The notes beneath the pieces are model-generated. The model saw only the letters and a program-made list of their open reading frames with translations. It was not told where the DNA came from and searched no databases. Source: Patescibacteria group bacterium (GTDB lineage: Bacteria > Patescibacteriota > Patescibacteriia > UBA2591 > UBA6264). From it: DNA of 44,371 bases. The stretch covers positions 178,357 to 222,727 of the forward strand of contig JADHVF010000002.1 of NCBI GenBank assembly GCA_016784145.1, in the 5' to 3' direction. The translations under genes were made by a program, and so were the position numbers. This document shows positions 1-44,371 of this stretch, piece by piece. Positions within the stretch are counted from its first letter, which is position 1. Each line of letters opens with the position of its first letter.

Positions 1-806
1 TCAAGATATCCTATTGGTTTAATAATATTTATTTTTTTATTAACTTTATCCAATAGTTTATATTCTCTCAGATATTTTTCTGCACGAGGGTGACAGGGAA
101 GGACTATATTCTTAATTTCACAAAAAGCGTTAAAAATTTCTTTCATTTTATTTCTATCATTTGTATTTTCTGCTCTATGAATAGTTGCAAGATAATATTT
201 CTTGGGTTGCAAACTCAGTATTGTTAGTATTTTTGATTTTCTTTCAGCCATTTTTATATTCTTTAAAAAAACATCATACATAATGTCTCCGACATTATAG
301 ACATTTTTAAAAATACCTTCTTTTTTTAAATGTATAACTGCTGTTTTTGTTGGACAAAATAGATAATCAGAAATATGATCAGTTAGAATGCGATTTATTT
401 CTTCTGGCATGTTTTTATCAAAGCTTCTTAAGCCAGCTTCTACATGAGCTACTTTTATTTGAAGTTTGGTGGCTACTAAAGCGCAGGCAACCGTAGCATT
501 AACATCACCAACCACAATAACTAAATTAGGTTTTTCTTTTAAGCAAATCTTTTCAAACTCAATCATGGTTTTACCAGTTTGTTCTCCGTGTAATCCCGCC
601 TTAATGCCTAAGTTATATTTTGGTTTAGAAATTTTTAGTTCTTTAAAAAAGGAGCCAGACATATTATAGTCATAATGTTGACCAGTGTGAATCAGAATAG
701 GGTTAAATTGTTTGTGCTTTTTAAACTCCTCCATTAAAGGGGCGATTTTCATGAAATTTGGTCTTGCGGCGGCAACACATATAATTTTTATCTTTTGTTT
801 AGTCAT
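1..806 (-). CDS. wecB: UDP-N-acetylglucosamine 2-epimerase (non-hydrolysing family), 3' end cut by window edge
   Basis: Absent from the ORF track because it runs off the window. Manual minus-strand translation from the ATG at 806-804 gives MTKQKIKIICVAAARPNFMKIAPLMEEF..HTGQHYDYNMSGSFF..VVGDVNATVACALVA..AHVEAGLRSFD..MPEEINR..HRAEN, the canonical Epimerase_2 motifs. The start overlaps the stop of the upstream gene by 8 nt. Confidence 0.8.
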   Translation of the reverse strand, partial: MTKQKIKIICVAAARPNFMKIAPLMEEFKKHKQFNPILIHTGQHYDYNMSGSFFKELKISKPKYNLGIKAGLHGEQTGKTMIEFEKICLKEKPNLVIVVGDVNATVACALVATKLQIKVAHVEAGLRSFDKNMPEEINRILTDHISDYLFCPTKTAVIHLKKEGIFKNVYNVGDIMYDVFLKNIKMAERKSKILTILSLQPKKYYLATIHRAENTNDRNKMKEIFNAFCEIKNIVLPCHPRAEKYLREYKLLDKVNKKINIIKPIGYL

Positions 807-1758
807 ATGATTTTTTGAACCACTTGATGGTTTGTTTTAGCCCTTTTTCCATGTCGTATTTAGGTTCCCAATTAAATGTTTTCTTGGCTTGGGTGTAATC
901 AAGGCAGCTTGTTATTTGTTCGCCTGGTAATTTTGGTCCGTGTTTTTCTTTAAAATTTGTTTTTAAATTTTCTTGTATTTTTTTGAAGATAGTATTGACA
1001 TCTGTTTGTTTTGAAGTGCCAATATTGAATATGCCGGTTATGTTTTTTTCAAATACATCCATATTTGCTCTTACTACATCTTTGACAAAAACATAGTCAC
1101 GAGTTTGTTGGCCATCACCATTTATTGTTGGTTGTTCATTTGTTAACATTTTATTACAAAAAATAGCAATTACGCCTGCTTCTCCTTGTGAATTTTGTCT
1201 AGAGCCATAGACGTTTCCATGTCTTAAGCTCACAAAAGGAAGATTAAATATTTTAGAATAATAATTCAAGTATTTTTCAATTGTTAATTTAGCAATGCCA
1301 TAAGGAGAAACAGGGGATTCAATATGAGTTTCTGGTGTTGGGATTATATTTGTATCTCCATAAATTGCTCCGCCAGAAGAAGAAAAAATAAATTTGGATA
1401 TTTTTTTTAATTCAGGCGATGAATTTATGAGATTAAAGTTTTTGATTAAGTTTAATGTGCCTAAAATGTTTATTTTTGCATCTGTGATTGGATCTTCGAC
1501 TGATTTACGAACATCTATCTGGGCTGCTAGATGAAAAATGATATTTGGTTTTTCTTGTTTAAAAATTTGAGAAATATTTGAAGATTGAATGTCTGTTTTA
1601 TAAAATTTTGCCTGGCTATTTAAATTTTCTTTTTTGCCTGTTGATAGATTGTCGATAATAAAGACTTTATATTTTTTGTTAATTAATTCATCTACTAAAT
1701 GAGAGCCAATAAAACCAGCACCACCTGTTACTAGTATTTTAATTTTATTTTTTTTCAT
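799..1758 (-). CDS. NAD-dependent epimerase/dehydratase, GalE-like extended SDR (UDP-hexose or UDP-HexNAc 4-epimerase family)
   Basis: 319-aa ORF with an N-terminal Rossmann motif (VTGGAGFIGSHL) and a YxxxK catalytic motif (SPYGIAKLTIEKY). It sits in an operon with sugar-nucleotide genes. Confidence 0.75.
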   Translation of the reverse strand: MKKNKIKILVTGGAGFIGSHLVDELINKKYKVFIIDNLSTGKKENLNSQAKFYKTDIQSSNISQIFKQEKPNIIFHLAAQIDVRKSVEDPITDAKINILGTLNLIKNFNLINSSPELKKISKFIFSSSGGAIYGDTNIIPTPETHIESPVSPYGIAKLTIEKYLNYYSKIFNLPFVSLRHGNVYGSRQNSQGEAGVIAIFCNKMLTNEQPTINGDGQQTRDYVFVKDVVRANMDVFEKNITGIFNIGTSKQTDVNTIFKKIQENLKTNFKEKHGPKLPGEQITSCLDYTQAKKTFNWEPKYDMEKGLKQTIKWFKKSYD

Positions 1759-2344
1759 TTTTTTGAATTAAATTAATTTTATTTTTCTCTTTTTTGTATT
1801 TTTTTTGGCAAATATTACAAATTGTTTCTTGTTTTTTGAATTCTATTTTATTTCCACATTCACAAATCCAGCCGATTTGTTTAGCAGGTACTCCCACTGC
1901 TAAGGCATAATCAGAGATATCTTTGTTCACTACTGCCCCGGCTCCAATAAAAGAATGTTTGCCAATAGTAATACCACAGATTATAGTAGCATTGGCTCCA
2001 ATTGAAGCTCCGGTTTTAACTAAAGTAGATTGCCATTGACCGTATTGAGGATATTGTTTTTTAGGGTATTTGGCTCTTGGATTAGGGTCGTTTGTGAAAA
2101 CAACTGATGGTCCGACAAAAACATAATCTTCTAAAGTAATTAAGTCCCAAACATCAATATTGGATTCTAATTTAATATTATTGCCTAGTTTTGTTTTTGA
2201 GCCAATAAAACAATTATGGCCAATAGTACAATTTTCCCCAATTTTGGCATTACCAAGTATTTGGCAGTGTTGCCAAATTTTTGTATTTTTACCAATGATT
2301 GCTTTATTTGATATTTCAGAAGTTTTATGATGCCAATGATTCAT
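1745..2344 (-). CDS. Left-handed beta-helix N-acetyltransferase, WbpD/WlbB-like, with C-terminal CxC..CxxC zinc ribbon
   Basis: 199 aa with hexapeptide repeats (IGKNTKI, IGENCTIGHNCFIGS) and the block FVGPSVVFTNDPNPRA..GANATIICGITIGKHSFIGAGAVVNKDI..VGVPAKQIGW, which closely resembles WlbB/WbpD as I recall them. The tail is WICECGNKIEF..ICNICQKKY. Confidence 0.7.
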   Translation of the reverse strand: MNHWHHKTSEISNKAIIGKNTKIWQHCQILGNAKIGENCTIGHNCFIGSKTKLGNNIKLESNIDVWDLITLEDYVFVGPSVVFTNDPNPRAKYPKKQYPQYGQWQSTLVKTGASIGANATIICGITIGKHSFIGAGAVVNKDISDYALAVGVPAKQIGWICECGNKIEFKKQETICNICQKKYKKEKNKINLIQKNEKK

Positions 2345-3134
2345 ATAATTTTTCTATTAACTTAGTTGATTTTAGCGCTTGTTTAGGAGTTATTCCTTTT
2401 CCTTTTAATAAATCTTGATAAACATTTCTATGTAAATTTTCATAAGAAAGATTATCTTTGGATGAGAAATTATAGTTAATTCCATTAATTTTAAATATTC
2501 TTTTTTGCTTGTTCTTTGGCGTGTCAGTGCTTATTTTCCAATTACAAATATAGTTTTTTCCTTTGATAATCCCTGTGCCGGTTTTGTCATTTAATGTTAA
2601 TGTTTTGGATTCAATTGGTGTCCCAAATAGATAAATCAAAATATCAAAATAATGAATGCCTAAATTAAAAAGAACACCGCCTGATCTTTGTTTTTGTCCT
2701 TTCCAAATTTTGTAGTACCACTTATCTCTATGAGCAGAGATATCCATTTCTATTTTATATTGAGTGTTTTTGTTTATTTCTTTTTTTAATTGTTTAATTT
2801 TAGGATGATGTCGTAATTGTAAGACAGTAAAAATATTTGGGTATTTTGCTAATTTTTCTATTTGTTTTAAATTAATTGTTAATGGTTTTTCGCAAAGAAC
2901 AATTTTTTTGTTTTTAGCAGCCATTAAAGCCATTTCAAAATGCAAATCATTGGGGGTTAAAATAACAATGCAATCTGTTTTTGGATTTTTAATTATTGTT
3001 TGCCAGTTATTTTGTCCGTGAGCAGTATTTATTATGTCAATAATCTTTCCTTTGGTGTAATAAATTGCTTCAGCATGTCGTGGCATTATAAAGCCAGTTC
3101 CGATAATAGAATAGTTCATATTTTTATAATTCAA
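2325..3134 (-). CDS. Gfo/Idh/MocA-family NAD-dependent oxidoreductase (WbpB-like role suggested by context)
   Basis: 269 aa. N-terminal dinucleotide fold (YSIIGTGFIMPRHAEAI), the EKP motif (VLCEKPL) and a C-terminal GGVLFNLGIHYFD typical of the family. The stop overlaps the next gene by 20 nt. Confidence 0.65.
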   Translation of the reverse strand: MNYKNMNYSIIGTGFIMPRHAEAIYYTKGKIIDIINTAHGQNNWQTIIKNPKTDCIVILTPNDLHFEMALMAAKNKKIVLCEKPLTINLKQIEKLAKYPNIFTVLQLRHHPKIKQLKKEINKNTQYKIEMDISAHRDKWYYKIWKGQKQRSGGVLFNLGIHYFDILIYLFGTPIESKTLTLNDKTGTGIIKGKNYICNWKISTDTPKNKQKRIFKINGINYNFSSKDNLSYENLHRNVYQDLLKGKGITPKQALKSTKLIEKLYESLAS

Positions 3135-3176
3135 TTTGTTTTGCTTGTTTTATAATTTTTTTAAGTGATTGGCTGG

Positions 3177-4475
3177 TTATAAATAAAAGACGTTTTTGTA
3201 TTGTCTGGATTTGATAGCATTTCTAGTATCAACAACTAGGGCTGATTGCTTAGCAAGGACATCATAATTAAACCCAGAATGTTTTGCCAAGATTACAACA
3301 CAGTCATAATTTTTTAAAACTTCAGGAGTATATTTGATTGATTTGAATGCTTGCTGGCCTATTTTAATTTCTTTGACATGGGGGTCAAAATAATCTATTT
3401 TTGCTCTTTTTTTTATTAAATCAGTCATGATCGGATAGGCAGAGGATTCTCTTGTGTCGGCAATATCTTTTTTATAAGCTACTCCCCAAATTAGAATTTT
3501 AGAATTATTAATTGCTTGCTGATTTTTATTTAAGGCAGTTATAATTTTAGTGACAATATAATGAGGCATTTGCTGGTTGATTTCTCCGGCCAGTTCAATA
3601 AATCTAGTATAAAAATTATATTCTTTGGCCTTCCATGACAGATAAAATGGATCTAATGGGATACAGTGTCCGCCTACTCCAGGGCCAGGATAAAATGGCA
3701 TAAATCCATACGGTTTTGTACTGGCTGCCTTAATTACTTCCCAGATATCAATGTTCATTTTTCCACAGACAAGCGCAAGTTCATTAATCATTGAAATATT
3801 CACAATCCTGAAGATATTTTCTAGTAGTTTGGTCATTTCAGCTGTATCAGGGGAGGAAACTATTATGGTTTTAGGAATAAATGATTTATAGAGCAAGCTG
3901 GCTAGTTGACTTCCATTAGCAGTAATGCCACCAATTACTTTTGGTATGTTGGTTACATTGTATTTTTTATTGCCAGGGTCAATTCTTTCCGGAGAAAAAA
4001 CTAGCCAGAAATCTTTACCAACTTTTAATTTTGATTTGGCTAGAATTGGCAATAAAACTTCCCGAGTTGTGCCAGGATAGGTAGTGCTTTCTAATATTAT
4101 TAATTGACCTTTTTTAATGTATTTTTTGATTGATTTAGTTGCCTCTTTTAATGCGGAAATATCAGGTTGTTTATGTTCATCTAAAGGAGTTGGTACACAA
4201 ATAATAATAACATCAACTTTTGCTAAAATGCTTTTATTTGTTGATGCTATTAGTTTTTTATTTTTAACAACAGCTTGTAATTCAGATGATTTTATATCTT
4301 TTATATATGAGTTGTGATTATTAATGGCTTTGACTTTGTTTTTATCTGGTTCAATTCCAAAAACTTTGAATTTTTTGGTAGCCAAGGCGATTGCTAAGGG
4401 TAGTCCAACATATCCCAGTCCAATAATTCCTATTTTAGCTGTTTTGTTTTTGATTAGTTTTGTTAGTTTTTTCAT
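3177..4475 (-). CDS. UDP-sugar 6-dehydrogenase (UDP-GlcNAc/UDP-ManNAc dehydrogenase family, WbpA/WecC-like)
   Basis: The ORF track gives 3177..4517. The preferred start is M15 (MKKLTKLIKNKTAKIGIIGLGYVGLP) at 4475. Motifs: GxGYVG Rossmann fold, the catalytic Cys region PGPGVGGHCIPLDP, and GVAYKKDIADTRES. Confidence 0.8.
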   Translation of the reverse strand: MKKLTKLIKNKTAKIGIIGLGYVGLPLAIALATKKFKVFGIEPDKNKVKAINNHNSYIKDIKSSELQAVVKNKKLIASTNKSILAKVDVIIICVPTPLDEHKQPDISALKEATKSIKKYIKKGQLIILESTTYPGTTREVLLPILAKSKLKVGKDFWLVFSPERIDPGNKKYNVTNIPKVIGGITANGSQLASLLYKSFIPKTIIVSSPDTAEMTKLLENIFRIVNISMINELALVCGKMNIDIWEVIKAASTKPYGFMPFYPGPGVGGHCIPLDPFYLSWKAKEYNFYTRFIELAGEINQQMPHYIVTKIITALNKNQQAINNSKILIWGVAYKKDIADTRESSAYPIMTDLIKKRAKIDYFDPHVKEIKIGQQAFKSIKYTPEVLKNYDCVVILAKHSGFNYDVLAKQSALVVDTRNAIKSRQYKNVFYL

Positions 4476-4567
4476 TGTTTTTAAATAAATTGTCTTACAA
4501 TCATAGCAAATAAACAAAATAAAATCAATTGTTGTTTATTTGTTTAATTATGGTATTATATAAACAT

Positions 4568-6541
4568 ATGAGTGATAAAATTGAACAAATTCTGATTAAA
4601 ATAATTAAAATTGGTGTAATAATTATTTTATTTTTGCCTATTTTAGTTTATAAGCAAGTTCTTTTTCCATATGTTTTTGCTAAAATCTTGGTTTTTCAGA
4701 TTATGGTTGAAATAATTTTGGCTATTTGGTTGGTGCTTGTTGTTAATAATCAAGCATATAAAGTAAATTGGAAGAATCCGCTAATCATGGCTGTCACAAC
4801 CTTTATGGGAATGTTGACTCTAACAATGTTTACGGGTGTTGATATTTCTAAAAGTTTTTTTGGAAATCAAGAAAGAATGAGTGGACTTTTCAGTGTTTTA
4901 CATTTTTATGCTTTTTTTATTATTTTAACCAGTATTTTTAAACAATGGAAAGATTGGCAAAAGATTATTTGGTCTAGTTTGTTCTGTTCGGTTTTAGTCG
5001 GCGTATATGGACTGGGTCAAAAGCTAGGCCTTGATTTGTTGATAAAAAACAAGGCATTGCAAATGAATTCAACCTTTGGCAATCCTATTTATTTAGCAGT
5101 ATATTCAATGTTAAATATCTTTCTGGCCATTATTCTACTGTTAAAAGAAAAAATAAAATTAAGTCAAATCTTGGCTGGTTTGGTTGTTGTTTTTAATTTA
5201 ATCATTATGTTGCTAGCTGCTTCAAGGGGAGTGATATTAGCTTTTGGTGGTAGTTTGTGTTTGTTTTTTATTTTGTTGGTATTTCTTTCTCAAAGTAAAA
5301 AAATAAAAATAGGGCTTAGTTTTTTAATCATAATTATTGTTAGTTGTTTTATTCTTATTCAAATTCCTCAAATTAAAACACAACTGACAAATGCTCCTAT
5401 TTTTGTTAGGCGGTTGGCATATTTTTTTAATAGTTCAAAATCAAGATTAATATCTTGGGAGATTGGCTGGCAAGGGTTTAAAGAAAAACCACTGACTGGT
5501 TGGGGCTGGGAGAATTATGATGTTGTTTTTAATAAACATTATGACCCTTGGTATTTAAGCAAAGGATATAATGCTACTTGGTTTGATAGGTCTCATAATC
5601 AAGTAATAGATTTATTAGCCATGACTGGTATTTTGGGAGTGTTGTCTTATTTGATAATTTTTGGCATTGTTTTTTGGTTATTATTTAAGAAAATAAAAAT
5701 ACTGGATAATTTAAAACAGAAAATTCCTTTTATTCTTTTAGTTTTAATGTTTTTAGCGTATTTTATTCAAAATCTTTTTGTGTTTGATACGCCCTCGGCT
5801 CTAATTGTTTTTTATGTTGGTTTGGGATTGGTTTATTTTTTCACCAAACAACCAGTTTCTCAAATTAGCACACCAGCCCCCAAGTATTTTCCATTGCCAT
5901 TACTAATATTTTTAATTATTATATGTTTACCCTGGATAATGTATGAGTATAATATCAAGCCGTTTTATCAGTCAAAATTAGCCATGAAAGGCAATAATGC
6001 CACTAAGATAATTAACTTAAAAGCAGGATTGCCATGGTATGAAAAATCTTTGCAAGAGCAGAGTTTTGTCAATCCAGAGATTGCTACCCAGATGTCAATG
6101 AAAATAGCAGTTGAATACAAGGATTTAGAAAAAGCTGATTTGCCAACCTTAAAACAAGCGACTGAACTGGCTATCAGGGAATATGAGCAAAGTGTTATGC
6201 AGCATCCTTTTAATGCTCGACTTTGGCTATACTTGGGTCAATTATATGGGTTGGGGTCAAATTATAATAGAAATTATATTGATAAAGCAGAGGAATGTTT
6301 AATAAAAGCTAAAAATTTATCGCCCAGAAGACAGCAGGTCTACTTTGAGTTGTCTAGGATATATGGATATAGAAATGAATATAGTCAGGCAGTTGATTTT
6401 TTAAAGCAAGCCATGGAATTAGATACTAGCATAGCTACTCCAATCACAAATTTAAAAAGATTTTTAACAGCATTAGAAGAAATAGACCCAGAATTAGTAG
6501 CCACTACTAGAGAGTGGTTGACTGAATTAAATAAAAAATAA
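4568..6541 (+). CDS. Polytopic membrane protein with O-antigen-ligase/Wzy_C-like domain and C-terminal TPR-like soluble domain
   Basis: ORF 4529..6541. The likely start is MSDKIEQ at 4568. It has about 12 hydrophobic segments, a periplasmic loop with the SRGV..W.GFKEKPLTGWGWENY..FDRSHNQVIDLLAMTG (Wzy_C-like) signature, and a last ~190 aa rich in helical repeat motifs (ARLWLYLGQLY, QQVYFELSRIYGYRNEYSQAVDFLKQAMELD). Confidence 0.6.
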   Translation: MSDKIEQILIKIIKIGVIIILFLPILVYKQVLFPYVFAKILVFQIMVEIILAIWLVLVVNNQAYKVNWKNPLIMAVTTFMGMLTLTMFTGVDISKSFFGNQERMSGLFSVLHFYAFFIILTSIFKQWKDWQKIIWSSLFCSVLVGVYGLGQKLGLDLLIKNKALQMNSTFGNPIYLAVYSMLNIFLAIILLLKEKIKLSQILAGLVVVFNLIIMLLAASRGVILAFGGSLCLFFILLVFLSQSKKIKIGLSFLIIIIVSCFILIQIPQIKTQLTNAPIFVRRLAYFFNSSKSRLISWEIGWQGFKEKPLTGWGWENYDVVFNKHYDPWYLSKGYNATWFDRSHNQVIDLLAMTGILGVLSYLIIFGIVFWLLFKKIKILDNLKQKIPFILLVLMFLAYFIQNLFVFDTPSALIVFYVGLGLVYFFTKQPVSQISTPAPKYFPLPLLIFLIIICLPWIMYEYNIKPFYQSKLAMKGNNATKIINLKAGLPWYEKSLQEQSFVNPEIATQMSMKIAVEYKDLEKADLPTLKQATELAIREYEQSVMQHPFNARLWLYLGQLYGLGSNYNRNYIDKAEECLIKAKNLSPRRQQVYFELSRIYGYRNEYSQAVDFLKQAMELDTSIATPITNLKRFLTALEEIDPELVATTREWLTELNKK

Positions 6542-6542
6542 T

Positions 6543-7736
6543 ATGGAATTAAAAACAATCAAGCAAATAAAAGATTTGAAAAATAAGCAGGTTTTATTAA
6601 GAGTTGATTTTAATTGCCCCATGGAGAATGATCAAATAATTGATGACACTCGTATTAAATTGGTGTTGCCAACTATTCAATATTTAATTAAAAAACAAGC
6701 CAAAGTAATTTTGATTAGTCATTTAGGTCGTCCAAAGAAGCATTCTCAATCTTCCTTATCTTTAAAACCATTTTATAATTACTTAGTAGCAATGTTTTCA
6801 AAACAAGAAGTGGGGTTTGTTAATGATTGCCTTGGAAAGAAAGTTATTAAAGAGGTAAGCAAGTTAAAGGCAGGGAATGTTCTTTTGTTAGAAAATCTCC
6901 GTTTTTATAAACAAGAACAAGCTAATGAGGTTGATTTTGCTAGACAGCTGGCTAAATTGGCAGATATTTATATTAATGATGCCTTTTCTGTTTCTCATCG
7001 ACAGCATGCTTCTGTTTCATCTATAACCAATTTTTTGCCAAGTTATGCCGGACTATTAATTAACAAGGAAATAAAAATTTTAACAGCTGTTTTAAAAAGC
7101 AAAGCACATCCTTTTGTGGTTTTAATGGGTGGTCAAAAAATATCAACTAAAATTAGCACTATAAAAAATTTATTAAACTTGGCTGATTCAGTTTTAATTG
7201 GCGGGGCTTTGGTTAATAATTTTTTAAAAGCTAAAACATATAATATAGGCAGTTCAATTTATGAAGCCAAAATGTTAACTGTTTGCAATGAGTTAAATAA
7301 TCATAAAAAAATTATTACTCCAGTAGATTTTAAGGCGTGGTTAAATAATTCTTCTCAAAGCAAGTTATTAGAATTAGATGAATTAAATAGTTTCAATAAT
7401 GATTTTGATATTTTAGACATAGGGGATAAAACCATTGACCTGTTCTCAAAACATATTAAAAATGCTAAAATAATAATCTGGAATGGGCCCATGGGGAAAT
7501 TTGAAAACAAGAATTTTTCTAGAGGAACTAAATTAATTGCTCAGGAAATTTTTAATAATAAACAAGCTCGGATAATTATTGGTGGGGGAGATATAATCAG
7601 GGCAATTTCTTCTTTGATTACTGATTTTGATAAATTGCCAGCTAATGTATTTTTATCTACTGGTGGCGGAGCAATGTTAAAGTTTTTGTCAGGGGAAAGC
7701 TTGCCAGGAATTAAGCCATTATTATTCAATAAATAA
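6543..7736 (+). CDS. pgk: Phosphoglycerate kinase
   Basis: 397 aa with RVDFNCP, ISHLGRPK, LLENLRF, and GGGD/STGGGA near the C-terminus. Confidence 0.9.
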   Translation: MELKTIKQIKDLKNKQVLLRVDFNCPMENDQIIDDTRIKLVLPTIQYLIKKQAKVILISHLGRPKKHSQSSLSLKPFYNYLVAMFSKQEVGFVNDCLGKKVIKEVSKLKAGNVLLLENLRFYKQEQANEVDFARQLAKLADIYINDAFSVSHRQHASVSSITNFLPSYAGLLINKEIKILTAVLKSKAHPFVVLMGGQKISTKISTIKNLLNLADSVLIGGALVNNFLKAKTYNIGSSIYEAKMLTVCNELNNHKKIITPVDFKAWLNNSSQSKLLELDELNSFNNDFDILDIGDKTIDLFSKHIKNAKIIIWNGPMGKFENKNFSRGTKLIAQEIFNNKQARIIIGGGDIIRAISSLITDFDKLPANVFLSTGGGAMLKFLSGESLPGIKPLLFNK

Positions 7737-7757
7737 TTATTTAATATTTAATATTTT

Positions 7758-9035
7758 ATGTCTAAAATAAAAAAAGTTTTTGCTCGAGAGATATTGGATT
7801 CTCGAGGAAACCCAACCATTGAAACAAAAATAATATTAGACAATGGGGTTGAGGCCAAGGCAGCCGTGCCATCTGGCGCCTCAAAAGGAAAATACGAAGC
7901 ATTGGAATTGAGAGATAATGACCCTAATCGTTACTCAGGCAGAGGAGTTTTAAATGCTTGTAGCAATGTAATGGGCAGAATAGCCAATACCATTGTGGGG
8001 GGAACAGCAGAAATTCAATCAATGGATGAGACCATGTTGGCTCTTGATGGAACAAATAATAAAAGCAAATTAGGAGCTAATGCTATTTTGTCTGTTTCTT
8101 TGGCAATTGCTAGAGTTTGCGCCAAGGATGCTAATTTGCCTTTGTATGAATATCTTAGAAAAACATATAAAATACATTCTGAAAAATACAAAATGCCAGT
8201 ACCAATGTTCAATGTTATTAATGGTGGCAAACATTCTGATTCAGGGCTGGATATTCAAGAGTTTTTAATTATTCCAATGGGAGGAGATAGTTTTAAGGAT
8301 AGGGTTTTAATCGGGGTTGATATTTTTTCAGCTTTAAGAGATATTTTAAAAAGCAAAGAATTGACTTTTGCGGTTGGTGATGAAGGCGGTTTTGCTCCTA
8401 AACTAAAAAATACTAAAAAAGTTTTTGATTTATTGGCTAGAATTTCAGAATTCACCGAGCATTCGTTAGGCAAGGAAGTATTTTTTGGCATAGATGCAGC
8501 TGCTTCTGTTTTTTATGACACACACAAGAAGAGATATTTGTTTGAGAATAAAAAACGTTCTAGTGATGATATGTTAAAGTTTTACAGAAAATTGTTTAAA
8601 AAATATCCTATTTTTACAATTGAAGACCCGTTTGCTGAAGATGATTGGGATGTTTGGCCAAAATTAACAGCCAAAATTAAAGTTTTGAATGATGATTTTT
8701 TAGTGATTGGAGATGACTTGTTTGGCACAAATATAAAGAGATTGCAAAGAGGGATAGATAATAAAGTAGCTAATGCAATTTTAATTAAGCCAAATCAAAT
8801 AGGGAGTGTTACAGAAACAATGAAATGCATTAGCTTGGCTCAGGATAATAATTATAAGATTGTTATTTCTCATCGTTCTGGAGAAACAAATGATGATTTT
8901 ATAGCTGATTTAGCTGTGGCAGTTGGGGCTGATTTTATTAAAACAGGCGCTCCTAATAGAGGAGAAAGAGTGGCTAAATATAATCGATTAATGGAAATAG
9001 AGACAGAACTTATAAGTAGTCAACAAATTCTATAG
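7758..9035 (+). CDS. eno: Enolase
   Basis: 425 aa with AREILDSRGNPTIE, PSGASKG, IKPNQIGSVTET and SHRSGETNDDFIADLAV. Confidence 0.95.
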   Translation: MSKIKKVFAREILDSRGNPTIETKIILDNGVEAKAAVPSGASKGKYEALELRDNDPNRYSGRGVLNACSNVMGRIANTIVGGTAEIQSMDETMLALDGTNNKSKLGANAILSVSLAIARVCAKDANLPLYEYLRKTYKIHSEKYKMPVPMFNVINGGKHSDSGLDIQEFLIIPMGGDSFKDRVLIGVDIFSALRDILKSKELTFAVGDEGGFAPKLKNTKKVFDLLARISEFTEHSLGKEVFFGIDAAASVFYDTHKKRYLFENKKRSSDDMLKFYRKLFKKYPIFTIEDPFAEDDWDVWPKLTAKIKVLNDDFLVIGDDLFGTNIKRLQRGIDNKVANAILIKPNQIGSVTETMKCISLAQDNNYKIVISHRSGETNDDFIADLAVAVGADFIKTGAPNRGERVAKYNRLMEIETELISSQQIL

Positions 9036-9050
9036 TAATTTTGTAAATTA

Positions 9051-10646
9051 ATGATAAATAAATCCAAGACAAGACAATCTGTCATGTTAGTTATTCTTGA
9101 TGGGTGGGGAGTGGCCGAACCAAATCAAGGCAATGCTATTGAGTTAGCAAACACTCCTTTTTTTGATTTTTTGAAAAATAAATATCCATCCACAGAACTT
9201 TGCGCTCATGGCACTAGGGTTGGTTTACCCAAAAATCAAATAGGCAATTCAGAAGCAGGGCATTTGAATATAGGAGCAGGTAGAATAGTAGAGGATGACG
9301 CAGTTCAAATAAATAAAAGTATTAAAAACACCCGTTTTTTTAAAAATCCTGCTTTTGCTGAAGGCATCAGATATTTAAAAACCAATCAATCAAAAGTTCA
9401 TTTAATGGGGCTGATAACTGAAGAAAACAGTGCTCATTCTTCTCCAGAACATTGGCTGGCCATGATTAATCTTTTAAGAAAACAGAATATTAAAGAGGTA
9501 TTTCTTCATCTTTTTACTGATGGCAGGGATTCTCCACAACATCAAGCAGTCAAAATTTTAGAAAGGTTTGTTAAAGATTTTAAAGAAAATAATCATAATT
9601 CACATTTTAATAATAAAATAAAAGTTAGAATTGCTAGTGTTTGCGGGCGGTTTTATGCAATGGATAGAAAGAAAAAATGGGAGAGCACTGAACAAGCATA
9701 TGATTTATTAGTCTTGGGCAAGGGCAGAAAAGCCCGGACTGCTAAACAAGCAATTGTGCAGGCCTATAATAGAAATGAAACAGATGAATTTATTTCGCCC
9801 ACAGTAATAACTAACCATGTTAACAAGCCAGTTGCTTTAATAGATGATAATGATTTGGTTGTTTTCATGAACTTGCGTTCAGACAGGGCTAGAGAACTTT
9901 CCAAAGCATTTTGTCAGATAGAATTTAATAGCCAAAATCCAAATAGTTTTAAAAGAAAAAAAATAGTAGATGTTTTTTTTATAGCTTTAACTGATTTTGG
10001 TCCTGATTTAGGAGATATTAGAGTTGCTTATCCATCAATAGAAGTTAAGGATAGTTTACCAATTGCTTTAACTGGATTAACTCAGTTTTATATTGCTGAA
10101 ACAGAAAAATATGCTCATGTTACATTTTTCTTTAACGGAGGACATGCTGGCCAAGTAGCTAATGAAGAGCAAAAACTTATTCCATCTAAAGATGTTAAAA
10201 CCTATGATGTTGTGCCAAACATGAATTCAGATATTGTTTGTGATGAAATAATAAATAAAATTAAAGATGACCATCCTGATTTTATTGTTGTTAATTTTTG
10301 CGACCCAGACATGATAGGACATACAGGGAATTTGCAAGCAGGCATAAAAAGCATTGAACATCTTGATGTTGTTTTAAAAAAATTAGTTAAAAATAGTCAA
10401 GCAAATAATTATACTACCATTATTACGGCTGACCATGGCAATATAGAGAAAATGATAGACCTAGATACCAGTGAAATTCATACCAGTCACACGACAAATC
10501 CAGTACCATTTATTTTGGTTGATGAAAAATTCAAGACAATTAAATTAAGAAACAAGGGCAAGTTAAGTGATATTGCTCCGACTATTTTAGATATAATGAA
10601 GCAAGACAAACCAGCTAAAATGACTGGCAAAAGTTTGCTTATATAA
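9051..10646 (+). CDS. gpmI: 2,3-bisphosphoglycerate-independent phosphoglycerate mutase, paralog 1
   Basis: 531 aa with VILDGWG, GNSEAGHLNIGAGR (catalytic Ser), TDGRDSP, GRFYAMDRKKKWE, NLRSDRAREL, AETEKYAHVTFFFNGG, DPDMIGHTGN, TADHGN and HTTNPVPF. Confidence 0.85.
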   Translation: MINKSKTRQSVMLVILDGWGVAEPNQGNAIELANTPFFDFLKNKYPSTELCAHGTRVGLPKNQIGNSEAGHLNIGAGRIVEDDAVQINKSIKNTRFFKNPAFAEGIRYLKTNQSKVHLMGLITEENSAHSSPEHWLAMINLLRKQNIKEVFLHLFTDGRDSPQHQAVKILERFVKDFKENNHNSHFNNKIKVRIASVCGRFYAMDRKKKWESTEQAYDLLVLGKGRKARTAKQAIVQAYNRNETDEFISPTVITNHVNKPVALIDDNDLVVFMNLRSDRARELSKAFCQIEFNSQNPNSFKRKKIVDVFFIALTDFGPDLGDIRVAYPSIEVKDSLPIALTGLTQFYIAETEKYAHVTFFFNGGHAGQVANEEQKLIPSKDVKTYDVVPNMNSDIVCDEIINKIKDDHPDFIVVNFCDPDMIGHTGNLQAGIKSIEHLDVVLKKLVKNSQANNYTTIITADHGNIEKMIDLDTSEIHTSHTTNPVPFILVDEKFKTIKLRNKGKLSDIAPTILDIMKQDKPAKMTGKSLLI

Positions 10647-10655
10647 ATAAAAATT

Positions 10656-12239
10656 ATGATAACCAATTCTAATAAAATAAAACCAGTAGTTTTAATCATA
10701 TTAGATGGATTTGGGGTTGCTCCTCCTAGTCAAGGAAATGCAATCTCTTTAGCTAAAATGCCAGTTTTTAATCAATTAGTAAATGCTTATCCGTCCATGG
10801 TTATTCAGTCTTCAGGAGAGGCAGTTGGGCTTAGTTGGGGAGAGCCGGGAAATTCAGAAGTGGGACATCTTAACATAGGGGCTGGTAAAATTGTTTGGCA
10901 AAGCTTGCCCATGATTAACCAAGCAATCATTGATAATAGTTTTTTCAGCAATAAAGAATTTTTACAAGCAATTAATCATGCTAAAGAAAATAATTCAGAC
11001 CTTCATTTAATGGGGCTTATTTCTAATGGCAATATTCATTCTTCTTTAAACCATCTTTATGCTCTTTTAGAAATGGCTAAAAAAAATAACTTTACCAGAG
11101 TATATATCCATGCTATTTTAGATGGACGAGATAGTCCTAGAGATTCAGCCCAGAGATTTATTAACGATGTTTTAGATAAAATAAAATCAATTGGCGTGGG
11201 ACAGATTGCTACTTTATCAGGCAGGTTTTGGGCAATGGATAGAGACAATAGATGGGATAGAATAGAGGTTTCTTATTTGGCAATAGTTAAAGGGTTGGCA
11301 GAAAAAGAATACACAGACCCTTTGAAAGCAATTCAAGAGTCGTATAAACAAGAAGTTTACGACGAGCAATTAAAGCCAGTTGTTATTAAAAAAGAGATTA
11401 ACCAGGAGTCATTTAAAATAAAAGATAATGATGCAGTTATATTTTTTAATTTTAGAGCAGACAGGGCCAGAGAATTAACCAGGGCATTAGTTTTAGATGA
11501 TTTTAAACAATTTAAAACAATTAAAATAAAAAATTTATTTTTTTGCACCATGACAGAATATGAGCAGGATTTGCCAGTAAAAATTGCTTTTCCATCTGTT
11601 AGGATTGAAAATCCATTAGCAAAAGTAATCAGTGATAAGGGGCTAAAACAAATGCATATTGCTGAAACAGAAAAATATGCTCATGTTACATTTTTTTTAA
11701 ACGGGGGAAGGGAACAGGCTTTTGATGGCGAAGACAGGAAATTAATTCCTTCACCAGGAATTTCATCTTATGACGCCAAGCCAGCTATGTCAGCTTATGA
11801 AATTCTTCATCAAGCGCTTTTTTCTATTGATAGTCAAAAATATAAGTTTGTGGCAATTAATTTTGCTAACCCAGACATGGTCTCCCATACTGGAAATTTA
11901 CCTGCCACCATAGAAGCATTGGAATCATTAGATGAAATTCTGGGACAAATTGTAGATATTTCTTTAAAAAATAATACAGCTGTTTTGATTACGTCTGACC
12001 ATGGCAATGCAGAAGTTTTAGTTAATCTAAGGACAGGAGAGATAGACAAAGAACATAATAATAATCCAGTCCCACTTATTATTATTGATAATAGTTTAAA
12101 AAAAGAAGATGCTTTATTGAGCCAAGTAGACCTAAATACAATGACACCTAGTGGTGTTTTGGCAGATATTGCTCCTACAATATTAAAAATAATGGGCATT
12201 GATAAACCAGATGAAATGACTGGCACGCCTTTAATATAA
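10656..12239 (+). CDS. gpmI: 2,3-bisphosphoglycerate-independent phosphoglycerate mutase, paralog 2
   Basis: 527 aa with ILDGFG, GNSEVGHLNIGAGK, LDGRDSP, GRFWAMDRDNRWDR, NFRADRAREL, AETEKYAHVTFFLNGG, NPDMVSHTGN, TSDHGN and HNNNPVPL. It is closer to the canonical iPGM consensus than paralog 1. Confidence 0.85.
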   Translation: MITNSNKIKPVVLIILDGFGVAPPSQGNAISLAKMPVFNQLVNAYPSMVIQSSGEAVGLSWGEPGNSEVGHLNIGAGKIVWQSLPMINQAIIDNSFFSNKEFLQAINHAKENNSDLHLMGLISNGNIHSSLNHLYALLEMAKKNNFTRVYIHAILDGRDSPRDSAQRFINDVLDKIKSIGVGQIATLSGRFWAMDRDNRWDRIEVSYLAIVKGLAEKEYTDPLKAIQESYKQEVYDEQLKPVVIKKEINQESFKIKDNDAVIFFNFRADRARELTRALVLDDFKQFKTIKIKNLFFCTMTEYEQDLPVKIAFPSVRIENPLAKVISDKGLKQMHIAETEKYAHVTFFLNGGREQAFDGEDRKLIPSPGISSYDAKPAMSAYEILHQALFSIDSQKYKFVAINFANPDMVSHTGNLPATIEALESLDEILGQIVDISLKNNTAVLITSDHGNAEVLVNLRTGEIDKEHNNNPVPLIIIDNSLKKEDALLSQVDLNTMTPSGVLADIAPTILKIMGIDKPDEMTGTPLI

Positions 12240-12268
12240 TAAAAAATAATAATTAATTAAATTTTTTT

Positions 12269-12616
12269 ATGGAAATAAAATATTTTACACAAGGAATTAA
12301 TTTAACTCAAGAATCAAAAAATCTTTTAGAAAAAAAACTTCTAAAATTGGAACATTTTTCTAATAAAATATGGGAGGCAAAAATAGATGCTAGTTATAGA
12401 GCTACTAGGCCAAGAGAAAATTCTTTTCGTCTGGAAGTTAACTTAAAAATGCCAGACAGGATTTTGCGGGGAGTAGCCACTTCTTCAACTCTTCAAAATA
12501 GCATTGACCAAGTTGAAGATAAATTAAAACAACAATTAAGAAAATACAAAGGATTTATTCAAACCAGAAAAAGAATTACTCAAAAAATAATGAGAAAATT
12601 AAAATCAATAAAATAA
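12269..12616 (+). CDS. hpf: Ribosome hibernation-promoting factor / RaiA family (short form)
   Basis: 115 aa. The N-terminal pattern (I..TQGINLTQESKNLLEKKLLKLEHF....A.I) and a basic tail fit the family. Its position directly upstream of secA matches the Firmicutes-type hpf-secA synteny. Confidence 0.6.
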   Translation: MEIKYFTQGINLTQESKNLLEKKLLKLEHFSNKIWEAKIDASYRATRPRENSFRLEVNLKMPDRILRGVATSSTLQNSIDQVEDKLKQQLRKYKGFIQTRKRITQKIMRKLKSIK

Positions 12617-12620
12617 ATCA

Positions 12621-15389
12621 ATGTCTTTTATATCTAAATATTTTAAAAATCCAAACGAAAAAGAATTAGACAATCTCAATCCAATGGTTGAGGAGATTAA
12701 TGCTCTTGAATCAGATTTTGCTAAATTGTCTAACAAAGAACTGCTTGCTAAAACGAATCAATTAAAAGAAAAACTAAAAGCAGGGCAATCATTGGATAGT
12801 ATTTTGCCTTTTGCTTTTGCTTTAGTTAGACAAGCGAGTAAAAAAACTTTAGACCAAAGACATTATAATGTTCAATTAGTTGGGGGAATTGCTCTTCATC
12901 AAGGGAAAGTGATTGAAATGAAAACAGGAGAAGGAAAAACATTAGCAGCTACTTTAGCTGTTTTTTTAAATGCATTGGCGGGCAAAGGTGTTCACGTGAT
13001 AACAGTAAATGATTATTTGTCAAAAAGAGATGTGATTTGGATGGGGCAGATTTATCATGCTTTAGGCATGAGTGTGAGTTGTATTGTTCATGAATCAGCC
13101 TTTATTTATGACCCCTTGTATCTGAAAGAGGAAAATGATTTAGATAGAGACAAACAAAGAGATGAAATGGGAGGATTTAAGATAGAAGAATCATATCTTA
13201 GGCCGGTTTCTAGAAAACAGGCCTATTTGGCTGATATTACTTATGGTACTAATAACGAGTTTGGTTTTGACTATTTAAGAGATAATTTAGTTCAAGCTGA
13301 ATCAGAGTTGTCTCAAAGAGAATTAAATTATGCTGTTATTGATGAAGTTGATAGTATTTTAATAGATGAAGCTAGAACGCCTCTTATTATTTCTGCTAAA
13401 GCAGAAGAATCAGCTGATTTGTATCAAAAATTATCCATTTTAATCAAGGCCTTAACGTCTGGCAAGGAATATGTTGTAGACGAAGAATTGAGAGCTGTCA
13501 CATTGACAGAACAAGGAATGAATAAGTTATCAGAGACCCTTGGTAAGGATCCTTGGGAGAATAATGATTTTAATTTAATTCATCACATTGATGTGGCTTT
13601 AAAGGCAATGGTTCTTTTTCAAAAAGATAGAGATTATGTTATTAAAAAAGGAGAAATTATTATTGTTGATGAGTTTACAGGGAGGTTAATGGTTGGCAGA
13701 AGATATTCAGAAGGCCTACATCAAGCTATTGAAGCCAAAGAAGGAGTTAGTATAAAAGAAGAATCAAAAACACTGGCTACGGTTAGTTTTCAAAATTATT
13801 TTAGATATTATAAAAAATTAGCTGGCATGACAGGCACGGCTTTAACAGAGGCAGAAGAGTTTGATAAAATTTATAAACTTGAAGTTTTGGCTGTACCAAC
13901 TCATAAACAAAGAAAAAGAGATGATTTAGCAGATGTTATTTATAGAACAAATCAGGCAAAATTAGCAGCAGTTATTCAGGATGTTAAAGAAAGGAATAAG
14001 CAAGGGCAACCAATTTTAATTGGCACGGGTGGATTTGCAATTGGAGAAAAGACAGTTGGGGCGATAGAGAAGAATAGAATTATTAAAGATATGTTAACCA
14101 AAGAGGGGATATCAGCCAATGTTTTAGATGCCACTAATCATAAAAAAGAGGGAGAAATTATTGCTCAAGCAGGTAGGGTTGGAGCAGTTACAGTGGCCAC
14201 TAATATGGCTGGGAGAGGAGTAGATATTGTTTTAGGGGGAAATCCTATTGAACCTGATGCCCAGCAAAAGGTAATAGAATTAGGAGGACTTCATATTATT
14301 GGAACCGAAAGACATGAGGCTAGGAGAATAGACAACCAGTTACGAGGCAGGGCTGGCCGACAAGGGGACCCAGGTTCTTCACAATTTTTTATTTCTCTTG
14401 AAGATGACTTAATGCGTATTTTTGGAGGCAGTCGTTTAGCAGGCCTAATGGAAGGATTAAAAATGCCAGTTGATATGCCAATTGAAAGCAAGCTTGTTTC
14501 TAAATCAATAGAATCAGCCCAAAAAAAAGTAGAAGGATTTAATTTTGATACTAGAAAACATTTATTAGAATATGACGATGTTTTAAACAAGCATAGAGAG
14601 ACAATTTATTCTAAAAGAAAGCTAATTTTAAAAATGAAGCACGATGAAATTAAATCAGCCATTTTAAAAATTGTTAAGACAGAGATAGGTATTATTGTTA
14701 ATGGTCATTTTCCTAAACAAAATAATTATATTGAAGAAACTAAATTAAATGATTTTATACAACAAACAAATATTGCTATTAATTCTATTTTTCGCACAGA
14801 AAACAATATTATAAATGAACTTAAAAGTATTTGTAAATCAATTTTAGGCAATACTAGGCAAATATCTATTAAAAAAACAATTCAGACAAAAGAGAAAATA
14901 ATAGAATATTTATCCACGCAGGCCATGGAGGCTTTTAATAATTTAGAAGAAAATATTAAAGCTTCATTAAAAGACAAGCAAGAGGAAATAATGACTAAAA
15001 TTTGGCGTTCGCTTTGGTTGCAGAACATTGATAGAAGTTGGATTAATCATTTAGAAATAATTGATAATTTAAAAGGAGGAATTGGGCTAAGAGCTTATGG
15101 GCAGAGAGATCCATTAATAGAATATAAAGGAGAATCTTTTAAAAAGTTTAATCAGCTTTTAAAAGAAATAGACAAACAAATAGTATATTCTGTTTATAAA
15201 ATTGGACCAACAGCCAAAGTTCATAGCGCTTCTATTAAAGAATTGAATTTACAGGGAGCTCCTAAAACAACTGTTAAAAAACAAATTGAGTTTAAGAGAC
15301 AAACAGGCACTAAAATAGGGCGAAATGATATTTGTTTATGTGGCTCTGGCAAGAAATATAAAAAATGTTGTTATCCAAAATATGATTAA
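12621..15389 (+). CDS. secA: Preprotein translocase ATPase SecA
   Basis: 922 aa with Walker A (MKTGEGKTL), the DEAD-like IDEVDSILIDEARTPLIIS, TNMAGRGVDI, IGTERHEARRIDNQLRGRAGRQGDPG and a C-terminal zinc motif (CLCGSGKKYKKCC). Confidence 0.95.
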   Translation: MSFISKYFKNPNEKELDNLNPMVEEINALESDFAKLSNKELLAKTNQLKEKLKAGQSLDSILPFAFALVRQASKKTLDQRHYNVQLVGGIALHQGKVIEMKTGEGKTLAATLAVFLNALAGKGVHVITVNDYLSKRDVIWMGQIYHALGMSVSCIVHESAFIYDPLYLKEENDLDRDKQRDEMGGFKIEESYLRPVSRKQAYLADITYGTNNEFGFDYLRDNLVQAESELSQRELNYAVIDEVDSILIDEARTPLIISAKAEESADLYQKLSILIKALTSGKEYVVDEELRAVTLTEQGMNKLSETLGKDPWENNDFNLIHHIDVALKAMVLFQKDRDYVIKKGEIIIVDEFTGRLMVGRRYSEGLHQAIEAKEGVSIKEESKTLATVSFQNYFRYYKKLAGMTGTALTEAEEFDKIYKLEVLAVPTHKQRKRDDLADVIYRTNQAKLAAVIQDVKERNKQGQPILIGTGGFAIGEKTVGAIEKNRIIKDMLTKEGISANVLDATNHKKEGEIIAQAGRVGAVTVATNMAGRGVDIVLGGNPIEPDAQQKVIELGGLHIIGTERHEARRIDNQLRGRAGRQGDPGSSQFFISLEDDLMRIFGGSRLAGLMEGLKMPVDMPIESKLVSKSIESAQKKVEGFNFDTRKHLLEYDDVLNKHRETIYSKRKLILKMKHDEIKSAILKIVKTEIGIIVNGHFPKQNNYIEETKLNDFIQQTNIAINSIFRTENNIINELKSICKSILGNTRQISIKKTIQTKEKIIEYLSTQAMEAFNNLEENIKASLKDKQEEIMTKIWRSLWLQNIDRSWINHLEIIDNLKGGIGLRAYGQRDPLIEYKGESFKKFNQLLKEIDKQIVYSVYKIGPTAKVHSASIKELNLQGAPKTTVKKQIEFKRQTGTKIGRNDICLCGSGKKYKKCCYPKYD

Positions 15390-15394
15390 GTAGC

Positions 15395-15422
15395 TGGACA
15401 AAAATTTATTTTTTGTTAAAAT
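15395..15422 (+). promoter_or_regulatory. Candidate sigma70-type promoter for secDF (TGGACA-16-TAAAAT with upstream TG)
   Basis: The -35 TGGACA is at 15395-15400 and the -10 TAAAAT at 15417-15422, preceded by TGt. It lies in the 56-nt secA-secD gap. Confidence 0.4.
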
Positions 15423-15445
15423 ACAAAAACTAGATACATATATTT

Positions 15446-17074
15446 ATGGAAAGAAATAAAATTTGGACAATTTTTGTTTTTATCATCGCTTTAGCTGTTT
15501 TATCTTTACTAATTGATATTCCTCAGTTGCCAGAATGGGTGCCAGGGAATAAGTGGTTTTCAAAACAAAAGATTCATTTAGGATTGGACTTGCAAGGAGG
15601 AGCTCAGTTAACCTATCAAATGAATCTTGATGATATCCCAAGCAAGGACAGGGCTTCTTCTATTGATGGTGTTAGAGATGTTATTGAACGGCGGGTTAAT
15701 GTCTGGGGAGTGTCAGAGCCAGTTGTACAAACAGCTAATGTAGGTAATTCTTGGAGATTACTGGTTGAGTTGCCAGGCATCAAAGATGTTAACAAGGCAA
15801 TTGCTATGATTGGAGAAACTCCTATTTTGGAATTCAAGGAGCAAGCACCAGTTAAAGAAATTACGGCAGAAGAAAAACAAGCAGTAAAAAATTTTAATGA
15901 AGAAGTTAAAGTCAAAGCAGACCAAGCATTAGTTATGGCTTTAAAAGGAGAACAAGAATTTTCAGAATTAGTAGCCGAGTTTTCTCAAGAGCCAGGCGCA
16001 GATGAAAACAAGGGAGTGCTTGATTGGTTTAAAAAAGGAGTCATGTTGCCGGAATTTGAAAAAGTTGTTTTCGAAGATTTGAAAGTTGGAGAGATTACAC
16101 AAGAGTTAGTAGAAACACAATTTGGATATCATATTATTAAAAAAATTGATGAAAGAACAAATGAAGATGGAGAATTAGAAGCAAAAGCTAGTCATATTTT
16201 GTTTTTTATTCAATCAGAGCAAACAATGATTAAGCAGCCAGAATGGAATTATACAGGGTTAACAGGCAAACAATTAAAAAGAGCTTATGTTACCTTTAAT
16301 TCGCAAACAAATGATCCAGAAATTTCTTTAGAGTTTAATAAACAAGGAACAAAATTATTTGGTGAAATTACAACTAGAAACGTTGATAAACCAGTTGCTA
16401 TTTTCCTTGATAATATTCCTTTAAGTATTCCAACAGTTAGAGAACCAATTACCACGGGCATGGCAGTGATTACAGGGAAATTTGCCTTAAAAGAAGCAAA
16501 GCAATTATCACAACGATTGGTGGCAGGTGCTTTGCCAGTTCCAATAGAATTGATTGGTCAACAGAACATAGGTCCTAGTTTGGGAAAAATTTCTGTCCAA
16601 GAAAGTTTTGTGGCTTGTTTGTTAGGTTTTTTGATTATTATAATTTTCATGATTTCTTTTTACAGATTTAGGGGATTGTTGGCTAGTTTTGCCTTGCTTA
16701 TTTATGCTTTAATTGTAATGGCTTTGTTTAAGTTAATCCCAGTCACTCTTACTTTAGCTGGAGTAGCTGGTTTTATTTTGTCTTTAGGCATGGCAGTTGA
16801 TGCTAATATTTTAATATTTGAACGATTAAAAGATGAGGAACGTATTGGCAAGCATATTTTTGCTGCTATAGATGACGGGGTTGCTCATGCTTGGACAGCT
16901 ATTAGGGATAGCAATATTACAACTTTAATTGTTTGTTTTATTCTTTATAGTTTTGGGACAGGTTTGGTAAAAGGATTTGGATTAACCCTTGGCATTGGTG
17001 TTTTGGTTAGCATGTTTACAGCTATTGTTGTCACAAAAACATTTTTAAAATTAACAGCTCGAGAACATGATTAA
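15446..17074 (+). CDS. secD: Protein translocase subunit SecD with inserted parvulin-type PPIase domain
   Basis: 542 aa. N-terminal TM segment, LGLDLQGG, P1 base ([24 protein letters not shown]), a C-terminal 6-TM SecD/F core (GPSLG..[27 protein letters not shown]). Residues ~140-256 match the PpiC/Par10 rotamase domain (see finding). Confidence 0.9.
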   Translation: [542 protein letters not shown]

Positions 17075-17945
17075 TTTTGTTAAACATAAACAAATATTTT
17101 TTTATTTTTCAGGAACTCTTTTATTGATTTCTGTCTTATCTTTGTTTTCTTTTGGTCTTAACTTAGGAATTGATTTTCTAGGGGGCAGCATGTTAGAAAT
17201 AAAATACTTAGAAGAAAGTCCAACCGTGGATGAAGTTAGAGACAAGGTGGCTGATTTTGATGATTTAGGAGAGATTAAAATTCAAGCAACTAAAAATAAT
17301 GGATTTATTTTAAGATTCAAAAATATAGACCAACAAACACATCAAGACATGCTGGACAAATTAGGAAAAGTAGAAGAACAAAGATTTGAATCAATTGGCC
17401 CGGTGATTGGAGAGCAGGCAGCTAAAAATGCTAGATGGGCAATAACGCTTGCTTTGCTAGCTGTTATTCTTTATGTGGCATGGGCTTTTAGAAAATTAGC
17501 CAGGATTTCTAGTAAAAAAGAATCATGGAAATATGGAGCCGGAGCTTTATTGGCTTTATTTCATGATGTTTTAATCTTGTTAGGGTTTTTTGCTATTTTT
17601 AATCATTTTAATTCCTCGGAAATAAACATAGATTTTATAATAGCAATTTTGACTGTTTTGGGTTATTCGATTAATGATACAATTGTTATTTATGACAGGA
17701 TAAGAGAGAATTTATTGTCATTTAAGTTTAAGCATATGGCCGAAGCAATTAATTCATCCTTAAATGAAACAATTGTTCGGTCATTAAATACATCTTTAAC
17801 AACTTTGTTGGTTTTATTAGTTCTTTATCTTTTTGGGGGAGAATCAATGAAGAATTTTGTTTTAGCAATGATGGTCGGGATTGGCATTGGGACATATTCT
17901 TCAATTGCCATTGCTAGTCAATTTTTATTATTTAAAAGAAAGTAA
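17067..17945 (+). CDS. secF: Protein translocase subunit SecF
   Basis: 292 aa with GIDFLGGS, and a 6-TM core containing LGYSINDTIVIYDRIREN. It overlaps the secD stop by 8 nt. Confidence 0.9.
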   Translation: MINFVKHKQIFFYFSGTLLLISVLSLFSFGLNLGIDFLGGSMLEIKYLEESPTVDEVRDKVADFDDLGEIKIQATKNNGFILRFKNIDQQTHQDMLDKLGKVEEQRFESIGPVIGEQAAKNARWAITLALLAVILYVAWAFRKLARISSKKESWKYGAGALLALFHDVLILLGFFAIFNHFNSSEINIDFIIAILTVLGYSINDTIVIYDRIRENLLSFKFKHMAEAINSSLNETIVRSLNTSLTTLLVLLVLYLFGGESMKNFVLAMMVGIGIGTYSSIAIASQFLLFKRK

Positions 17946-17949
17946 AAAT

Positions 17950-19038
17950 ATGCGAGTTGCATTAGTTCATGATTTTTTAACTCAATATGGTGGAGCGGAA
18001 AAAGTTTTAGAATCTTTTCATGAAATTTGGCCTAAAGCGCCAATTTTTACTTTATTTTATAACGAGCAAGTAATGGGAGAAAAATTTAAAGATTGGGATA
18101 TTAGGCCTTCTCCGATTCAAAACTTGCCATTAGCAGTTAAAAAATATAGGTGGTATTTACCATTAATGCCTAGCGCTATTGAAAGATTTGATTTAAGTAA
18201 TTTTGATTTAGTTATTTCAGATAGCTCGGCTTATAGTAAAGGTGTAATAACTCAGCCCCAGACAGTTCATATTTCTTACATACATTCGCCTACCAGATAT
18301 TTATGGTCTGATACATATAATTATTTAGAAGGATTGTCTGGTGGAGAAAAGTTAGTTAAAAAGATTTTGCCAATTATTTTAACAAATTTAAGAAAGTGGG
18401 ATTTTATAGCAGCTCAAAGGCCTGATTATTTGTTAGCAAATTCAAAATTTATAGCAGATAGAATTAAAAAATATTATCGTAGAGAAGTGTCTGCAGTTGT
18501 TTATCCTCCGGTTGAAGTTGATAAATTTAAAGTTTCAAAAAAGCTTGAAGATTATTATGTGCTTGTTTCAAGATTTAGACCTTATAAAAAAGTAGATTTA
18601 GCAATCAGAGCTTTTAATAAACTGAAAATTCCTTTAAAAGTTATTGGCACGGGCAATATAGCAGAATTAAAAAAAATAGCTGGTCCTTATATCGAATTTT
18701 TAGGATTTGTCTCTGACCAAGATAAGGCAGATTATTTGTCTAAAGCAAAGGCATTTATTCATCCTCAAGAAGAGGATTTTGGCATTACACCAGTTGAATC
18801 AATGGCTAGTGGCCGACCAGTAATTGCTTATAATTCTGGTGGTGCAACTGAAACAGTTATTCAAGATAAAACAGGTAGTTTTTTTAGTGAGCAGACATGG
18901 GAAAGTTTAGCAGAAGCAGTTGTTAAGTTTGATTATAAAAAATTTGATTCTAATATAATCCAACAACATGCTTCAGGATTTGGAGATAAAAGATTTAAAA
19001 AGCAAATATTAGATTTTGTTAATTTATATGTTAAGTAA
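17950..19038 (+). CDS. Glycosyltransferase, GT4/GT1-type (GT-B fold)
   Basis: The ORF track starts at 17881, inside secF. The preferred start is MRVALVHDFLTQYGGAEKV at 17950. The C-terminal motif is EDFGITPVESMASGRPVIAYNSGGATETV (EX7E-like). Confidence 0.7.
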   Translation: MRVALVHDFLTQYGGAEKVLESFHEIWPKAPIFTLFYNEQVMGEKFKDWDIRPSPIQNLPLAVKKYRWYLPLMPSAIERFDLSNFDLVISDSSAYSKGVITQPQTVHISYIHSPTRYLWSDTYNYLEGLSGGEKLVKKILPIILTNLRKWDFIAAQRPDYLLANSKFIADRIKKYYRREVSAVVYPPVEVDKFKVSKKLEDYYVLVSRFRPYKKVDLAIRAFNKLKIPLKVIGTGNIAELKKIAGPYIEFLGFVSDQDKADYLSKAKAFIHPQEEDFGITPVESMASGRPVIAYNSGGATETVIQDKTGSFFSEQTWESLAEAVVKFDYKKFDSNIIQQHASGFGDKRFKKQILDFVNLYVK

Positions 19039-20587
19039 AAGTTTTAATGCGCAAAATACTGTTGCAGGTGGAGCAATTATCATTGCTCTTTTTTCTGTTA
19101 TTAGTCGTATTTTAGGTCTTTTTAGGGATCGTCTTTTAAGTGGTAATTTTGGAGCTGGTAATGTTTTGGATGCTTATTATGCTTCTTTTCGTTTACCTGA
19201 TTTGGTTTTTCAAATTCTTGTTTTTGGAGCTCTTTCATCTGCTTTTATTCCTGTTTTTTTAGAGCATTTTTCAAAAGATAAAACAAGAGCTTGGGGAATT
19301 ACGAATTTAGTTTTAAATTCTTTGTTTTTAATAATTTTTATTTTTAGTATTATATTTTTTATTTTTGCTCCTTTGCTTGTTGATATAATGGTGCCAGGGT
19401 TTGATGAGAGTACAAAGTCTTTAACTGTTTCTTTAACTAGAATTATGTTACTTGGTTCTTTGTTTTTTACACTAAGCAATGTAGTTAGTAGTGTGTTAAC
19501 TGCTTTAAGAAGGTTTTTAGTTTATAGTTTAGCTCCTGTGATGTATAATATTGGTATTATTTTTGGTATTTTATTTTTAACTAAAACTAATTTAGGAATT
19601 CTTGGCCTGGCCTGGGGAGTTGTTTTAGGGGCTTTCCTTCATTTATTGATACAAATACCAATGTTTTTTAAATTAGGGTTTAAATGGTCTTATAAATTTA
19701 ATATTTTTGACCCAGTTGTAAAGAAAATATTAAAATTAATGTTGCCTCGTTGTTTTGGTTTGGCTGTTTCACAGCTTAATTTTATAGTAATAACATTTAT
19801 TGCTTCAACTATTGCAGTTGGGTCAGTAGCTGTTTATAGCTTGGCTTTTAATTTAATAAGTGTGCCAGTTGGTATTTTTGGCATATCTCTTGCTGTTTCA
19901 CTTTTTCCACTTTTAAGCAAAAGAGTTATTGACAAAGAGTATGGCTTGATTGCACATCAATTTTCAAGGACAATCAGATATATTGCTTATTTAATAATTC
20001 CTGTTTCAGTGTTGTTTATTCTATTGAGAACTCAGATTGTCCGAATAATTTTAGGAACAGGTATTTTCTCGTGGAAAGACACTGTTTTGACAGCTCAAAC
20101 ATTGGGATGGTTTTCCTTTTCTTTATTTGCCCAAACATTGATTCCTGTTTTCGCAAGGTCGTTTTATGCATACCAAGACACGGTTACGCCAGTTAAAATT
20201 GCTTTAATAAGTTTTACGATTAATATTGTGGGGTGTATTTTATTGGCCCCAATAATGGGGGTTTATGGACTGGCTTTAGCTTTTTCTCTTTCTTCTATTA
20301 TTAATATATCTTTATTGTATATTGCTTTTAATAAAAAAAATAAATTAAACACAGCTGAAATTTTTAATTCATTTTTTAAGATAATAGGTTTATCTGCTTT
20401 AATGGTTGTGGTTGTACAGGTAGTTAAGTATCAAATTGGTGATATGGTGAATATGCATACATTTTTAGGTGTTTTTATTCAATTAGTCGTATCAGGATTA
20501 GCAGGCATATTGTTTTATGTTTTGATGAGCTTTGTTTTTAAGTTTAAGGAAATAAAAATATTTTTATATTTTTTAAAAAAAAGATAG
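19028..20587 (+). CDS. murJ: Lipid II flippase MurJ (MviN family)
   Basis: About 519 aa and polytopic. The N-terminal signature is SRILGLFRDRLLSGNFGAG..LDAYYASFRLPDLVFQILVFGALSSAFIPVF. The start could be 19016 or 19028. Confidence 0.8.
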   Translation: MLSKSFNAQNTVAGGAIIIALFSVISRILGLFRDRLLSGNFGAGNVLDAYYASFRLPDLVFQILVFGALSSAFIPVFLEHFSKDKTRAWGITNLVLNSLFLIIFIFSIIFFIFAPLLVDIMVPGFDESTKSLTVSLTRIMLLGSLFFTLSNVVSSVLTALRRFLVYSLAPVMYNIGIIFGILFLTKTNLGILGLAWGVVLGAFLHLLIQIPMFFKLGFKWSYKFNIFDPVVKKILKLMLPRCFGLAVSQLNFIVITFIASTIAVGSVAVYSLAFNLISVPVGIFGISLAVSLFPLLSKRVIDKEYGLIAHQFSRTIRYIAYLIIPVSVLFILLRTQIVRIILGTGIFSWKDTVLTAQTLGWFSFSLFAQTLIPVFARSFYAYQDTVTPVKIALISFTINIVGCILLAPIMGVYGLALAFSLSSIINISLLYIAFNKKNKLNTAEIFNSFFKIIGLSALMVVVVQVVKYQIGDMVNMHTFLGVFIQLVVSGLAGILFYVLMSFVFKFKEIKIFLYFLKKR

Positions 20588-20596
20588 TTTAATTTT

Positions 20597-22438
20597 ATGA
20601 CAAGTTTAAATATTCGTAATTTTTGTATTATTTCTCATATTGACCACGGGAAATCAACTTTAGCTGATCGTCTTTTAGAAATAACAGGCACGGTTAAGAA
20701 AGAACAAATGAAGCCACAGTATCTTGACAAAATGGCTTTAGAAAGAGAAAGGGGGATTACGATTAAATTACAGCCAGTTAGAATGAATTATTCTTTAAAC
20801 AATAAACAATATATTTTAAATCTAATTGATACGCCTGGGCATGCGGATTTTTCTTATGAAGTTTCTCGTTCTTTAGCAGCAGTGGAAGGAGCTATTTTGT
20901 TGATTGATGCTAGGCAAGGGATACAGGCACAAACTTTAGCAAATCTTTATTTGGCTAAAAAACAAAATCTTGTAATTATTCCCGTTATTAATAAAATTGA
21001 TTTGTCTGGAGTTGATTTAGATAAACGGAAAAAAGAATTAGTGGATTTACTGGAAATAGAAGAGGATGATATTGTTTGTATATCTGCTAAAGATGGGAAA
21101 AACATAGAGCAAGTTTTAGCTGTTTTAATAGATAAAGTTCCGTCGCCGGTTATAGATTCAGTAAAGTCATTTCAAGCATTAATTTATGATTCTTTTTTTG
21201 ATGACTACAGAGGAGTGATTGCCTTTGTTCGTGTTTTTAATGGAGTTGTTAAAAAAGATGATAAAATAAAATTATTGGGAACTAAAACTAAAACAATTGT
21301 TACTCAAACGGGCTTTTTTTCACCAGATTTAGTAGCCAAAGACAATTTGTTTGCTGGAGAAATTGGATATATTTCAACTGGCTTAAAAGATATTGAAAAA
21401 TGTCGAGTAGGAGATACTATTTGTTTGGATGGTGATAATGTTGATGCTTTGCCAGGATATGAAGAACCATTGTCAATGGTTTTTGCTGGTATATATCCGA
21501 AAAATGGCGATGAATTTGAAAAATTAAAAAACGCTTTATTAAAATTAAAATTAAATGATTCTAGTTTAAATTTTCAACCAGAAGGATTTTCTGCTGATGG
21601 TAGCTCTGTGCTTGGCAAGGGATTTAGAGTTGGATTTTTAGGGATGCTCCATCTTGATATTGTTCAGGAGCGATTAAAGAGAGAATATGGATTGGATTTG
21701 GTTGTCACATATCCTAATATTGCTTATAGAGTCTTTTCAGATAATCAAGCAAAAGAGTTTAAGACAATTCGTTCTCCTTTGGATTTTACAAATGATTCTT
21801 CAATAACACAGGTTCAAGAGCCTTGGGTGGTTATAAAAATTATTATGCCAGAAGAGTCGCTTGGTTCAGTTATGAACTTTATTACAGAATTTTCAATGGC
21901 ACAAAAATCAGGCAATAAATTTATAGAAATTAAGTATATCGGTTCGGGCATATCAAAACAAAGGCAAGTTATCTTGATATATCACATACCATTTGCATTA
22001 CTGCTGGCTGATTTTTATGACAAGCTTAAAAGTGTATCGCAAGGGTATGCTTCTTATAGCTATAAGATTATTGGTTATTTGCCCACTGATGTAGTTAAGA
22101 TGGATATTTTAATTGCAGGTGATGTGGTTAAGCAATTAGCATCTATTGTCTATAGGGATTTTTCTTATATTCATGGTAGAAAAATTGTTAAAAAATTAAA
22201 AAAACTTTTACCTCGACAACTTTTTGAAGTCAAAATACAAGCAGCTATTAATAATAGAATTTTGGCTTCTGAAAAAATTCCTGCTTTACGAAAAAATGTT
22301 ACGGATAAGCTTTATGGAGGAGATGTCACGAGAAAGAAGAAGTTATTAGCCAAACAAAAAAAAGGCAAAAAGAGAATGATGAAAACAGGAAAGGTAAATA
22401 TACCGTCAGATGTTTATTGGAAATTAATGAAAGGATAA
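20597..22438 (+). CDS. lepA: Elongation factor 4 (LepA)
   Basis: 613 aa with IISHIDHGKSTLADR, DTPGHADF and NKIDL, plus a LepA-specific C-terminal region (..ASYSYKIIGY.., KKKLLAKQKKGKKRMK). Confidence 0.9.
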   Translation: MTSLNIRNFCIISHIDHGKSTLADRLLEITGTVKKEQMKPQYLDKMALERERGITIKLQPVRMNYSLNNKQYILNLIDTPGHADFSYEVSRSLAAVEGAILLIDARQGIQAQTLANLYLAKKQNLVIIPVINKIDLSGVDLDKRKKELVDLLEIEEDDIVCISAKDGKNIEQVLAVLIDKVPSPVIDSVKSFQALIYDSFFDDYRGVIAFVRVFNGVVKKDDKIKLLGTKTKTIVTQTGFFSPDLVAKDNLFAGEIGYISTGLKDIEKCRVGDTICLDGDNVDALPGYEEPLSMVFAGIYPKNGDEFEKLKNALLKLKLNDSSLNFQPEGFSADGSSVLGKGFRVGFLGMLHLDIVQERLKREYGLDLVVTYPNIAYRVFSDNQAKEFKTIRSPLDFTNDSSITQVQEPWVVIKIIMPEESLGSVMNFITEFSMAQKSGNKFIEIKYIGSGISKQRQVILIYHIPFALLLADFYDKLKSVSQGYASYSYKIIGYLPTDVVKMDILIAGDVVKQLASIVYRDFSYIHGRKIVKKLKKLLPRQLFEVKIQAAINNRILASEKIPALRKNVTDKLYGGDVTRKKKLLAKQKKGKKRMMKTGKVNIPSDVYWKLMKG

Positions 22439-22441
22439 ATT

Positions 22442-22834
22442 ATGCCTAGAAAAAAAGAATCAAGTTTAAAAAGTATTATTTCTTCTAAAATATTATTTTA
22501 TGTTTTAATATTATTTATTTTTATTTTAATGCTTTCCTTGATAAGGGAAGTTAATACAAAGATTTATTTAAAAAAAGAATTATCAAGAATACAGAGCCAA
22601 GTTGAATCATTAACAGCCAAAAATACGAATTACTTAGAAGAGATTGAAAAAAGTAAAACAGAATATTTTAAAGAAAAACAGGCTCGTTTAAAAATGGGAT
22701 TAAAAAAACCAGGCGAAGATGTTATAGTTATTGTTCCAGTAGAAGATGATGTTGATGAGCAAAATAAAGGTTTTTTTGAAAAACAAGCATCAAATATAAA
22801 AATCTGGTGGAATCTTTTTTTTAAACCCAACTAA
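22442..22834 (+). CDS. Septum formation initiator-like protein (FtsB/DivIC family; single TM plus coiled coil)
   Basis: 130 aa with a basic N-terminus and one TM segment (ILFYVLILFIFILMLSLI), followed by a heptad-like coiled coil (LKKELSRIQSQVESLTAKNTNYLEEIEK) and a conserved ..ARLKMGLKKPGEDVIVI.. block. Confidence 0.55.
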   Translation: MPRKKESSLKSIISSKILFYVLILFIFILMLSLIREVNTKIYLKKELSRIQSQVESLTAKNTNYLEEIEKSKTEYFKEKQARLKMGLKKPGEDVIVIVPVEDDVDEQNKGFFEKQASNIKIWWNLFFKPN

Positions 22835-22846
22835 TAAATATAATCG

Positions 22847-22901
22847 GTAATTAATAATCGCTAATTGGTAATTAATAATCGCTAATTGGTAATTAATAAG
22901 T
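22847..22901. repeat. 21-bp tandem repeat, about 2.6 copies (GGTAATTAATAATCGCTAATT)
   Basis: Copies at 22847-22867 and 22868-22888 are identical. A partial copy lies at 22889-22901. The reverse complement contains GATTATTAATTAC, which resembles the motif found in the B spacers of the adjacent array. Confidence 0.9.
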
Positions 22902-22921
22902 CTGCCAGGGCCCGATTTTTT

Positions 22922-23366
22922 ACTTAGGGGCAAGGCCCCTAAGTGAAGTAATTCAGGAGATTCGTGCTCAATATCTACTTAGGGGCAAGGCCCCTAAGTG
23001 AAATTGTTGATTATTGATTACTGATTATTGATTTGTAATCTACTTAGGGGCAAGGCCCCTAAGTGAAGTAATTCAGGAGATTCGTGCTCAATATCTACTT
23101 AGGGGCAAGGCCCCTAAGTAACTAAGGAAGAGTGAAATTGTTGATTATTGATTACTGATTATTGATTTGTAATCTACTTAGGGGCAAGGCCCCTAAGTAA
23201 CTAAGGAAGAGTGAAATTGTTGATTATTGATTACTGATTATTGATTTGTAATCTACTTAGGGGCAAGGCCCCTAAGTGAAGTAATTCAGGAGATTCGTGT
23301 TCAATATCTACTTAGGGGCAAGGCCCCTAAGTAACTAAGTGAAATTGTTGAAGGCCCCTAAGTAAC
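22922..23366. repeat. Mosaic array of 7 identical 23-nt GC-rich palindromes (ACTTAGGGGC-AAG-GCCCCTAAGT) plus one half copy, separated by two recurring spacer modules
   Basis: Palindromes start at 22922, 22977, 23042, 23097, 23176, 23255 and 23310, with a half copy at 23351-23366. Spacer A (32 nt) occurs three times, spacer B (42 nt) once and B' (56 nt) twice. No ORF of 60 aa or more lies on either strand. Confidence 0.95.
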
Positions 23367-23451
23367 TTGCCAGGGTCTGACTTAGGCAGTCCTGGTAGTT
23401 TGGCAGTTTCCTGTCAAGTTTTGCTCTAACAAGTTTTAATGGTGTGTTTTT

Positions 23452-23985
23452 ATGGATTACATAATTTTAAAATATATTAATAGCTTTGCGGGAAAATTTT
23501 TATGGCTTGATATGATAGGAATCATAATTACTGATTTTTTGATTTTATTCATGCCTTTGATTATTTTTCTTGTTTATTTTCTTTTTAATAAAAAAAGAAA
23601 AATTTTATATATTTTTCTTAAATTTATGCTTGGCTTTGTACTAGTAATGTCATTTGGTTATTTGATCTCGCAAATAATTGCTAGGCCCAGGCCATTTTTA
23701 GTTTATAGTGAGATTTATCAATTAACAAAATTTAAGATGCTTGTTCAGGATTTTTCGTTTCCATCTCATCATACTGCTAATTCTTTTATCATGGCCATTA
23801 TTGTTTTTTATGATTGGAAAAGATTTGGTTCAATTTTGTTAGTTTTTGCCTTTTTAATAGGTGTTAGCAGAGTTTTTGTGGGGGTCCATTATCCAACAGA
23901 TGTTTTAGGTGGTATTGTTCTGTCTATTATTTGTGCGTTATTAACCAACCATCTTTTATCTCAGCGTGTCAAAACCAGTCCCTAA
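23452..23985 (+). CDS. PAP2-family lipid phosphatase (undecaprenyl-diphosphatase BcrC-like)
   Basis: 177 aa with 5-6 TM segments. It has the acid-phosphatase motifs KX6RP-like (IARPRPF), PSHH and SRVFVGVHYPTD. Confidence 0.75.
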   Translation: MDYIILKYINSFAGKFLWLDMIGIIITDFLILFMPLIIFLVYFLFNKKRKILYIFLKFMLGFVLVMSFGYLISQIIARPRPFLVYSEIYQLTKFKMLVQDFSFPSHHTANSFIMAIIVFYDWKRFGSILLVFAFLIGVSRVFVGVHYPTDVLGGIVLSIICALLTNHLLSQRVKTSP

Positions 23986-24104
23986 CAAGACTAATAAGAG
24001 GGGCATCTTTCTTTTGGATAAGGATTCTCTAAGTACAAATCCATTGTCTTTTTCAATAGCCATTTTACGCATAAAATTTCGACCAACAAAGCAAAGGTGT
24101 TTAA

Positions 24105-24143
24105 AATAAAAAAAGGCTCTTATTTCTAAGAGCCTTTTGTTTT
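24105..24143. terminator. Bidirectional rho-independent terminator
   Basis: A perfect 12-bp stem (AAAAGGCTCTTA 24111-24122 / TAAGAGCCTTTT 24127-24138) with a 4-nt loop. An A-run lies upstream and a T-run downstream. It overlaps the stop codon of the minus-strand small gene. Confidence 0.7.
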
Positions 24144-24347
24144 ATCCACAGAATTTGAAATTAGCAATGGTCCGAGTATCAACATGAATAGCCCAATACA
24201 GAGCAATATAAACCCGCCTAATCCTACTATATGGAGTATTGCTAGTTTTCCTCCTTTTACAATTAGAATTACTCCTATTACAATAGAAAGAAGTTGGAGT
24301 AGTGTTTTGCTAATCTTTTTTTTCATGCTAGTAGCTTTTTTTCTCAT
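24126..24347 (-). CDS. Small hydrophobic protein (73 aa, two predicted TM segments)
   Basis: The ORF track gives 24126..24407. The preferred start is MRKKATSMKKK at 24347, because AGGAG lies about 8 nt upstream on the minus strand. The protein has a basic N-terminus followed by LLQLLSIVIGVILIV and GLGGFILLCIGLFMLILGPLLI. Confidence 0.5.
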   Translation of the reverse strand: MRKKATSMKKKISKTLLQLLSIVIGVILIVKGGKLAILHIVGLGGFILLCIGLFMLILGPLLISNSVDKTKGS

Positions 24348-24419
24348 TTTTTTCTCCTTTTTTAATGAGCAAAAATATTTTTCTTTATAATATATAGAGC
24401 ATGTCATAATTTTTAAATT

Positions 24420-24448
24420 TTGTCAATATAAAATTTTTATGCTAAAAT
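24420..24448 (+). promoter_or_regulatory. Candidate sigma70-type promoter (TTGTCA-17-TAAAAT)
   Basis: The -35 TTGTCA is at 24420-24425, followed by a 17-nt spacer and the -10 TAAAAT at 24443-24448. It sits about 45 nt upstream of the 58-aa ORF. Confidence 0.5.
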
Positions 24449-24493
24449 ATAAATAGATTTGAAAAATAAACAAGAAATAAAAAGGAGGTCAAG

Positions 24494-24670
24494 ATGGACG
24501 AAACAGAAAGAATGACAGAAATGAAAAAACTCGCAGCCGCCCTGGCATTGATATGTGGTTTTTTAAGTTGGTTATGGACATCTAATTCAATCATGGGATT
24601 AATTGTAATGATTCTGGCTTATCTGGTTATTGTTAAGTTGTCTAATAAGAAAAACCAAATAGTTGAATAA
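24494..24670 (+). CDS. Small hydrophobic protein (58 aa), below the ORF-track cutoff
   Basis: Manual translation gives MDETERMTEMKKLAAALALICGFLSWLWTSNSIMGLIVMILAYLVIVKLSNKKNQIVE. A strong RBS (AAAGGAGG) lies 6-7 nt upstream, with its own promoter and terminator. Confidence 0.55.
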   Translation: MDETERMTEMKKLAAALALICGFLSWLWTSNSIMGLIVMILAYLVIVKLSNKKNQIVE

Positions 24671-24677
24671 AAAAAAT

Positions 24678-24710
24678 AAGGGCTGTTACAAAAACAGCCC
24701 TTTAGTTTTG
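24678..24710 (+). terminator. Rho-independent terminator
   Basis: A 10-bp stem (AAGGGCTGTT 24678-24687 / AACAGCCCTT 24693-24702) with loop ACAAA, followed by TAGTTTT. Confidence 0.65.
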
Positions 24711-24758
24711 ACTTGATTATTTTTTTGTTTGTGTTATTATATATTTAGAAGTCATTGA

Positions 24759-24833
24759 CGCGGGGTAGAGCAATGGCAGCTCGTCAGGCCCATAACCTGA
24801 AGGTTGAAGGTTCGAATCCTTCCCCCGCAACCA
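24759..24833 (+). tRNA. tRNA-fMet (initiator, anticodon CAU), CCA encoded
   Basis: Manual cloverleaf: acceptor CGCGGGG/CCCCGCA with a C1xA72 mismatch (the bacterial initiator hallmark), D arm GAGC-AATGGCA-GCTC, anticodon arm TCAGG-CCCATAA-CCTGA, T arm GAAGG-TTCGAAT-CCTTC, discriminator A, then CCA. Confidence 0.85.
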
Positions 24834-24835
24834 TT

Positions 24836-24907
24836 GGCGGTGTAGCTCAGCGGTAGAGCAATGGACTCATAAGCCATGTGTCGCGGGTTCGACTCCCGCC
24901 ACCGCTA
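24836..24907 (+). tRNA. tRNA with CAU anticodon (elongator Met or lysidine-dependent Ile2), no encoded CCA
   Basis: Acceptor GGCGGTG/CACCGCT (G1-U72 wobble), TAGCTCAGCGGTAGAGC D arm, anticodon arm ATGGA-CTCATAA-GCCAT (A31/G39 mismatch), T arm GCGGG-TTCGACT-CCCGC. It starts 2 nt after the previous tRNA. Confidence 0.8.
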
Positions 24908-24938
24908 CTTTTTTATTTTAGCAAGAGAAAAAAATATA

Positions 24939-24979
24939 AAAACAACTCTACATTTAATACAAGAGTTGTTTTATTTTTA
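24939..24979. terminator. Bidirectional terminator between convergent tRNA transcription units
   Basis: An 11-bp stem (AAAACAACTCT 24939-24949 / AGAGTTGTTTT 24962-24972) with a 12-nt loop and T-rich flanks on both strands. Confidence 0.55.
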
Positions 24980-24990
24980 TATTTTAGTAA

Positions 24991-25076
24991 TGGTACCGGA
25001 GGAGGGACTCGAACCCTCAAGGACTAAGTCCATACGATTTTGAATCGCACGTGTATACCAATTCCACCACTCCGGC
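24991..25076 (-). tRNA. tRNA-Leu (anticodon CAA), type II with long variable arm, CCA encoded
   Basis: The reverse complement reads GCCGGAG-TG-GTG..CAC-..TGCGA-TTCAAAA-TCGTA-(variable arm TGGACTTAGTCCTTG)-GAGGG-TTCGAGT-CCCTC-CTCCGGT-A-CCA. It has a G1-U72 wobble. Its 5' end lies 1 nt from the topA stop codon. Confidence 0.85.
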
Positions 25077-25077
25077 T

Positions 25078-27192
25078 TTAAGATAAAATAAAATCACATT
25101 CTTTGTTGCTACATTTTATTTTCTTACCATTTTTTGTTAACAAGCTACCACATTTTTCACATTTTTTATCAATTGGTTCATTCCATAAAGCAAAATCACA
25201 TTTAGGCCAGCTAGGGCAGCCAAAGAAAAATCTTCCTTTTCTGGTTTTTTTCTTCACAATTTCATTTTTTTGACATTTAGGACATTTAATACCAGTGCCA
25301 TTATTTTCTTTTGATTTATTGTCTTTTCCTTTTAGGTTCTCTGTAAATTTACATTTTGGAAAACCAGCACAAGCAATGAACTTTCCAAATCGGCCCATCT
25401 TGATAATTAATAATTCTCCACATTTTGGGCATTTCTTGTCAGTTTTTTCATCAAATGATTTTTTAGCCACTTCTTCTTCTTTTTTGTCTAGATTTTTTTT
25501 AAATGGTTTGTAAAAGTCTTTTATCATTTTCATATAATTTATTTCATTATTAGCTATTTTATCTAAATCTTCTTCCATTTTAGCAGTAAATTCATAATTG
25601 ACAATGTCAGGAAAATGCTTGATTAAGAAATTATTTACTAATTCACCTATTTCAGTGGGGCGAAATCTTTTGTCTTCTCTGGTTACATAATTTCTTAATT
25701 GAATTGTTGAAATTATTGGAGAATAAGTTGATGGTCTGCCAATACCATATTTTTCTAATGTTTTAATTAAACTTGCTTCAGTATATCTTGGCAAAGGTTC
25801 TGTAAAATGTTGTTTGTTGTTTATTTTTAAAAGTTTTAATGTTTCATCTATTTTTATATTTGGTAATATAATTTGTTTCATTTTATCTGGATATAGTTTT
25901 AGCCAGCCAGCAAATTTTATACTTGATCCAGAAGTTTTTAGTTCGTATTTTGTTTGTTTTTTTAAAGCTTGTATTTTTATAGTAGCAGTATTAATTCTTG
26001 CTTCAGTCATTTGAGAAGCAACTGCTTTTCTCCAAATTAAGTCATATAACTTGTATTGATTGTTGTCCAAGTATTGTTTTATTTTATCAGGAGTATTAGT
26101 ACAATCAGTTGGTCTAATTGCTTCGTGAGCTTCTTGAGCTGTTTTTTTATTTGTTTTATATCTTGTCAATTTACTATATTCACTGCCGTATTTGTTTAAA
26201 ATATATTCTTTTGTTTGTTTTAGAAAATCTTCTGACAGGTTGAGAGAGTCTGTTCTTAGATATGTAATTAAACCAGCTGCTTGTTTTCCTTCTAATGGTA
26301 TTCCTTCATAAAGTTTTTGGGCCACAAACATTGTTTTTTTTACTGAAAAACCTAATTCTTGATTTGCTCGTTGTTGCAAGGTAGAAGTCTTAAAAGGGGG
26401 AGTGGTATATTTGTTTTTATCTTTATCTTTAATGTCTAAAACTTTGTATTCTGCCTTGATTAGGTCTTGTTTAATCTCGTCTGCTTGTTTAGTTGTTTTA
26501 ATATCTAGTTTGGCAATCCTGACATCATCTTTTTTTATGAGGTTTGCCAAAAACTCTGTTTTATCATTAGTTGTTCCTTGTAACAAGGCCTCAATTGACC
26601 AATATTCCGTTGGTATGAATTTAGCTATTTCTGTTTCTCTTTCAACTATTAACCTGACTGTTGGTGATTGAACTCGTCCGGCTGAGAGCCCTTTGGTTAT
26701 TTTTTTCCATAAAAATGGAGATAATTTGTAGCCAACTAATCTATCTAATATTCGTCGAGTTTGTTGAGCATTAACCATGGCCATATTAATTTCAGTTGGA
26801 TTTTTAATGGCTTGTTTAATGGCTGATTTTGTAATTTCATGAAAAGCAATTCTAAAAAATGTCTTGTCTTTTATTTTCTTTTTTTGACTATGTGTTTTTA
26901 GAATTTCATAAATATGCCAGGCAATTGCTTCTCCTTCTCTATCCTCGTCTGTGGCTAAATAAACATCATCAGCTTTTTCAAATATTTTTTTTAATTTGGT
27001 GACGTGTTTTGACTTTTTTCTAGGAATAACATATTTTATTTCAAAATCATCTGTTTCATCAATATCAATCCCTAAATTTCCTTTAGGAAGATCTCTTATG
27101 TGTCCATTAGATGATTCAACTATAAAATTATTACCTAAAAAACGGCTGATTGTTCTGGCTTTGGTTGGCGATTCTACAATTACTAGTTTCAT
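25078..27192 (-). CDS. topA: DNA topoisomerase I
   Basis: 704 aa with a TOPRIM N-terminus (MKLVIVESPTKA, ATDEDREGEAI), the catalytic Tyr region GLITYLRTDS, and four C-terminal Cys4 zinc ribbons (CPKCG..C.GFPKC, CPKCQ..C..WPKC, CEKCG..C..C). Confidence 0.95.
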   Translation of the reverse strand: MKLVIVESPTKARTISRFLGNNFIVESSNGHIRDLPKGNLGIDIDETDDFEIKYVIPRKKSKHVTKLKKIFEKADDVYLATDEDREGEAIAWHIYEILKTHSQKKKIKDKTFFRIAFHEITKSAIKQAIKNPTEINMAMVNAQQTRRILDRLVGYKLSPFLWKKITKGLSAGRVQSPTVRLIVERETEIAKFIPTEYWSIEALLQGTTNDKTEFLANLIKKDDVRIAKLDIKTTKQADEIKQDLIKAEYKVLDIKDKDKNKYTTPPFKTSTLQQRANQELGFSVKKTMFVAQKLYEGIPLEGKQAAGLITYLRTDSLNLSEDFLKQTKEYILNKYGSEYSKLTRYKTNKKTAQEAHEAIRPTDCTNTPDKIKQYLDNNQYKLYDLIWRKAVASQMTEARINTATIKIQALKKQTKYELKTSGSSIKFAGWLKLYPDKMKQIILPNIKIDETLKLLKINNKQHFTEPLPRYTEASLIKTLEKYGIGRPSTYSPIISTIQLRNYVTREDKRFRPTEIGELVNNFLIKHFPDIVNYEFTAKMEEDLDKIANNEINYMKMIKDFYKPFKKNLDKKEEEVAKKSFDEKTDKKCPKCGELLIIKMGRFGKFIACAGFPKCKFTENLKGKDNKSKENNGTGIKCPKCQKNEIVKKKTRKGRFFFGCPSWPKCDFALWNEPIDKKCEKCGSLLTKNGKKIKCSNKECDFILS

Positions 27193-27203
27193 ATTTCAAT
27201 ATC

Positions 27204-27232
27204 TTGACTTTTTTAAATTTTTTTGCTATATT
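27204..27232 (+). promoter_or_regulatory. Candidate sigma70-type promoter (TTGACT-17-TATATT)
   Basis: The -35 is at 27204-27209 and the -10 at 27227-27232. It lies in the divergent topA / 94-aa ORF intergenic region. Confidence 0.5.
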
Positions 27233-27297
27233 ATTTAATAAGTAGTGATAAGTAAATTTATTAAATCACAAAACAAAAAAAAACACAAGGAGGAGAG

Positions 27298-27582
27298 ATG
27301 TTTAAAATTCAAAAAGTGATAAGAAATGATAATGGAATAGTTACTGATATAGAGACGGTTTTTAATGATTACCTCACAGTTAGATGCGTGTTTGATTATG
27401 AGAAGGAAAAAGTAGTAATTGCTTCAAGAGTTGTTCCTGATGAAGTTTTGCAGAGTTATGATGTTCTCAAGCTTACGCCAAAACAAAAAGGTGAATTATA
27501 CAAAGTTTGTAGAGGAATTTTTGAAGCAAGCTTTAAAGAAAAGAGCAATCCAGCCCAATTAGATTTATTTCTTAACACTTAA
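27298..27582 (+). CDS. Hypothetical soluble protein (94 aa), no recognisable family
   Basis: A near-consensus RBS (AAGGAGGAGAG) sits immediately upstream of the ATG. The ORF has its own promoter and terminator candidates. There is no TM segment and no motif I recognise. Confidence 0.5.
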   Translation: MFKIQKVIRNDNGIVTDIETVFNDYLTVRCVFDYEKEKVVIASRVVPDEVLQSYDVLKLTPKQKGELYKVCRGIFEASFKEKSNPAQLDLFLNT

Positions 27583-27592
27583 TCCAAACAAT

Positions 27593-27626
27593 AGGCGCTC
27601 ATTTAAAAATGGGCGCTTTGTCTTTT
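27593..27626 (+). terminator. Candidate rho-independent terminator
   Basis: A 9-bp stem (AGGCGCTCA 27593-27601 / TGGGCGCTT 27610-27618, with two G-U pairs) and an 8-nt loop, followed by TGTCTTTT. Confidence 0.45.
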
Positions 27627-27652
27627 CACCCAAAACAATGTATAATAAAAAT

Positions 27653-28726
27653 ATGAAAATAATATTAGTGGGAGGTGGCACGGGCGGTTCGGTTGCTCCT
27701 TTAATTGCCATTGCTAAACAAATAAAAAAAATTAATTTTAGAGCAGAGTTTTTGTTTGTTGGCACCAAACAAGGAATTCCTGAGAAACAAATGGTTGGTT
27801 TTGTGGACATTCCATATAAGTCAATTTTCTCAGGCAAGTTAAGGAGATATTTTAGTTTTAAAAATATTATTGACCCCTTTTTTATAATAATGGGTTTCAT
27901 CCAGTCAATTTTTATTATATTAAAATACAAGCCAGTTATTATTTTAAGCGCAGGCGGGTTTGTGGCCGTGCCATTGTCTTGGGCTGGCTGGTTATTAAGA
28001 AAGCAGATTTTTATTCATCAGCAAGATGTTTTGCCTGGTTTGGCAAATAAATTAATATCATTAATAGCCACCAAAATAACAGTTAGTTTAGACAAATCAT
28101 TGAATGACTTTAATAATAAGAAAACAGTTTTAACAGGTAATCCGGTTAGAGATTTTATATTACAAGGTAGCAAAGATAAAGCAATTGAATTTTTTAATTT
28201 AAAAAATGATTTGCCTGTTTTATTAGTTATTTCAGGTGGTACTGGCTCTGATAAGATAAATAGAACAATTTTTACAGCCGTGCCTGAATTGACAAAATTC
28301 TGTCAAATAATTCATATTACTGGTAAAAAGTATGATAAAATTCCATATCATTCTAATTATCATCAATATAAGTTTTTAAATAAACAAATGCCAGATGCTT
28401 ATGCTGGAGCAGATTTAATTATTTCGCGGGCTGGCATGGGTGTTTTAACAGAAGTTAGTGTTTTGGCAAAGCCAGTTATCATAATTCCTATTCCTAATTC
28501 TCATCAGGAAAATAATGCTGAATATTTTTTTAATAAAAATGCTGGCTGGCTTTTACCTCAGTCAAAATTAAGTGCTAACGCAATCACAGACAAGGTAAGG
28601 TCTTTATTGTCTGCCAAAGAGGAGTTATTTCTTAAGAGCAGGAATATAGCTAAAATAAATAATAGTCAATCATCTAGAAAAATAGCAGAATTAATTCTTA
28701 AAACATATGCCCAAAAAAAGAATTAA
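27653..28726 (+). CDS. murG: UDP-GlcNAc:undecaprenyl-PP-MurNAc-pentapeptide GlcNAc transferase MurG
   Basis: The ORF track starts at 27638. The preferred start is MKIILVGGGTGGSVAPL at 27653, the canonical MurG N-terminus. Supporting motifs are GGTGS and SRAGMGVLTE..P.I.IP...HQ..NA. Confidence 0.85.
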   Translation: MKIILVGGGTGGSVAPLIAIAKQIKKINFRAEFLFVGTKQGIPEKQMVGFVDIPYKSIFSGKLRRYFSFKNIIDPFFIIMGFIQSIFIILKYKPVIILSAGGFVAVPLSWAGWLLRKQIFIHQQDVLPGLANKLISLIATKITVSLDKSLNDFNNKKTVLTGNPVRDFILQGSKDKAIEFFNLKNDLPVLLVISGGTGSDKINRTIFTAVPELTKFCQIIHITGKKYDKIPYHSNYHQYKFLNKQMPDAYAGADLIISRAGMGVLTEVSVLAKPVIIIPIPNSHQENNAEYFFNKNAGWLLPQSKLSANAITDKVRSLLSAKEELFLKSRNIAKINNSQSSRKIAELILKTYAQKKN

Positions 28727-30089
28727 TTTAAATAAAATTAAAAAAGTTTATTTTGTAGGCATGGGTGGTATTGGTCTTAGCGCTCTGGCTAAAATGATGC
28801 TTCAACAAAATAAACTTGTAGTTGGTGCTGACATTTCATCATCAGCCACAAGCAAAGAAATAGCTAACTTAGGAGCAAAGGTTTATAGTCATCATAAAGG
28901 GGTTAATGTAACAAAAGATGTAGATTGTTTGATTTATTCTTCAGCCGTGCCAATTAATAACCCTGAAAGACAAATGGCCAGGAAGTTTAATCTTCCTTGT
29001 TTTTCTTATACAGAATTTTTAGGAGAATTAAGTAAAGAAAAATTTACTATTGCTATTTCTGGCACAAATGGCAAAAGCACGGTTACTTCAATGTTGGGTC
29101 TTGTGCTAGTTAAGGGAAAATTAGATCCAACCGTTATAGTTGGTAGTCAGATTTTTTCATGGCAGAGCAATTTTAGGCAGGGTAATTCAAATTATTTTTT
29201 AGTTGAAGCTTGTGAATACAAGGCCAATATGTTAAATCTTTATCCAAATATTATAGTTTTGACTAATATAGAAGCAGACCATCTTGATTTTTATAAAGAC
29301 ATCAATCACATTGTTCGTGTTTTTCAAACATATATCAATAATCTTCCTAAAAATGGAATTTTAATTTTAAATTCGGATGATTATTATTTATCAAAATTAA
29401 AAATAGCTAGACAAGTAATAACTTATGGCATCAAAAATAAATCAGATGTAATGGCTAAAAATATTAAAACTGGTAATGGCTGGCAAGAGTTTGATTTATG
29501 CACTGATAATCAATCAAATAAAATAAGAATAAAAGTGCCAGGTAGGTTTAATATTTATAATTGTTTGGCAACAATTGCGACGGCTTTGTATTTTAATATA
29601 GATAAGAAAATCATCATAAAAACATTGACTAATTTTAATGGTATTTGGAGAAGGTTTGAAAGGGTAGGGGAAAGAGACAAAGCAATTATTATTTCTGATT
29701 ATGCTCATCATCCAACCTCCATTGAATCAACCATTGCTTCAACCAAAGAGTTTTATCCTAATAAAAGAATCTTTGTTATTTTCCAACCACATCATCATAA
29801 TAGGACAAAGAAATTATTTAATGAGTTTAAGCAAAGTTGTTTGGGTGCGGATTTTTTAATTATTCCAGAGATTTATAATGTGACTGGAAGAGAGCAATCA
29901 AAACATAAAATAAGTTCAGTTGATTTAGTTAAAGCAATCAAACAAGTTCAGCCTGATAAAAATGTTTTTTATGCTAAAGATTTAAAAATTGCCAAGCAAT
30001 TAACATTAAAAAATATCAAAAAAAATGACATTGTTTTAATTATGGGAGCGGGAGACATAGATGATTTAGCTAGAGATTTAGTAAAATAA
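28707..30089 (+). CDS. murC: UDP-N-acetylmuramate--L-alanine ligase MurC
   Basis: 460 aa with VYFVGMGGIGLSALA, the P-loop ISGTNGKSTVTSM, a Mur ligase middle domain (NIEADHLDFY) and DYAHHPTSIEST. Confidence 0.85.
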   Translation: MPKKRINLNKIKKVYFVGMGGIGLSALAKMMLQQNKLVVGADISSSATSKEIANLGAKVYSHHKGVNVTKDVDCLIYSSAVPINNPERQMARKFNLPCFSYTEFLGELSKEKFTIAISGTNGKSTVTSMLGLVLVKGKLDPTVIVGSQIFSWQSNFRQGNSNYFLVEACEYKANMLNLYPNIIVLTNIEADHLDFYKDINHIVRVFQTYINNLPKNGILILNSDDYYLSKLKIARQVITYGIKNKSDVMAKNIKTGNGWQEFDLCTDNQSNKIRIKVPGRFNIYNCLATIATALYFNIDKKIIIKTLTNFNGIWRRFERVGERDKAIIISDYAHHPTSIESTIASTKEFYPNKRIFVIFQPHHHNRTKKLFNEFKQSCLGADFLIIPEIYNVTGREQSKHKISSVDLVKAIKQVQPDKNVFYAKDLKIAKQLTLKNIKKNDIVLIMGAGDIDDLARDLVK

Positions 30090-30106
30090 ATATTTATCCA
30101 CAATTT

Positions 30107-30133
30107 TTAGCACTCTAGCTTGACGAGTGCTAA
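30107..30133. promoter_or_regulatory. CIRCE operator (perfect TTAGCACTC-N9-GAGTGCTAA), HrcA binding site
   Basis: TTAGCACTC lies at 30107-30115, the 9-nt spacer tagcttgac follows, and GAGTGCTAA lies at 30125-30133, immediately upstream of hrcA. TTGACG (30120-30125) plus a 16-nt spacer plus TATAAT (30142-30147) form an overlapping promoter candidate. Confidence 0.9.
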
Positions 30134-30154
30134 TTATATGTTATAATGTTTTTA

Positions 30155-30880
30155 ATGAAAAAAAGAAGAGAAGAAATTCTAAAATTAATTACAGAAGAAT
30201 ATATAAAAACAGCACAACCAATTGGGTCTGATTATCTTTTTAATAAATTTAAAATAAAAGTAAGTCCAGCCACAATCAGAAATGAGATGATAGCGTTAGC
30301 CAAGAAAGATTATATTTACCAACCCTATACTTCAGCTGGTCGGGTGCCGACTATTAAAGGATTTAAGTATTATGTAGAAAAATTAATTTTTTCTAAAACA
30401 GGAGAAGAAATAGCTATTCCAAAACTTTCCAAAAAAGAATTAAATATTTTGGCTAATATAATAAAGCAAGATGTTTTAAACCAAGCTTTGATGAAAACAA
30501 TTATCAGAAAAATGGCTTTAATGTCTAATGAATTAAGTTTTCTATCAATTGATAATGATTTTTTCTTTTACACGGGCTTGAGTCACTTGTTTAATCAGCC
30601 AGAGTTTTACGAATCAAACGCGGTTTGTGATATTTCAAATATAATTGACCATTTAGATAAAATAGTGATAAATATTTCTGATTCAATGGAACAAGAAACA
30701 GAAATATTTATAGGTAGAAAAAATTTACTTGATGATTTTTGTAGTGCTGTTTTAACTAACTTTTCATCTACTAATAGTAATAAACAAATTTTAATTGGTA
30801 TTCTGGGCCCGACTAGAATGGATTATGGCAAGAATATAGCTTTAATAAATGAAGTTAAAGGGATGTTTTTTAATATATAA
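30155..30880 (+). CDS. hrcA: Heat-inducible transcription repressor HrcA (short form, ~241 aa)
   Basis: The ORF track starts at 30146. The preferred start is MKKRREEILKLI at 30155, downstream of the -10 box. The N-terminal winged-helix signature is PIGSDYL..VSPATIRNEMIALAKKDYIYQPYTSAGRVPTIKGFKYYV. Confidence 0.8.
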   Translation: MKKRREEILKLITEEYIKTAQPIGSDYLFNKFKIKVSPATIRNEMIALAKKDYIYQPYTSAGRVPTIKGFKYYVEKLIFSKTGEEIAIPKLSKKELNILANIIKQDVLNQALMKTIIRKMALMSNELSFLSIDNDFFFYTGLSHLFNQPEFYESNAVCDISNIIDHLDKIVINISDSMEQETEIFIGRKNLLDDFCSAVLTNFSSTNSNKQILIGILGPTRMDYGKNIALINEVKGMFFNI

Positions 30881-30888
30881 AAGTTTTT

Positions 30889-31356
30889 ATGACAAGCAAA
30901 GAAAAACAAACAAGCAAGACCACAGCTAAAATAGCTAAACTAGAACAAGAAAAAGAGCAATATCTTAATGGCTGGAGAAGAACAAAAGCAGATTATATGA
31001 ACAGAGAAAAAGAGATAGCAAAAGAAAAAGAAAATTGGATAAAATTTGCTAATTCAGAATTAATTTTAGATTTGTTGCCAATTTTAGATAGTTTTGATGG
31101 TCTTTTAAAGGATTATTCAAACACAGTCAAACAAGAAAAATGGGTTAAAGGCATAAAGCAGATTAAAAAACAATTAGAAGATTTTTTAAAAAAACAAGGA
31201 ATAACTAGAATAAAAACAAACGGAGAGGAATTTGACCCTCTTTATCATGAAGCAGTAGGTAAAGTAGGTGATTTAGGGAAGATAGACAAAGAAGTTCAAG
31301 CAGGTTATCTAGTAAAGGGAAAAGTAATTCGTTCATCCAAGGTAATTATTAAATAA
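30889..31356 (+). CDS. grpE: Nucleotide exchange factor GrpE (short, 155 aa)
   Basis: Motifs: ..YLNGWRRTKADYMNREKE.., LLPILDSFD, and the C-terminal beta-domain FDPLYHEAV..V.AGY...GKVIRSSKV. Confidence 0.8.
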   Translation: MTSKEKQTSKTTAKIAKLEQEKEQYLNGWRRTKADYMNREKEIAKEKENWIKFANSELILDLLPILDSFDGLLKDYSNTVKQEKWVKGIKQIKKQLEDFLKKQGITRIKTNGEEFDPLYHEAVGKVGDLGKIDKEVQAGYLVKGKVIRSSKVIIK

Positions 31357-31451
31357 AATAAATTAATTAATTGTATCTAACTACTATTAAAAAATATTCT
31401 GGATGATTTTTCAGACAGGTAGTTATTTATCAAATAAAATGAGGTATATTT

Positions 31452-33332
31452 ATGAGTAAAGTTATTGGTATTGATTTAGGAACTTCAAATTCTGCTGCTT
31501 GTTATATGGAAGCAGGCAAACCAAAAATGATTCCTTCAGCAGAAGGAACAACAATTGTTGGTGGCAAGGCATTCCCATCTTATGTTGCTTTTTCAAAGGA
31601 CGGTGAACTCTTGGTAGGGGAGCCAGCCAGACGACAAGCAATTGCTAATCCAGCCAACACAATTTTTGGAGCTAAAAGGAAAATGGGAACAGATTATAAG
31701 TACAAAATATCTGATAAAGAATACACCCCACAACAAATTTCATCTTTTATTCTTCAAAAAATCAAAAAAGATGCTGAAATGTATTTAGGAGATAAGGTTG
31801 AAAAAGCAGTTATTACTGTGCCAGCTTATTTTAGTGATGCACAACGTCAAGCAACCAAGGATGCTGGCAAAATAGCTGGCTTGGAAGTACTTAGGTTGGT
31901 TAATGAACCAACTGCTGCTTCATTAGCTTATGGGCTTGATAAAGCAAAAGAAAAAGACCAACAAGTGCTTGTTTTTGATTTTGGAGCAGGAACACTTGAT
32001 GTTACAATCATGAATTTTGGTGATGGAGTTTTTGAAGTTAAGTCAACTTCGGGCGATACTAATCTTGGCGGCACAGACATGGATGAAGTTTTAATTGATT
32101 ATATTTCAAGAGAATTCAAACAAGCAGAAGGGGTTGATTTAAAAAATGATAAAATGGCTATGCAGAGAATTAGAGAAGCTGCTGAAAAAGCTAAGATAGA
32201 ACTTTCTTCATCCCTGGAAACAAGCATTAACTTGCCGTTTATTACCGCAGATAATGAAGGACCAAAACATCTTGACATGAAGATAACCAGAGCAAAAATA
32301 GAAGAATTAGTAGACTCAATTGTTCAGAAATGCAATTCATCAATTGAAAAAGCAATTAATGATGCAAAATTAAAGGCAAGTGATATTGAAAAAGTTATTT
32401 TAGTTGGCGGACCAACTAGAATGCCTATTGTCCAAAAATTTATTCAAAATATTTTTGGAGACAAAATAGAGAGAGGCGTTGACCCAATGGAATGTGTAGC
32501 CTCTGGGGCAGCAATTCAGGGAGCAATTTTATCAGGAGATGAAGAAGTAAAAGATGTTTTACTTCTAGATGTTACTCCATTAACCTTGGGCATTGAAACA
32601 TTGGGAGGTGTTTTAACTCCATTGATTGAGAAAAACACCACGGTTCCAACTTCAAAATCTCAAACATTTTCAACGGCTGTTGATAATCAACCATCAGTAG
32701 AAATTCATATCTTACAAGGAGAAAGAGCCATGGCTAAAGATAGTCGAACATTAGGTAGATTTATCTTAGATGGCTTGCCTTCAGCGCCAAGGGCTCTTCC
32801 GCAAATTGAAGTCACTTTTGAACTTGATGCTAATGGAATATTGACTGTGACAGCCAAAGATAAGGCGACTAAAAAAGAACAACATATAACCATTAAGGAT
32901 TCTTCTGCTTTATCTGAAGAAGAGATTGCTAAAATGAAAAAAGAGGCAGATAAATTTGCTACTGAAGATAAAACAAAGAAAGAATTAATTGATTTGAGAA
33001 ATCAAGTTGATGTTTTGATTAGCACATCTGAAAAAGCATTAAAACAGTCAGGAGATAAAGTTAAGGAAGAGGATAAGCAAGAAATTGAAGGAAAAATAAA
33101 AAATTTAAAGGATGTTAAAGACAAGGATGACATTGATGTTATAAAAAAAGCAATTGAAGAATTGAATACTTCAATTCAAAAAATTGGTGAAGCAATATAT
33201 GGCTCTCAACAAACTTCTCCGACTGGAATGCCAGGACAAGATGCAAGCAAAGAACAGGGCAAGAAAAAGGACGAGCAAGAAAACAAGGATAAGAAAGGGC
33301 CAATTGAAGGAGAAGTTGAGGAGAAGAAATAA
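31452..33332 (+). CDS. dnaK: Molecular chaperone DnaK (Hsp70)
   Basis: 626 aa with [63 protein letters not shown] and an acidic/Lys-rich C-terminus. Confidence 0.95.
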
Positions 33333-33353
33333 TTAAATTATTACAGACAAAGG

Positions 33354-33381
33354 TCAGGCTCCATTAAGGGGCCTGATTTTT
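33354..33381 (+). terminator. Rho-independent terminator after dnaK
   Basis: A 9-bp stem (TCAGGCTCC 33354-33362 / GGGGCCTGA 33368-33376, one G-U pair) with loop ATTAA, followed by TTTTTATT. Confidence 0.75.
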
Positions 33382-33442
33382 ATTGCGTGAATTCATTTAG
33401 TTGTATTTGACAAAATTGGATTTTTTAATGATGATTAAAGAT

Positions 33443-34378
33443 ATGAAAGAAACAAACATCAACTTAATCTTAAAAACAAAAATAAATGTCAAGATATTAT
33501 GTTTAGTAATATTCTTTTTTCTGTTTGGAATGAATTTTTGGTTGTCATTGTTTAATTTTTTTCAATTAGGCAATAGTAATGTTTTTGGTTTGATTTATTT
33601 AATTTTGAGTTGGTTATCTTGGTTGATTATTTCATCAATATTTTACCTTTTAATAGATAATCGCAAGATTATTTATCCATTTATTTTGGTTGTTTGGGTA
33701 TTTTTCTTTTTTTTCTTTCCTGTTTTTATTTATTTACCTTGGTTGTTGAGCGGATTTATTTTAACAGTATTAGGGTATGAATTAATAAGAAAAGAAAAAA
33801 AACAAAGAATAGATCTTTGCTTAAGGAAAATATATAAAAAAGGGATTGGATTGATTCTTGTTAGTGCTTGTTTGCTTGTTTCAGTAGTATATTATTATAA
33901 TCCATTACTCAAATTAGATCAAAATAAAATAGAAATTCCAGTTGAGTTTACAAGCATGATATTAATGCCAGCGTCTGCATTTATAAATAAAATTATTCCA
34001 ATATATGACCAAGAAGCAACCATAGAAGACATGCTTTCAATAGGAGTAGTGCTAGGGGGGAGCTTGGACTTATCTCTGATTGATGCTAAAAAACAAGAAT
34101 TAAGTGATTCATTGGGAGTTGATATCAAGGGGAATGAAACAATTGATATGCTTATAACAAATATGATCAATTTTCAAATAAACCAATTTGTAGGGCCTTA
34201 CTCCAAAGAAATTTCAGTTGGTATTGCTGTGGCTTTGTTTTTTTTGTTTAAGTTTTTCGGAAAATTTTTATGGTTATTCGGATTTATTATAAGCAAAATA
34301 GTTATTCAAATGCTTTTGTTTTTTAATTTTATTAAAAAGGAGCGCGGTTCCAAATTAGCTGAAGTATTAAAAATTTAA
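33443..34378 (+). CDS. Hypothetical polytopic membrane protein
   Basis: ORF 33401..34378. The start is uncertain; MKETNIN at 33443 is preferred because a TTGACA motif lies at about 33408. It has several TM segments at each end and a ~100-aa central loop, with no motif I recognise. Confidence 0.45.
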   Translation: MKETNINLILKTKINVKILCLVIFFFLFGMNFWLSLFNFFQLGNSNVFGLIYLILSWLSWLIISSIFYLLIDNRKIIYPFILVVWVFFFFFFPVFIYLPWLLSGFILTVLGYELIRKEKKQRIDLCLRKIYKKGIGLILVSACLLVSVVYYYNPLLKLDQNKIEIPVEFTSMILMPASAFINKIIPIYDQEATIEDMLSIGVVLGGSLDLSLIDAKKQELSDSLGVDIKGNETIDMLITNMINFQINQFVGPYSKEISVGIAVALFFLFKFFGKFLWLFGFIISKIVIQMLLFFNFIKKERGSKLAEVLKI

Positions 34379-34387
34379 AAAATAATC

Positions 34388-34416
34388 TTGCTTTTTTTAA
34401 AGTTTTTAAGTATAAT
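34388..34416 (+). promoter_or_regulatory. Candidate sigma70-type promoter for rpsI (TTGCTT-17-TATAAT)
   Basis: The -35 is at 34388-34393 and the consensus -10 TATAAT at 34411-34416, 42 nt upstream of the rpsI ATG. Confidence 0.5.
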
Positions 34417-34458
34417 TATTAATAACTTAATCCATATTATTTTAAATATTATTTATAT

Positions 34459-35079
34459 ATGCCAATAAAGTCAAAAGAAAAAAAGAAAACAACCAAGCAA
34501 GTAACAAAACCAGTTAAAAAAACTGTGTCAAAAACTGTTGTCAAGAAAGTTGCTCCAAAGAAAAAAGTTGTGAAAAAGGTTGTAAAGAAAGTTGCTCCAA
34601 AGAAAAAAGTTGTGAAAAAGGTTGTAAAGAAAGTTGCTCCAAAGAAAAAAGTTGTAAAAAAAATTGCTCTAAAGAAAACAATCAAACAAGAACAAGTAAT
34701 TTGGGCTACTGGCAAGAGAAAAACATCTATTGCTAGAGTTATATTTTTTTCAAAAGGAAGCGGGGAAATATATGTAAATAAACAACCGTATAAAAAATAT
34801 TTTAATATATTAGAATTAAAAAACAAAGTTGTTTCTCCGATTGAATTATTAAAACAAGCAGATAATTTCCAGTTTAAAATAAAAGTTCAAGGAGGAGGAC
34901 AAACAGGACAAGCAGATGCTATTCTTTTAGGAATATCAAGAGCATTAATTAAATTTAACCCTGATTGGAGAAAAGAGCTAAAAGCAGCCGGATTTTTAAA
35001 AAGAGATGCTAGAAAAAAAGAAAGAAAAAAACCAGGATTAAAGAGAGCTAGAAGAGCTCCTCAATGGAAGAAGCGTTAA
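34459..35079 (+). CDS. rpsI: 30S ribosomal protein S9 with ~78-aa Lys/Val/Ala/Pro-rich N-terminal extension
   Basis: 206 aa. The C-terminal ~128 aa form a canonical S9 (GKRKTSIARV.., GGGQTGQADAILLGISRAL, GFLKRDARKKERKK.GLKRARRAPQW.KR). The N-terminus is a low-complexity repeat. Confidence 0.9.
   Translation: MPIKSKEKKKTTKQVTKPVKKTVSKTVVKKVAPKKKVVKKVVKKVAPKKKVVKKVVKKVAPKKKVVKKIALKKTIKQEQVIWATGKRKTSIARVIFFSKGSGEIYVNKQPYKKYFNILELKNKVVSPIELLKQADNFQFKIKVQGGGQTGQADAILLGISRALIKFNPDWRKELKAAGFLKRDARKKERKKPGLKRARRAPQWKKR
34549..34674 (+). repeat. In-frame 42-bp tandem repeat (14 aa, VAPKKKVVKKVVKK), two identical copies plus a diverged third
   Basis: Copies at 34549-34590 and 34591-34632 are identical. 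The third copy (34633-34674) diverges after about 23 nt. Confidence 0.9.
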
Positions 35080-35156
35080 TTTTTATAATTTCACTGATAG
35101 AATAATTTTGATAAAACGTCTTTATTGAGGACGTTTTATTGATTAATTTATTATAA

Positions 35157-36602
35157 ATGATTTCAACTGCAAAAAATACTTTTTATTTAGTTATTGCTTA
35201 TGTTTATCAAAAATTAATAGCTCTTTTATATTTTATTTTTTTAGCACGTTATCTGGGAGCAATTAATTTTGGAAAATACACTTTTGCAATTACTTTTGTT
35301 GCATTTTTTTCTATTTTAATAGACTTTGGGTTATTTCCGGTCTTAACAAGAGAAATTGCTAGGAATAAGTCAAATACAATTAAGTATTTTGGTAATATTT
35401 TATTATTTAGTATTATTATAGGTTTGGCCACATTTTTTTTAATATATTGGGTTGTTAATTTCTTTGAGTATGAGCCAATCCTTAAGACATTGGTTTATGT
35501 AAGTTTTTTAATAGTTTTTTTAGATACTTTGGCTCTTTTAATTTATCATGTTTTTAGAGGATTTTTAAATTTAAAATTTGAAAGCATTGGTATAATTGTT
35601 CACAAGACAGTAATGTTATTGTCTGGATTATTCTTAATTTATTTTAAAGCTGATTTGATTTGGCTCATGATGCCTCTTTTAATTGGAGCATTTTTTTATT
35701 TAGGAAATGCTATTTTCTTTTTAAAAAAAGAACTAAATATTTGGCCTATACCGAGATTTGATTGGCCAAAGTTAAAACCTTTATTGATTTTGGCTTGGCC
35801 TTTTTTTATAGCAATGCTTTTTGGCAAAATCTATGGCACTGCTGACACAATTTTACTTAAACATATTAGTGGAGATAAGTTTGTTGGCTGGTATATGGCT
35901 TCTCAAAAATTAGCTGTTTCGTTTTTAGTTTTAGTAGCTGGCTCATTGGGGACGGTTTTGTATCCTGCTTTTAGCTATTATTTTGTTAGGTCAAAAAAAT
36001 ATTTAAATGACTTGTTTCATAAAGGGATTTTTTATTTAATGTTTATTGCAATTCCATTGGTGTTTGGTTTCTTGTTATTGTCAAAAGAAATTATTTTATT
36101 TATTTATGGCAAAGATTATTTGTCAGCTAGATTTTCTTTAATTTTCATTTCTTTAGCAATCCCGTTTATGTTTTTTGATTATATAATAGCTGGCTTTTTA
36201 AATGCTTGTGACAAACAAAAAGCAAATACGCTTGTGCATGGTCTGGGAGCTGCTTTATTCGTTATTTTTAATTTAATTTTTATTCCTCTTTATCAACATA
36301 ATGGGGCTGCCTTATCTGTTTTGCTTGGCTTTTTTATGCTTTTCTTGTTTGAAGTTTATTTATCATCAAAAATTATTAAAATAAGATTTAAGTATTTTTT
36401 TAAAAAGATTGGCTTAAGTATAATTTGTTCAATCGCAATGATTGGCTTGCTTTTAGTAATAAAAGAAAAAGTTCATATTCTTATTTCAGTCAGTTCTGGC
36501 ATAATTGTCTATTTTGCTAGTGCCTTGTTATTTGGATTGATAACCAAACAAGAAATTATGTTTGTTAAAGATATTATTAAAATAAAAAAGAAAAATATAT
36601 GA
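35157..36602 (+). CDS. Polysaccharide/oligosaccharide flippase (Wzx-like, MOP superfamily)
   Basis: 481 aa with about 12-14 TM segments. The N-terminal pattern (..YQKLIALLYFIFLARYLGAINFGKYTFA..) is typical of polysaccharide biosynthesis (PST) proteins. It heads a glycosyltransferase operon. Confidence 0.6.
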   Translation: MISTAKNTFYLVIAYVYQKLIALLYFIFLARYLGAINFGKYTFAITFVAFFSILIDFGLFPVLTREIARNKSNTIKYFGNILLFSIIIGLATFFLIYWVVNFFEYEPILKTLVYVSFLIVFLDTLALLIYHVFRGFLNLKFESIGIIVHKTVMLLSGLFLIYFKADLIWLMMPLLIGAFFYLGNAIFFLKKELNIWPIPRFDWPKLKPLLILAWPFFIAMLFGKIYGTADTILLKHISGDKFVGWYMASQKLAVSFLVLVAGSLGTVLYPAFSYYFVRSKKYLNDLFHKGIFYLMFIAIPLVFGFLLLSKEIILFIYGKDYLSARFSLIFISLAIPFMFFDYIIAGFLNACDKQKANTLVHGLGAALFVIFNLIFIPLYQHNGAALSVLLGFFMLFLFEVYLSSKIIKIRFKYFFKKIGLSIICSIAMIGLLLVIKEKVHILISVSSGIIVYFASALLFGLITKQEIMFVKDIIKIKKKNI

Positions 36603-37840
36603 AATTAGAGATAGTAATGTTTAATATGTCTACTCACTCAGAAAGAAAGCAGGGAATTGTTAATCGTAATTATCATGTTGTTAAGAATTTATTAAACAAT
36701 GAATCAGTTGTTAGAATTTTTGCTGTTGATTTTTTACCCTTTACTTTTAAAAGGGCTTTGAGAATATTTTTTGAAAATATATTTTATAAACAAGAGGGCA
36801 AGGTTATTTATAGAGACATTACAACCAAGTGTGTTAAAAGTAATGAGTTTTCTACGGAACTTTATATTTTTTCGACCATTGATTCAATTTTTTCAAAACA
36901 AAAAGTAATTCAAAAAATTAATAAAATTTTAGATAAAATTAATGAGTCATCAAAAAATGCTAATAAAGAATTAAAAAGAATAACTTGGTCATATTCACCA
37001 ATGTTTGTTGATTATTTTTATAAACCAACCCAACCCAGCGGGATAAAATCAGATTTATTTATTTTTGATGCTGTTGACATTTGGACTCATCATCCATCTT
37101 TTTCATTATTTAAAAAAACATTAAAAGATAATTATTCAATCATTTCTCAAGCAAGCGACCTAATCTTTACGGTTTCCGAGAATCAGCTTAGTTTTTTTAA
37201 AAAATTAGGAGCTAAAAATGTTCATTGGATTGCAAATGGAGTTGATTTTAATTTTTTTGCAAAAGCAGAACAAACAAAGCCCTTAAAAGATTTAGACAAA
37301 ATAACCAGGCCAATTATTGGCTATGTTGGAACAATTCAAAACAGAATTGATTTGGATTTAATGGAATATCTTGCTAAAAAAAATCCAGACAAGTCATTTG
37401 TTTTAGTTGGTCCTATTTGGCCTGTTTTTTTAAGAAAATTCAGGAGGCCGGCTATTGAAATTAAAAAAATAAAAAAATATAAAAATATCTATTTTTTAGG
37501 GAGAAAATCGTACAAATTAACGCCACGTTATATCAATGGTTTTAATTTAGCAATTATTCCGCATAAATTAGATGAATTTATTAAATATACATATTCTTTA
37601 AAGGCCTTGGAATATTTGGCTTGTGGTAAGCCAGTTGTAACCACGCCTGCTTCTGGTGTGGAAAAGTTTTCCCATTTGATTTATATTGCTAAAGATTATG
37701 TTGATTTTAATAAAAAAATTGACTTGGCTCTTAAAAGTGATAAAATAGAAACAAGCCAGCAAAGAAAAAAAATTGCAGAAACTAAAGACTGGCAACCGAA
37801 AATTAAAAAAATGATAGAATTAATAAATCAAAAAATATGA
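36599..37840 (+). CDS. Glycosyltransferase, GT1/GT4-type (GT-B fold)
   Basis: 413 aa. The C-terminal half has GYVGTIQNRIDLDLM.., FLGRKSY..P.Y...FNLAIIPH and KALEYLACGKPVVTT. An ATGA overlap with the flippase stop suggests translational coupling. Confidence 0.6.
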   Translation: MKLEIVMFNMSTHSERKQGIVNRNYHVVKNLLNNESVVRIFAVDFLPFTFKRALRIFFENIFYKQEGKVIYRDITTKCVKSNEFSTELYIFSTIDSIFSKQKVIQKINKILDKINESSKNANKELKRITWSYSPMFVDYFYKPTQPSGIKSDLFIFDAVDIWTHHPSFSLFKKTLKDNYSIISQASDLIFTVSENQLSFFKKLGAKNVHWIANGVDFNFFAKAEQTKPLKDLDKITRPIIGYVGTIQNRIDLDLMEYLAKKNPDKSFVLVGPIWPVFLRKFRRPAIEIKKIKKYKNIYFLGRKSYKLTPRYINGFNLAIIPHKLDEFIKYTYSLKALEYLACGKPVVTTPASGVEKFSHLIYIAKDYVDFNKKIDLALKSDKIETSQQRKKIAETKDWQPKIKKMIELINQKI

Positions 37841-38697
37841 CCTTGTCTATTATTATTGTTAGTTGGAATGTTAAAGCCCTTGTTGAGGCATGTTTATTGT
37901 CTATTTTTAAAAATGCTAAAGAATTAAAATATGAAATAATCGTCATTGACAACAATTCAAAGGACGGTAGCCAAGATTTGTTAAAAAAAATAGAACAAGA
38001 CAATAATCAACTAAAAGTTGTTTTAAATAATAAGAATCTTGGTTTTTCAAAAGCAAATAATCAGGGGATTAGAAGAGCAAAGGGAAGATATATTTTATTG
38101 CTTAATCCTGACACTAAAATTTCAGGGATGTCTCTTCAAAAGGCAACTGATTTTATGGATAAAAATAAACAATGCGGAATTCTTGGTTCTAAAATAATAG
38201 GAGTTGATGATACTGTTCAGAATTCAATTAGAAAATTTCCAACCCCAATGTCTCAATTAATGATTTTTTTAAAATTCCATAGAATTTTTCCAAAATTAGG
38301 TGTTATTAATAGATATGTTCAGAAAAATTTTGATTATAATAAAATAGCAGAAGTTGATCAGGTCATGGGAGCATTTTTAATGACCAGAAAAAGTATTTTT
38401 GATAAGATTGGTTTGCTTGATGAAAATTTTTATTTATGGTTTGAGGAAGTTGATTTTTGTAAAAGAGTAAAATTGGCTGACTGGAAAATCATTTATAATC
38501 CAGATGTGAGAATTGTTCATTATGGAGCAGAAAGTTTTAAACAAATGCTTTCATTTTCAAAACAAAAAATATATACAACTAGTGCTCTTTATTATTTTCA
38601 AAAACATCATTCAATAAAACAATATTGGCCATTAATAATTTTTAGGCCGATAAGTTTGTTTTTAGCATTATTGGTTCAAATTTTCAAAATTAAATAA
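37837..38697 (+). CDS. Glycosyltransferase family 2
   Basis: 286 aa with LSIIIVSWN...L..CL.S, VIDNNSKDGS, NLGFSKANNQG, LLLNPDT and GAFLMTRK..FD.IGLLDENFYLWFEEVDFC.R. It has an ATGA overlap with the upstream gene. Confidence 0.8.
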   Translation: MTLSIIIVSWNVKALVEACLLSIFKNAKELKYEIIVIDNNSKDGSQDLLKKIEQDNNQLKVVLNNKNLGFSKANNQGIRRAKGRYILLLNPDTKISGMSLQKATDFMDKNKQCGILGSKIIGVDDTVQNSIRKFPTPMSQLMIFLKFHRIFPKLGVINRYVQKNFDYNKIAEVDQVMGAFLMTRKSIFDKIGLLDENFYLWFEEVDFCKRVKLADWKIIYNPDVRIVHYGAESFKQMLSFSKQKIYTTSALYYFQKHHSIKQYWPLIIFRPISLFLALLVQIFKIK

Positions 38698-38701
38698 TTT
38701 T

Positions 38702-40117
38702 ATGAAAACAAGCTCAAATGAACAAATTAGATTTATTGTTTATTTATTCATCATATTCCAGCTATTATCAATAATTGGTTATTATTGGCAGACAGTGAGA
38801 GCTGTTGTTTTTTTTATTATAATTCTATTGACAATAATTGCTTGTTCACGAAAAATAGAATATGGTTTTTTAATTTTATTTTTTGAATTTTTAGCAGGAC
38901 ATGGTGGACATTTGTTTGAAATGGCTGGGATTTCCTTAAGAACATCATTATTTTTGATTGTAGTTGGTTGGTGGTTATTCAAACAAGCAGATAAATATAA
39001 TTATAAAATTTTATTCACTTGGCCAAAATCACCAATTTTGGTTTTATATTTATTGCTAGGTTTTTTAGTTTTTAATGGATTAGTAAATGGCCTTAATTTT
39101 AATGACCCTGTCTTGGCAATTAAGGATGTGATGAATTATGCTTATCTTTTCTTGGTTTTTCCAATAATAGATATCTTAAAGAAGAATAATTTTAAAAAAG
39201 ATTTTTTAAAACTATCACAAGGAGCAATCATTGGTATTAGTTTTATTACTATTTTAATTTTTTTCTTTTTTATTTTAGATTTGGTAGAAGTCCATGATTC
39301 TTTTTATTGGTGGTGGAGAAGCGTGGCTACTGGTAAGGCAACTTTTACTGGTAACAATTTTTTTAGAATAGTTAGTCCGCTTCATTTATTGATTTTACCT
39401 GCTTTTTTAATTTTGTTGAGCTTGTTAACTAGTCCTAAATTAAAATCAAATAAAATAGTTTTTTTAGCAATAATTTGTAGTTTGGTTTTACTTTTGAATT
39501 TTTCTAGAGCATATTTTTTAGGAATGATTATTGGTATGATTTTTTTAATAAAAAACTGGCAATGGAAAAAATGGCTGGGCTTTTGTTTAATTGTGATTAT
39601 TGTTTTAATTCTTGAATTCACAGCTCTTTATGCCATTGCTAGCAAGGGACAAGCATTATCTGGTTTAAATTATTTTAAAGACAGAATGCACACTTTTGTT
39701 TCTCCTGAAGATGAAATGAGCTCTTTAACCAGAATGATTATTTTGCCAAATTTAATAACACAAATAAAGCAAAATCCTGTTTTTGGACAGGGGTTAGGAG
39801 CCAAAGTTTTCTTTGATGACCCAATTACAGGAGAAATTAAAAACACTTTTCATCTTGATTGGGGATATTTAGAAATATGGTTGGAATTGGGAATTTTTGG
39901 ACTAGTGACTTACGGGCTTATATTATTATTTATTTTTTATTATGCTTATAAAAAATTAAAGCACATTACCAGCATTTTTGAGCAAAGATTTATAATAGGA
40001 CTTTTGGCTGGGCTAGTCAGTATTGCGGTTTCTACTTTAACAGGCCCTTTTTTGTTTCATCCACTTGGCTTATTTTATTTAACTTTCACTTCTGCTTATA
40101 TAATAAATACAAAATAA
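38702..40117 (+). CDS. O-antigen ligase/polymerase-like (Wzy_C domain) polytopic membrane protein
   Basis: 471 aa with about 11-12 TM segments. LLLNFSRAYFLGMIIGMIF is followed by an extracytoplasmic loop containing NPVFGQGLGAKV....HLDWGYLEIWLELGIFG, the characteristic family pattern. Confidence 0.6.
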   Translation: MKTSSNEQIRFIVYLFIIFQLLSIIGYYWQTVRAVVFFIIILLTIIACSRKIEYGFLILFFEFLAGHGGHLFEMAGISLRTSLFLIVVGWWLFKQADKYNYKILFTWPKSPILVLYLLLGFLVFNGLVNGLNFNDPVLAIKDVMNYAYLFLVFPIIDILKKNNFKKDFLKLSQGAIIGISFITILIFFFFILDLVEVHDSFYWWWRSVATGKATFTGNNFFRIVSPLHLLILPAFLILLSLLTSPKLKSNKIVFLAIICSLVLLLNFSRAYFLGMIIGMIFLIKNWQWKKWLGFCLIVIIVLILEFTALYAIASKGQALSGLNYFKDRMHTFVSPEDEMSSLTRMIILPNLITQIKQNPVFGQGLGAKVFFDDPITGEIKNTFHLDWGYLEIWLELGIFGLVTYGLILLFIFYYAYKKLKHITSIFEQRFIIGLLAGLVSIAVSTLTGPFLFHPLGLFYLTFTSAYIINTK

Positions 40118-40123
40118 TATTAT

Positions 40124-41155
40124 ATGCAAAAAATTTCAGTACAAATTGTAACCTTTAATAGTAAGATTTTTTTAAAAGATTGTCTGAATTCTTTGTTTGC
40201 TCAGACGTTTAAGGATTTTTCTGTTTTAATTATTGATAACTGCTCAAAAGATGACTCATTAGAGTTTATTGAGAAAAATTATGCTAAACAAAAAGCAAAC
40301 AAAAAGTTGTTTGTTATGCAAAATTCTAAAAACTTAGGTTTTTCCAAGGCGCATAATTTAGGCATTAAAATAACAAATTCCGAGTTTGTTTTGGTTATGA
40401 ATCCAGACATTATCTTGTCTTCTAATTTTTTAAAAGAAATAATTAAATATATTGATAAAAAAAAGAGAATTGGTTGTGTTGGCGGAAAATTATTAAAAAT
40501 AATAAACAAGGATAGAGAAATAGGCATTAAAGAAAAAACAAATATTATTGACAGTACAGGCATAGCCATTATTAAGTCAACCAGAGCTTTTGATAGGGGA
40601 GAAGGGCAAATAGATAAAAAGCAATATGATAAGGAAAATAATATTTTTGGAGTTTCTGGCGCCTGTGCTTTGTATCGTCGTAAAGCACTTGAAGACATTA
40701 AAATGCCGGTCATGACTGCTGAAATAGGAGATAATTATGAATATTTTGACGAAGATTTTTTTGCTTACAAAGAAGATGTTGATTTGGCTTGGCGAATAAA
40801 ATTAAGAAAATGGAGAACAATTTATTGTCCTCAAGCAATTGCTTATCATTTTAGAGCAGGAGCTCCGTCAGGCAAAAAGTTTTCTCAATCTAAATTTGTT
40901 AATTATCTTTCTTTTAGAAATCATTTATGGTTTTTAATAAAAAATATTCATTTATCAAATTTTTTTATTCAATTTCACAGAATTTTTTTATACATATCAA
41001 TTAAAGGAATCTATTTATTTTATTTACAACCAAAAGTTTTAATTAAAAGTAATTCGTCTTTTTTTAAAGGGATTATTAAAATGTATAAAAAAAGGAGATA
41101 TATTTTAAAAAATGCCAGATTAAATGCTCAGCAAATAAAAATATGGTTTCAATAA
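40124..41155 (+). CDS. Glycosyltransferase family 2
   Basis: 343 aa with ISVQIVTFNS, IIDNCSKDDS, NLGFSKAHNLG, VMNPDI, GACALYRRKALEDI and EDVDLAWR. Confidence 0.8.
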   Translation: MQKISVQIVTFNSKIFLKDCLNSLFAQTFKDFSVLIIDNCSKDDSLEFIEKNYAKQKANKKLFVMQNSKNLGFSKAHNLGIKITNSEFVLVMNPDIILSSNFLKEIIKYIDKKKRIGCVGGKLLKIINKDREIGIKEKTNIIDSTGIAIIKSTRAFDRGEGQIDKKQYDKENNIFGVSGACALYRRKALEDIKMPVMTAEIGDNYEYFDEDFFAYKEDVDLAWRIKLRKWRTIYCPQAIAYHFRAGAPSGKKFSQSKFVNYLSFRNHLWFLIKNIHLSNFFIQFHRIFLYISIKGIYLFYLQPKVLIKSNSSFFKGIIKMYKKRRYILKNARLNAQQIKIWFQ

Positions 41156-41922
41156 TTATAGTCAACTACAATCAAAAAAATTTATTAAAACAATGTTTAA
41201 GAAATATATCAGAAGCAGATATTAAGATTGATTATGAGATTATTATTATTGATAATAATTCAGAAGATGAAAGCAAGGAGTTTTTAGCAGGACTTTATTC
41301 AGAACCAAATATTAACATTATTTTAAATAATACTAATAATGGATTTGCTATGGCAAATAATCAGGGGATTAGGTTGTCAAAATATAAGTATGTTTTAAGC
41401 TTGAATCCAGATGTTATTGTTCAGTCAGGCGCTATTGAAAAACTTTATAATTTCTTGGAAACAAATTCAGGTGCAGGAATTGTTGCCCCTCAGTTACTTA
41501 ATCCGGATAAAACAATTCAAAATTCTTGTTGTCGTTTTCCAAAATGGTATATTCCTATTTTAAGAAGAACATTTTTAGGGAAAATGCCAATTTTAAAAAA
41601 AGAATTATCTAAATACTTAATGCTTGATTTTGACCATCAACAAACTAGAGAAATTGATTGGGCGATTGGTGCTTGTTTGATGATTAGAAAAAAAATGTTA
41701 AATAAAATTGGCTTGTTTGATGAAAAATATTTTTTATATTTTGAAGATGTTGATTTAGCTCGCCGAGCATGGAAAGCAGACTTCAAAGTTCATTATTATC
41801 CAACCGCGGTTATGTTTCATTTTCATCAAAGAGTTTCAGCAGAGAAATCATTATGGTTGTCAATTTTTTCAAAAATAACCTGGATTCATATTGCCAGCGC
41901 TTTCAAGTATTTTTTGAAATAA
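41143..41922 (+). CDS. Glycosyltransferase family 2
   Basis: 259 aa with VSIIIVNYN, IIDNNSEDES, NNGFAMANNQG, SLNPDV, GACLMIRKKMLNKIGLFDEKYFLYFEDVDLARR. It overlaps the upstream gene by 13 nt. Confidence 0.8.
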   Translation: MVSIIIVNYNQKNLLKQCLRNISEADIKIDYEIIIIDNNSEDESKEFLAGLYSEPNINIILNNTNNGFAMANNQGIRLSKYKYVLSLNPDVIVQSGAIEKLYNFLETNSGAGIVAPQLLNPDKTIQNSCCRFPKWYIPILRRTFLGKMPILKKELSKYLMLDFDHQQTREIDWAIGACLMIRKKMLNKIGLFDEKYFLYFEDVDLARRAWKADFKVHYYPTAVMFHFHQRVSAEKSLWLSIFSKITWIHIASAFKYFLK

Positions 41923-41980
41923 TTAGTCCTTATCTTGATTTTATTTTGGTTTTTTGATATTATAAATATATTGTCATTGT

Positions 41981-42054
41981 TCCGGGGTCGTCTAATGGCA
42001 GGACGTCAGGTTTTGGTCCTGAAAATTGGGGTTCGAGTCCCTGCTCCGGAGCCA
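41981..42054 (+). tRNA. tRNA-Gln (anticodon UUG), CCA encoded
   Basis: Acceptor TCCGGGG/CTCCGGA with the U1-A72 pair and G73 discriminator typical of bacterial tRNA-Gln. D arm GTCT-AATGGCA-GGAC, anticodon arm TCAGG-TTTTGGT-CCTGA, T loop TTCGAGT. Confidence 0.85.
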
Positions 42055-42177
42055 TAAATCAGAACAAAGTTCTAATTTATGCCGTGAACCGAATTTATTC
42101 TGGTTCATGTAAATAATCAGTTAATGCCAAAAATTGTGTAAAATACGAAAAACATCTTTTTAAAAGTGTTTTTTTGT

Positions 42178-42207
42178 TTTACATTTTATTAGAAAAAGTG
42201 CTATAAT
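42178..42207 (+). promoter_or_regulatory. Candidate promoter for the DUF262/DUF1524 gene (TTTACA-18-TATAAT with TGc extension)
   Basis: The -35 TTTACA is at 42178-42183 and the consensus -10 TATAAT at 42202-42207, preceded by TG at 42199-42200. Confidence 0.45.
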
Positions 42208-42273
42208 TACAGTATACAAATATAATGTAAATAAAAAATTTAGCTAAATTTGTAATATGGAAAAAATTAATCT

Positions 42274-44355
42274 ATGAAAGCAACTGAAATAAAATTAATA
42301 GATTTTCTTAAAAAATCGCCCCAGTTTGTTATTCCTATTTACCAACGTACTTATAGTTGGAACGAGAAGCAGTGTTTACATTTATGGGAGGATATTTTGC
42401 GTACAGGGAGTAACAAAAATATTGCCGCGCATTTTATTGGCTCTATCGTTTATGTAGAAAAGGGCCTTTATTCTGTTGCGGGTCAATCACAACTTCTTGT
42501 GATTGATGGTCAACAAAGACTTACCACAATAACTTTACTAATTGAGGCACTTGCCCGCACTCTCAGAGGAAGTGAGCCGATAGAAGGATTCTCAGAAAAA
42601 GTGCTTCGTGATTATTACCTTCTCGATCCGCGTGAAGAAGGAGAAAAGAAGTATAAACTCATTTTATCTCAAACTGATAAAGCGTCATTAACAGCATTGC
42701 TTGATAACAGTCCTGAGCCGAAAGATTATTCTGTACGAATTAAAAAAAATTTTGAATTTTTTATAGATAAAATCGATGAAGAGAAAAATAACCTTGCGTC
42801 GATATGCAAAGGCTTAGCAAAGCTTATTATTGTAGACATATCTCTTAGTCGTGATCAGGATAATCCTCAACTCATCTTTGAAAGCTTAAACTCGACAGGA
42901 CTTGAGCTAAGCCAGGCAGATTTGATTCGTAATTATATTTTAATGGGATTAGAGCCCGAGCTTCAGTTTAAATTGTACAACCAATATTGGCGACCGATGG
43001 AAATAGATTTTGGCCAGAAGGGTTACGCCTCATACTTTGATCGTTTTATGCGACATTATCTTACCGTGAAGACAAGTGTTATTCCTAAAGAGCGCGAGGT
43101 ATACGAGGTATTTAAACAATACGCGCATTCCCAAAAAGATGCGGGGGTTGAAGTTCTTGTCGCTGATATTCGAGTTTTTGCTGAATATTATTGTGCCATG
43201 GTTCTTGGTACTGAAACCGATTCAGAGCTAAAAATGGCCTTTCATGACTTTCTAGAGTTAAAGGCAGATGTTGCATTTCCATTCTTGTTAGAGCTTTATC
43301 ATGATTATGATAAGAAAAATCTTTCTGCGCATGAGTTGCTAAAAATAGTGCGCCTGATAGAGAGTTATGTATTCAGGCGCGCCATATGTAGTATACCAAC
43401 CAACTCGATGAATAAGACTTTTAGCACCTTTTCTCGTAATCTCAAAAAGGATCGCTATTTAGAGAGCGTGCAAGCAACATTTCTACTTCTTCCATCTTAT
43501 AGGCGTTTCCCTGATAATGAAGAGTTCAAACGAGAAATTAAGCTTAAGAATGTTTATAACTTCCGTAGTCGGAGTTATTGGTTGCGCCGATTAGAAAATT
43601 ATGAAAGAAAAGAACGCGTACCTGTAGTCGAGTATACTATTGAGCACATTATGCCACAAAATGAAAATCTATCAGCTGAGTGGAAATCAGAGCTTGGGTC
43701 TGAGTGGGAACGTATTCAAAACACTTATCTGCATACATTGGGCAATCTCACTCTAACCGGCTATAACTCTGAATATAGCGATAGGCCGTTTATGGAAAAA
43801 CGAAATATGAAAGGAGGCTTTGCGGAAAGCCCATTACGATTGAATAAAGGGGTTGCTGAAAAAGAACATTGGACTGAACAAGAAATATTAAATCGAGCAG
43901 AGGTATTATCGGAACAGGCAACCAAGGTTTGGTTTGCCCCCACATTGGAACGTAGTATTTTAGATGCATACAAACCGAAGGCAGAAGTGACAGAGTATAG
44001 CATAGAAGACCATCCTTATCTATCAACAGAGCCCACGAGAGGTTTATTTGAAGAATTTCGTAAACAGGTTAAAGCACTAGATCCGTGTGTAACTGAGACA
44101 TTTTTAAAACAGTATGTAGCATATAAGATGGAAACTAATTTTGTTGACGTTGTTCCTCAGGCAAAGCGATTACGTCTTTTGTTGAACATTGCATTTTCGG
44201 AAATTAATGATCCAAGGGGAATTTGTAGAGATGTCTCAGCGATTGGTCGATGGGGTAACGGCGATGTCGATGTCGGCCTTTCAGTGATCGAGGACATGGC
44301 TTATGTTATTGGATTGGTTCGTCAAGCATTTGAGAAGCAAATGGGAAATGGATAA
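42274..44355 (+). CDS. DUF262/DUF1524 two-domain nuclease, GmrSD-like (type IV modification-dependent restriction family) with an extra C-terminal domain
   Basis: 693 aa. The N-terminal DUF262/ParB-like NTPase signature is IPIYQRTYSW.., FIGSIV, VIDGQQRLTT and FESLNSTGLELSQADLIRNY. The C-terminal His-Me finger (DUF1524) signature is YTIEHIMPQN....LHTLGNLTLTGYNSEYSD. The last ~120 aa form a separate module. Confidence 0.8.
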   Translation: MKATEIKLIDFLKKSPQFVIPIYQRTYSWNEKQCLHLWEDILRTGSNKNIAAHFIGSIVYVEKGLYSVAGQSQLLVIDGQQRLTTITLLIEALARTLRGSEPIEGFSEKVLRDYYLLDPREEGEKKYKLILSQTDKASLTALLDNSPEPKDYSVRIKKNFEFFIDKIDEEKNNLASICKGLAKLIIVDISLSRDQDNPQLIFESLNSTGLELSQADLIRNYILMGLEPELQFKLYNQYWRPMEIDFGQKGYASYFDRFMRHYLTVKTSVIPKEREVYEVFKQYAHSQKDAGVEVLVADIRVFAEYYCAMVLGTETDSELKMAFHDFLELKADVAFPFLLELYHDYDKKNLSAHELLKIVRLIESYVFRRAICSIPTNSMNKTFSTFSRNLKKDRYLESVQATFLLLPSYRRFPDNEEFKREIKLKNVYNFRSRSYWLRRLENYERKERVPVVEYTIEHIMPQNENLSAEWKSELGSEWERIQNTYLHTLGNLTLTGYNSEYSDRPFMEKRNMKGGFAESPLRLNKGVAEKEHWTEQEILNRAEVLSEQATKVWFAPTLERSILDAYKPKAEVTEYSIEDHPYLSTEPTRGLFEEFRKQVKALDPCVTETFLKQYVAYKMETNFVDVVPQAKRLRLLLNIAFSEINDPRGICRDVSAIGRWGNGDVDVGLSVIEDMAYVIGLVRQAFEKQMGNG

Positions 44356-44371
44356 GGGAATATAGGTGGTT

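Follow-up and report, generated by a model that had tools for sequence, protein, structure and literature searches.

A parvulin domain in circularly permuted order is inserted into the SecD subunit of Patescibacteria

Introduction

How proteins are handed over from SecYEG to folding helpers is still an open question. The Escherichia coli chaperones PpiD and SurA are presumed to come into contact with the periplasmic domains of SecDF, in interactions that are weak and difficult to capture. A secD gene in a window of 44,371 nucleotides (the whole stretch of DNA analysed here) from a Patescibacteria group bacterium bears on this question, since a first-pass annotation of the window noticed that part of the encoded protein resembles a PpiC-type parvulin rather than SecD, with its strands in an altered order. 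Is this segment a parvulin, is its fold circularly permuted, how far is it shared, and what would it do within a secretion motor?

Results

The secD gene (15446 to 17074; all features given here lie on the + strand) is one uninterrupted open reading frame (ORF) of 542 amino acids that carries the insertion. Directly upstream lies secA (12621 to 15389, 922 amino acids), an ORF whose counterpart in identical contigs carries SecA Pfam families. On the other side lies secF (17067 to 17945, 292 amino acids), which encodes the partner subunit and starts 8 nt before the end of secD; its counterpart in those contigs carries Sec_GG and SecD_SecF_C. The context is thus that of a secA-secD-secF gene cluster; tRNA and Rfam scans returned four tRNAs, none of them tied to secD. 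The protein scores 367.5 bits with the NCBIfam model TIGR01129 (secD), whose cut-off is 244.4, over model positions 1 to 397 of 397, and is matched in sequence by Thermus SecDF (3aqp) at E 1.4e-75. With the full AlphaFold2 (AF2) model of SecD, Foldseek returned 5yhf and 3aqp at E 1e-24 to 1e-21, and also 5xan. Residue D452 in GMAVDAN aligns with GAAVDGN of Thermus SecDF and is invariant in 117 of 117 homologues; we take this position to be the conserved transmembrane Asp of the SecDF proton path. These profiles and alignments identify the protein as SecD, one subunit of a proton-driven secretion motor that a Patescibacteria (CPR) bacterium encodes in two genes, secD and secF. It shares the N-terminal transmembrane (TM) helix, P1 base, P1 head, C-terminal TM bundle and AVD(A/G)N motif with Thermus thermophilus SecDF (3AQP, 5YHF) and Deinococcus SecDF (5XAN), but unlike in those proteins, SecD and SecF are encoded by separate genes.

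Pfam families occur along the whole protein in the order SecD_1st (residues 74-133), Rotamase_3 (131-236), Rotamase (146-234), SecDF_P1_head (271-365) and SecD_SecF_C (368-536), which includes the P1 base, P1 head and C-terminal SecD_SecF TM domain in the order expected for SecD. The N-terminal part of the P1 base (15665 to 15844, residues 74-133, SecD_1st) ends in a strand in the AF2 model (128-133, ILEFKE), and its alignment with Thermus SecDF runs as far as Thermus residue 117. Alignment resumes at Thermus residue 146 with the P1 head subdomain (16229 to 16543, residues 262-366; SecDF_P1_head E 4e-26), followed by the C-terminal TM bundle (16544 to 17059, residues 367-538), which has the AVDAN motif and, in the model, helices at 381-541. 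In all, Thermus SecDF (3aqp) residues 26-117 and 146-424 align to SecD residues 31-132 and 258-536. In this alignment the window SecD is ~100 residues longer exactly at the base-head connection, where Thermus SecDF has ~28 residues (118-145) and the window SecD has a parvulin (PpiC-type) domain of ~125 residues (15845 to 16216, residues ~134-257), supported by Rotamase_3, Rotamase, AF2 and Foldseek. Domain order and Thermus alignment both place it between the P1-base strand and the P1 head, as the first-pass annotation had it; the span named there (15863 to 16213) is residues 140-256 of the single 542-residue ORF, and the motifs quoted were found in place (ILEFKE at 127, GYHIIKK at 227, ASHILFF at 248 and VAIFLD at 317). 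The full-length AF2 model has a pTM of 0.51, so that it does not reliably predict how the parvulin domain is placed relative to the P1 head.

The assignment of the insert to the parvulins was borne out by both rotamase profiles, which matched the 542-residue protein well above their cut-offs: Rotamase_3 (PF13616) at residues 131-236 with E 6.1e-20 (72.4 bits against 22.5) and Rotamase (PF00639) at residues 146-234 with E 2e-18 (67.6 bits against 21.7). E. coli Par10 (1jns), the relative first named for it, matched residues 162-234 at E 1.1e-5, and PrsA-type parvulins matched the insert better (2m08, E 4e-10; 4wo7, E 1.4e-9). AF2 modelled the isolated domain with a pLDDT of 93.4 and a pTM of 0.85. 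The best Foldseek match of this model was a solved periplasmic peptidylprolyl isomerase (PPIase), 8hm3/8hm4 (TM 0.73, rmsd 1.9 Å, 109 aligned columns), which was also the only match at E <0.001; PrsA1 (5htf) matched weakly, and small canonical parvulins were not returned. Pfam gave no match to a SurA_N-family domain in SecD, and a family HMM run against all six-frame ORFs found no second parvulin in the 44-kb window (next-best match, E 0.44). The insert shares the parvulin fold with PrsA of Bacillus, Listeria and Staphylococcus (1ZK6, 4WO7, 6XD8, 2JZV) and with E. coli Par10/PpiC (1JNS), along with the motifs KASHIL in beta1, SxD...GGDLGWF (as a family consensus, from which the window protein departs), MVxxFE and FGYHIIK in beta4. 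It differs from these proteins in being embedded in SecD and not in a SurA_N-type chaperone domain, and in a much longer alpha1 (27 residues).

The strands of this domain do not follow the canonical parvulin order beta1-alpha1-3-beta2-alpha4-beta3-beta4. In PrsA and Par10/PpiC, beta1, with the first catalytic His, stands first; profile alignments and AF2 agree that in the SecD insert it comes last, after beta4, as had been proposed from the sequence. Helix alpha1 (15866 to 15946, residues 141-167) is long and directly follows the P1-base strand: DSSP assigns no strand between 128-133 and 141-167 in either AF2 model (in the numbering of the isolated domain the helix is H8-34). The P1-base strand ILEFKE was considered as a candidate beta1 and rejected: it has no His, it is already accounted for by SecD_1st, and the domain folds in isolation, where this strand is absent. 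Strand beta4 (16124 to 16159, residues 227-238) carries GYHIIKK with the second catalytic His, H229 (codon 16130-16132); after a loop (16160 to 16174, residues 239-243, from DSSP) follows the relocated beta1 (16175 to 16207, residues 244-254) with the first catalytic His, H250 (codon 16193-16195). What had been described as a 12-residue linker is therefore mostly strand in the models, the loop being only 239-243, although the strand does follow beta4.

Reordering the sequence supports the same reading. In native order the match of the insert to the Rotamase profile begins only at position 10 of 97, meaning that the beta1 part is missing upstream, and a construct with residues 243-258 placed at the front matched it over positions 1-96. 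Likewise, a permuted family profile aligns Pin1 in a single stretch (profile 3-117 to Pin1 54-162), compared with only Pin1 74-162 for the native-order profile. Canonical beta1 in solved PrsA and parvulin structures reads KASHILV; placed first, the relocated KASHILFF aligns with the N-terminal beta1 of 6xd8 (PEIKASHILVK), 2m08 and 1zk6, and an HMM of the SecD post-beta4 strand matches the pre-core beta1 of ~25 ordinary tandem-parvulin proteins. None of the SecDs compared has a His strand before the parvulin core. In the isolated-domain model, which lacks SecD strands as partners, residues 244-254 with the ASHILFF segment are still a strand with a pLDDT of ~97, as is beta2 (191-196). The models show beta4 and the relocated strand as consecutive long strands around a 5-residue loop, which would fit a hairpin; a simple register taken from the DSSP limits (238 opposite 244) would put H229 and H250 on opposite faces, and a shift by one residue would not. 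The spacing between the two His ranges from 15 to 45 residues across 117 homologues, so loop length varies in the family. The best colinear PDB match to the SecD beta4-linker-beta1 segment is the P1-P2 junction of E. coli SurA (1M5Y; E 2e-5). A tandem array cut out between the alpha1 of one parvulin and the beta1 of the following one would look like this; in the solved SurA structure the second strand belongs to the next parvulin domain. SecD has no next core, so its relocated strand must complete the preceding one. Taken together, circular permutation of the SecD parvulin is well supported by alignments and models, which indicate that the insert is a parvulin by homology and not by topology, that is, a circular permutant of the fold.

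The fusion is widely shared. An identical SecD protein occurs on 14 contigs from at least 5 samples; the best 120 homologues, down to 54% identity, all carry Rotamase and SecD domains; and a survey of SecD orthologues, as the first-pass annotation had suggested, found the same fusion in at least 80 species-representative Patescibacteria genomes with the whole junction region covered. The best 150 cluster representatives (50% identity) included 44 single-insert and 22 double-insert SecD clusters.

These data bear on two other accounts of the locus. We give practically no weight to an assembly, frameshift or gene-calling artefact that joined a parvulin gene to secD, in favour of which nothing was found: the insertion is internal and flanked in a single frame by SecD sequence, the identical protein recurs on 14 independent contigs, and the architecture is common to hundreds of homologues. 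The other account keeps the fusion and denies the permutation: ASHILFF would open the P1 head as its first strand (or belong to the P1 base), and the parvulin would be a truncated, three-stranded domain without beta1. SecDF_P1_head is matched only from profile position 20, which leaves some N-terminal head element unassigned, and pairing of the strand with SecD strands is conceivable in the full-length model. Against this, SecD residues 133-257, the strand included, have no aligned Thermus SecDF residues, the strand persists in the isolated domain, its motif equals the canonical KASHILV with an invariant H250, and PrsA-like proteins, which lack any SecD part, also have this strand after the core. 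We regard an unpermuted domain as very improbable.

We also compared the active site with that of Pin1 and across 117 SecD homologues. By alignment, H250 and H229 are the counterparts of Pin1 H59 and H157; the GYHIIKK strand aligns with GYHIIK of PrsA and Par10, and H229 with Pin1 H157. The proline pocket (Pin1 L122, M130 and F134) is present in the window SecD as L192, M200 and F204. H229, H250 and Phe204 are each conserved in all 117 homologues, Asp182 in 115, Met200 in 105 and Leu192 in 103, and A248, S249, I251 and L252 are at least 92% conserved. The window protein is the odd one out at this site. Residue 182, at the position of Pin1 C113, is Glu where 115 of 117 relatives have Asp; residue 191 is Val where 101 of 117 homologues have Asp; and KGVLDWF stands against a family consensus of GGDLGWF. 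Both His, Phe204, Met200, Leu192 and Ser180 are kept. Because of Glu182, Val191 and KGVLDWF, catalysis may be weakened in the window organism.

The permuted order is not confined to SecD. Stand-alone, membrane-anchored PrsA-like PPIases of the same phylum (the family of P0238, annotated as 'peptidylprolyl isomerase' or 'foldase protein PrsA') have the same order, alpha1...beta4 and then xASHILI: the ASHIL strand follows the core in 113 of 120, and in none of the 120 does a His strand precede it. They differ from SecD in what borders the parvulin, namely an N-terminal anchor and SurA_N-type helices (PF13624, PF13623, PF09312) instead of SecD sequence. These counts speak against the permutation as an adaptation specific to SecD. 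A permuted domain may indeed suit insertion into a host loop, as the first-pass annotation put it, but this does not account for the existence of the permutation. Nor does the suggested lack of separate PrsA or SurA hold at the level of lineages, since Kerfeld- and Falkowbacteria carry both the SecD fusion and stand-alone PrsA-like proteins. In a rough neighbor-joining comparison, mean core identity to the SecD insert was 43% for the PrsA-like proteins and 32-38% for other parvulins. As the PrsA-like proteins are the closest relatives sampled, the SecD insert and the stand-alone permuted module probably share an origin. In the double-insert SecDs, a second parvulin lies in the interval between beta4 and the relocated strand, and the outer permuted domain clearly lacks both His and is yet retained; from the sequences, a canonical parvulin appears to be nested inside a degenerate permuted one.

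Discussion

As a whole, the data are best explained by a SecD with a built-in permuted parvulin foldase at the base-head connection, on the trans side, acting on emerging chains, and we consider this explanation likely. The chain would enter the domain at alpha1, run through beta2, alpha4, beta3 and beta4 (GYH229IIKK), turn in the 5-residue loop and add the central beta1 (KASH250ILFF) last, so that its exit would adjoin its entry. With both ends adjacent, the parvulin can sit in a SecD loop without disturbing the P1 fold. By homology with SecDF, the domain would lie on the trans side, beside the substrate-binding P1 head, where it would bind unfolded chain emerging from SecYEG and, most likely, catalyse prolyl isomerisation. 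In the working model for Thermus and Deinococcus SecDF, P1 binds the emerging chain and shifts it away from the pore, the P1 head pulling it in a movement driven by the proton motive force (PMF) (PMC6028853); the same presumably applies to the window SecD. We infer that the parvulin faces outside, is catalytically active and cooperates with P1-head movement, and PMF-driven release would in this way be coupled to isomerisation.

Elsewhere a parvulin chaperone is brought to the periplasmic SecD domain and the SecYEG exit as a separate protein. E. coli PpiD, with YfgM, contacts the periplasmic domain of SecD (PMC9643414), SurA is recruited to the holo-translocon via the periplasmic domains of SecDF (PMC9987972), and the Mycoplasma parvulin lipoprotein Mpn444 cross-links to SecD (bioRxiv 10.1101/2024.09.05.611430). 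Those partners are non-covalent, whereas here the parvulin lies within the SecD chain, without a flanking chaperone domain. The chaperone hand-over provided in trans by PpiD, SurA or PrsA-like proteins contacting SecD would thus be built into SecD.

Two further readings accept the permuted insert and give it another role. The domain could be a non-catalytic binding or chaperone module, at least in the window organism, that holds emerging chains or docks a partner. The parvulin domain of E. coli PpiD is inactive, and the P1 domain of SurA is a similar case; the outer domain of the double-insert SecDs, kept without its His, means that a non-catalytic role exists in the family. The departures at residues 182 and 191 and in KGVLDWF also fit this reading, but they are found in the window protein alone, the exchange of Asp for Glu is conservative, and both His, Phe204, Met200, Leu192 and Ser180 are kept there. 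The near invariance of the catalytic set across the single-insert family points to selection on catalysis, and we hold a non-catalytic module to be unlikely, if well short of fanciful. Alternatively, the domain might act on the motor and not on substrates: as a brake or sensor in the hinge, it would govern how the P1 head swings between its conformations, with the parvulin fold as a structural module. Its position exactly at the base-head connection and the retention of the outer double-insert domain without catalytic residues would suit this, but there is nothing positive in its favour, and the conserved substrate pocket and catalytic residues of the single-insert family, together with the kinship to PrsA-like proteins, point to client proteins. 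A brake or sensor seems to us quite improbable. Hence we retain a built-in foldase acting on emerging chains as the preferred reading.

A wider reading, which we hold to be somewhat less likely than not, can also be offered: the permuted parvulin would be a phylum-wide standard module of extracytoplasmic foldases, one copy of which was wired into the SecDF hinge, where swings of the P1 head would feed the chain to an active isomerase. Sister SecDs would later have gained a canonical parvulin in the hairpin loop, giving a three-level nesting of SecD P1, permuted parvulin and canonical parvulin.

In a literature search that had subscription journals outside its coverage, we found no paper describing a SecD-parvulin fusion or a circularly permuted parvulin, and none describing the permutation in stand-alone PrsA-like PPIases of Patescibacteria. 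The domain is a natural circular permutation in the parvulin fold, for which no literature precedent was found, and the apparent domain-in-domain variant of SecD may show how such rearrangements originate. Many species conserve this natural covalent fusion of SecD and a parvulin, which provides independent evidence, of the 'Rosetta stone' kind, for a functional partnership between the two and gives structural studies of the hand-over a stable target. The fusion also adds to the picture of secretion in the minimal-genome CPR bacteria.

A parvulin domain lies between the P1 base and P1 head of SecD

The secD gene (positions 15446-17074, plus strand) is a single ORF encoding a 542-aa protein; it lies downstream of secA (12621-15389) and overlaps secF (17067-17945) by 8 nt. 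Two results identify the product as SecD: its score of 367.5 bits with the curated NCBIfam model TIGR01129 (cut-off, 244.4) and its match to solved SecDF structures in sequence searches (3aqp, E 1.4e-75). Along the protein, Pfam matches were obtained with SecD_1st (residues 74-133), Rotamase_3 (131-236, E 6.1e-20), Rotamase (146-234, E 2e-18), SecDF_P1_head (271-365), and SecD_SecF_C (368-536). Thermus SecDF aligned in two blocks, its residues 26-117 and 146-424 corresponding to query residues 31-132 and 258-536, which places ∼100 additional query residues precisely where the P1-base strand ILEFKE gives way to the P1 head. Solved parvulins matched this additional segment (2m08, E 4e-10; Bacillus subtilis PrsA, 1.4e-9; Escherichia coli Par10, 1.1e-5). 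Taken together, the Pfam order, the gap in the Thermus SecDF alignment, and the parvulin matches bear out the first-pass annotation, which had read SecD residues 140-256 (positions 15863-16213) as a PpiC-type parvulin domain inserted at the P1 base/P1 head boundary. Our full-text literature searches turned up no account of a SecD-parvulin fusion; the architecture is already visible in precomputed Pfam annotations, but without a name, and the source annotation of the best 120 homologues reads "protein translocase subunit SecD" and nothing more.

We rejected the possibility that the fusion is an artefact, since the identical 542-aa protein occurs on 14 contigs from at least 5 samples, with secA and secF flanking it in every case, and since Rotamase and SecD Pfam domains are both present in 120/120 best homologues, at identities down to 54%. 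SecD homologues with organism names were of Patescibacteria origin. With each species represented by one genome, at least 561 relatives were obtained among 600 pattern matches listed; all of the best 80 span the entire base-parvulin-head junction, and among the groups named in their titles are Buchanan-, Kerfeld-, Kuenen-, Falkow-, Magasanik-, Komeili-, Veblen-, Nomura-, and Moranbacteria. Among representatives of 50%-identity clusters, 19 clusters had junction matches with E-values of 1e-30 or below, and classification of the best 150 with part-HMMs gave 44 SecD clusters with a single parvulin insert and 22 with a double insert. We note that many species-representative MAGs with the fusion (TPA assemblies, e.g., loci L001-L003, L007, L009, and L010) are titled "uncultured Gammaproteobacteria bacterium"; given their Patescibacteria-type SecD fusion, these are probably wrong taxonomic labels or mislabelled bins. 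A 229-aa SecD fragment, P0261, matches best at query residues 1-44 (67% identity) and has only 18 residues from P1 base to P1 head, showing that some fairly close relatives have a SecD without the insertion.

Elsewhere in the window, the genes for phosphoglycerate kinase (6543-7736) and for enolase (7758-9035) are followed by a tandem pair of paralogues that encode cofactor-independent phosphoglycerate mutase (iPGM_N plus Metalloenzyme; 9051-10646 and 10656-12239). After tRNA-Gln (41981-42054) comes a gene for a restriction endonuclease of the GmrSD type (GmrSD_N, GmrSD_C, DUF5655; 42274-44355). The G+C content of the window is ∼30%, and the GmrSD stretch is the only one in which it is raised (0.37 versus ∼0.30); this gene may have been acquired horizontally.

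The inserted domain is probably a circular permutant

In its native order, the query enters the Rotamase profile at position 10 of 97, indicating that beta1 is absent upstream of the core. A rearranged construct (residues 243-258 followed by 134-240) matched Rotamase positions 1-96, with a small gain from 72.1 to 73.8 bits, and the solved parvulins 2jzv, 2lj4, and 1j6y aligned through its new junction without a break. A permuted-order family profile matched Pin1 in one stretch (profile 3-117 to Pin1 54-162, from the H59 region to near the C-terminus); Pin1 coverage by the native-order profile was limited to 74-162. The moved segment aligned to the N-terminal beta1 of PrsA1 (PEIKASHILVK), 2m08 (NKIKCSHILV), and B. 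subtilis PrsA (KIRASHILVA). An HMM of the SecD post-beta4 strand alone detected the pre-core strand in ∼25 ordinary tandem-parvulin proteins, and no ASHIL-type strand ahead of the first core in any sampled SecD. Both catalytic His residues, H229 in beta4 and H250 in the relocated strand, are invariant in 117/117 homologues, and conservation is at least 92% at A248, S249, I251, and L252. Between H229 and H250 there are 15 to 45 residues, depending on the homologue, as would be expected if the connecting loop differs in length.

In the predicted full-length structure (pLDDT 80.8), strand 128-133 leads directly into helix 141-167, and the domain closes with a pair of long strands (227-238 and 244-254) on either side of a 5-residue loop. 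We also modelled the isolated domain (residues 134-260; pLDDT 93.4, pTM 0.85), in which the SecD strands are absent as pairing partners. Residues 244-254 stayed a strand (block pLDDT 97-98), as did beta2 (191-196). The canonical parvulin sheet, as in the structures of Par10 and Par14, has the order 2-1-4-3, in which beta1 is the only pairing partner of beta2. Placement of H229 and H250 on one face is ambiguous with the strand register taken from naive DSSP limits. The profile coverage, the single-stretch Pin1 alignment, and strand 244-254 of the isolated-domain model thus uphold the earlier proposal that beta1 follows beta4, and we consider it very likely, from sequence and models, that the SecD parvulin domain is a circular permutant. 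Our full-text literature search returned no description of a circularly permuted parvulin.

The sole strong Foldseek match of the isolated-domain model was 8hm3/8hm4, a solved periplasmic PPIase of Bacteroides fragilis that is the target of BfUbb (E 6e-7, TM 0.73, rmsd 1.9 Å over 109 columns); the list contained no small canonical parvulins. Profile alignments to 8hm3/8hm4 extended ∼14 to 20 residues beyond beta4, and this protein may share the permuted strand order.

Stand-alone PrsA-like proteins and double-insert SecDs

Several non-SecD matches had the same order, a core followed by ASHIL. With one of these, P0238 (316 aa), as the query, we retrieved a large Patescibacteria family (Kerfeld-, Falkow-, and Torokbacteria among others) of PrsA-like proteins that stand alone, are anchored in the membrane, and contain SurA_N-type domains; they are annotated as "peptidylprolyl isomerase" or "foldase protein PrsA." The first-pass annotation had suggested that this genome may lack a separate PrsA or SurA; at the level of the lineage, a separate PrsA is not lacking, and none is encoded within the 44-kb window. 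In 113 of 120 such proteins (P0238 and P0271-P0389), the core precedes an xASHILI strand, and in 0/120 does a His strand precede the core. The permuted module is therefore not special to SecD, and we found no published mention of the permutation in these PPIases. SecD-insert cores share 43% mean identity with PrsA-like cores, versus 32 to 38% with other parvulins, and each group forms a separate cluster in a rough NJ tree. Because they have the same order and the closest cores, the SecD insert and the PrsA-like parvulin probably share an origin. The beta4-linker-beta1 region of the insert aligns colinearly with E. coli SurA at the junction of its P1 and P2 domains, a pattern expected if the permutant came from a tandem array that lost its first strand and last core.

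The 22 double-insert clusters comprise longer SecDs (650 to 700 aa; e.g., P0122, P0132, P0133, P0141, P0142, P0155, P0160, P0167, and P0199) with two parvulin cores in P1. Core 1 retains the SecD-type long helix (LTxEEKxxIxxxN...) and has lost the beta4 His; next come EVKASHILI and a canonical core that contains FGYHIIYK and clusters with tri-parvulin proteins of the HILIxYxGA...RTKEEA type. In the last strand, ahead of the P1 head, the His is mostly lost. Since both His residues are kept in one strand pair and both lost in the other, these sequences suggest three nested levels: SecD, a permuted parvulin that has become degenerate, and, within the connecting loop of the latter, a canonical parvulin that is active.

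Active site and implications for SecD function

Both His residues, Asp182, Phe204, Met200, and Leu192 are near-invariant across the single-insert family; conservation of these catalytic and pocket residues points to an active foldase. Among 117 homologues, the window's SecD alone has Glu for Asp at position 182, equivalent to Pin1 C113, and it alone has Val191 (Asp in 101/117). Within residues 181-195 (positions 15986-16030), it reads KGVLDWF versus the family consensus GGDLGWF, and its own foldase activity may be reduced.

Homology with SecDF would put the parvulin domain at the base of the P1 head, on the trans side. The P1 head is mobile and is considered to bind the chain as it emerges and to shift it off the pore (PMC6028853). 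Isomerisation may be coupled to P1-head movement; with a pTM of 0.51, the full-length model does not reliably predict the relative placement of parvulin and P1 head. PpiD touches the SecD periplasmic domain (PMC9643414), SecDF periplasmic domains recruit SurA (PMC9987972), and SecD cross-links to a Mycoplasma parvulin lipoprotein (bioRxiv 10.1101/2024.09.05.611430). Whereas parvulin chaperones of other bacteria reach SecD in trans, the present SecD carries a parvulin within its own chain, and the fusion turns the trans association of SecD and parvulin into a permanent one.

Follow-up and report, generated by a model that had tools for sequence, protein, structure and literature searches.

The gap between divIC and the PAP2 gene

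The window analysed here is a 44,371-nt stretch of the chromosome of a Patescibacteria (CPR) bacterium, in which secA, secDF, GT4, murJ, lepA and divIC form a co-oriented gene string that continues, beyond a gene-free gap, with a PAP2-family phosphatase gene in the same orientation and then a terminator. The gap is flanked upstream by a divIC/ftsB-like gene (22442-22834, + strand; Pfam DivIC, E = 8e-12) and downstream by the PAP2 gene (23452-23985, + strand; Pfam PAP2, E = 2e-21), whose N-terminus aligns with relatives from residue 1. This PAP2 envelope gene is undecaprenyl-pyrophosphate-phosphatase-like. The original prediction had the size of the gap right, at 617 bp, but its extent of 22841-23400 is here corrected to 22835-23451. 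Within the window, where the median intergenic distance is 10 nt, the gap is the longest stretch without a gene or tRNA. It holds no ORF of at least 50 aa and has stops throughout six frames, in agreement with its earlier description as non-coding.

The gene string is closed by a canonical bidirectional intrinsic terminator at 24111-24138, which serves as a model of the real terminators in this genome. Canonical terminators lie at 24111 and 24678, with no terminator-like site inside the gap. The palindromes described below were considered as intrinsic terminators and rejected, as they have no U-tract on either strand and the real terminators here look different. A replication origin, dif site or parS site was likewise rejected, given that matching motifs are absent and that the cumulative GC skew is monotonic through the gap, without a switch.

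A mosaic of one palindrome and two recurring spacers

The repeated element of the gap, hereafter P, is ACTTAGGGGCAAGGCCCCTAAGT, a 23-nt perfect GC-rich palindrome with a 10-bp stem and the loop AAG. Seven exact copies occupy 22922-22944, 22977-22999, 23042-23064, 23097-23119, 23176-23198, 23255-23277 and 23310-23332, all at the starts originally predicted. None would be expected by chance (no copy in 100 shuffles of the window). The loop reads AAG on the + strand in every copy, and matches on the minus strand differ solely at the three loop bases. The GC content of P is 57% against 31% for the window, and the predicted folding energy of a single P hairpin is -16 kcal/mol in RNA and -9.8 kcal/mol in single-stranded DNA. 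The distances from one P to the next are irregular (55, 65, 55, 79, 79 and 55 bp). All copies except the first are preceded by TCT, creating CTAC on the + strand; GTAG thus lies 3' of P on the opposite strand, which is the reverse of the REP tag geometry.

Only two spacer sequences separate these palindromes, each present three times, and their lengths are 32, 42 and 56 nt. Spacer A (32 nt) was read at 22945-22976, 23065-23096 and 23278-23309 on the + strand, the third copy being a C>T variant (At). Spacer B (42 nt), which contains two 14-bp TGATTATTGATT units, lies at 23000-23041, and its extended form B', in which the 14-nt prefix AACTAAGGAAGAGT precedes B, lies at 23120-23175 and 23199-23254 (all + strand), the latter within an exact 79-bp tandem duplicate. 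These recurrences stand as first reported, and the description of the array as a mosaic of one palindrome and two recurring spacers is upheld by our reading. In TRF the array scores 245-370, at periods of 55, 79 and 120, of which the 79-bp one matches at 100%; both of the predicted exact 79-bp duplications were confirmed. A single substitution was found over ~460 bp of repeats. The last unit of the array (23333-23363, + strand) is, by direct reading of its junctions, deletion-derived: AACTAAG followed by TGAAATTGTTGA runs into the 3' half of P (AGGCCCCTAAGT), and its B' portion lacks GAAGAG and the 3' part of B'. The half copy of P that had been predicted is thereby confirmed, at 23352-23363.

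Upstream of the array is an AT-rich head (22841-22902, + strand) of three tandem 21-bp repeats (TAATYGGTAATTAATAATCGC; period 21, 97% matches) that carry the 13-mer GTAATTAATAATC. This motif is the inverted partner of a motif in the B modules, GATTATTGATTAC, the two agreeing at 12 of 13 bases, and both are unique to the gap. Inverted sharing of a motif between head and B modules is therefore upheld, although two details of the original description required revision: TGATTATTGATT alone occurs twice per B whereas the exact 13-mer GATTATTGATTAC occurs once, and the inverted motif in the head is exact in only two of its three repeats. The head is linked to the first P by a left junction (22903-22921, + strand) consisting of a TGCCAGGG box and CCCGATTTTTT. 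The TGCCAGGG...ACTTAGG pair that starts at 22903 recurs at 23368 in the unique tail (23364-23451, + strand), which extends to the PAP2 start codon, such that the boxes bracket the array as predicted. TGCCAGGG also occurs within coding sequence, about as often as GC-rich 8-mers typically do in this DNA, and only its pairing with ACTTAGG at both array ends is notable. The tail can form an imperfect hairpin at 23370-23395 and another at 23400-23417, and as a whole it folds no better than its shuffles (z = -0.8).

The junction in relatives

The lepA-divIC-PAP2 synteny is conserved among relatives, in which the divIC-PAP2 junction measures 2 nt (L136, L142, L143 and L144) or 33 nt (L140, L141 and L145), or is split by an inserted gene (L138, L139, L147 and L146). 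A hairpin array is present at this junction in none of the recovered relatives, indicating that the 617 bp are a lineage-specific insertion. The closest relative by LepA shares 63% identity and a DivIC homologue search returned the query alone, leaving no sister species for covariation analysis. The head weakly resembles the 33-nt divIC-PAP2 spacer of L140, with 9 of 500 shuffles reaching its score. Relative L138 has a yjbQ gene, and a decayed copy of such a gene was considered as the source of the gap; this candidate was rejected because tblastn gave no match. Separately, another Patescibacteria lineage (L136, L137, L142 and L143) holds an identical palindrome at two to three separate intergenic sites.

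Copy number across assemblies

The remaining contigs of the locus all belong to a single, almost clonal population (0-5 mismatches per 10-20 kb), and they differ in how much of the array they resolve. Five Logan contigs terminate within the 21-bp head repeat, and the array is interrupted by a 100-N gap in three ENA scaffolds, two of them with six P copies plus the gap (L121 and L154) and one with four plus the gap (L122). The two lowest-coverage assemblies (L123 and L128) have four copies. The number of P copies is thus not stable across assemblies, going from 4 (with or without a gap) through 6 plus a gap to 7. From either end the assemblies reproduce the same order of modules, whereas the count of seven rests on the window's assembly. 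Coverage was 2.7-4.6x in the assemblies with the short versions, a depth at which collapse is possible, and the four-copy alleles may reflect assembly collapse rather than true variation.

These observations bear on whether the array is itself an assembly artefact, its order and number having been produced when a de Bruijn graph was traversed wrongly over a real locus that is shorter. Short-read contigs do break at the head, three scaffolds are N-gapped, two low-coverage assemblies show four copies, and the exact 158-bp B'-P tandem is longer than typical reads resolve. Against this, the arrangement head-P-A-P ... P-At-P-tail was recovered independently from at least five samples, and at least six P copies are present in two scaffolds from different samples. 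Moreover, L121 becomes identical to the window sequence once its 100-N gap is replaced by B-P, and the shortest version still has four P copies in an insertion of 404 bp. An artefactual origin is consequently extremely unlikely.

Resemblance to CRISPR and to dispersed palindrome families

The array looks like a CRISPR locus, and it could be imagined as a mini or orphan array that has a hairpin of 23 nt as its repeat and relies on cas genes elsewhere in the genome. Seven identical palindromic direct repeats, spaced regularly with 32-56 nt between them, follow an AT-rich 'leader', the GC-rich stem is similar to the hairpins of type I repeats, and the repeat length lies at the lower limit of the ~23-50 nt of identical CRISPR repeats. 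In contrast to the diverse spacers of near-constant length that characterise CRISPR, the array has its two recurring sequences of unequal length, and spacer B is of low complexity and related to the 'leader' in inverted orientation. No cas gene was detected by Pfam or PADLOC in the window and its extensions. The spacer cores have no exact match in IMG/VR, blastn of the gap against a phage collection returned nothing, and against plasmids it returned just ~31-bp low-complexity matches to module B (E ~0.01), leaving no protospacer in these collections. An Rfam search of the gap, envisaged with the original prediction, remained empty at gathering thresholds and listed nothing beyond noise at E <= 10, with no CRISPR-DR match. 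The array instead has the published features of false CRISPRs, being a head-to-tail TRF array without spacer diversity and without cas (PMC5294841). The CRISPR reading is thus already largely refuted, and we regard it as barely credible; the original prediction had rightly called the array a CRISPR mimic.

The same prediction labelled the array as REP/BIME-like, which our searches do not sustain. The DNA of this genome that was searched comprises the window and ~11 kb more (~55 kb in total, or ~5-9% of a typical CPR genome). No further copy of P was found in it, even allowing 3-4 mismatches, nor any source of the head, A, B' or tail. Exact P gave zero matches in IMG/VR and JGI metagenomes. A loop-degenerate pattern, CTTAGGGGCNNNGCCCCTAAG, matched at least 120 unrelated GC-rich hairpins in genome contigs, mostly of Oscillospiraceae and Treponema, and exact P was not among the matches listed.

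It is nevertheless conceivable that the array is one locus of a dispersed REP/BIME/REPIN- or STAR-like family, which recombination or a RAYT-type transposase would have spread. Its palindrome is GC-rich while the genome is AT-rich, and the array is situated intergenically 3' of a gene, with linkers recurring as in BIME-2 and STAR; the other Patescibacteria lineage mentioned above does hold an identical palindrome at two to three intergenic sites; and the ~55 kb searched leave room for a low-copy family (STAR: 13-21 loci). However, more than 100 REPs are scattered through the intergenic regions of a genome (PMC2817692), a density that in a ~1-Mb genome would predict ~5 copies in ~55 kb. All seven P copies share one orientation whereas BIMEs alternate (PMC2817692), and P is perfect and untagged whereas REPs are imperfect palindromes with a conserved 5' GTAG or CGTC tetranucleotide (PMC3733652). 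In the window and its extensions no gene for a Y1 transposase or RAYT was found, and the STAR signature T(G/A/T)TGTTG(G/T)GGCCC(C/A) is absent from the gap even at 2 mismatches. Membership of such a dispersed family is therefore unlikely, and within the ~55 kb searched the array lacks the defining features of REP/BIME.

Origin and possible role of the array

We propose, as the probable explanation, that the gap represents a non-coding minisatellite specific to this lineage, which was inserted between divIC and the PAP2 gene of a Patescibacteria chromosome. A P-bearing segment would have inserted or arisen at a junction originally of 2-33 nt, and would then have been amplified and reshuffled via slipped-strand mispairing or unequal recombination between identical P copies. 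P hairpins on single-stranded DNA would favour both processes, which could have generated the units of 55, 65 and 79 bp, the exact 79-bp duplicates and the micro-homology deletion junctions. Such a process would also produce a copy number that short-read assemblies cannot fix. The exact duplicates and recurring near-identical units agree with the recent slippage or unequal recombination that was originally suggested, and the array probably expands and contracts by slippage between identical hairpins. The inverted motif shared by head and B modules and the 21-bp phasing of the head are unexplained by simple slippage, and they could hint at a protein-binding or structured-RNA role.

One form of such a role is a protein-binding site on DNA, whether centromere-like as in sopC, iteron-like or an operator, at which a dimer would bind the 10+3+10 palindrome and/or GTAATTAATAATC. 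The geometry of P is that of a dimer operator, the head period of 21 bp corresponds to ~two helical turns, and six inverted occurrences of the 13-mer fall in the B modules, with both motifs confined to the gap. The F-plasmid sopC, which consists of tandem repeats with a palindrome in each, provides a precedent. However, the irregular spacing of P gives no constant helical phase, and no DNA-binding, par or rep gene lies near the gap, where the small ORFs are membrane-like. Moreover, no relative conserves the array, and the site lies inside a string of housekeeping genes, neither on a plasmid nor at an origin, as the GC skew also indicates. We therefore regard a dedicated binding site as very unlikely.

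At the RNA level, the array may be imagined as a structured ncRNA gene, or as a multi-hairpin RNA that is processed to small RNAs or sponges an RNA-binding protein. The + strand folds at -240 kcal/mol (z = -12.4), 47 kcal/mol better than the - strand, pairing between head and B via G-U pairs is possible in + strand RNA only, and AGGAG and AAGGAAG motifs are present in modules A and B'. The z-scores, however, are a trivial outcome of repeated perfect palindromes, and the tail is not significantly structured. The gap matches no Rfam family, there is no promoter and terminator bracketing a discrete gene, and the single clonal population sampled offers no covariation. A structured or processed ncRNA is thus very unlikely.

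Returning to the minisatellite, the co-oriented flanks, the lack of a U-tract after P and the position of the first canonical terminator past PAP2 together make transcription of its + strand most likely. Judged from this arrangement of sequence features, the array is probably co-transcribed as an intercistronic spacer or a PAP2 5' leader. Each P in a divIC-PAP2 mRNA would form a -16 kcal/mol hairpin, and these hairpins could be passive barriers to 3'-exonucleases or processing sites, while the array would uncouple PAP2 translation from divIC. Such roles would resemble those shown or proposed for REP, BIME or STAR-type intergenic hairpins. An RNA-level role of this kind could exist, though it is a weaker proposal than the account of the origin, and the array may equally well be near-neutral. 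A more ambitious reading, to which we give little credence, holds that the array is a selected module of this CPR lineage, either an intercistronic multi-hairpin RNA with CRISPR-like processing that is independent of Cas or a DNA scaffold for proteins (P and GTAATTAATAATC), with changes in copy number that would tune PAP2 expression. In its RNA form, a host RNase or some other RNA-binding protein would recognise the P hairpins and cleave them.

The practical value of the array is modest. It is a clean example of a false CRISPR, one that would be called by CRISPR finders and on which short-read assemblies break, and it should be flagged as such; strains of this population could also be tracked with it as a VNTR marker. 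In addition, it illustrates that CPR genomes, however compact, tolerate a repeat insertion of 0.4-0.6 kb in a conserved string of envelope and division genes. Were the array to modulate expression of PAP2, CPR would provide a case of regulation by a minisatellite.

Comparison with known repeat systems

Intercistronic minisatellites of the MIRU/VNTR type were reportedly described in M. tuberculosis by Supply and colleagues in 1997. MIRUs are tandem units of 40-100 bp between operon genes, variable in copy number and dispersed at ~40 loci, and their small ORFs preserve translational coupling. The array likewise consists of tandem units of that size class between operon-like genes, but it has no chain of small ORFs.

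With the REP/BIME/REPIN elements of proteobacteria (PMC2817692, PMC3116915, PMC3733652) the array shares clustered extragenic palindromes, alternating linkers, flanking genes that are probably co-transcribed and a plausible mRNA-hairpin effect. Those elements are dispersed, imperfect, tagged, orientation-alternating and RAYT-associated, and none of these properties holds for the array as far as the ~55 kb searched show. The likeness to STAR is in architecture only: in both cases, short GC-rich direct repeats alternate with recurring spacers in the intergenic DNA of an AT-rich genome, the spacers being at least 40 bp in STAR (Cramton 2000; Purves 2012, PMC3532100) and 32-56 nt here. STAR is a 14-nt direct repeat at many loci, whereas the array is built on a 23-nt perfect palindrome at one locus in ~55 kb. 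In S. aureus, STAR is transcribed, its function is unknown and its loci expand and contract (Purves 2012, PMC3532100).

Published classes include both false-CRISPR tandem repeats and GC-rich, STAR-like repeats whose spacers recur (PMC5294841, PMC3532100). The false-CRISPR repeats of Zhang & Ye 2017 (PMC5294841) share with the array a repeat-spacer appearance, spacers that are not diverse, the lack of companion cas genes, detection by TRF and a potentially hypermutable copy number. The array differs in having a perfect GC-rich palindrome and a mosaic of three units (55, 65 and 79 bp) as opposed to one monotonous unit, and in belonging to an uncultivated Patescibacteria bacterium. Among these systems, the array stands as an ordinary unstable tandem repeat, real but CRISPR-like in look only.

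Genomic setting and array structure

By its LepA (nearest match 63% identical among 5.8 billion proteins), the organism belongs to the Patescibacteria; a search for DivIC homologues returned the query itself as the sole match. The window (31% GC) carries a co-oriented housekeeping string of secA, secD carrying a PpiC insert, secF, a GT4 glycosyltransferase gene, murJ, lepA and divIC, followed by the gap and a PAP2 phosphatase gene. A canonical bidirectional terminator (24111-24138) lies downstream of PAP2, and beyond it are two small membrane-protein ORFs, three tRNAs, topA, murG, murC, hrcA-grpE-dnaK and more. Consecutive ORFs in the window are separated by a median of 10 nt, and the gene-free gap (22835-23451, 617 bp) is its largest stretch without a gene or tRNA; as the original prediction held, the gap is non-coding, with stops throughout all six frames.

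The array consists of seven exact copies of the palindrome P (ACTTAGGGGCAAGGCCCCTAAGT), found at each predicted start (22922, 22977, 23042, 23097, 23176, 23255 and 23310) and in none of 100 dinucleotide-preserving shuffles. P orientation is uniform in all copies, since minus-strand matches deviate only at the three loop bases. The predicted spacer modules were recovered as well: A (32 nt) at 22945 and 23065 and, with a C>T change, at 23278; B (42 nt) at 23000; and B', which is B preceded by AACTAAGGAAGAGT, at 23120 and 23199. The array ends in a truncated B'-like piece with the 3' half of P (23333-23363), a TGCCAGGG...ACTTAGG direct repeat brackets it, and both claimed 79-bp exact duplications hold; Tandem Repeats Finder gave periods of 55, 79 (100% matches) and 120.

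The claim of a motif doubled in B and inverted in the head, the three 21-bp AT-rich repeats upstream of the P copies, stood in part. Each B module holds the 12-mer TGATTATTGATT twice and the exact 13-mer GATTATTGATTAC a single time; of the three head repeats, two carry the inverted 13-mer exactly and the third does not. This 13-mer, in inverted orientation and with 12 of 13 bases matching, is common to the head repeats (GTAATTAATAATC; period 21 bp) and the B modules (GATTATTGATTAC; period 14 bp), and both versions are confined to the gap. The relationship may reflect an inverted duplication, for example by a template switch at the palindrome. The two motifs can also pair in + strand RNA via G-U pairs, and an RNA-pairing or a protein-binding function may be considered as minor rivals.

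Elsewhere in the window, SecD (15446-17074) contains, between its N-terminal P1 segment and P1 head, an inserted peptidyl-prolyl isomerase (rotamase) domain of the PpiC type, an architecture found also in a relative (L138, 316-1992; LepA 62%). Two paralogues in tandem downstream of pgk and eno (9051-10646 and 10656-12239) encode cofactor-independent phosphoglycerate mutase (iPGM), and a convergent tRNA-Leu (CAA) comes after a tandem tRNA-Met (CAT) pair (24759-24833 and 24836-24908, 2 nt apart). The ribosomal protein S9 gene (34459-35079) encodes an N-terminal extension of ~84 aa before the S9 domain (residues 85-206); the extension consists of a 42-bp tandem repeat (34517-34678; ~3.4 copies, 93% identity) whose translated units are Lys/Val-rich. 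Next to tRNA-Gln (41981-42054), in a region of up to 39% GC, is a defence gene of the GmrSD/type IV restriction-like kind (42274-44355; PADLOC Orf5/HEC-06, E = 6e-188); its position on separate short contigs in ENA assemblies, with coverage below that of the main contig, suggests a strain-variable island.

Copy number across assemblies

A single near-clonal population (0-5 mismatches per 10-20 kb) is the source of all other contigs with the locus. Five Logan contigs end 34-41 nt past the divIC stop, within the 21-bp head repeat, and three ENA scaffolds (L121, L122 and L154) have 100-N gaps within the array; six P copies are still visible in each of L121 and L154, and L121 equals the window once B-P fills its N-gap. 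At least five samples reproduce the element and the order of its modules as read from either end; the count of seven P copies, and especially the exact 158-bp B'-P tandem, is provisional. The two lowest-coverage assemblies (4.6x and 2.7x) hold only four P copies, as P-A-P-B-P-A-P and P-A-P-B'-P-A-P, which may be real alleles or collapsed assemblies.

Origin of the array

The lepA-divIC-PAP2 order is kept in relatives, with a tight junction. The divIC-PAP2 distance is 2 nt in L136, L142, L143 and L144 and 33 nt in L140, L141 and L145; in L138, L139 and L147 the site is occupied by a yjbQ gene that directly adjoins the genes on both sides, and in L146 by a reverse-strand gene. PAP2 alignment with relatives starts at residue 1, and a repeated hairpin array was found at none of these loci. 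Given the tight junctions and the lack of an array in relatives, the entire 617 bp represents a lineage-specific insertion into an otherwise compact gene string. Amplification of what was left of an ancestral short spacer may have produced the AT-rich head, for which the local alignment with the L140 spacer is only suggestive (score reached in 9 of 500 shuffles).

In this lineage the TPP_enzyme_C gene that follows PAP2 in relatives (window 23986-25077 against L136 and L138) and the dprA gene that adjoins topA (27193-27637, same comparison) are absent; in their place are small membrane-protein ORFs (24126-24407, minus strand; 24494-24670, plus strand) and a 94-aa ORF with no assigned function (27298-27582). 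These differences show a neighbourhood remodelled further than by the repeat insertion alone. Another Patescibacteria lineage (LepA 63%) has one perfect palindrome, AAAAGTTTGGTGGC-TGA-GCCACCAAACTTTT, at two to three separate intergenic sites (L136 1225-1251 and 5231-5261; L137 852-878, 4858-4888 and 5924-5958; likewise L142 and L143), which looks like a dispersed bidirectional terminator because A and T runs flank it.

The array bears the predicted signature of slippage or unequal recombination, since its copies are near-identical (one substitution in ~460 bp), its units are bounded by P, its module variants differ by events at short homologies (B' is B with a 14-nt prefix) and the TGCCAGGG...ACTTAGG direct repeat brackets it. 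In the last unit, B' lacks GAAGAG, and a deletion between TTGA and AGG has removed its 3' part together with the 5' half of P. Such an array would result if the 23-bp P copies repeatedly underwent slipped-strand mispairing or recombined unequally. Palindromes and repeats stimulate slippage, and P hairpins on single-stranded DNA (-9.8 kcal/mol) would be expected to promote it.

Transcription and possible role

The gene string around the gap is probably co-transcribed. Read-through on the + strand, with each P folding as an RNA hairpin (-16 kcal/mol), would be expected because a terminator scan of the gap found none, the genes on either side share one orientation and the unique sequence ahead of PAP2 is only 88 nt long. 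No U-tract follows P on either strand; the genuine terminators (24111 and 24678) consist of an A-run, a stem and a T-run. By analogy with REP, BIME and STAR elements, the hairpins could plausibly shield upstream mRNA from 3' exonucleases or serve as processing sites, and the array could abolish the translational coupling that divIC and PAP2 show in relatives. These observations fit a near-neutral array equally well, and we consider it very improbable that the array is a selected module regulating PAP2 at the RNA or DNA level. The very negative fold z-scores of the gap were rejected as a sign of a specific RNA, being a trivial result of repeated perfect palindromes.

Relationship to known repeat systems

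Neither P nor its relaxed core GGGGCNNNGCCCC occurs elsewhere in the window or in ~11 kb of extra sequence from this genome, where the array modules likewise have no source; this inspected DNA, ~5-9% of a typical CPR genome, rules out REP-like density and is compatible with a few more loci. IMG/VR and JGI metagenomes contain no exact P, the spacer cores have no exact match in IMG/VR, blastn of the gap against phage and plasmid collections gave no meaningful match, and Rfam, including CRISPR-DR families, gave none for the gap. The genes nearby (window and extensions) include none for a Cas, Y1 transposase, Rep or Par protein. Among the matches listed for genome contigs from a species-representative collection (L001-L120), a CTTAGGGGC-NNN-GCCCCTAAG hairpin recurs at high frequency in GC-rich genomes of Oscillospiraceae, Acutalibacter, Christensenellaceae and Treponema, often in the form GGGGTTCTTAGGGGC...GCCCCTAAG with loops that vary; it is a dispersed palindrome family unrelated to P.

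Membership of REP/BIME, suggested originally, fails on copy number and dispersal, on orientation and on the GTAG/CGTC tag (PMC2817692, PMC3733652), and no RAYT is among the genes of the window and extensions. A CRISPR array does not fit, as the spacers lack diversity and are unequal in length, and neither cas genes (window and extensions) nor protospacers (IMG/VR, phage and plasmid collections) were found, which bears out the view of the locus as a CRISPR mimic. Of the published categories, the nearest are Zhang & Ye's "false-CRISPR" classes, namely tandem repeats as well as STAR-like elements (PMC5294841); the locus fits the former by its Tandem Repeats Finder periods, its lack of spacer diversity and the absence of cas genes from the window and extensions. 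STAR elements are GC-rich short repeats with recurring spacers of at least 40 bp, intergenic and multi-locus, whose loci expand and contract and which have no known function (PMC3532100); the array shares this architecture, whereas the STAR signature is absent from the gap and the array occupies one locus in the inspected DNA. The array is a real, statistically unambiguous, lineage-specific hairpin minisatellite in a Patescibacteria chromosome, and it belongs with the false-CRISPR and STAR-like intergenic tandem repeats.

What the first reader, a model, noticed from the sequence alone, without database searches (positions are those of the whole stretch)
41981..44371. Compositionally foreign GmrSD-type (DUF262/DUF1524) defence gene inserted directly downstream of tRNA-Gln
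From about 42.27 kb the sequence changes character.
- Individual 60-nt lines I counted are about 45-48% G+C, against about 22-30% in neighbouring host genes.
- CGC/GCG/CCG-type codons appear that are nearly absent elsewhere in the window.
- The encoded protein lacks the Lys/Ile/Asn bias of the host proteins.

The gene sits 220 nt after tRNA-Gln(UUG), a classic island integration site. It has its own near-consensus promoter (TTTACA-18-TGcTATAAT). Hairpins precede it at 42056-42080 and 42090-42113.

The protein combines a DUF262 ParB-like NTPase (IDGQQRLTT) with a DUF1524 His-Me finger nuclease (EHIMPQN..HTLGNLTL). That is the architecture of GmrSD, BrxU and SspE-type enzymes that cleave modified phage DNA.

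An additional ~120-aa C-terminal module (..FEEFRKQVKALDP.VTETFLKQYVAYKMETNFVDVV..KRLRLLLNI..) reminds me of the DUF5655-type domain. That is from memory and unverified.

The window ends 16 nt after the stop codon, so partner genes (BREX, Ssp, Dnd, type I R-M, integrase) and the far island boundary cannot be seen.
Basis: partly seen in the sequence, partly recalled or inferred. Interest (0 to 1): 0.62.

Follow-up and report, generated by a model that had tools for sequence, protein, structure and literature searches.

The report
Acquired GmrSD-type restriction gene beside tRNA-Gln
A candidate-phylum (Patescibacteria) bacterium has picked up from elsewhere a single anti-phage nuclease gene of the GmrSD family, placed just after a tRNA gene and in front of a type I restriction-modification operon; it is a typical, not a new, kind of defence gene.

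Summary
ORF 42274-44355 (693 aa) has three domains: GmrSD_N/DUF262, GmrSD_C/DUF1524 and DUF5655. The DGQQR and E-H..N..N motifs are intact. It starts 219 nt after tRNA-Gln(UUG) and has an 11/12 sigma-70 promoter.

It is a clear compositional outlier:
- GC3 z = 4.5.
- Synonymous-codon z = -6.

An independent contig extends the locus past the window. After the stop come the last 23 codons of a truncated XRE HTH gene, then a type I hsdM. The hsdM is also codon-atypical.

Metagenome contigs branch near 42054/42113 and near 44413. In one sample the gene's contig depth is about half that of the host flank. In another assembly the same gene sits before hsdR. No integrase or att repeat was seen.

Homologues are 70-89% identical across bacterial phyla and archaea. 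In 46 of 80 loci they lie next to or inside R-M operons.

Best reading: a horizontally acquired, stand-alone, HEC-06-like type IV restriction enzyme embedded in an R-M island. DUF5655 is probably a double-wing DNA-binding module, on weak fold evidence. It is a new member of a known kind, of modest interest.

The parts
41981..42054 (+). tRNA-Gln (anticodon UUG); last host feature before the variable region
   Evidence: ARAGORN and Rfam RF00005 at 53.4 bits. In run X1 the host-flank contig ends exactly at 42054 and an alternative continuation follows it.
42053..42109 (+). Two adjacent hairpins just after the tRNA. This short conserved tRNA-distal segment probably holds the tRNA terminator. The left boundary of the variable cargo lies at about 42105-42113.
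   Evidence: Fold energy is -19.5 kcal/mol, z = -4.9. Segment 42044-42104 also follows a different tRNA T-arm in other contigs. An alternative sequence continues after 42113. Logan contigs that carry the gene begin at 42080-42084.
42178..42207 (+). Sigma-70-type promoter with an extended -10 (TTTACA, 18 nt spacer, TG-n-TATAAT), 67 nt upstream of the ATG
   Evidence: Matches 11 of 12 positions with TG present; the best site in 41800-44371. Function is inferred, not shown.
42274..44355 (+). CDS of 693 aa: a GmrSD-family (HEC-06-like) NTPase-nuclease with a C-terminal DUF5655 domain
   Evidence: ORF list, Pfam, PADLOC. There are more than 8000 homologues; the best 120 are 70-89% identical over the full length. 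Compositional outlier.
42301..42939 (+). GmrSD_N / DUF262 ParB-like NTPase domain (aa 10-222). The DGQQR motif is aa 78-82, nt 42505-42519.
   Evidence: PF03235, E 5e-38. D78 G79 Q80 Q81 R82 are invariant in 118 homologues. The equivalent Q79A and R80A mutations abolish defence in HEC-06 (bioRxiv 10.1101/2024.01.29.577857).
42940..43506 (+). Alpha-helical linker region between the two catalytic domains
   Evidence: In the AlphaFold2 model, aa 228-404 are almost all helical with pLDDT 85-97.
43507..43914 (+). GmrSD_C / DUF1524 His-Me finger nuclease domain (aa 412-547). E457-H458 (nt 43642-43647), N491 and N498 are the motif residues.
   Evidence: PF07510, E 5e-25. E457, H458, N491, N498 and D503 are invariant. 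It aligns to the DndI and SspE nuclease motifs. E471A and H472A kill HEC-06.
44029..44337 (+). DUF5655 domain (aa 586-688; the structural domain spans about aa 556-693). Fold is alpha-beta4/5-alpha; it is a putative double-wing DNA-binding module.
   Evidence: PF18899, E 7e-12. The domain model has pLDDT 92.4. The best PDB fold matches are weak: YjbR 2FKI and DUF1801 2OC6. Phage DUF5655 proteins match at E 2e-5 and MotA C-terminal domains weakly.
44356..44371 (+). First 16 nt of the 3' flank. Beyond the window, in window-equivalent coordinates, the truncated XRE HTH gene tail runs 44382-44453 and hsdM starts at 44459.
   Evidence: L001 is 100% identical to the window over 42000-44371 and extends it. 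The HTH tail matches residues 48-70 of the 70-aa HTH that precedes hsdM in L093. The hsdM fragment has N6_Mtase and HsdM_N domains.

Best explanation
The gene encodes a stand-alone defence nuclease of the GmrSD superfamily, in the subfamily that PADLOC calls Orf5/HEC-06-like. A Patescibacteria chromosome acquired it horizontally as a single-gene cassette of about 2.3 kb with its own promoter.

The cassette sits in a variable, tRNA-Gln-linked defence locus. Its right end replaced the first two thirds of the small XRE-type HTH gene that normally heads a type I R-M operon. As a result the nuclease gene now lies directly upstream of hsdM, in the same orientation, and is probably co-transcribed with it.

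Proposed mechanism (inferred):
- The N-terminal ParB-like DUF262 domain binds and hydrolyses NTP through DGQQR.
- It controls, across a long helical linker, the C-terminal DUF1524 His-Me finger nuclease (E457/H458/N491/N498).
- The nuclease cuts invading DNA.
- As in GmrSD, Eco94GmrSD and BrxU, the preferred substrate is most likely hypermodified phage DNA that escapes the neighbouring type I R-M system. The two systems would then cover each other's blind spots.
- The extra DUF5655 domain is most likely an additional DNA-binding (double-wing, YjbR/MotA-CTD-like) module that helps select or hold the substrate.

Shown here: domain architecture, motif integrity, foreign composition, genomic context and population polymorphism.

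Inferred only: antiviral activity, preference for modified DNA, the role of DUF5655 and co-transcription.
For: Architecture and motifs:
- Pfam domains. PADLOC Orf5 at E 6e-188 and HEC-06 at E 4e-69 over aa 6-554.
- Catalytic columns are invariant in 118 homologues.
- The nearest solved structures are DndI, SspE and BrxU.
- HEC-06 defends E. coli on its own, and mutations in its DGQQR and EH motifs abolish defence.

Foreign origin:
- GC3 z = 4.5 and codon z = -6.0, with all four domains equally atypical.
- Homologues are 70-89% identical in Patescibacteria, Bacteroidales, Dehalococcoidia, Pseudomonadota and Methanosarcinales. The flanking host glycosyltransferase has no relative above 66% identity.
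- None of the relatives with the same GT-GT-tRNA-Gln synteny carries the gene.
- Nucleotide similarity to six other homologue loci (L087, L088, L091, L096-L098) is confined to the ORF.

Polymorphism:
- The host-flank contig has depth 23.7 and the gene contig 11.7 in run X1. Alternative continuations follow 42054 and 42113.
- Contigs from independent samples start at 42080-42084 and end at window-equivalent 44413.
- The identical protein sits upstream of hsdM in L001 and of hsdR in L003.

Context:
- HTH remnant and hsdM downstream.
- No promoter or terminator between the stop codon and hsdM.
- 46 of 80 homologue loci have R-M parts within 5 kb. 81 of 98 such neighbours are co-oriented. In 8 loci the hsdM stop overlaps the gene's start.
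- Machnicka 2015 and Payne 2024 report the same association.
- The E. coli KE47 homologue lies in the immigration control region beside hsdRMS.

DUF5655.
Against: - No biochemical or phage data exist for this protein, or for any DUF5655-bearing member that I could find.
- The two closest solved relatives by sequence and fold, DndI and SspE, do not target modified DNA. They sense the host's own phosphorothioate mark.
- The substrate of HEC-06 is not known.
- No integrase, transposase or att repeat explains how the cassette moved. Flanks are not shared with the homologue loci compared.
- The depth ratio comes from assembler word depths of contigs, not from reads.
- The DUF262 core, including DGQQR, is poorly modelled: pLDDT below 50 for aa 1-22 and 57-78.
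- The fold matches of DUF5655 are weak: E about 0.1, TM 0.44-0.52.
- Transcript evidence is one 238-nt metatranscriptome contig, and DNA carry-over is not excluded.
Confidence: 0.7

Rival explanations
1. Self-mark-sensing nuclease rather than a type IV enzyme. Like DndI and SspE, the protein would read a modification made by the host as 'self', release that DNA, and nick or cut DNA that lacks the mark. Here the mark would be m6A laid down by the adjacent HsdM or another methyltransferase, or phosphorothioate made elsewhere in the genome. DUF5655 would be the mark reader.
For: - DndI (9JFL) is the closest solved structure by sequence (E 7e-18) and by fold (E 5e-12). SspE is next.
- Both are phosphorothioate sensors.
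- A DNA methyltransferase lies immediately beside the gene in many loci: hsdM overlaps its start in 8 loci, and an N6_N4 methyltransferase lies directly downstream in 8.
- One HsdS-DUF5655 fusion exists (P0373).
Against: - No dnd or ssp genes are in the 44-kb window or in the 1.5 kb downstream. None appeared among the Pfam-annotated neighbours of the nine homologue loci inspected.
- The neighbouring methyltransferases belong to unrelated classes, or are absent: 34 of 80 loci show none within 5 kb with my seeds. That argues against one cognate mark.
- HEC-06, a much closer relative by HMM than DndI, works alone in an E. coli strain deleted for R-M systems.
- The same nuclease sits before two different type I operons (L001 and L003).
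Confidence: 0.15
2. Not an acquisition: an old resident gene whose higher GC only reflects a strongly constrained protein sequence. The tRNA adjacency would be coincidental.
For: - The protein is extremely conserved, with 79% mean column identity. This constrains GC1 and GC2.
- In other hosts the gene's GC tracks host GC: 0.51 in a 0.53 host, 0.34 in a 0.29 host.
Against: - GC3 and synonymous-codon likelihood are conditional on the amino acids, yet they are the strongest outliers (z = 4.5 and -6.0).
- The gene is absent from all relatives that share the GT-GT-tRNA-Gln synteny.
- Its depth is about half that of the flank in X1, and the contig graph branches at both ends.
- It is 78% identical to a Bacteroidales protein and 70% to a Methanosarcinales protein.
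Confidence: 0.03
3. Assembly or binning chimera: the nuclease contig belongs to another organism and was wrongly joined to the Patescibacteria contig at the shared tRNA-distal sequence.
For: - Unitigs break at 42054 and at 42080-42113.
- Segment 42044-42104 occurs in at least one other genomic context.
- Depths differ across the junction.
Against: - An independent ENA assembly from another sample (L002) spans glycosyltransferase, tRNA-Gln and the whole gene at 99.97% identity. L003 starts at 42059.
- In run X6 the flank depth (6.8) and gene depths (5.6-6.5) agree.
- The intergenic region 42114-42273 is as AT-rich as the host's (19.5% GC).
Confidence: 0.03

Closest known systems
HEC-06 (Hma-embedded candidate 6; Payne et al. 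2024, bioRxiv 10.1101/2024.01.29.577857) and PADLOC 'Orf5' models
   Same: - Same DUF262, helical linker and DUF1524 layout.
- HMM matches cover aa 6-554 against nearly the whole profiles: HEC-06 E 4e-69, Orf5 E 6e-188.
- DGQQR and E-H motifs lie at almost the same residue numbers.
- It is a single gene found embedded in other defence or R-M operons in the same orientation.
   Different: - The PADLOC HEC-06 and Orf5 profiles end at about 540-570 positions and do not cover the window protein's 140-aa C-terminal DUF5655 module, so the profiled proteins appear to lack it.
- The HEC-06 exemplar is embedded in an Hma system and was tested in E. coli. This copy is in a Patescibacteria genome ahead of a type I operon and is untested.
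- I could not find what 'Orf5' refers to in the literature.
GmrSD / Eco94GmrSD (type IV restriction of glucosyl-hmC DNA; Bair and Black 2007; He et al. 2015; Machnicka et al. 2015)
   Same: - Both Pfam domains pass their gathering thresholds.
- The enzyme is a fused single chain.
- It resides in a defence island, and type I R-M genes are the most frequent neighbours.
- The PADLOC mREase_IV model matches at E 8e-30.
   Different: - The mREase_IV match is far weaker than the Orf5 or HEC-06 matches and covers only part of the protein.
- The substrate is unknown here.
- DUF5655 is not among the extra domains listed for the family in 2015 (DUF4268, DUF4357, DNA_binding_1).
DndI (PDB 9JFL; Tang et al. 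2024, PMC11662687) and SspE (6JIV/7DRI)
   Same: - These are the closest solved structures: DndI at sequence E 7e-18 and Foldseek E 5e-12, and the SspE C-terminal domain at Foldseek E 2e-4.
- Same NTPase and His-Me nuclease logic.
   Different: - Identity is only 13-19%.
- DndI and SspE work with linked phosphorothioation genes and sense that mark. No such genes are linked here.
- They have no DUF5655.
BrxU (PDB 7P9K/7P9M; Picton et al. 2021, PMC8565348)
   Same: - A GmrSD-family type IV enzyme embedded in another defence system (BREX). It protects against phages with modified DNA that escape that system.
- This is the functional logic proposed here for the pairing with type I R-M.
   Different: - The similarity is remote: Foldseek E 1.5e-3, TM 0.27-0.31. 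It is not detected by phmmer.
- There is no BREX context.
RloF-type ORFs in type I R-M loci (Miller et al. 2005, as cited in PMC4619093) and the E. coli immigration control region
   Same: - DUF262-containing genes nested among hsdM, hsdS and hsdR.
- A 60%-identical full-length homologue lies next to hsdRMS-symE in E. coli KE47.
   Different: - In the window the gene precedes hsdM and has its own promoter. It does not lie between hsdS/hsdM and hsdR.
- The E. coli KE47 copy is broken.

Membership tests
GmrSD family (Pfam PF03235 + PF07510) | N-terminal DUF262/ParB-like domain with the DGQQR nucleotide-hydrolysis motif | tested here: met
   PF03235 scores 131.6 bits against a cutoff of 33.2. D78GQQR82 is present and invariant in 118 homologues.
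GmrSD family (Pfam PF03235 + PF07510) | C-terminal DUF1524 His-Me finger (HNH-type) nuclease motif | tested here: met
   PF07510 scores 88.5 bits against a cutoff of 23. E457-H458, N491 and N498 are invariant. They align with the DndI and SspE motifs.
GmrSD family (Pfam PF03235 + PF07510) | Both domains in one chain, joined by a long helical linker | tested here: met
   The AlphaFold2 model has a helical region over aa 228-404 with pLDDT 85-97.
GmrSD family (Pfam PF03235 + PF07510) | NTP-stimulated cleavage of modified (hmC or glucosyl-hmC) DNA, which defines type IV activity | not testable with these tools
   Requires purified protein, or phage assays with T4 wild type, T4 gt and T4 with unmodified C.
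HEC-06 / PADLOC Orf5 subfamily | Full-length match to the subfamily HMMs | tested here: met
   PDLC02693 (Orf5): E 6e-188, aa 10-553 against profile positions 1-542 of 543. PDLC04155 (HEC-06): E 3.6e-69, aa 6-554 against positions 10-559 of 562.
HEC-06 / PADLOC Orf5 subfamily | Antiviral activity as a single gene | not testable with these tools
   Shown for the HEC-06 exemplar only.
Phosphorothioate-sensing DUF262 nucleases (SspE, DndI) | Genetic linkage to sspABCD or dndBCDE modification genes | tested here: not met
   - The ORFs of at least 120 aa in the window that were scanned are core or envelope genes; the two at 30146-31356 were not scanned.
- Downstream is hsdM.
- No Dnd or Ssp families appear among the annotated neighbours in nine homologue loci.
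- The rest of the genome was not visible.
Phosphorothioate-sensing DUF262 nucleases (SspE, DndI) | Close sequence relationship to SspE or DndI | tested here: not met
   The PADLOC SspE models match only aa 7-99 (E 2e-18). DndI is 19% identical.
BrxU | BREX context and BrxU-level similarity | tested here: not met
   There are no BREX genes nearby. Foldseek gives E 1.5e-3 and TM about 0.3. BrxU is absent from the phmmer PDB hits.
DUF5655 (PF18899) | Match above the Pfam gathering score | tested here: met
   45.8 bits against a cutoff of 24, over aa 586-688. The domain search finds 1440 representative clusters at 50% identity, and those checked are almost all GmrSD fusions.
tRNA-linked genomic island | Lies directly 3' of a tRNA gene, with deviant composition | tested here: met
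tRNA-linked genomic island | Presence/absence polymorphism, or variable content at the site | tested here: met
   - Contig branches lie at 42054 and 42113, and the gene contig has half the flank depth in X1.
- L001 and L003 have different downstream genes.
- Content after tRNA-Gln varies in seven relatives.
tRNA-linked genomic island | Integrase gene and a direct repeat of the tRNA 3' end at the far boundary | tested here: inconclusive
   Neither is present in the 1.5 kb readable past the window. The far boundary is not available.
Type I R-M operon (downstream partner) | HsdM with HsdM_N and N6_Mtase domains and the NPPF motif | tested here: met
   L001 2460-3839: N6_Mtase E 3e-67, HsdM_N E 1.5e-9. 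The sequence contains 'ANPPFG'. It is 95% identical to P0121, whose operon also has hsdS. The hsdS and hsdR of this genome were not seen.

The most novel reading that the evidence does not exclude
The DUF5655-bearing enzymes may form a distinct and unusually conserved subfamily of GmrSD-like nucleases. They are at least 70% identical from Patescibacteria to Methanosarcinales.

In this reading, the C-terminal domain is a MotA/YjbR-type double-wing reader of the DNA modification state. It would set substrate choice in concert with the methyltransferase of the R-M operon in which the gene is nested. The choice could go either way: a new class of hypermodified phage DNA, or DNA lacking the neighbour's methyl mark.

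The XRE HTH gene that heads CPR type I operons would act as the recombination point through which such cassettes and whole R-M modules are swapped.
Probability: 0.2. Interest if true: 0.55.

Novelty: new member of a known kind. Interest (0 to 1): 0.3.

Why it matters
Patescibacteria have tiny genomes and are generally described as relying largely on R-M-type immunity (my own knowledge, not checked here). This locus shows one of them stacking a type IV-like nuclease on a type I system at a polymorphic tRNA-linked site. That fits the established 'embedded defence' picture.

Three practical points follow:
- DUF5655 now has a confident model and a testable DNA-binding hypothesis. It is an uncharacterised domain that, in the sample I checked, occurs almost only on GmrSD-like nucleases.
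- The family's extreme conservation across domains of life makes any one member a good proxy for thousands of others. One example is the E. coli or cyanobacterial plasmid copies, which are 54-66% identical.
- The truncated HTH gene marks a precise insertion junction. It could be used to study how single defence genes move without a visible recombinase.

Tried and rejected
- I looked for the source contig beyond the window. The exact protein is recorded on a 222,727-bp contig, but only six short contigs could be fetched. The genome-contig collection did not hold the source species; the best flank relative is 66% identical.
- I tried to walk on through hsdM. The best hit was 95% identical, from a different organism. 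The hsdS, hsdR and far boundary of this genome therefore remain unseen.
- A search for direct repeats of the tRNA 3' end, or any cassette-flanking repeats, found only short chance-level matches.
- The alternative continuations seen in metagenome contigs were not found in any fetched locus.
- Shared cassette ends with six other homologue loci were rejected. Nucleotide similarity starts within 15 nt of the ATG and stops at the stop codon.
- tRNA adjacency as a family trait was rejected. Only the window and L087 (both tRNA-Gln, both Patescibacteria) among 81 loci have it, and their intergenic DNA is unrelated.
- NCBIfam gave no match for the nuclease.
- PHROGs gave only an unannotated family.
- A DUF5655 profile found nothing significant among PDB sequences.
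- A literature search for PADLOC 'Orf5' found nothing.
- The full-length AlphaFold2 model is unreliable in the DUF262 core, so I drew no conclusions about the nucleotide pocket from it.


Full report
**1. The observation**

The window is a 30% G+C stretch of core chromosome. Its genes include:
- glycolysis enzymes, SecA, SecDF, LepA, TopA, MurG, MurC, DnaK and ribosomal protein S9;
- a run of envelope-polysaccharide genes that ends with two family-2 glycosyltransferases.

- tRNA-Gln(UUG) lies at 41981-42054.
- Two strong hairpins follow at 42053-42109, with dG -19.5 kcal/mol and z = -4.9.
- An AT-rich spacer follows, 19.5% GC at 42100-42299.
- Within the spacer is an 11/12 extended -10 promoter at 42178-42207.
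- A 693-codon ORF runs 42274-44355, and the window ends 16 nt later.

The ORF is a compositional outlier on every measure.

| Measure | ORF | 31 host ORFs | z |
|---|---|---|---|
| GC | 0.385 | 0.296 +/- 0.027 | 3.2 |
| GC3 | 0.323 | 0.213 +/- 0.025 | 4.5 |
| Synonymous-codon log-likelihood under the host model | -1.685 | -1.195 (mean) | -6.0 |

- The codon likelihood falls below the lowest host ORF.
- Arg is CGN in 34 of 43 codons.
- CGC is used 10.1 times per 1000 codons, against 0.4 in the host.
- The four protein domains are equally atypical.
The host average is 30%, not 22-30%.

**2. The protein**

Pfam finds three domains: GmrSD_N/DUF262 (aa 10-222), GmrSD_C/DUF1524 (aa 412-547) and DUF5655 (aa 586-688). 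All score above their gathering thresholds.

PADLOC's best models cover aa 6-554 end to end:
- 'Orf5' (PDLC02693) at E 6e-188;
- HEC-06 at E 4e-69.

The mREase_IV and SspE models match far more weakly, or only at the N-terminus.

The catalytic residues are all present, and all are invariant in an alignment of 118 homologues: D78-G-Q-Q-R82, E457-H458, N491 and N498.

In HEC-06, Q79A/R80A and E471A/H472A abolish phage defence. That protein protects E. coli as a single gene in an R-M-deleted strain (bioRxiv 10.1101/2024.01.29.577857).

The nearest solved structures are:
- DndI (9JFL): phmmer E 7e-18, Foldseek E 5e-12;
- the SspE C-terminal domain: Foldseek E 2e-4;
- BrxU: Foldseek E 1.5e-3.

DndI and SspE are phosphorothioate-sensing enzymes (PMC11662687). 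This is the basis of the main rival explanation.

**3. Beyond the window**

The exact protein occurs on six short contigs from other samples.

L001 is 100% identical to the window from 42000 onward and adds 1.48 kb. After the stop codon it shows three things:
- 26 nt of spacer.
- The last 23 codons of an XRE-type HTH protein (...SPTIDTVKKIAKALNVPVAELFK*), with no start codon and no HTH motif. These codons align at 57% identity to residues 48-70 of the 70-aa HTH protein that immediately precedes hsdM in the closest hsdM relative's operon. That operon is L093 (Kaiserbacteria), ordered HTH-hsdM-three unknowns-hsdS.
- A type I hsdM with HsdM_N and N6_Mtase domains and the NPPF motif. It is 95% identical to P0121.

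The right end of the insertion therefore lies inside the HTH gene, at about window-equivalent 44382.

The hsdM fragment is itself a codon-usage outlier (z = -3.4; GC3 z = 2.4). The foreign region therefore continues past the window.

No promoter-like or terminator-like site lies between the nuclease stop and hsdM. I infer read-through from the nuclease promoter.

**4. Polymorphism**

L003, from another sample, encodes the identical protein and the same first 58 nt after the stop. It then diverges into a different HTH tail (...KIADALGVSLDVLMK*) followed by an HsdR N-terminus.

Three Logan contigs begin at 42080-42084, and two of them (plus the L003 alignment) end at window-equivalent 44413.

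Laying contigs of four marine or estuary metagenomes on the window showed:
- In X1 the host-flank contig stops exactly at the tRNA 3' end. Its depth is 23.7, and the contig carrying the gene has depth 11.7.
- In X6 the two depths are similar (6.8 against 5.6-6.5).
- Other sequences continue after 42054 and after 42113.
- Segment 42044-42104 also follows a different tRNA T-arm in another contig.

These are assembler word depths, so the 'about half' figure is approximate. Even so, the graph clearly branches at both ends of a unit of about 2.3 kb.

An independent assembly (L002) spans glycosyltransferase, tRNA and gene at 99.97% identity. This argues against a chimera.

**5. Relatives of the host**

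The nearest glycosyltransferase relatives are Patescibacteria at 58-66% identity.
- They keep GT-GT and a downstream tRNA-Gln(UUG), but at variable distance.
- Unrelated genes follow the tRNA.
- None has the nuclease.

The site is thus variable in this lineage. No integrase and no repeat of the tRNA 3' end was seen in what could be read.

**6. The family at large**

More than 8000 database proteins match. The best 120 are 70-89% identical over the full length. They come from Patescibacteria, Bacteroidales, Dehalococcoidia, Gammaproteobacteria and a Methanosarcinales archaeon. Plasmid copies in cyanobacteria, Roseobacters and E. coli are 54-66% identical.

Gene GC follows host GC in other loci, and nucleotide similarity to the six homologue loci compared is confined to the ORF. 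The gene therefore moves as a bare ORF and then ameliorates. The window copy is not yet ameliorated.

I surveyed 80 homologue loci:
- 46 have recognisable R-M components within 5 kb; of the 33 loci with at least 3 kb on both sides, 22 do.
- 36 of the 46 are type I.
- 81 of 98 R-M or SNF2 neighbours are co-oriented with the gene.
- In 8 loci the hsdM stop overlaps the gene's start.
- A second recurrent arrangement is SNF2-gene-Mod-Res.

This agrees with published reports that type I R-M genes are the commonest GmrSD neighbours (PMC4619093). It also agrees with reports that GmrSD-like genes are embedded in Hma and type I systems.

In E. coli KE47 a 60%-identical copy, now broken, lies in the immigration control region beside mrr-hsdRMS-symE.

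A tRNA directly upstream occurs only in the window and in a Liptonbacteria locus. There it is tRNA-Gln(CUG), 193 nt upstream, with unrelated spacer DNA.

**7. DUF5655**

The literature holds only one passing mention of this domain.

A search with the domain against 1.84 billion cluster representatives finds 1440 clusters at E <= 1e-3. I checked ten hits with non-standard lengths:
- nine carry one or both GmrSD catalytic domains or are DUF5655-only repeats; two of them have three tandem DUF5655 copies;
- one is an HsdS-DUF5655 fusion.

With a diverse 28-sequence alignment, the domain models at pLDDT 92.4 as helix, four to five strands, helix.

Fold searches gave these matches:

| Library | Match | Scores |
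|---|---|---|
| PDB | YjbR (2FKI) | prob 0.89, TM 0.44/0.49 |
| PDB | DUF1801 YdhG (2OC6) | prob 0.84, TM 0.47/0.52 |
| Viral | phage DUF5655 proteins | E 2e-5 |
| Viral | T4-type MotA C-terminal domains | E 0.11-0.14 |

Context from the literature:
- YjbR and the MotA C-terminal domain share the 'double wing' DNA-binding fold.

I therefore propose DNA binding for DUF5655. This is a low-confidence, fold-level inference.

**8. Expression**

One metatranscriptome run holds a 238-nt contig at 43908-44145 (depth 31.8) and a contig over the tRNA. This is weak evidence, because DNA carry-over cannot be excluded.

**9. Verdict**

The feature is a horizontally acquired GmrSD-family (HEC-06-like) defence nuclease with a DUF5655 tail. 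It sits at a variable tRNA-Gln-linked site at the head of a type I R-M operon, whose HTH controller gene it truncated.

It is a new member of a known and very common kind. Three elements are mildly interesting: the DUF5655 hypothesis, the exceptional conservation of the subfamily, and the precise HTH-gene junction.

Noticed in passing
L011:10965-14796: In a related MAG, two copies of tRNA-Gln(UUG) lie 3.7 kb apart. They are identical over the 78 nt compared. Between them are a radical-SAM protein and two paralogous proteins of unknown function. This looks like an island bounded by a whole-tRNA duplication at the same site.
   Followed up: partly
L087:9734-12091: A 79%-identical homologue in a Liptonbacteria genome also starts 193 nt after a tRNA-Gln, here with anticodon CUG. 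The spacer DNA is unrelated to the window's. These are the only two tRNA-adjacent cases among 81 loci.
   Followed up: partly
L003:2298-2712 (window-equivalent 44356 onward): In another sample the identical nuclease gene is followed by a different HTH tail and by an HsdR N-terminus instead of hsdM. The downstream type I module has therefore been exchanged, apparently by a crossover inside the conserved HTH tail.
   Followed up: partly
window 42044-42104: The last 11 nt of tRNA-Gln plus the first hairpin region occur, with two mismatches (including A42074G), after a different tRNA T-arm (..GGCGGTTCGAACCCGCC). This is seen in contigs of four metagenome runs, at depths equal to or above the window strain's.
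   Followed up: no
window 43908-44145: A metatranscriptome run (X15) has a single 238-nt contig at depth 31.8 over the linker/DUF5655 junction only. The rest of the gene has none.
   Followed up: no
window 9051-12239: Two tandem paralogues of cofactor-independent phosphoglycerate mutase (531 and 527 aa) follow PGK and enolase.
   Followed up: no
window 15446-17074: SecD carries an inserted PPIC-type peptidyl-prolyl isomerase (rotamase) domain at aa 131-236, between its P1 subdomains.
   Followed up: no
window 34459-35079: Ribosomal protein S9 has an extension of about 84 aa at its N-terminus with no Pfam match.
   Followed up: no
window 33401-34378: A 325-aa ORF between dnaK and rpsI has no Pfam family at E <= 0.001.
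   Followed up: no
L218:8892-10865 (E. coli KE47, NZ_CP141089.1 1406891-1408864): A 60%-identical homologue lies in the E. coli immigration control region next to mrr-hsdRMS-symE. It is split into a GmrSD_C-containing ORF and a DUF262 pseudogene.
   Followed up: partly
P0373, P0294, P0384 (representative proteins): DUF5655 also occurs fused to a type I HsdS target-recognition domain (P0373). It occurs as three tandem copies behind a GmrSD_C domain or alone (P0294, P0384).
   Followed up: partly
L093:9295-9997: The closest hsdM relative's operon (HTH-hsdM-...-hsdS, Kaiserbacteria) sits about 420 nt downstream of a tRNA-Asn. tRNA-linked R-M islands may be common in these genomes.
   Followed up: no
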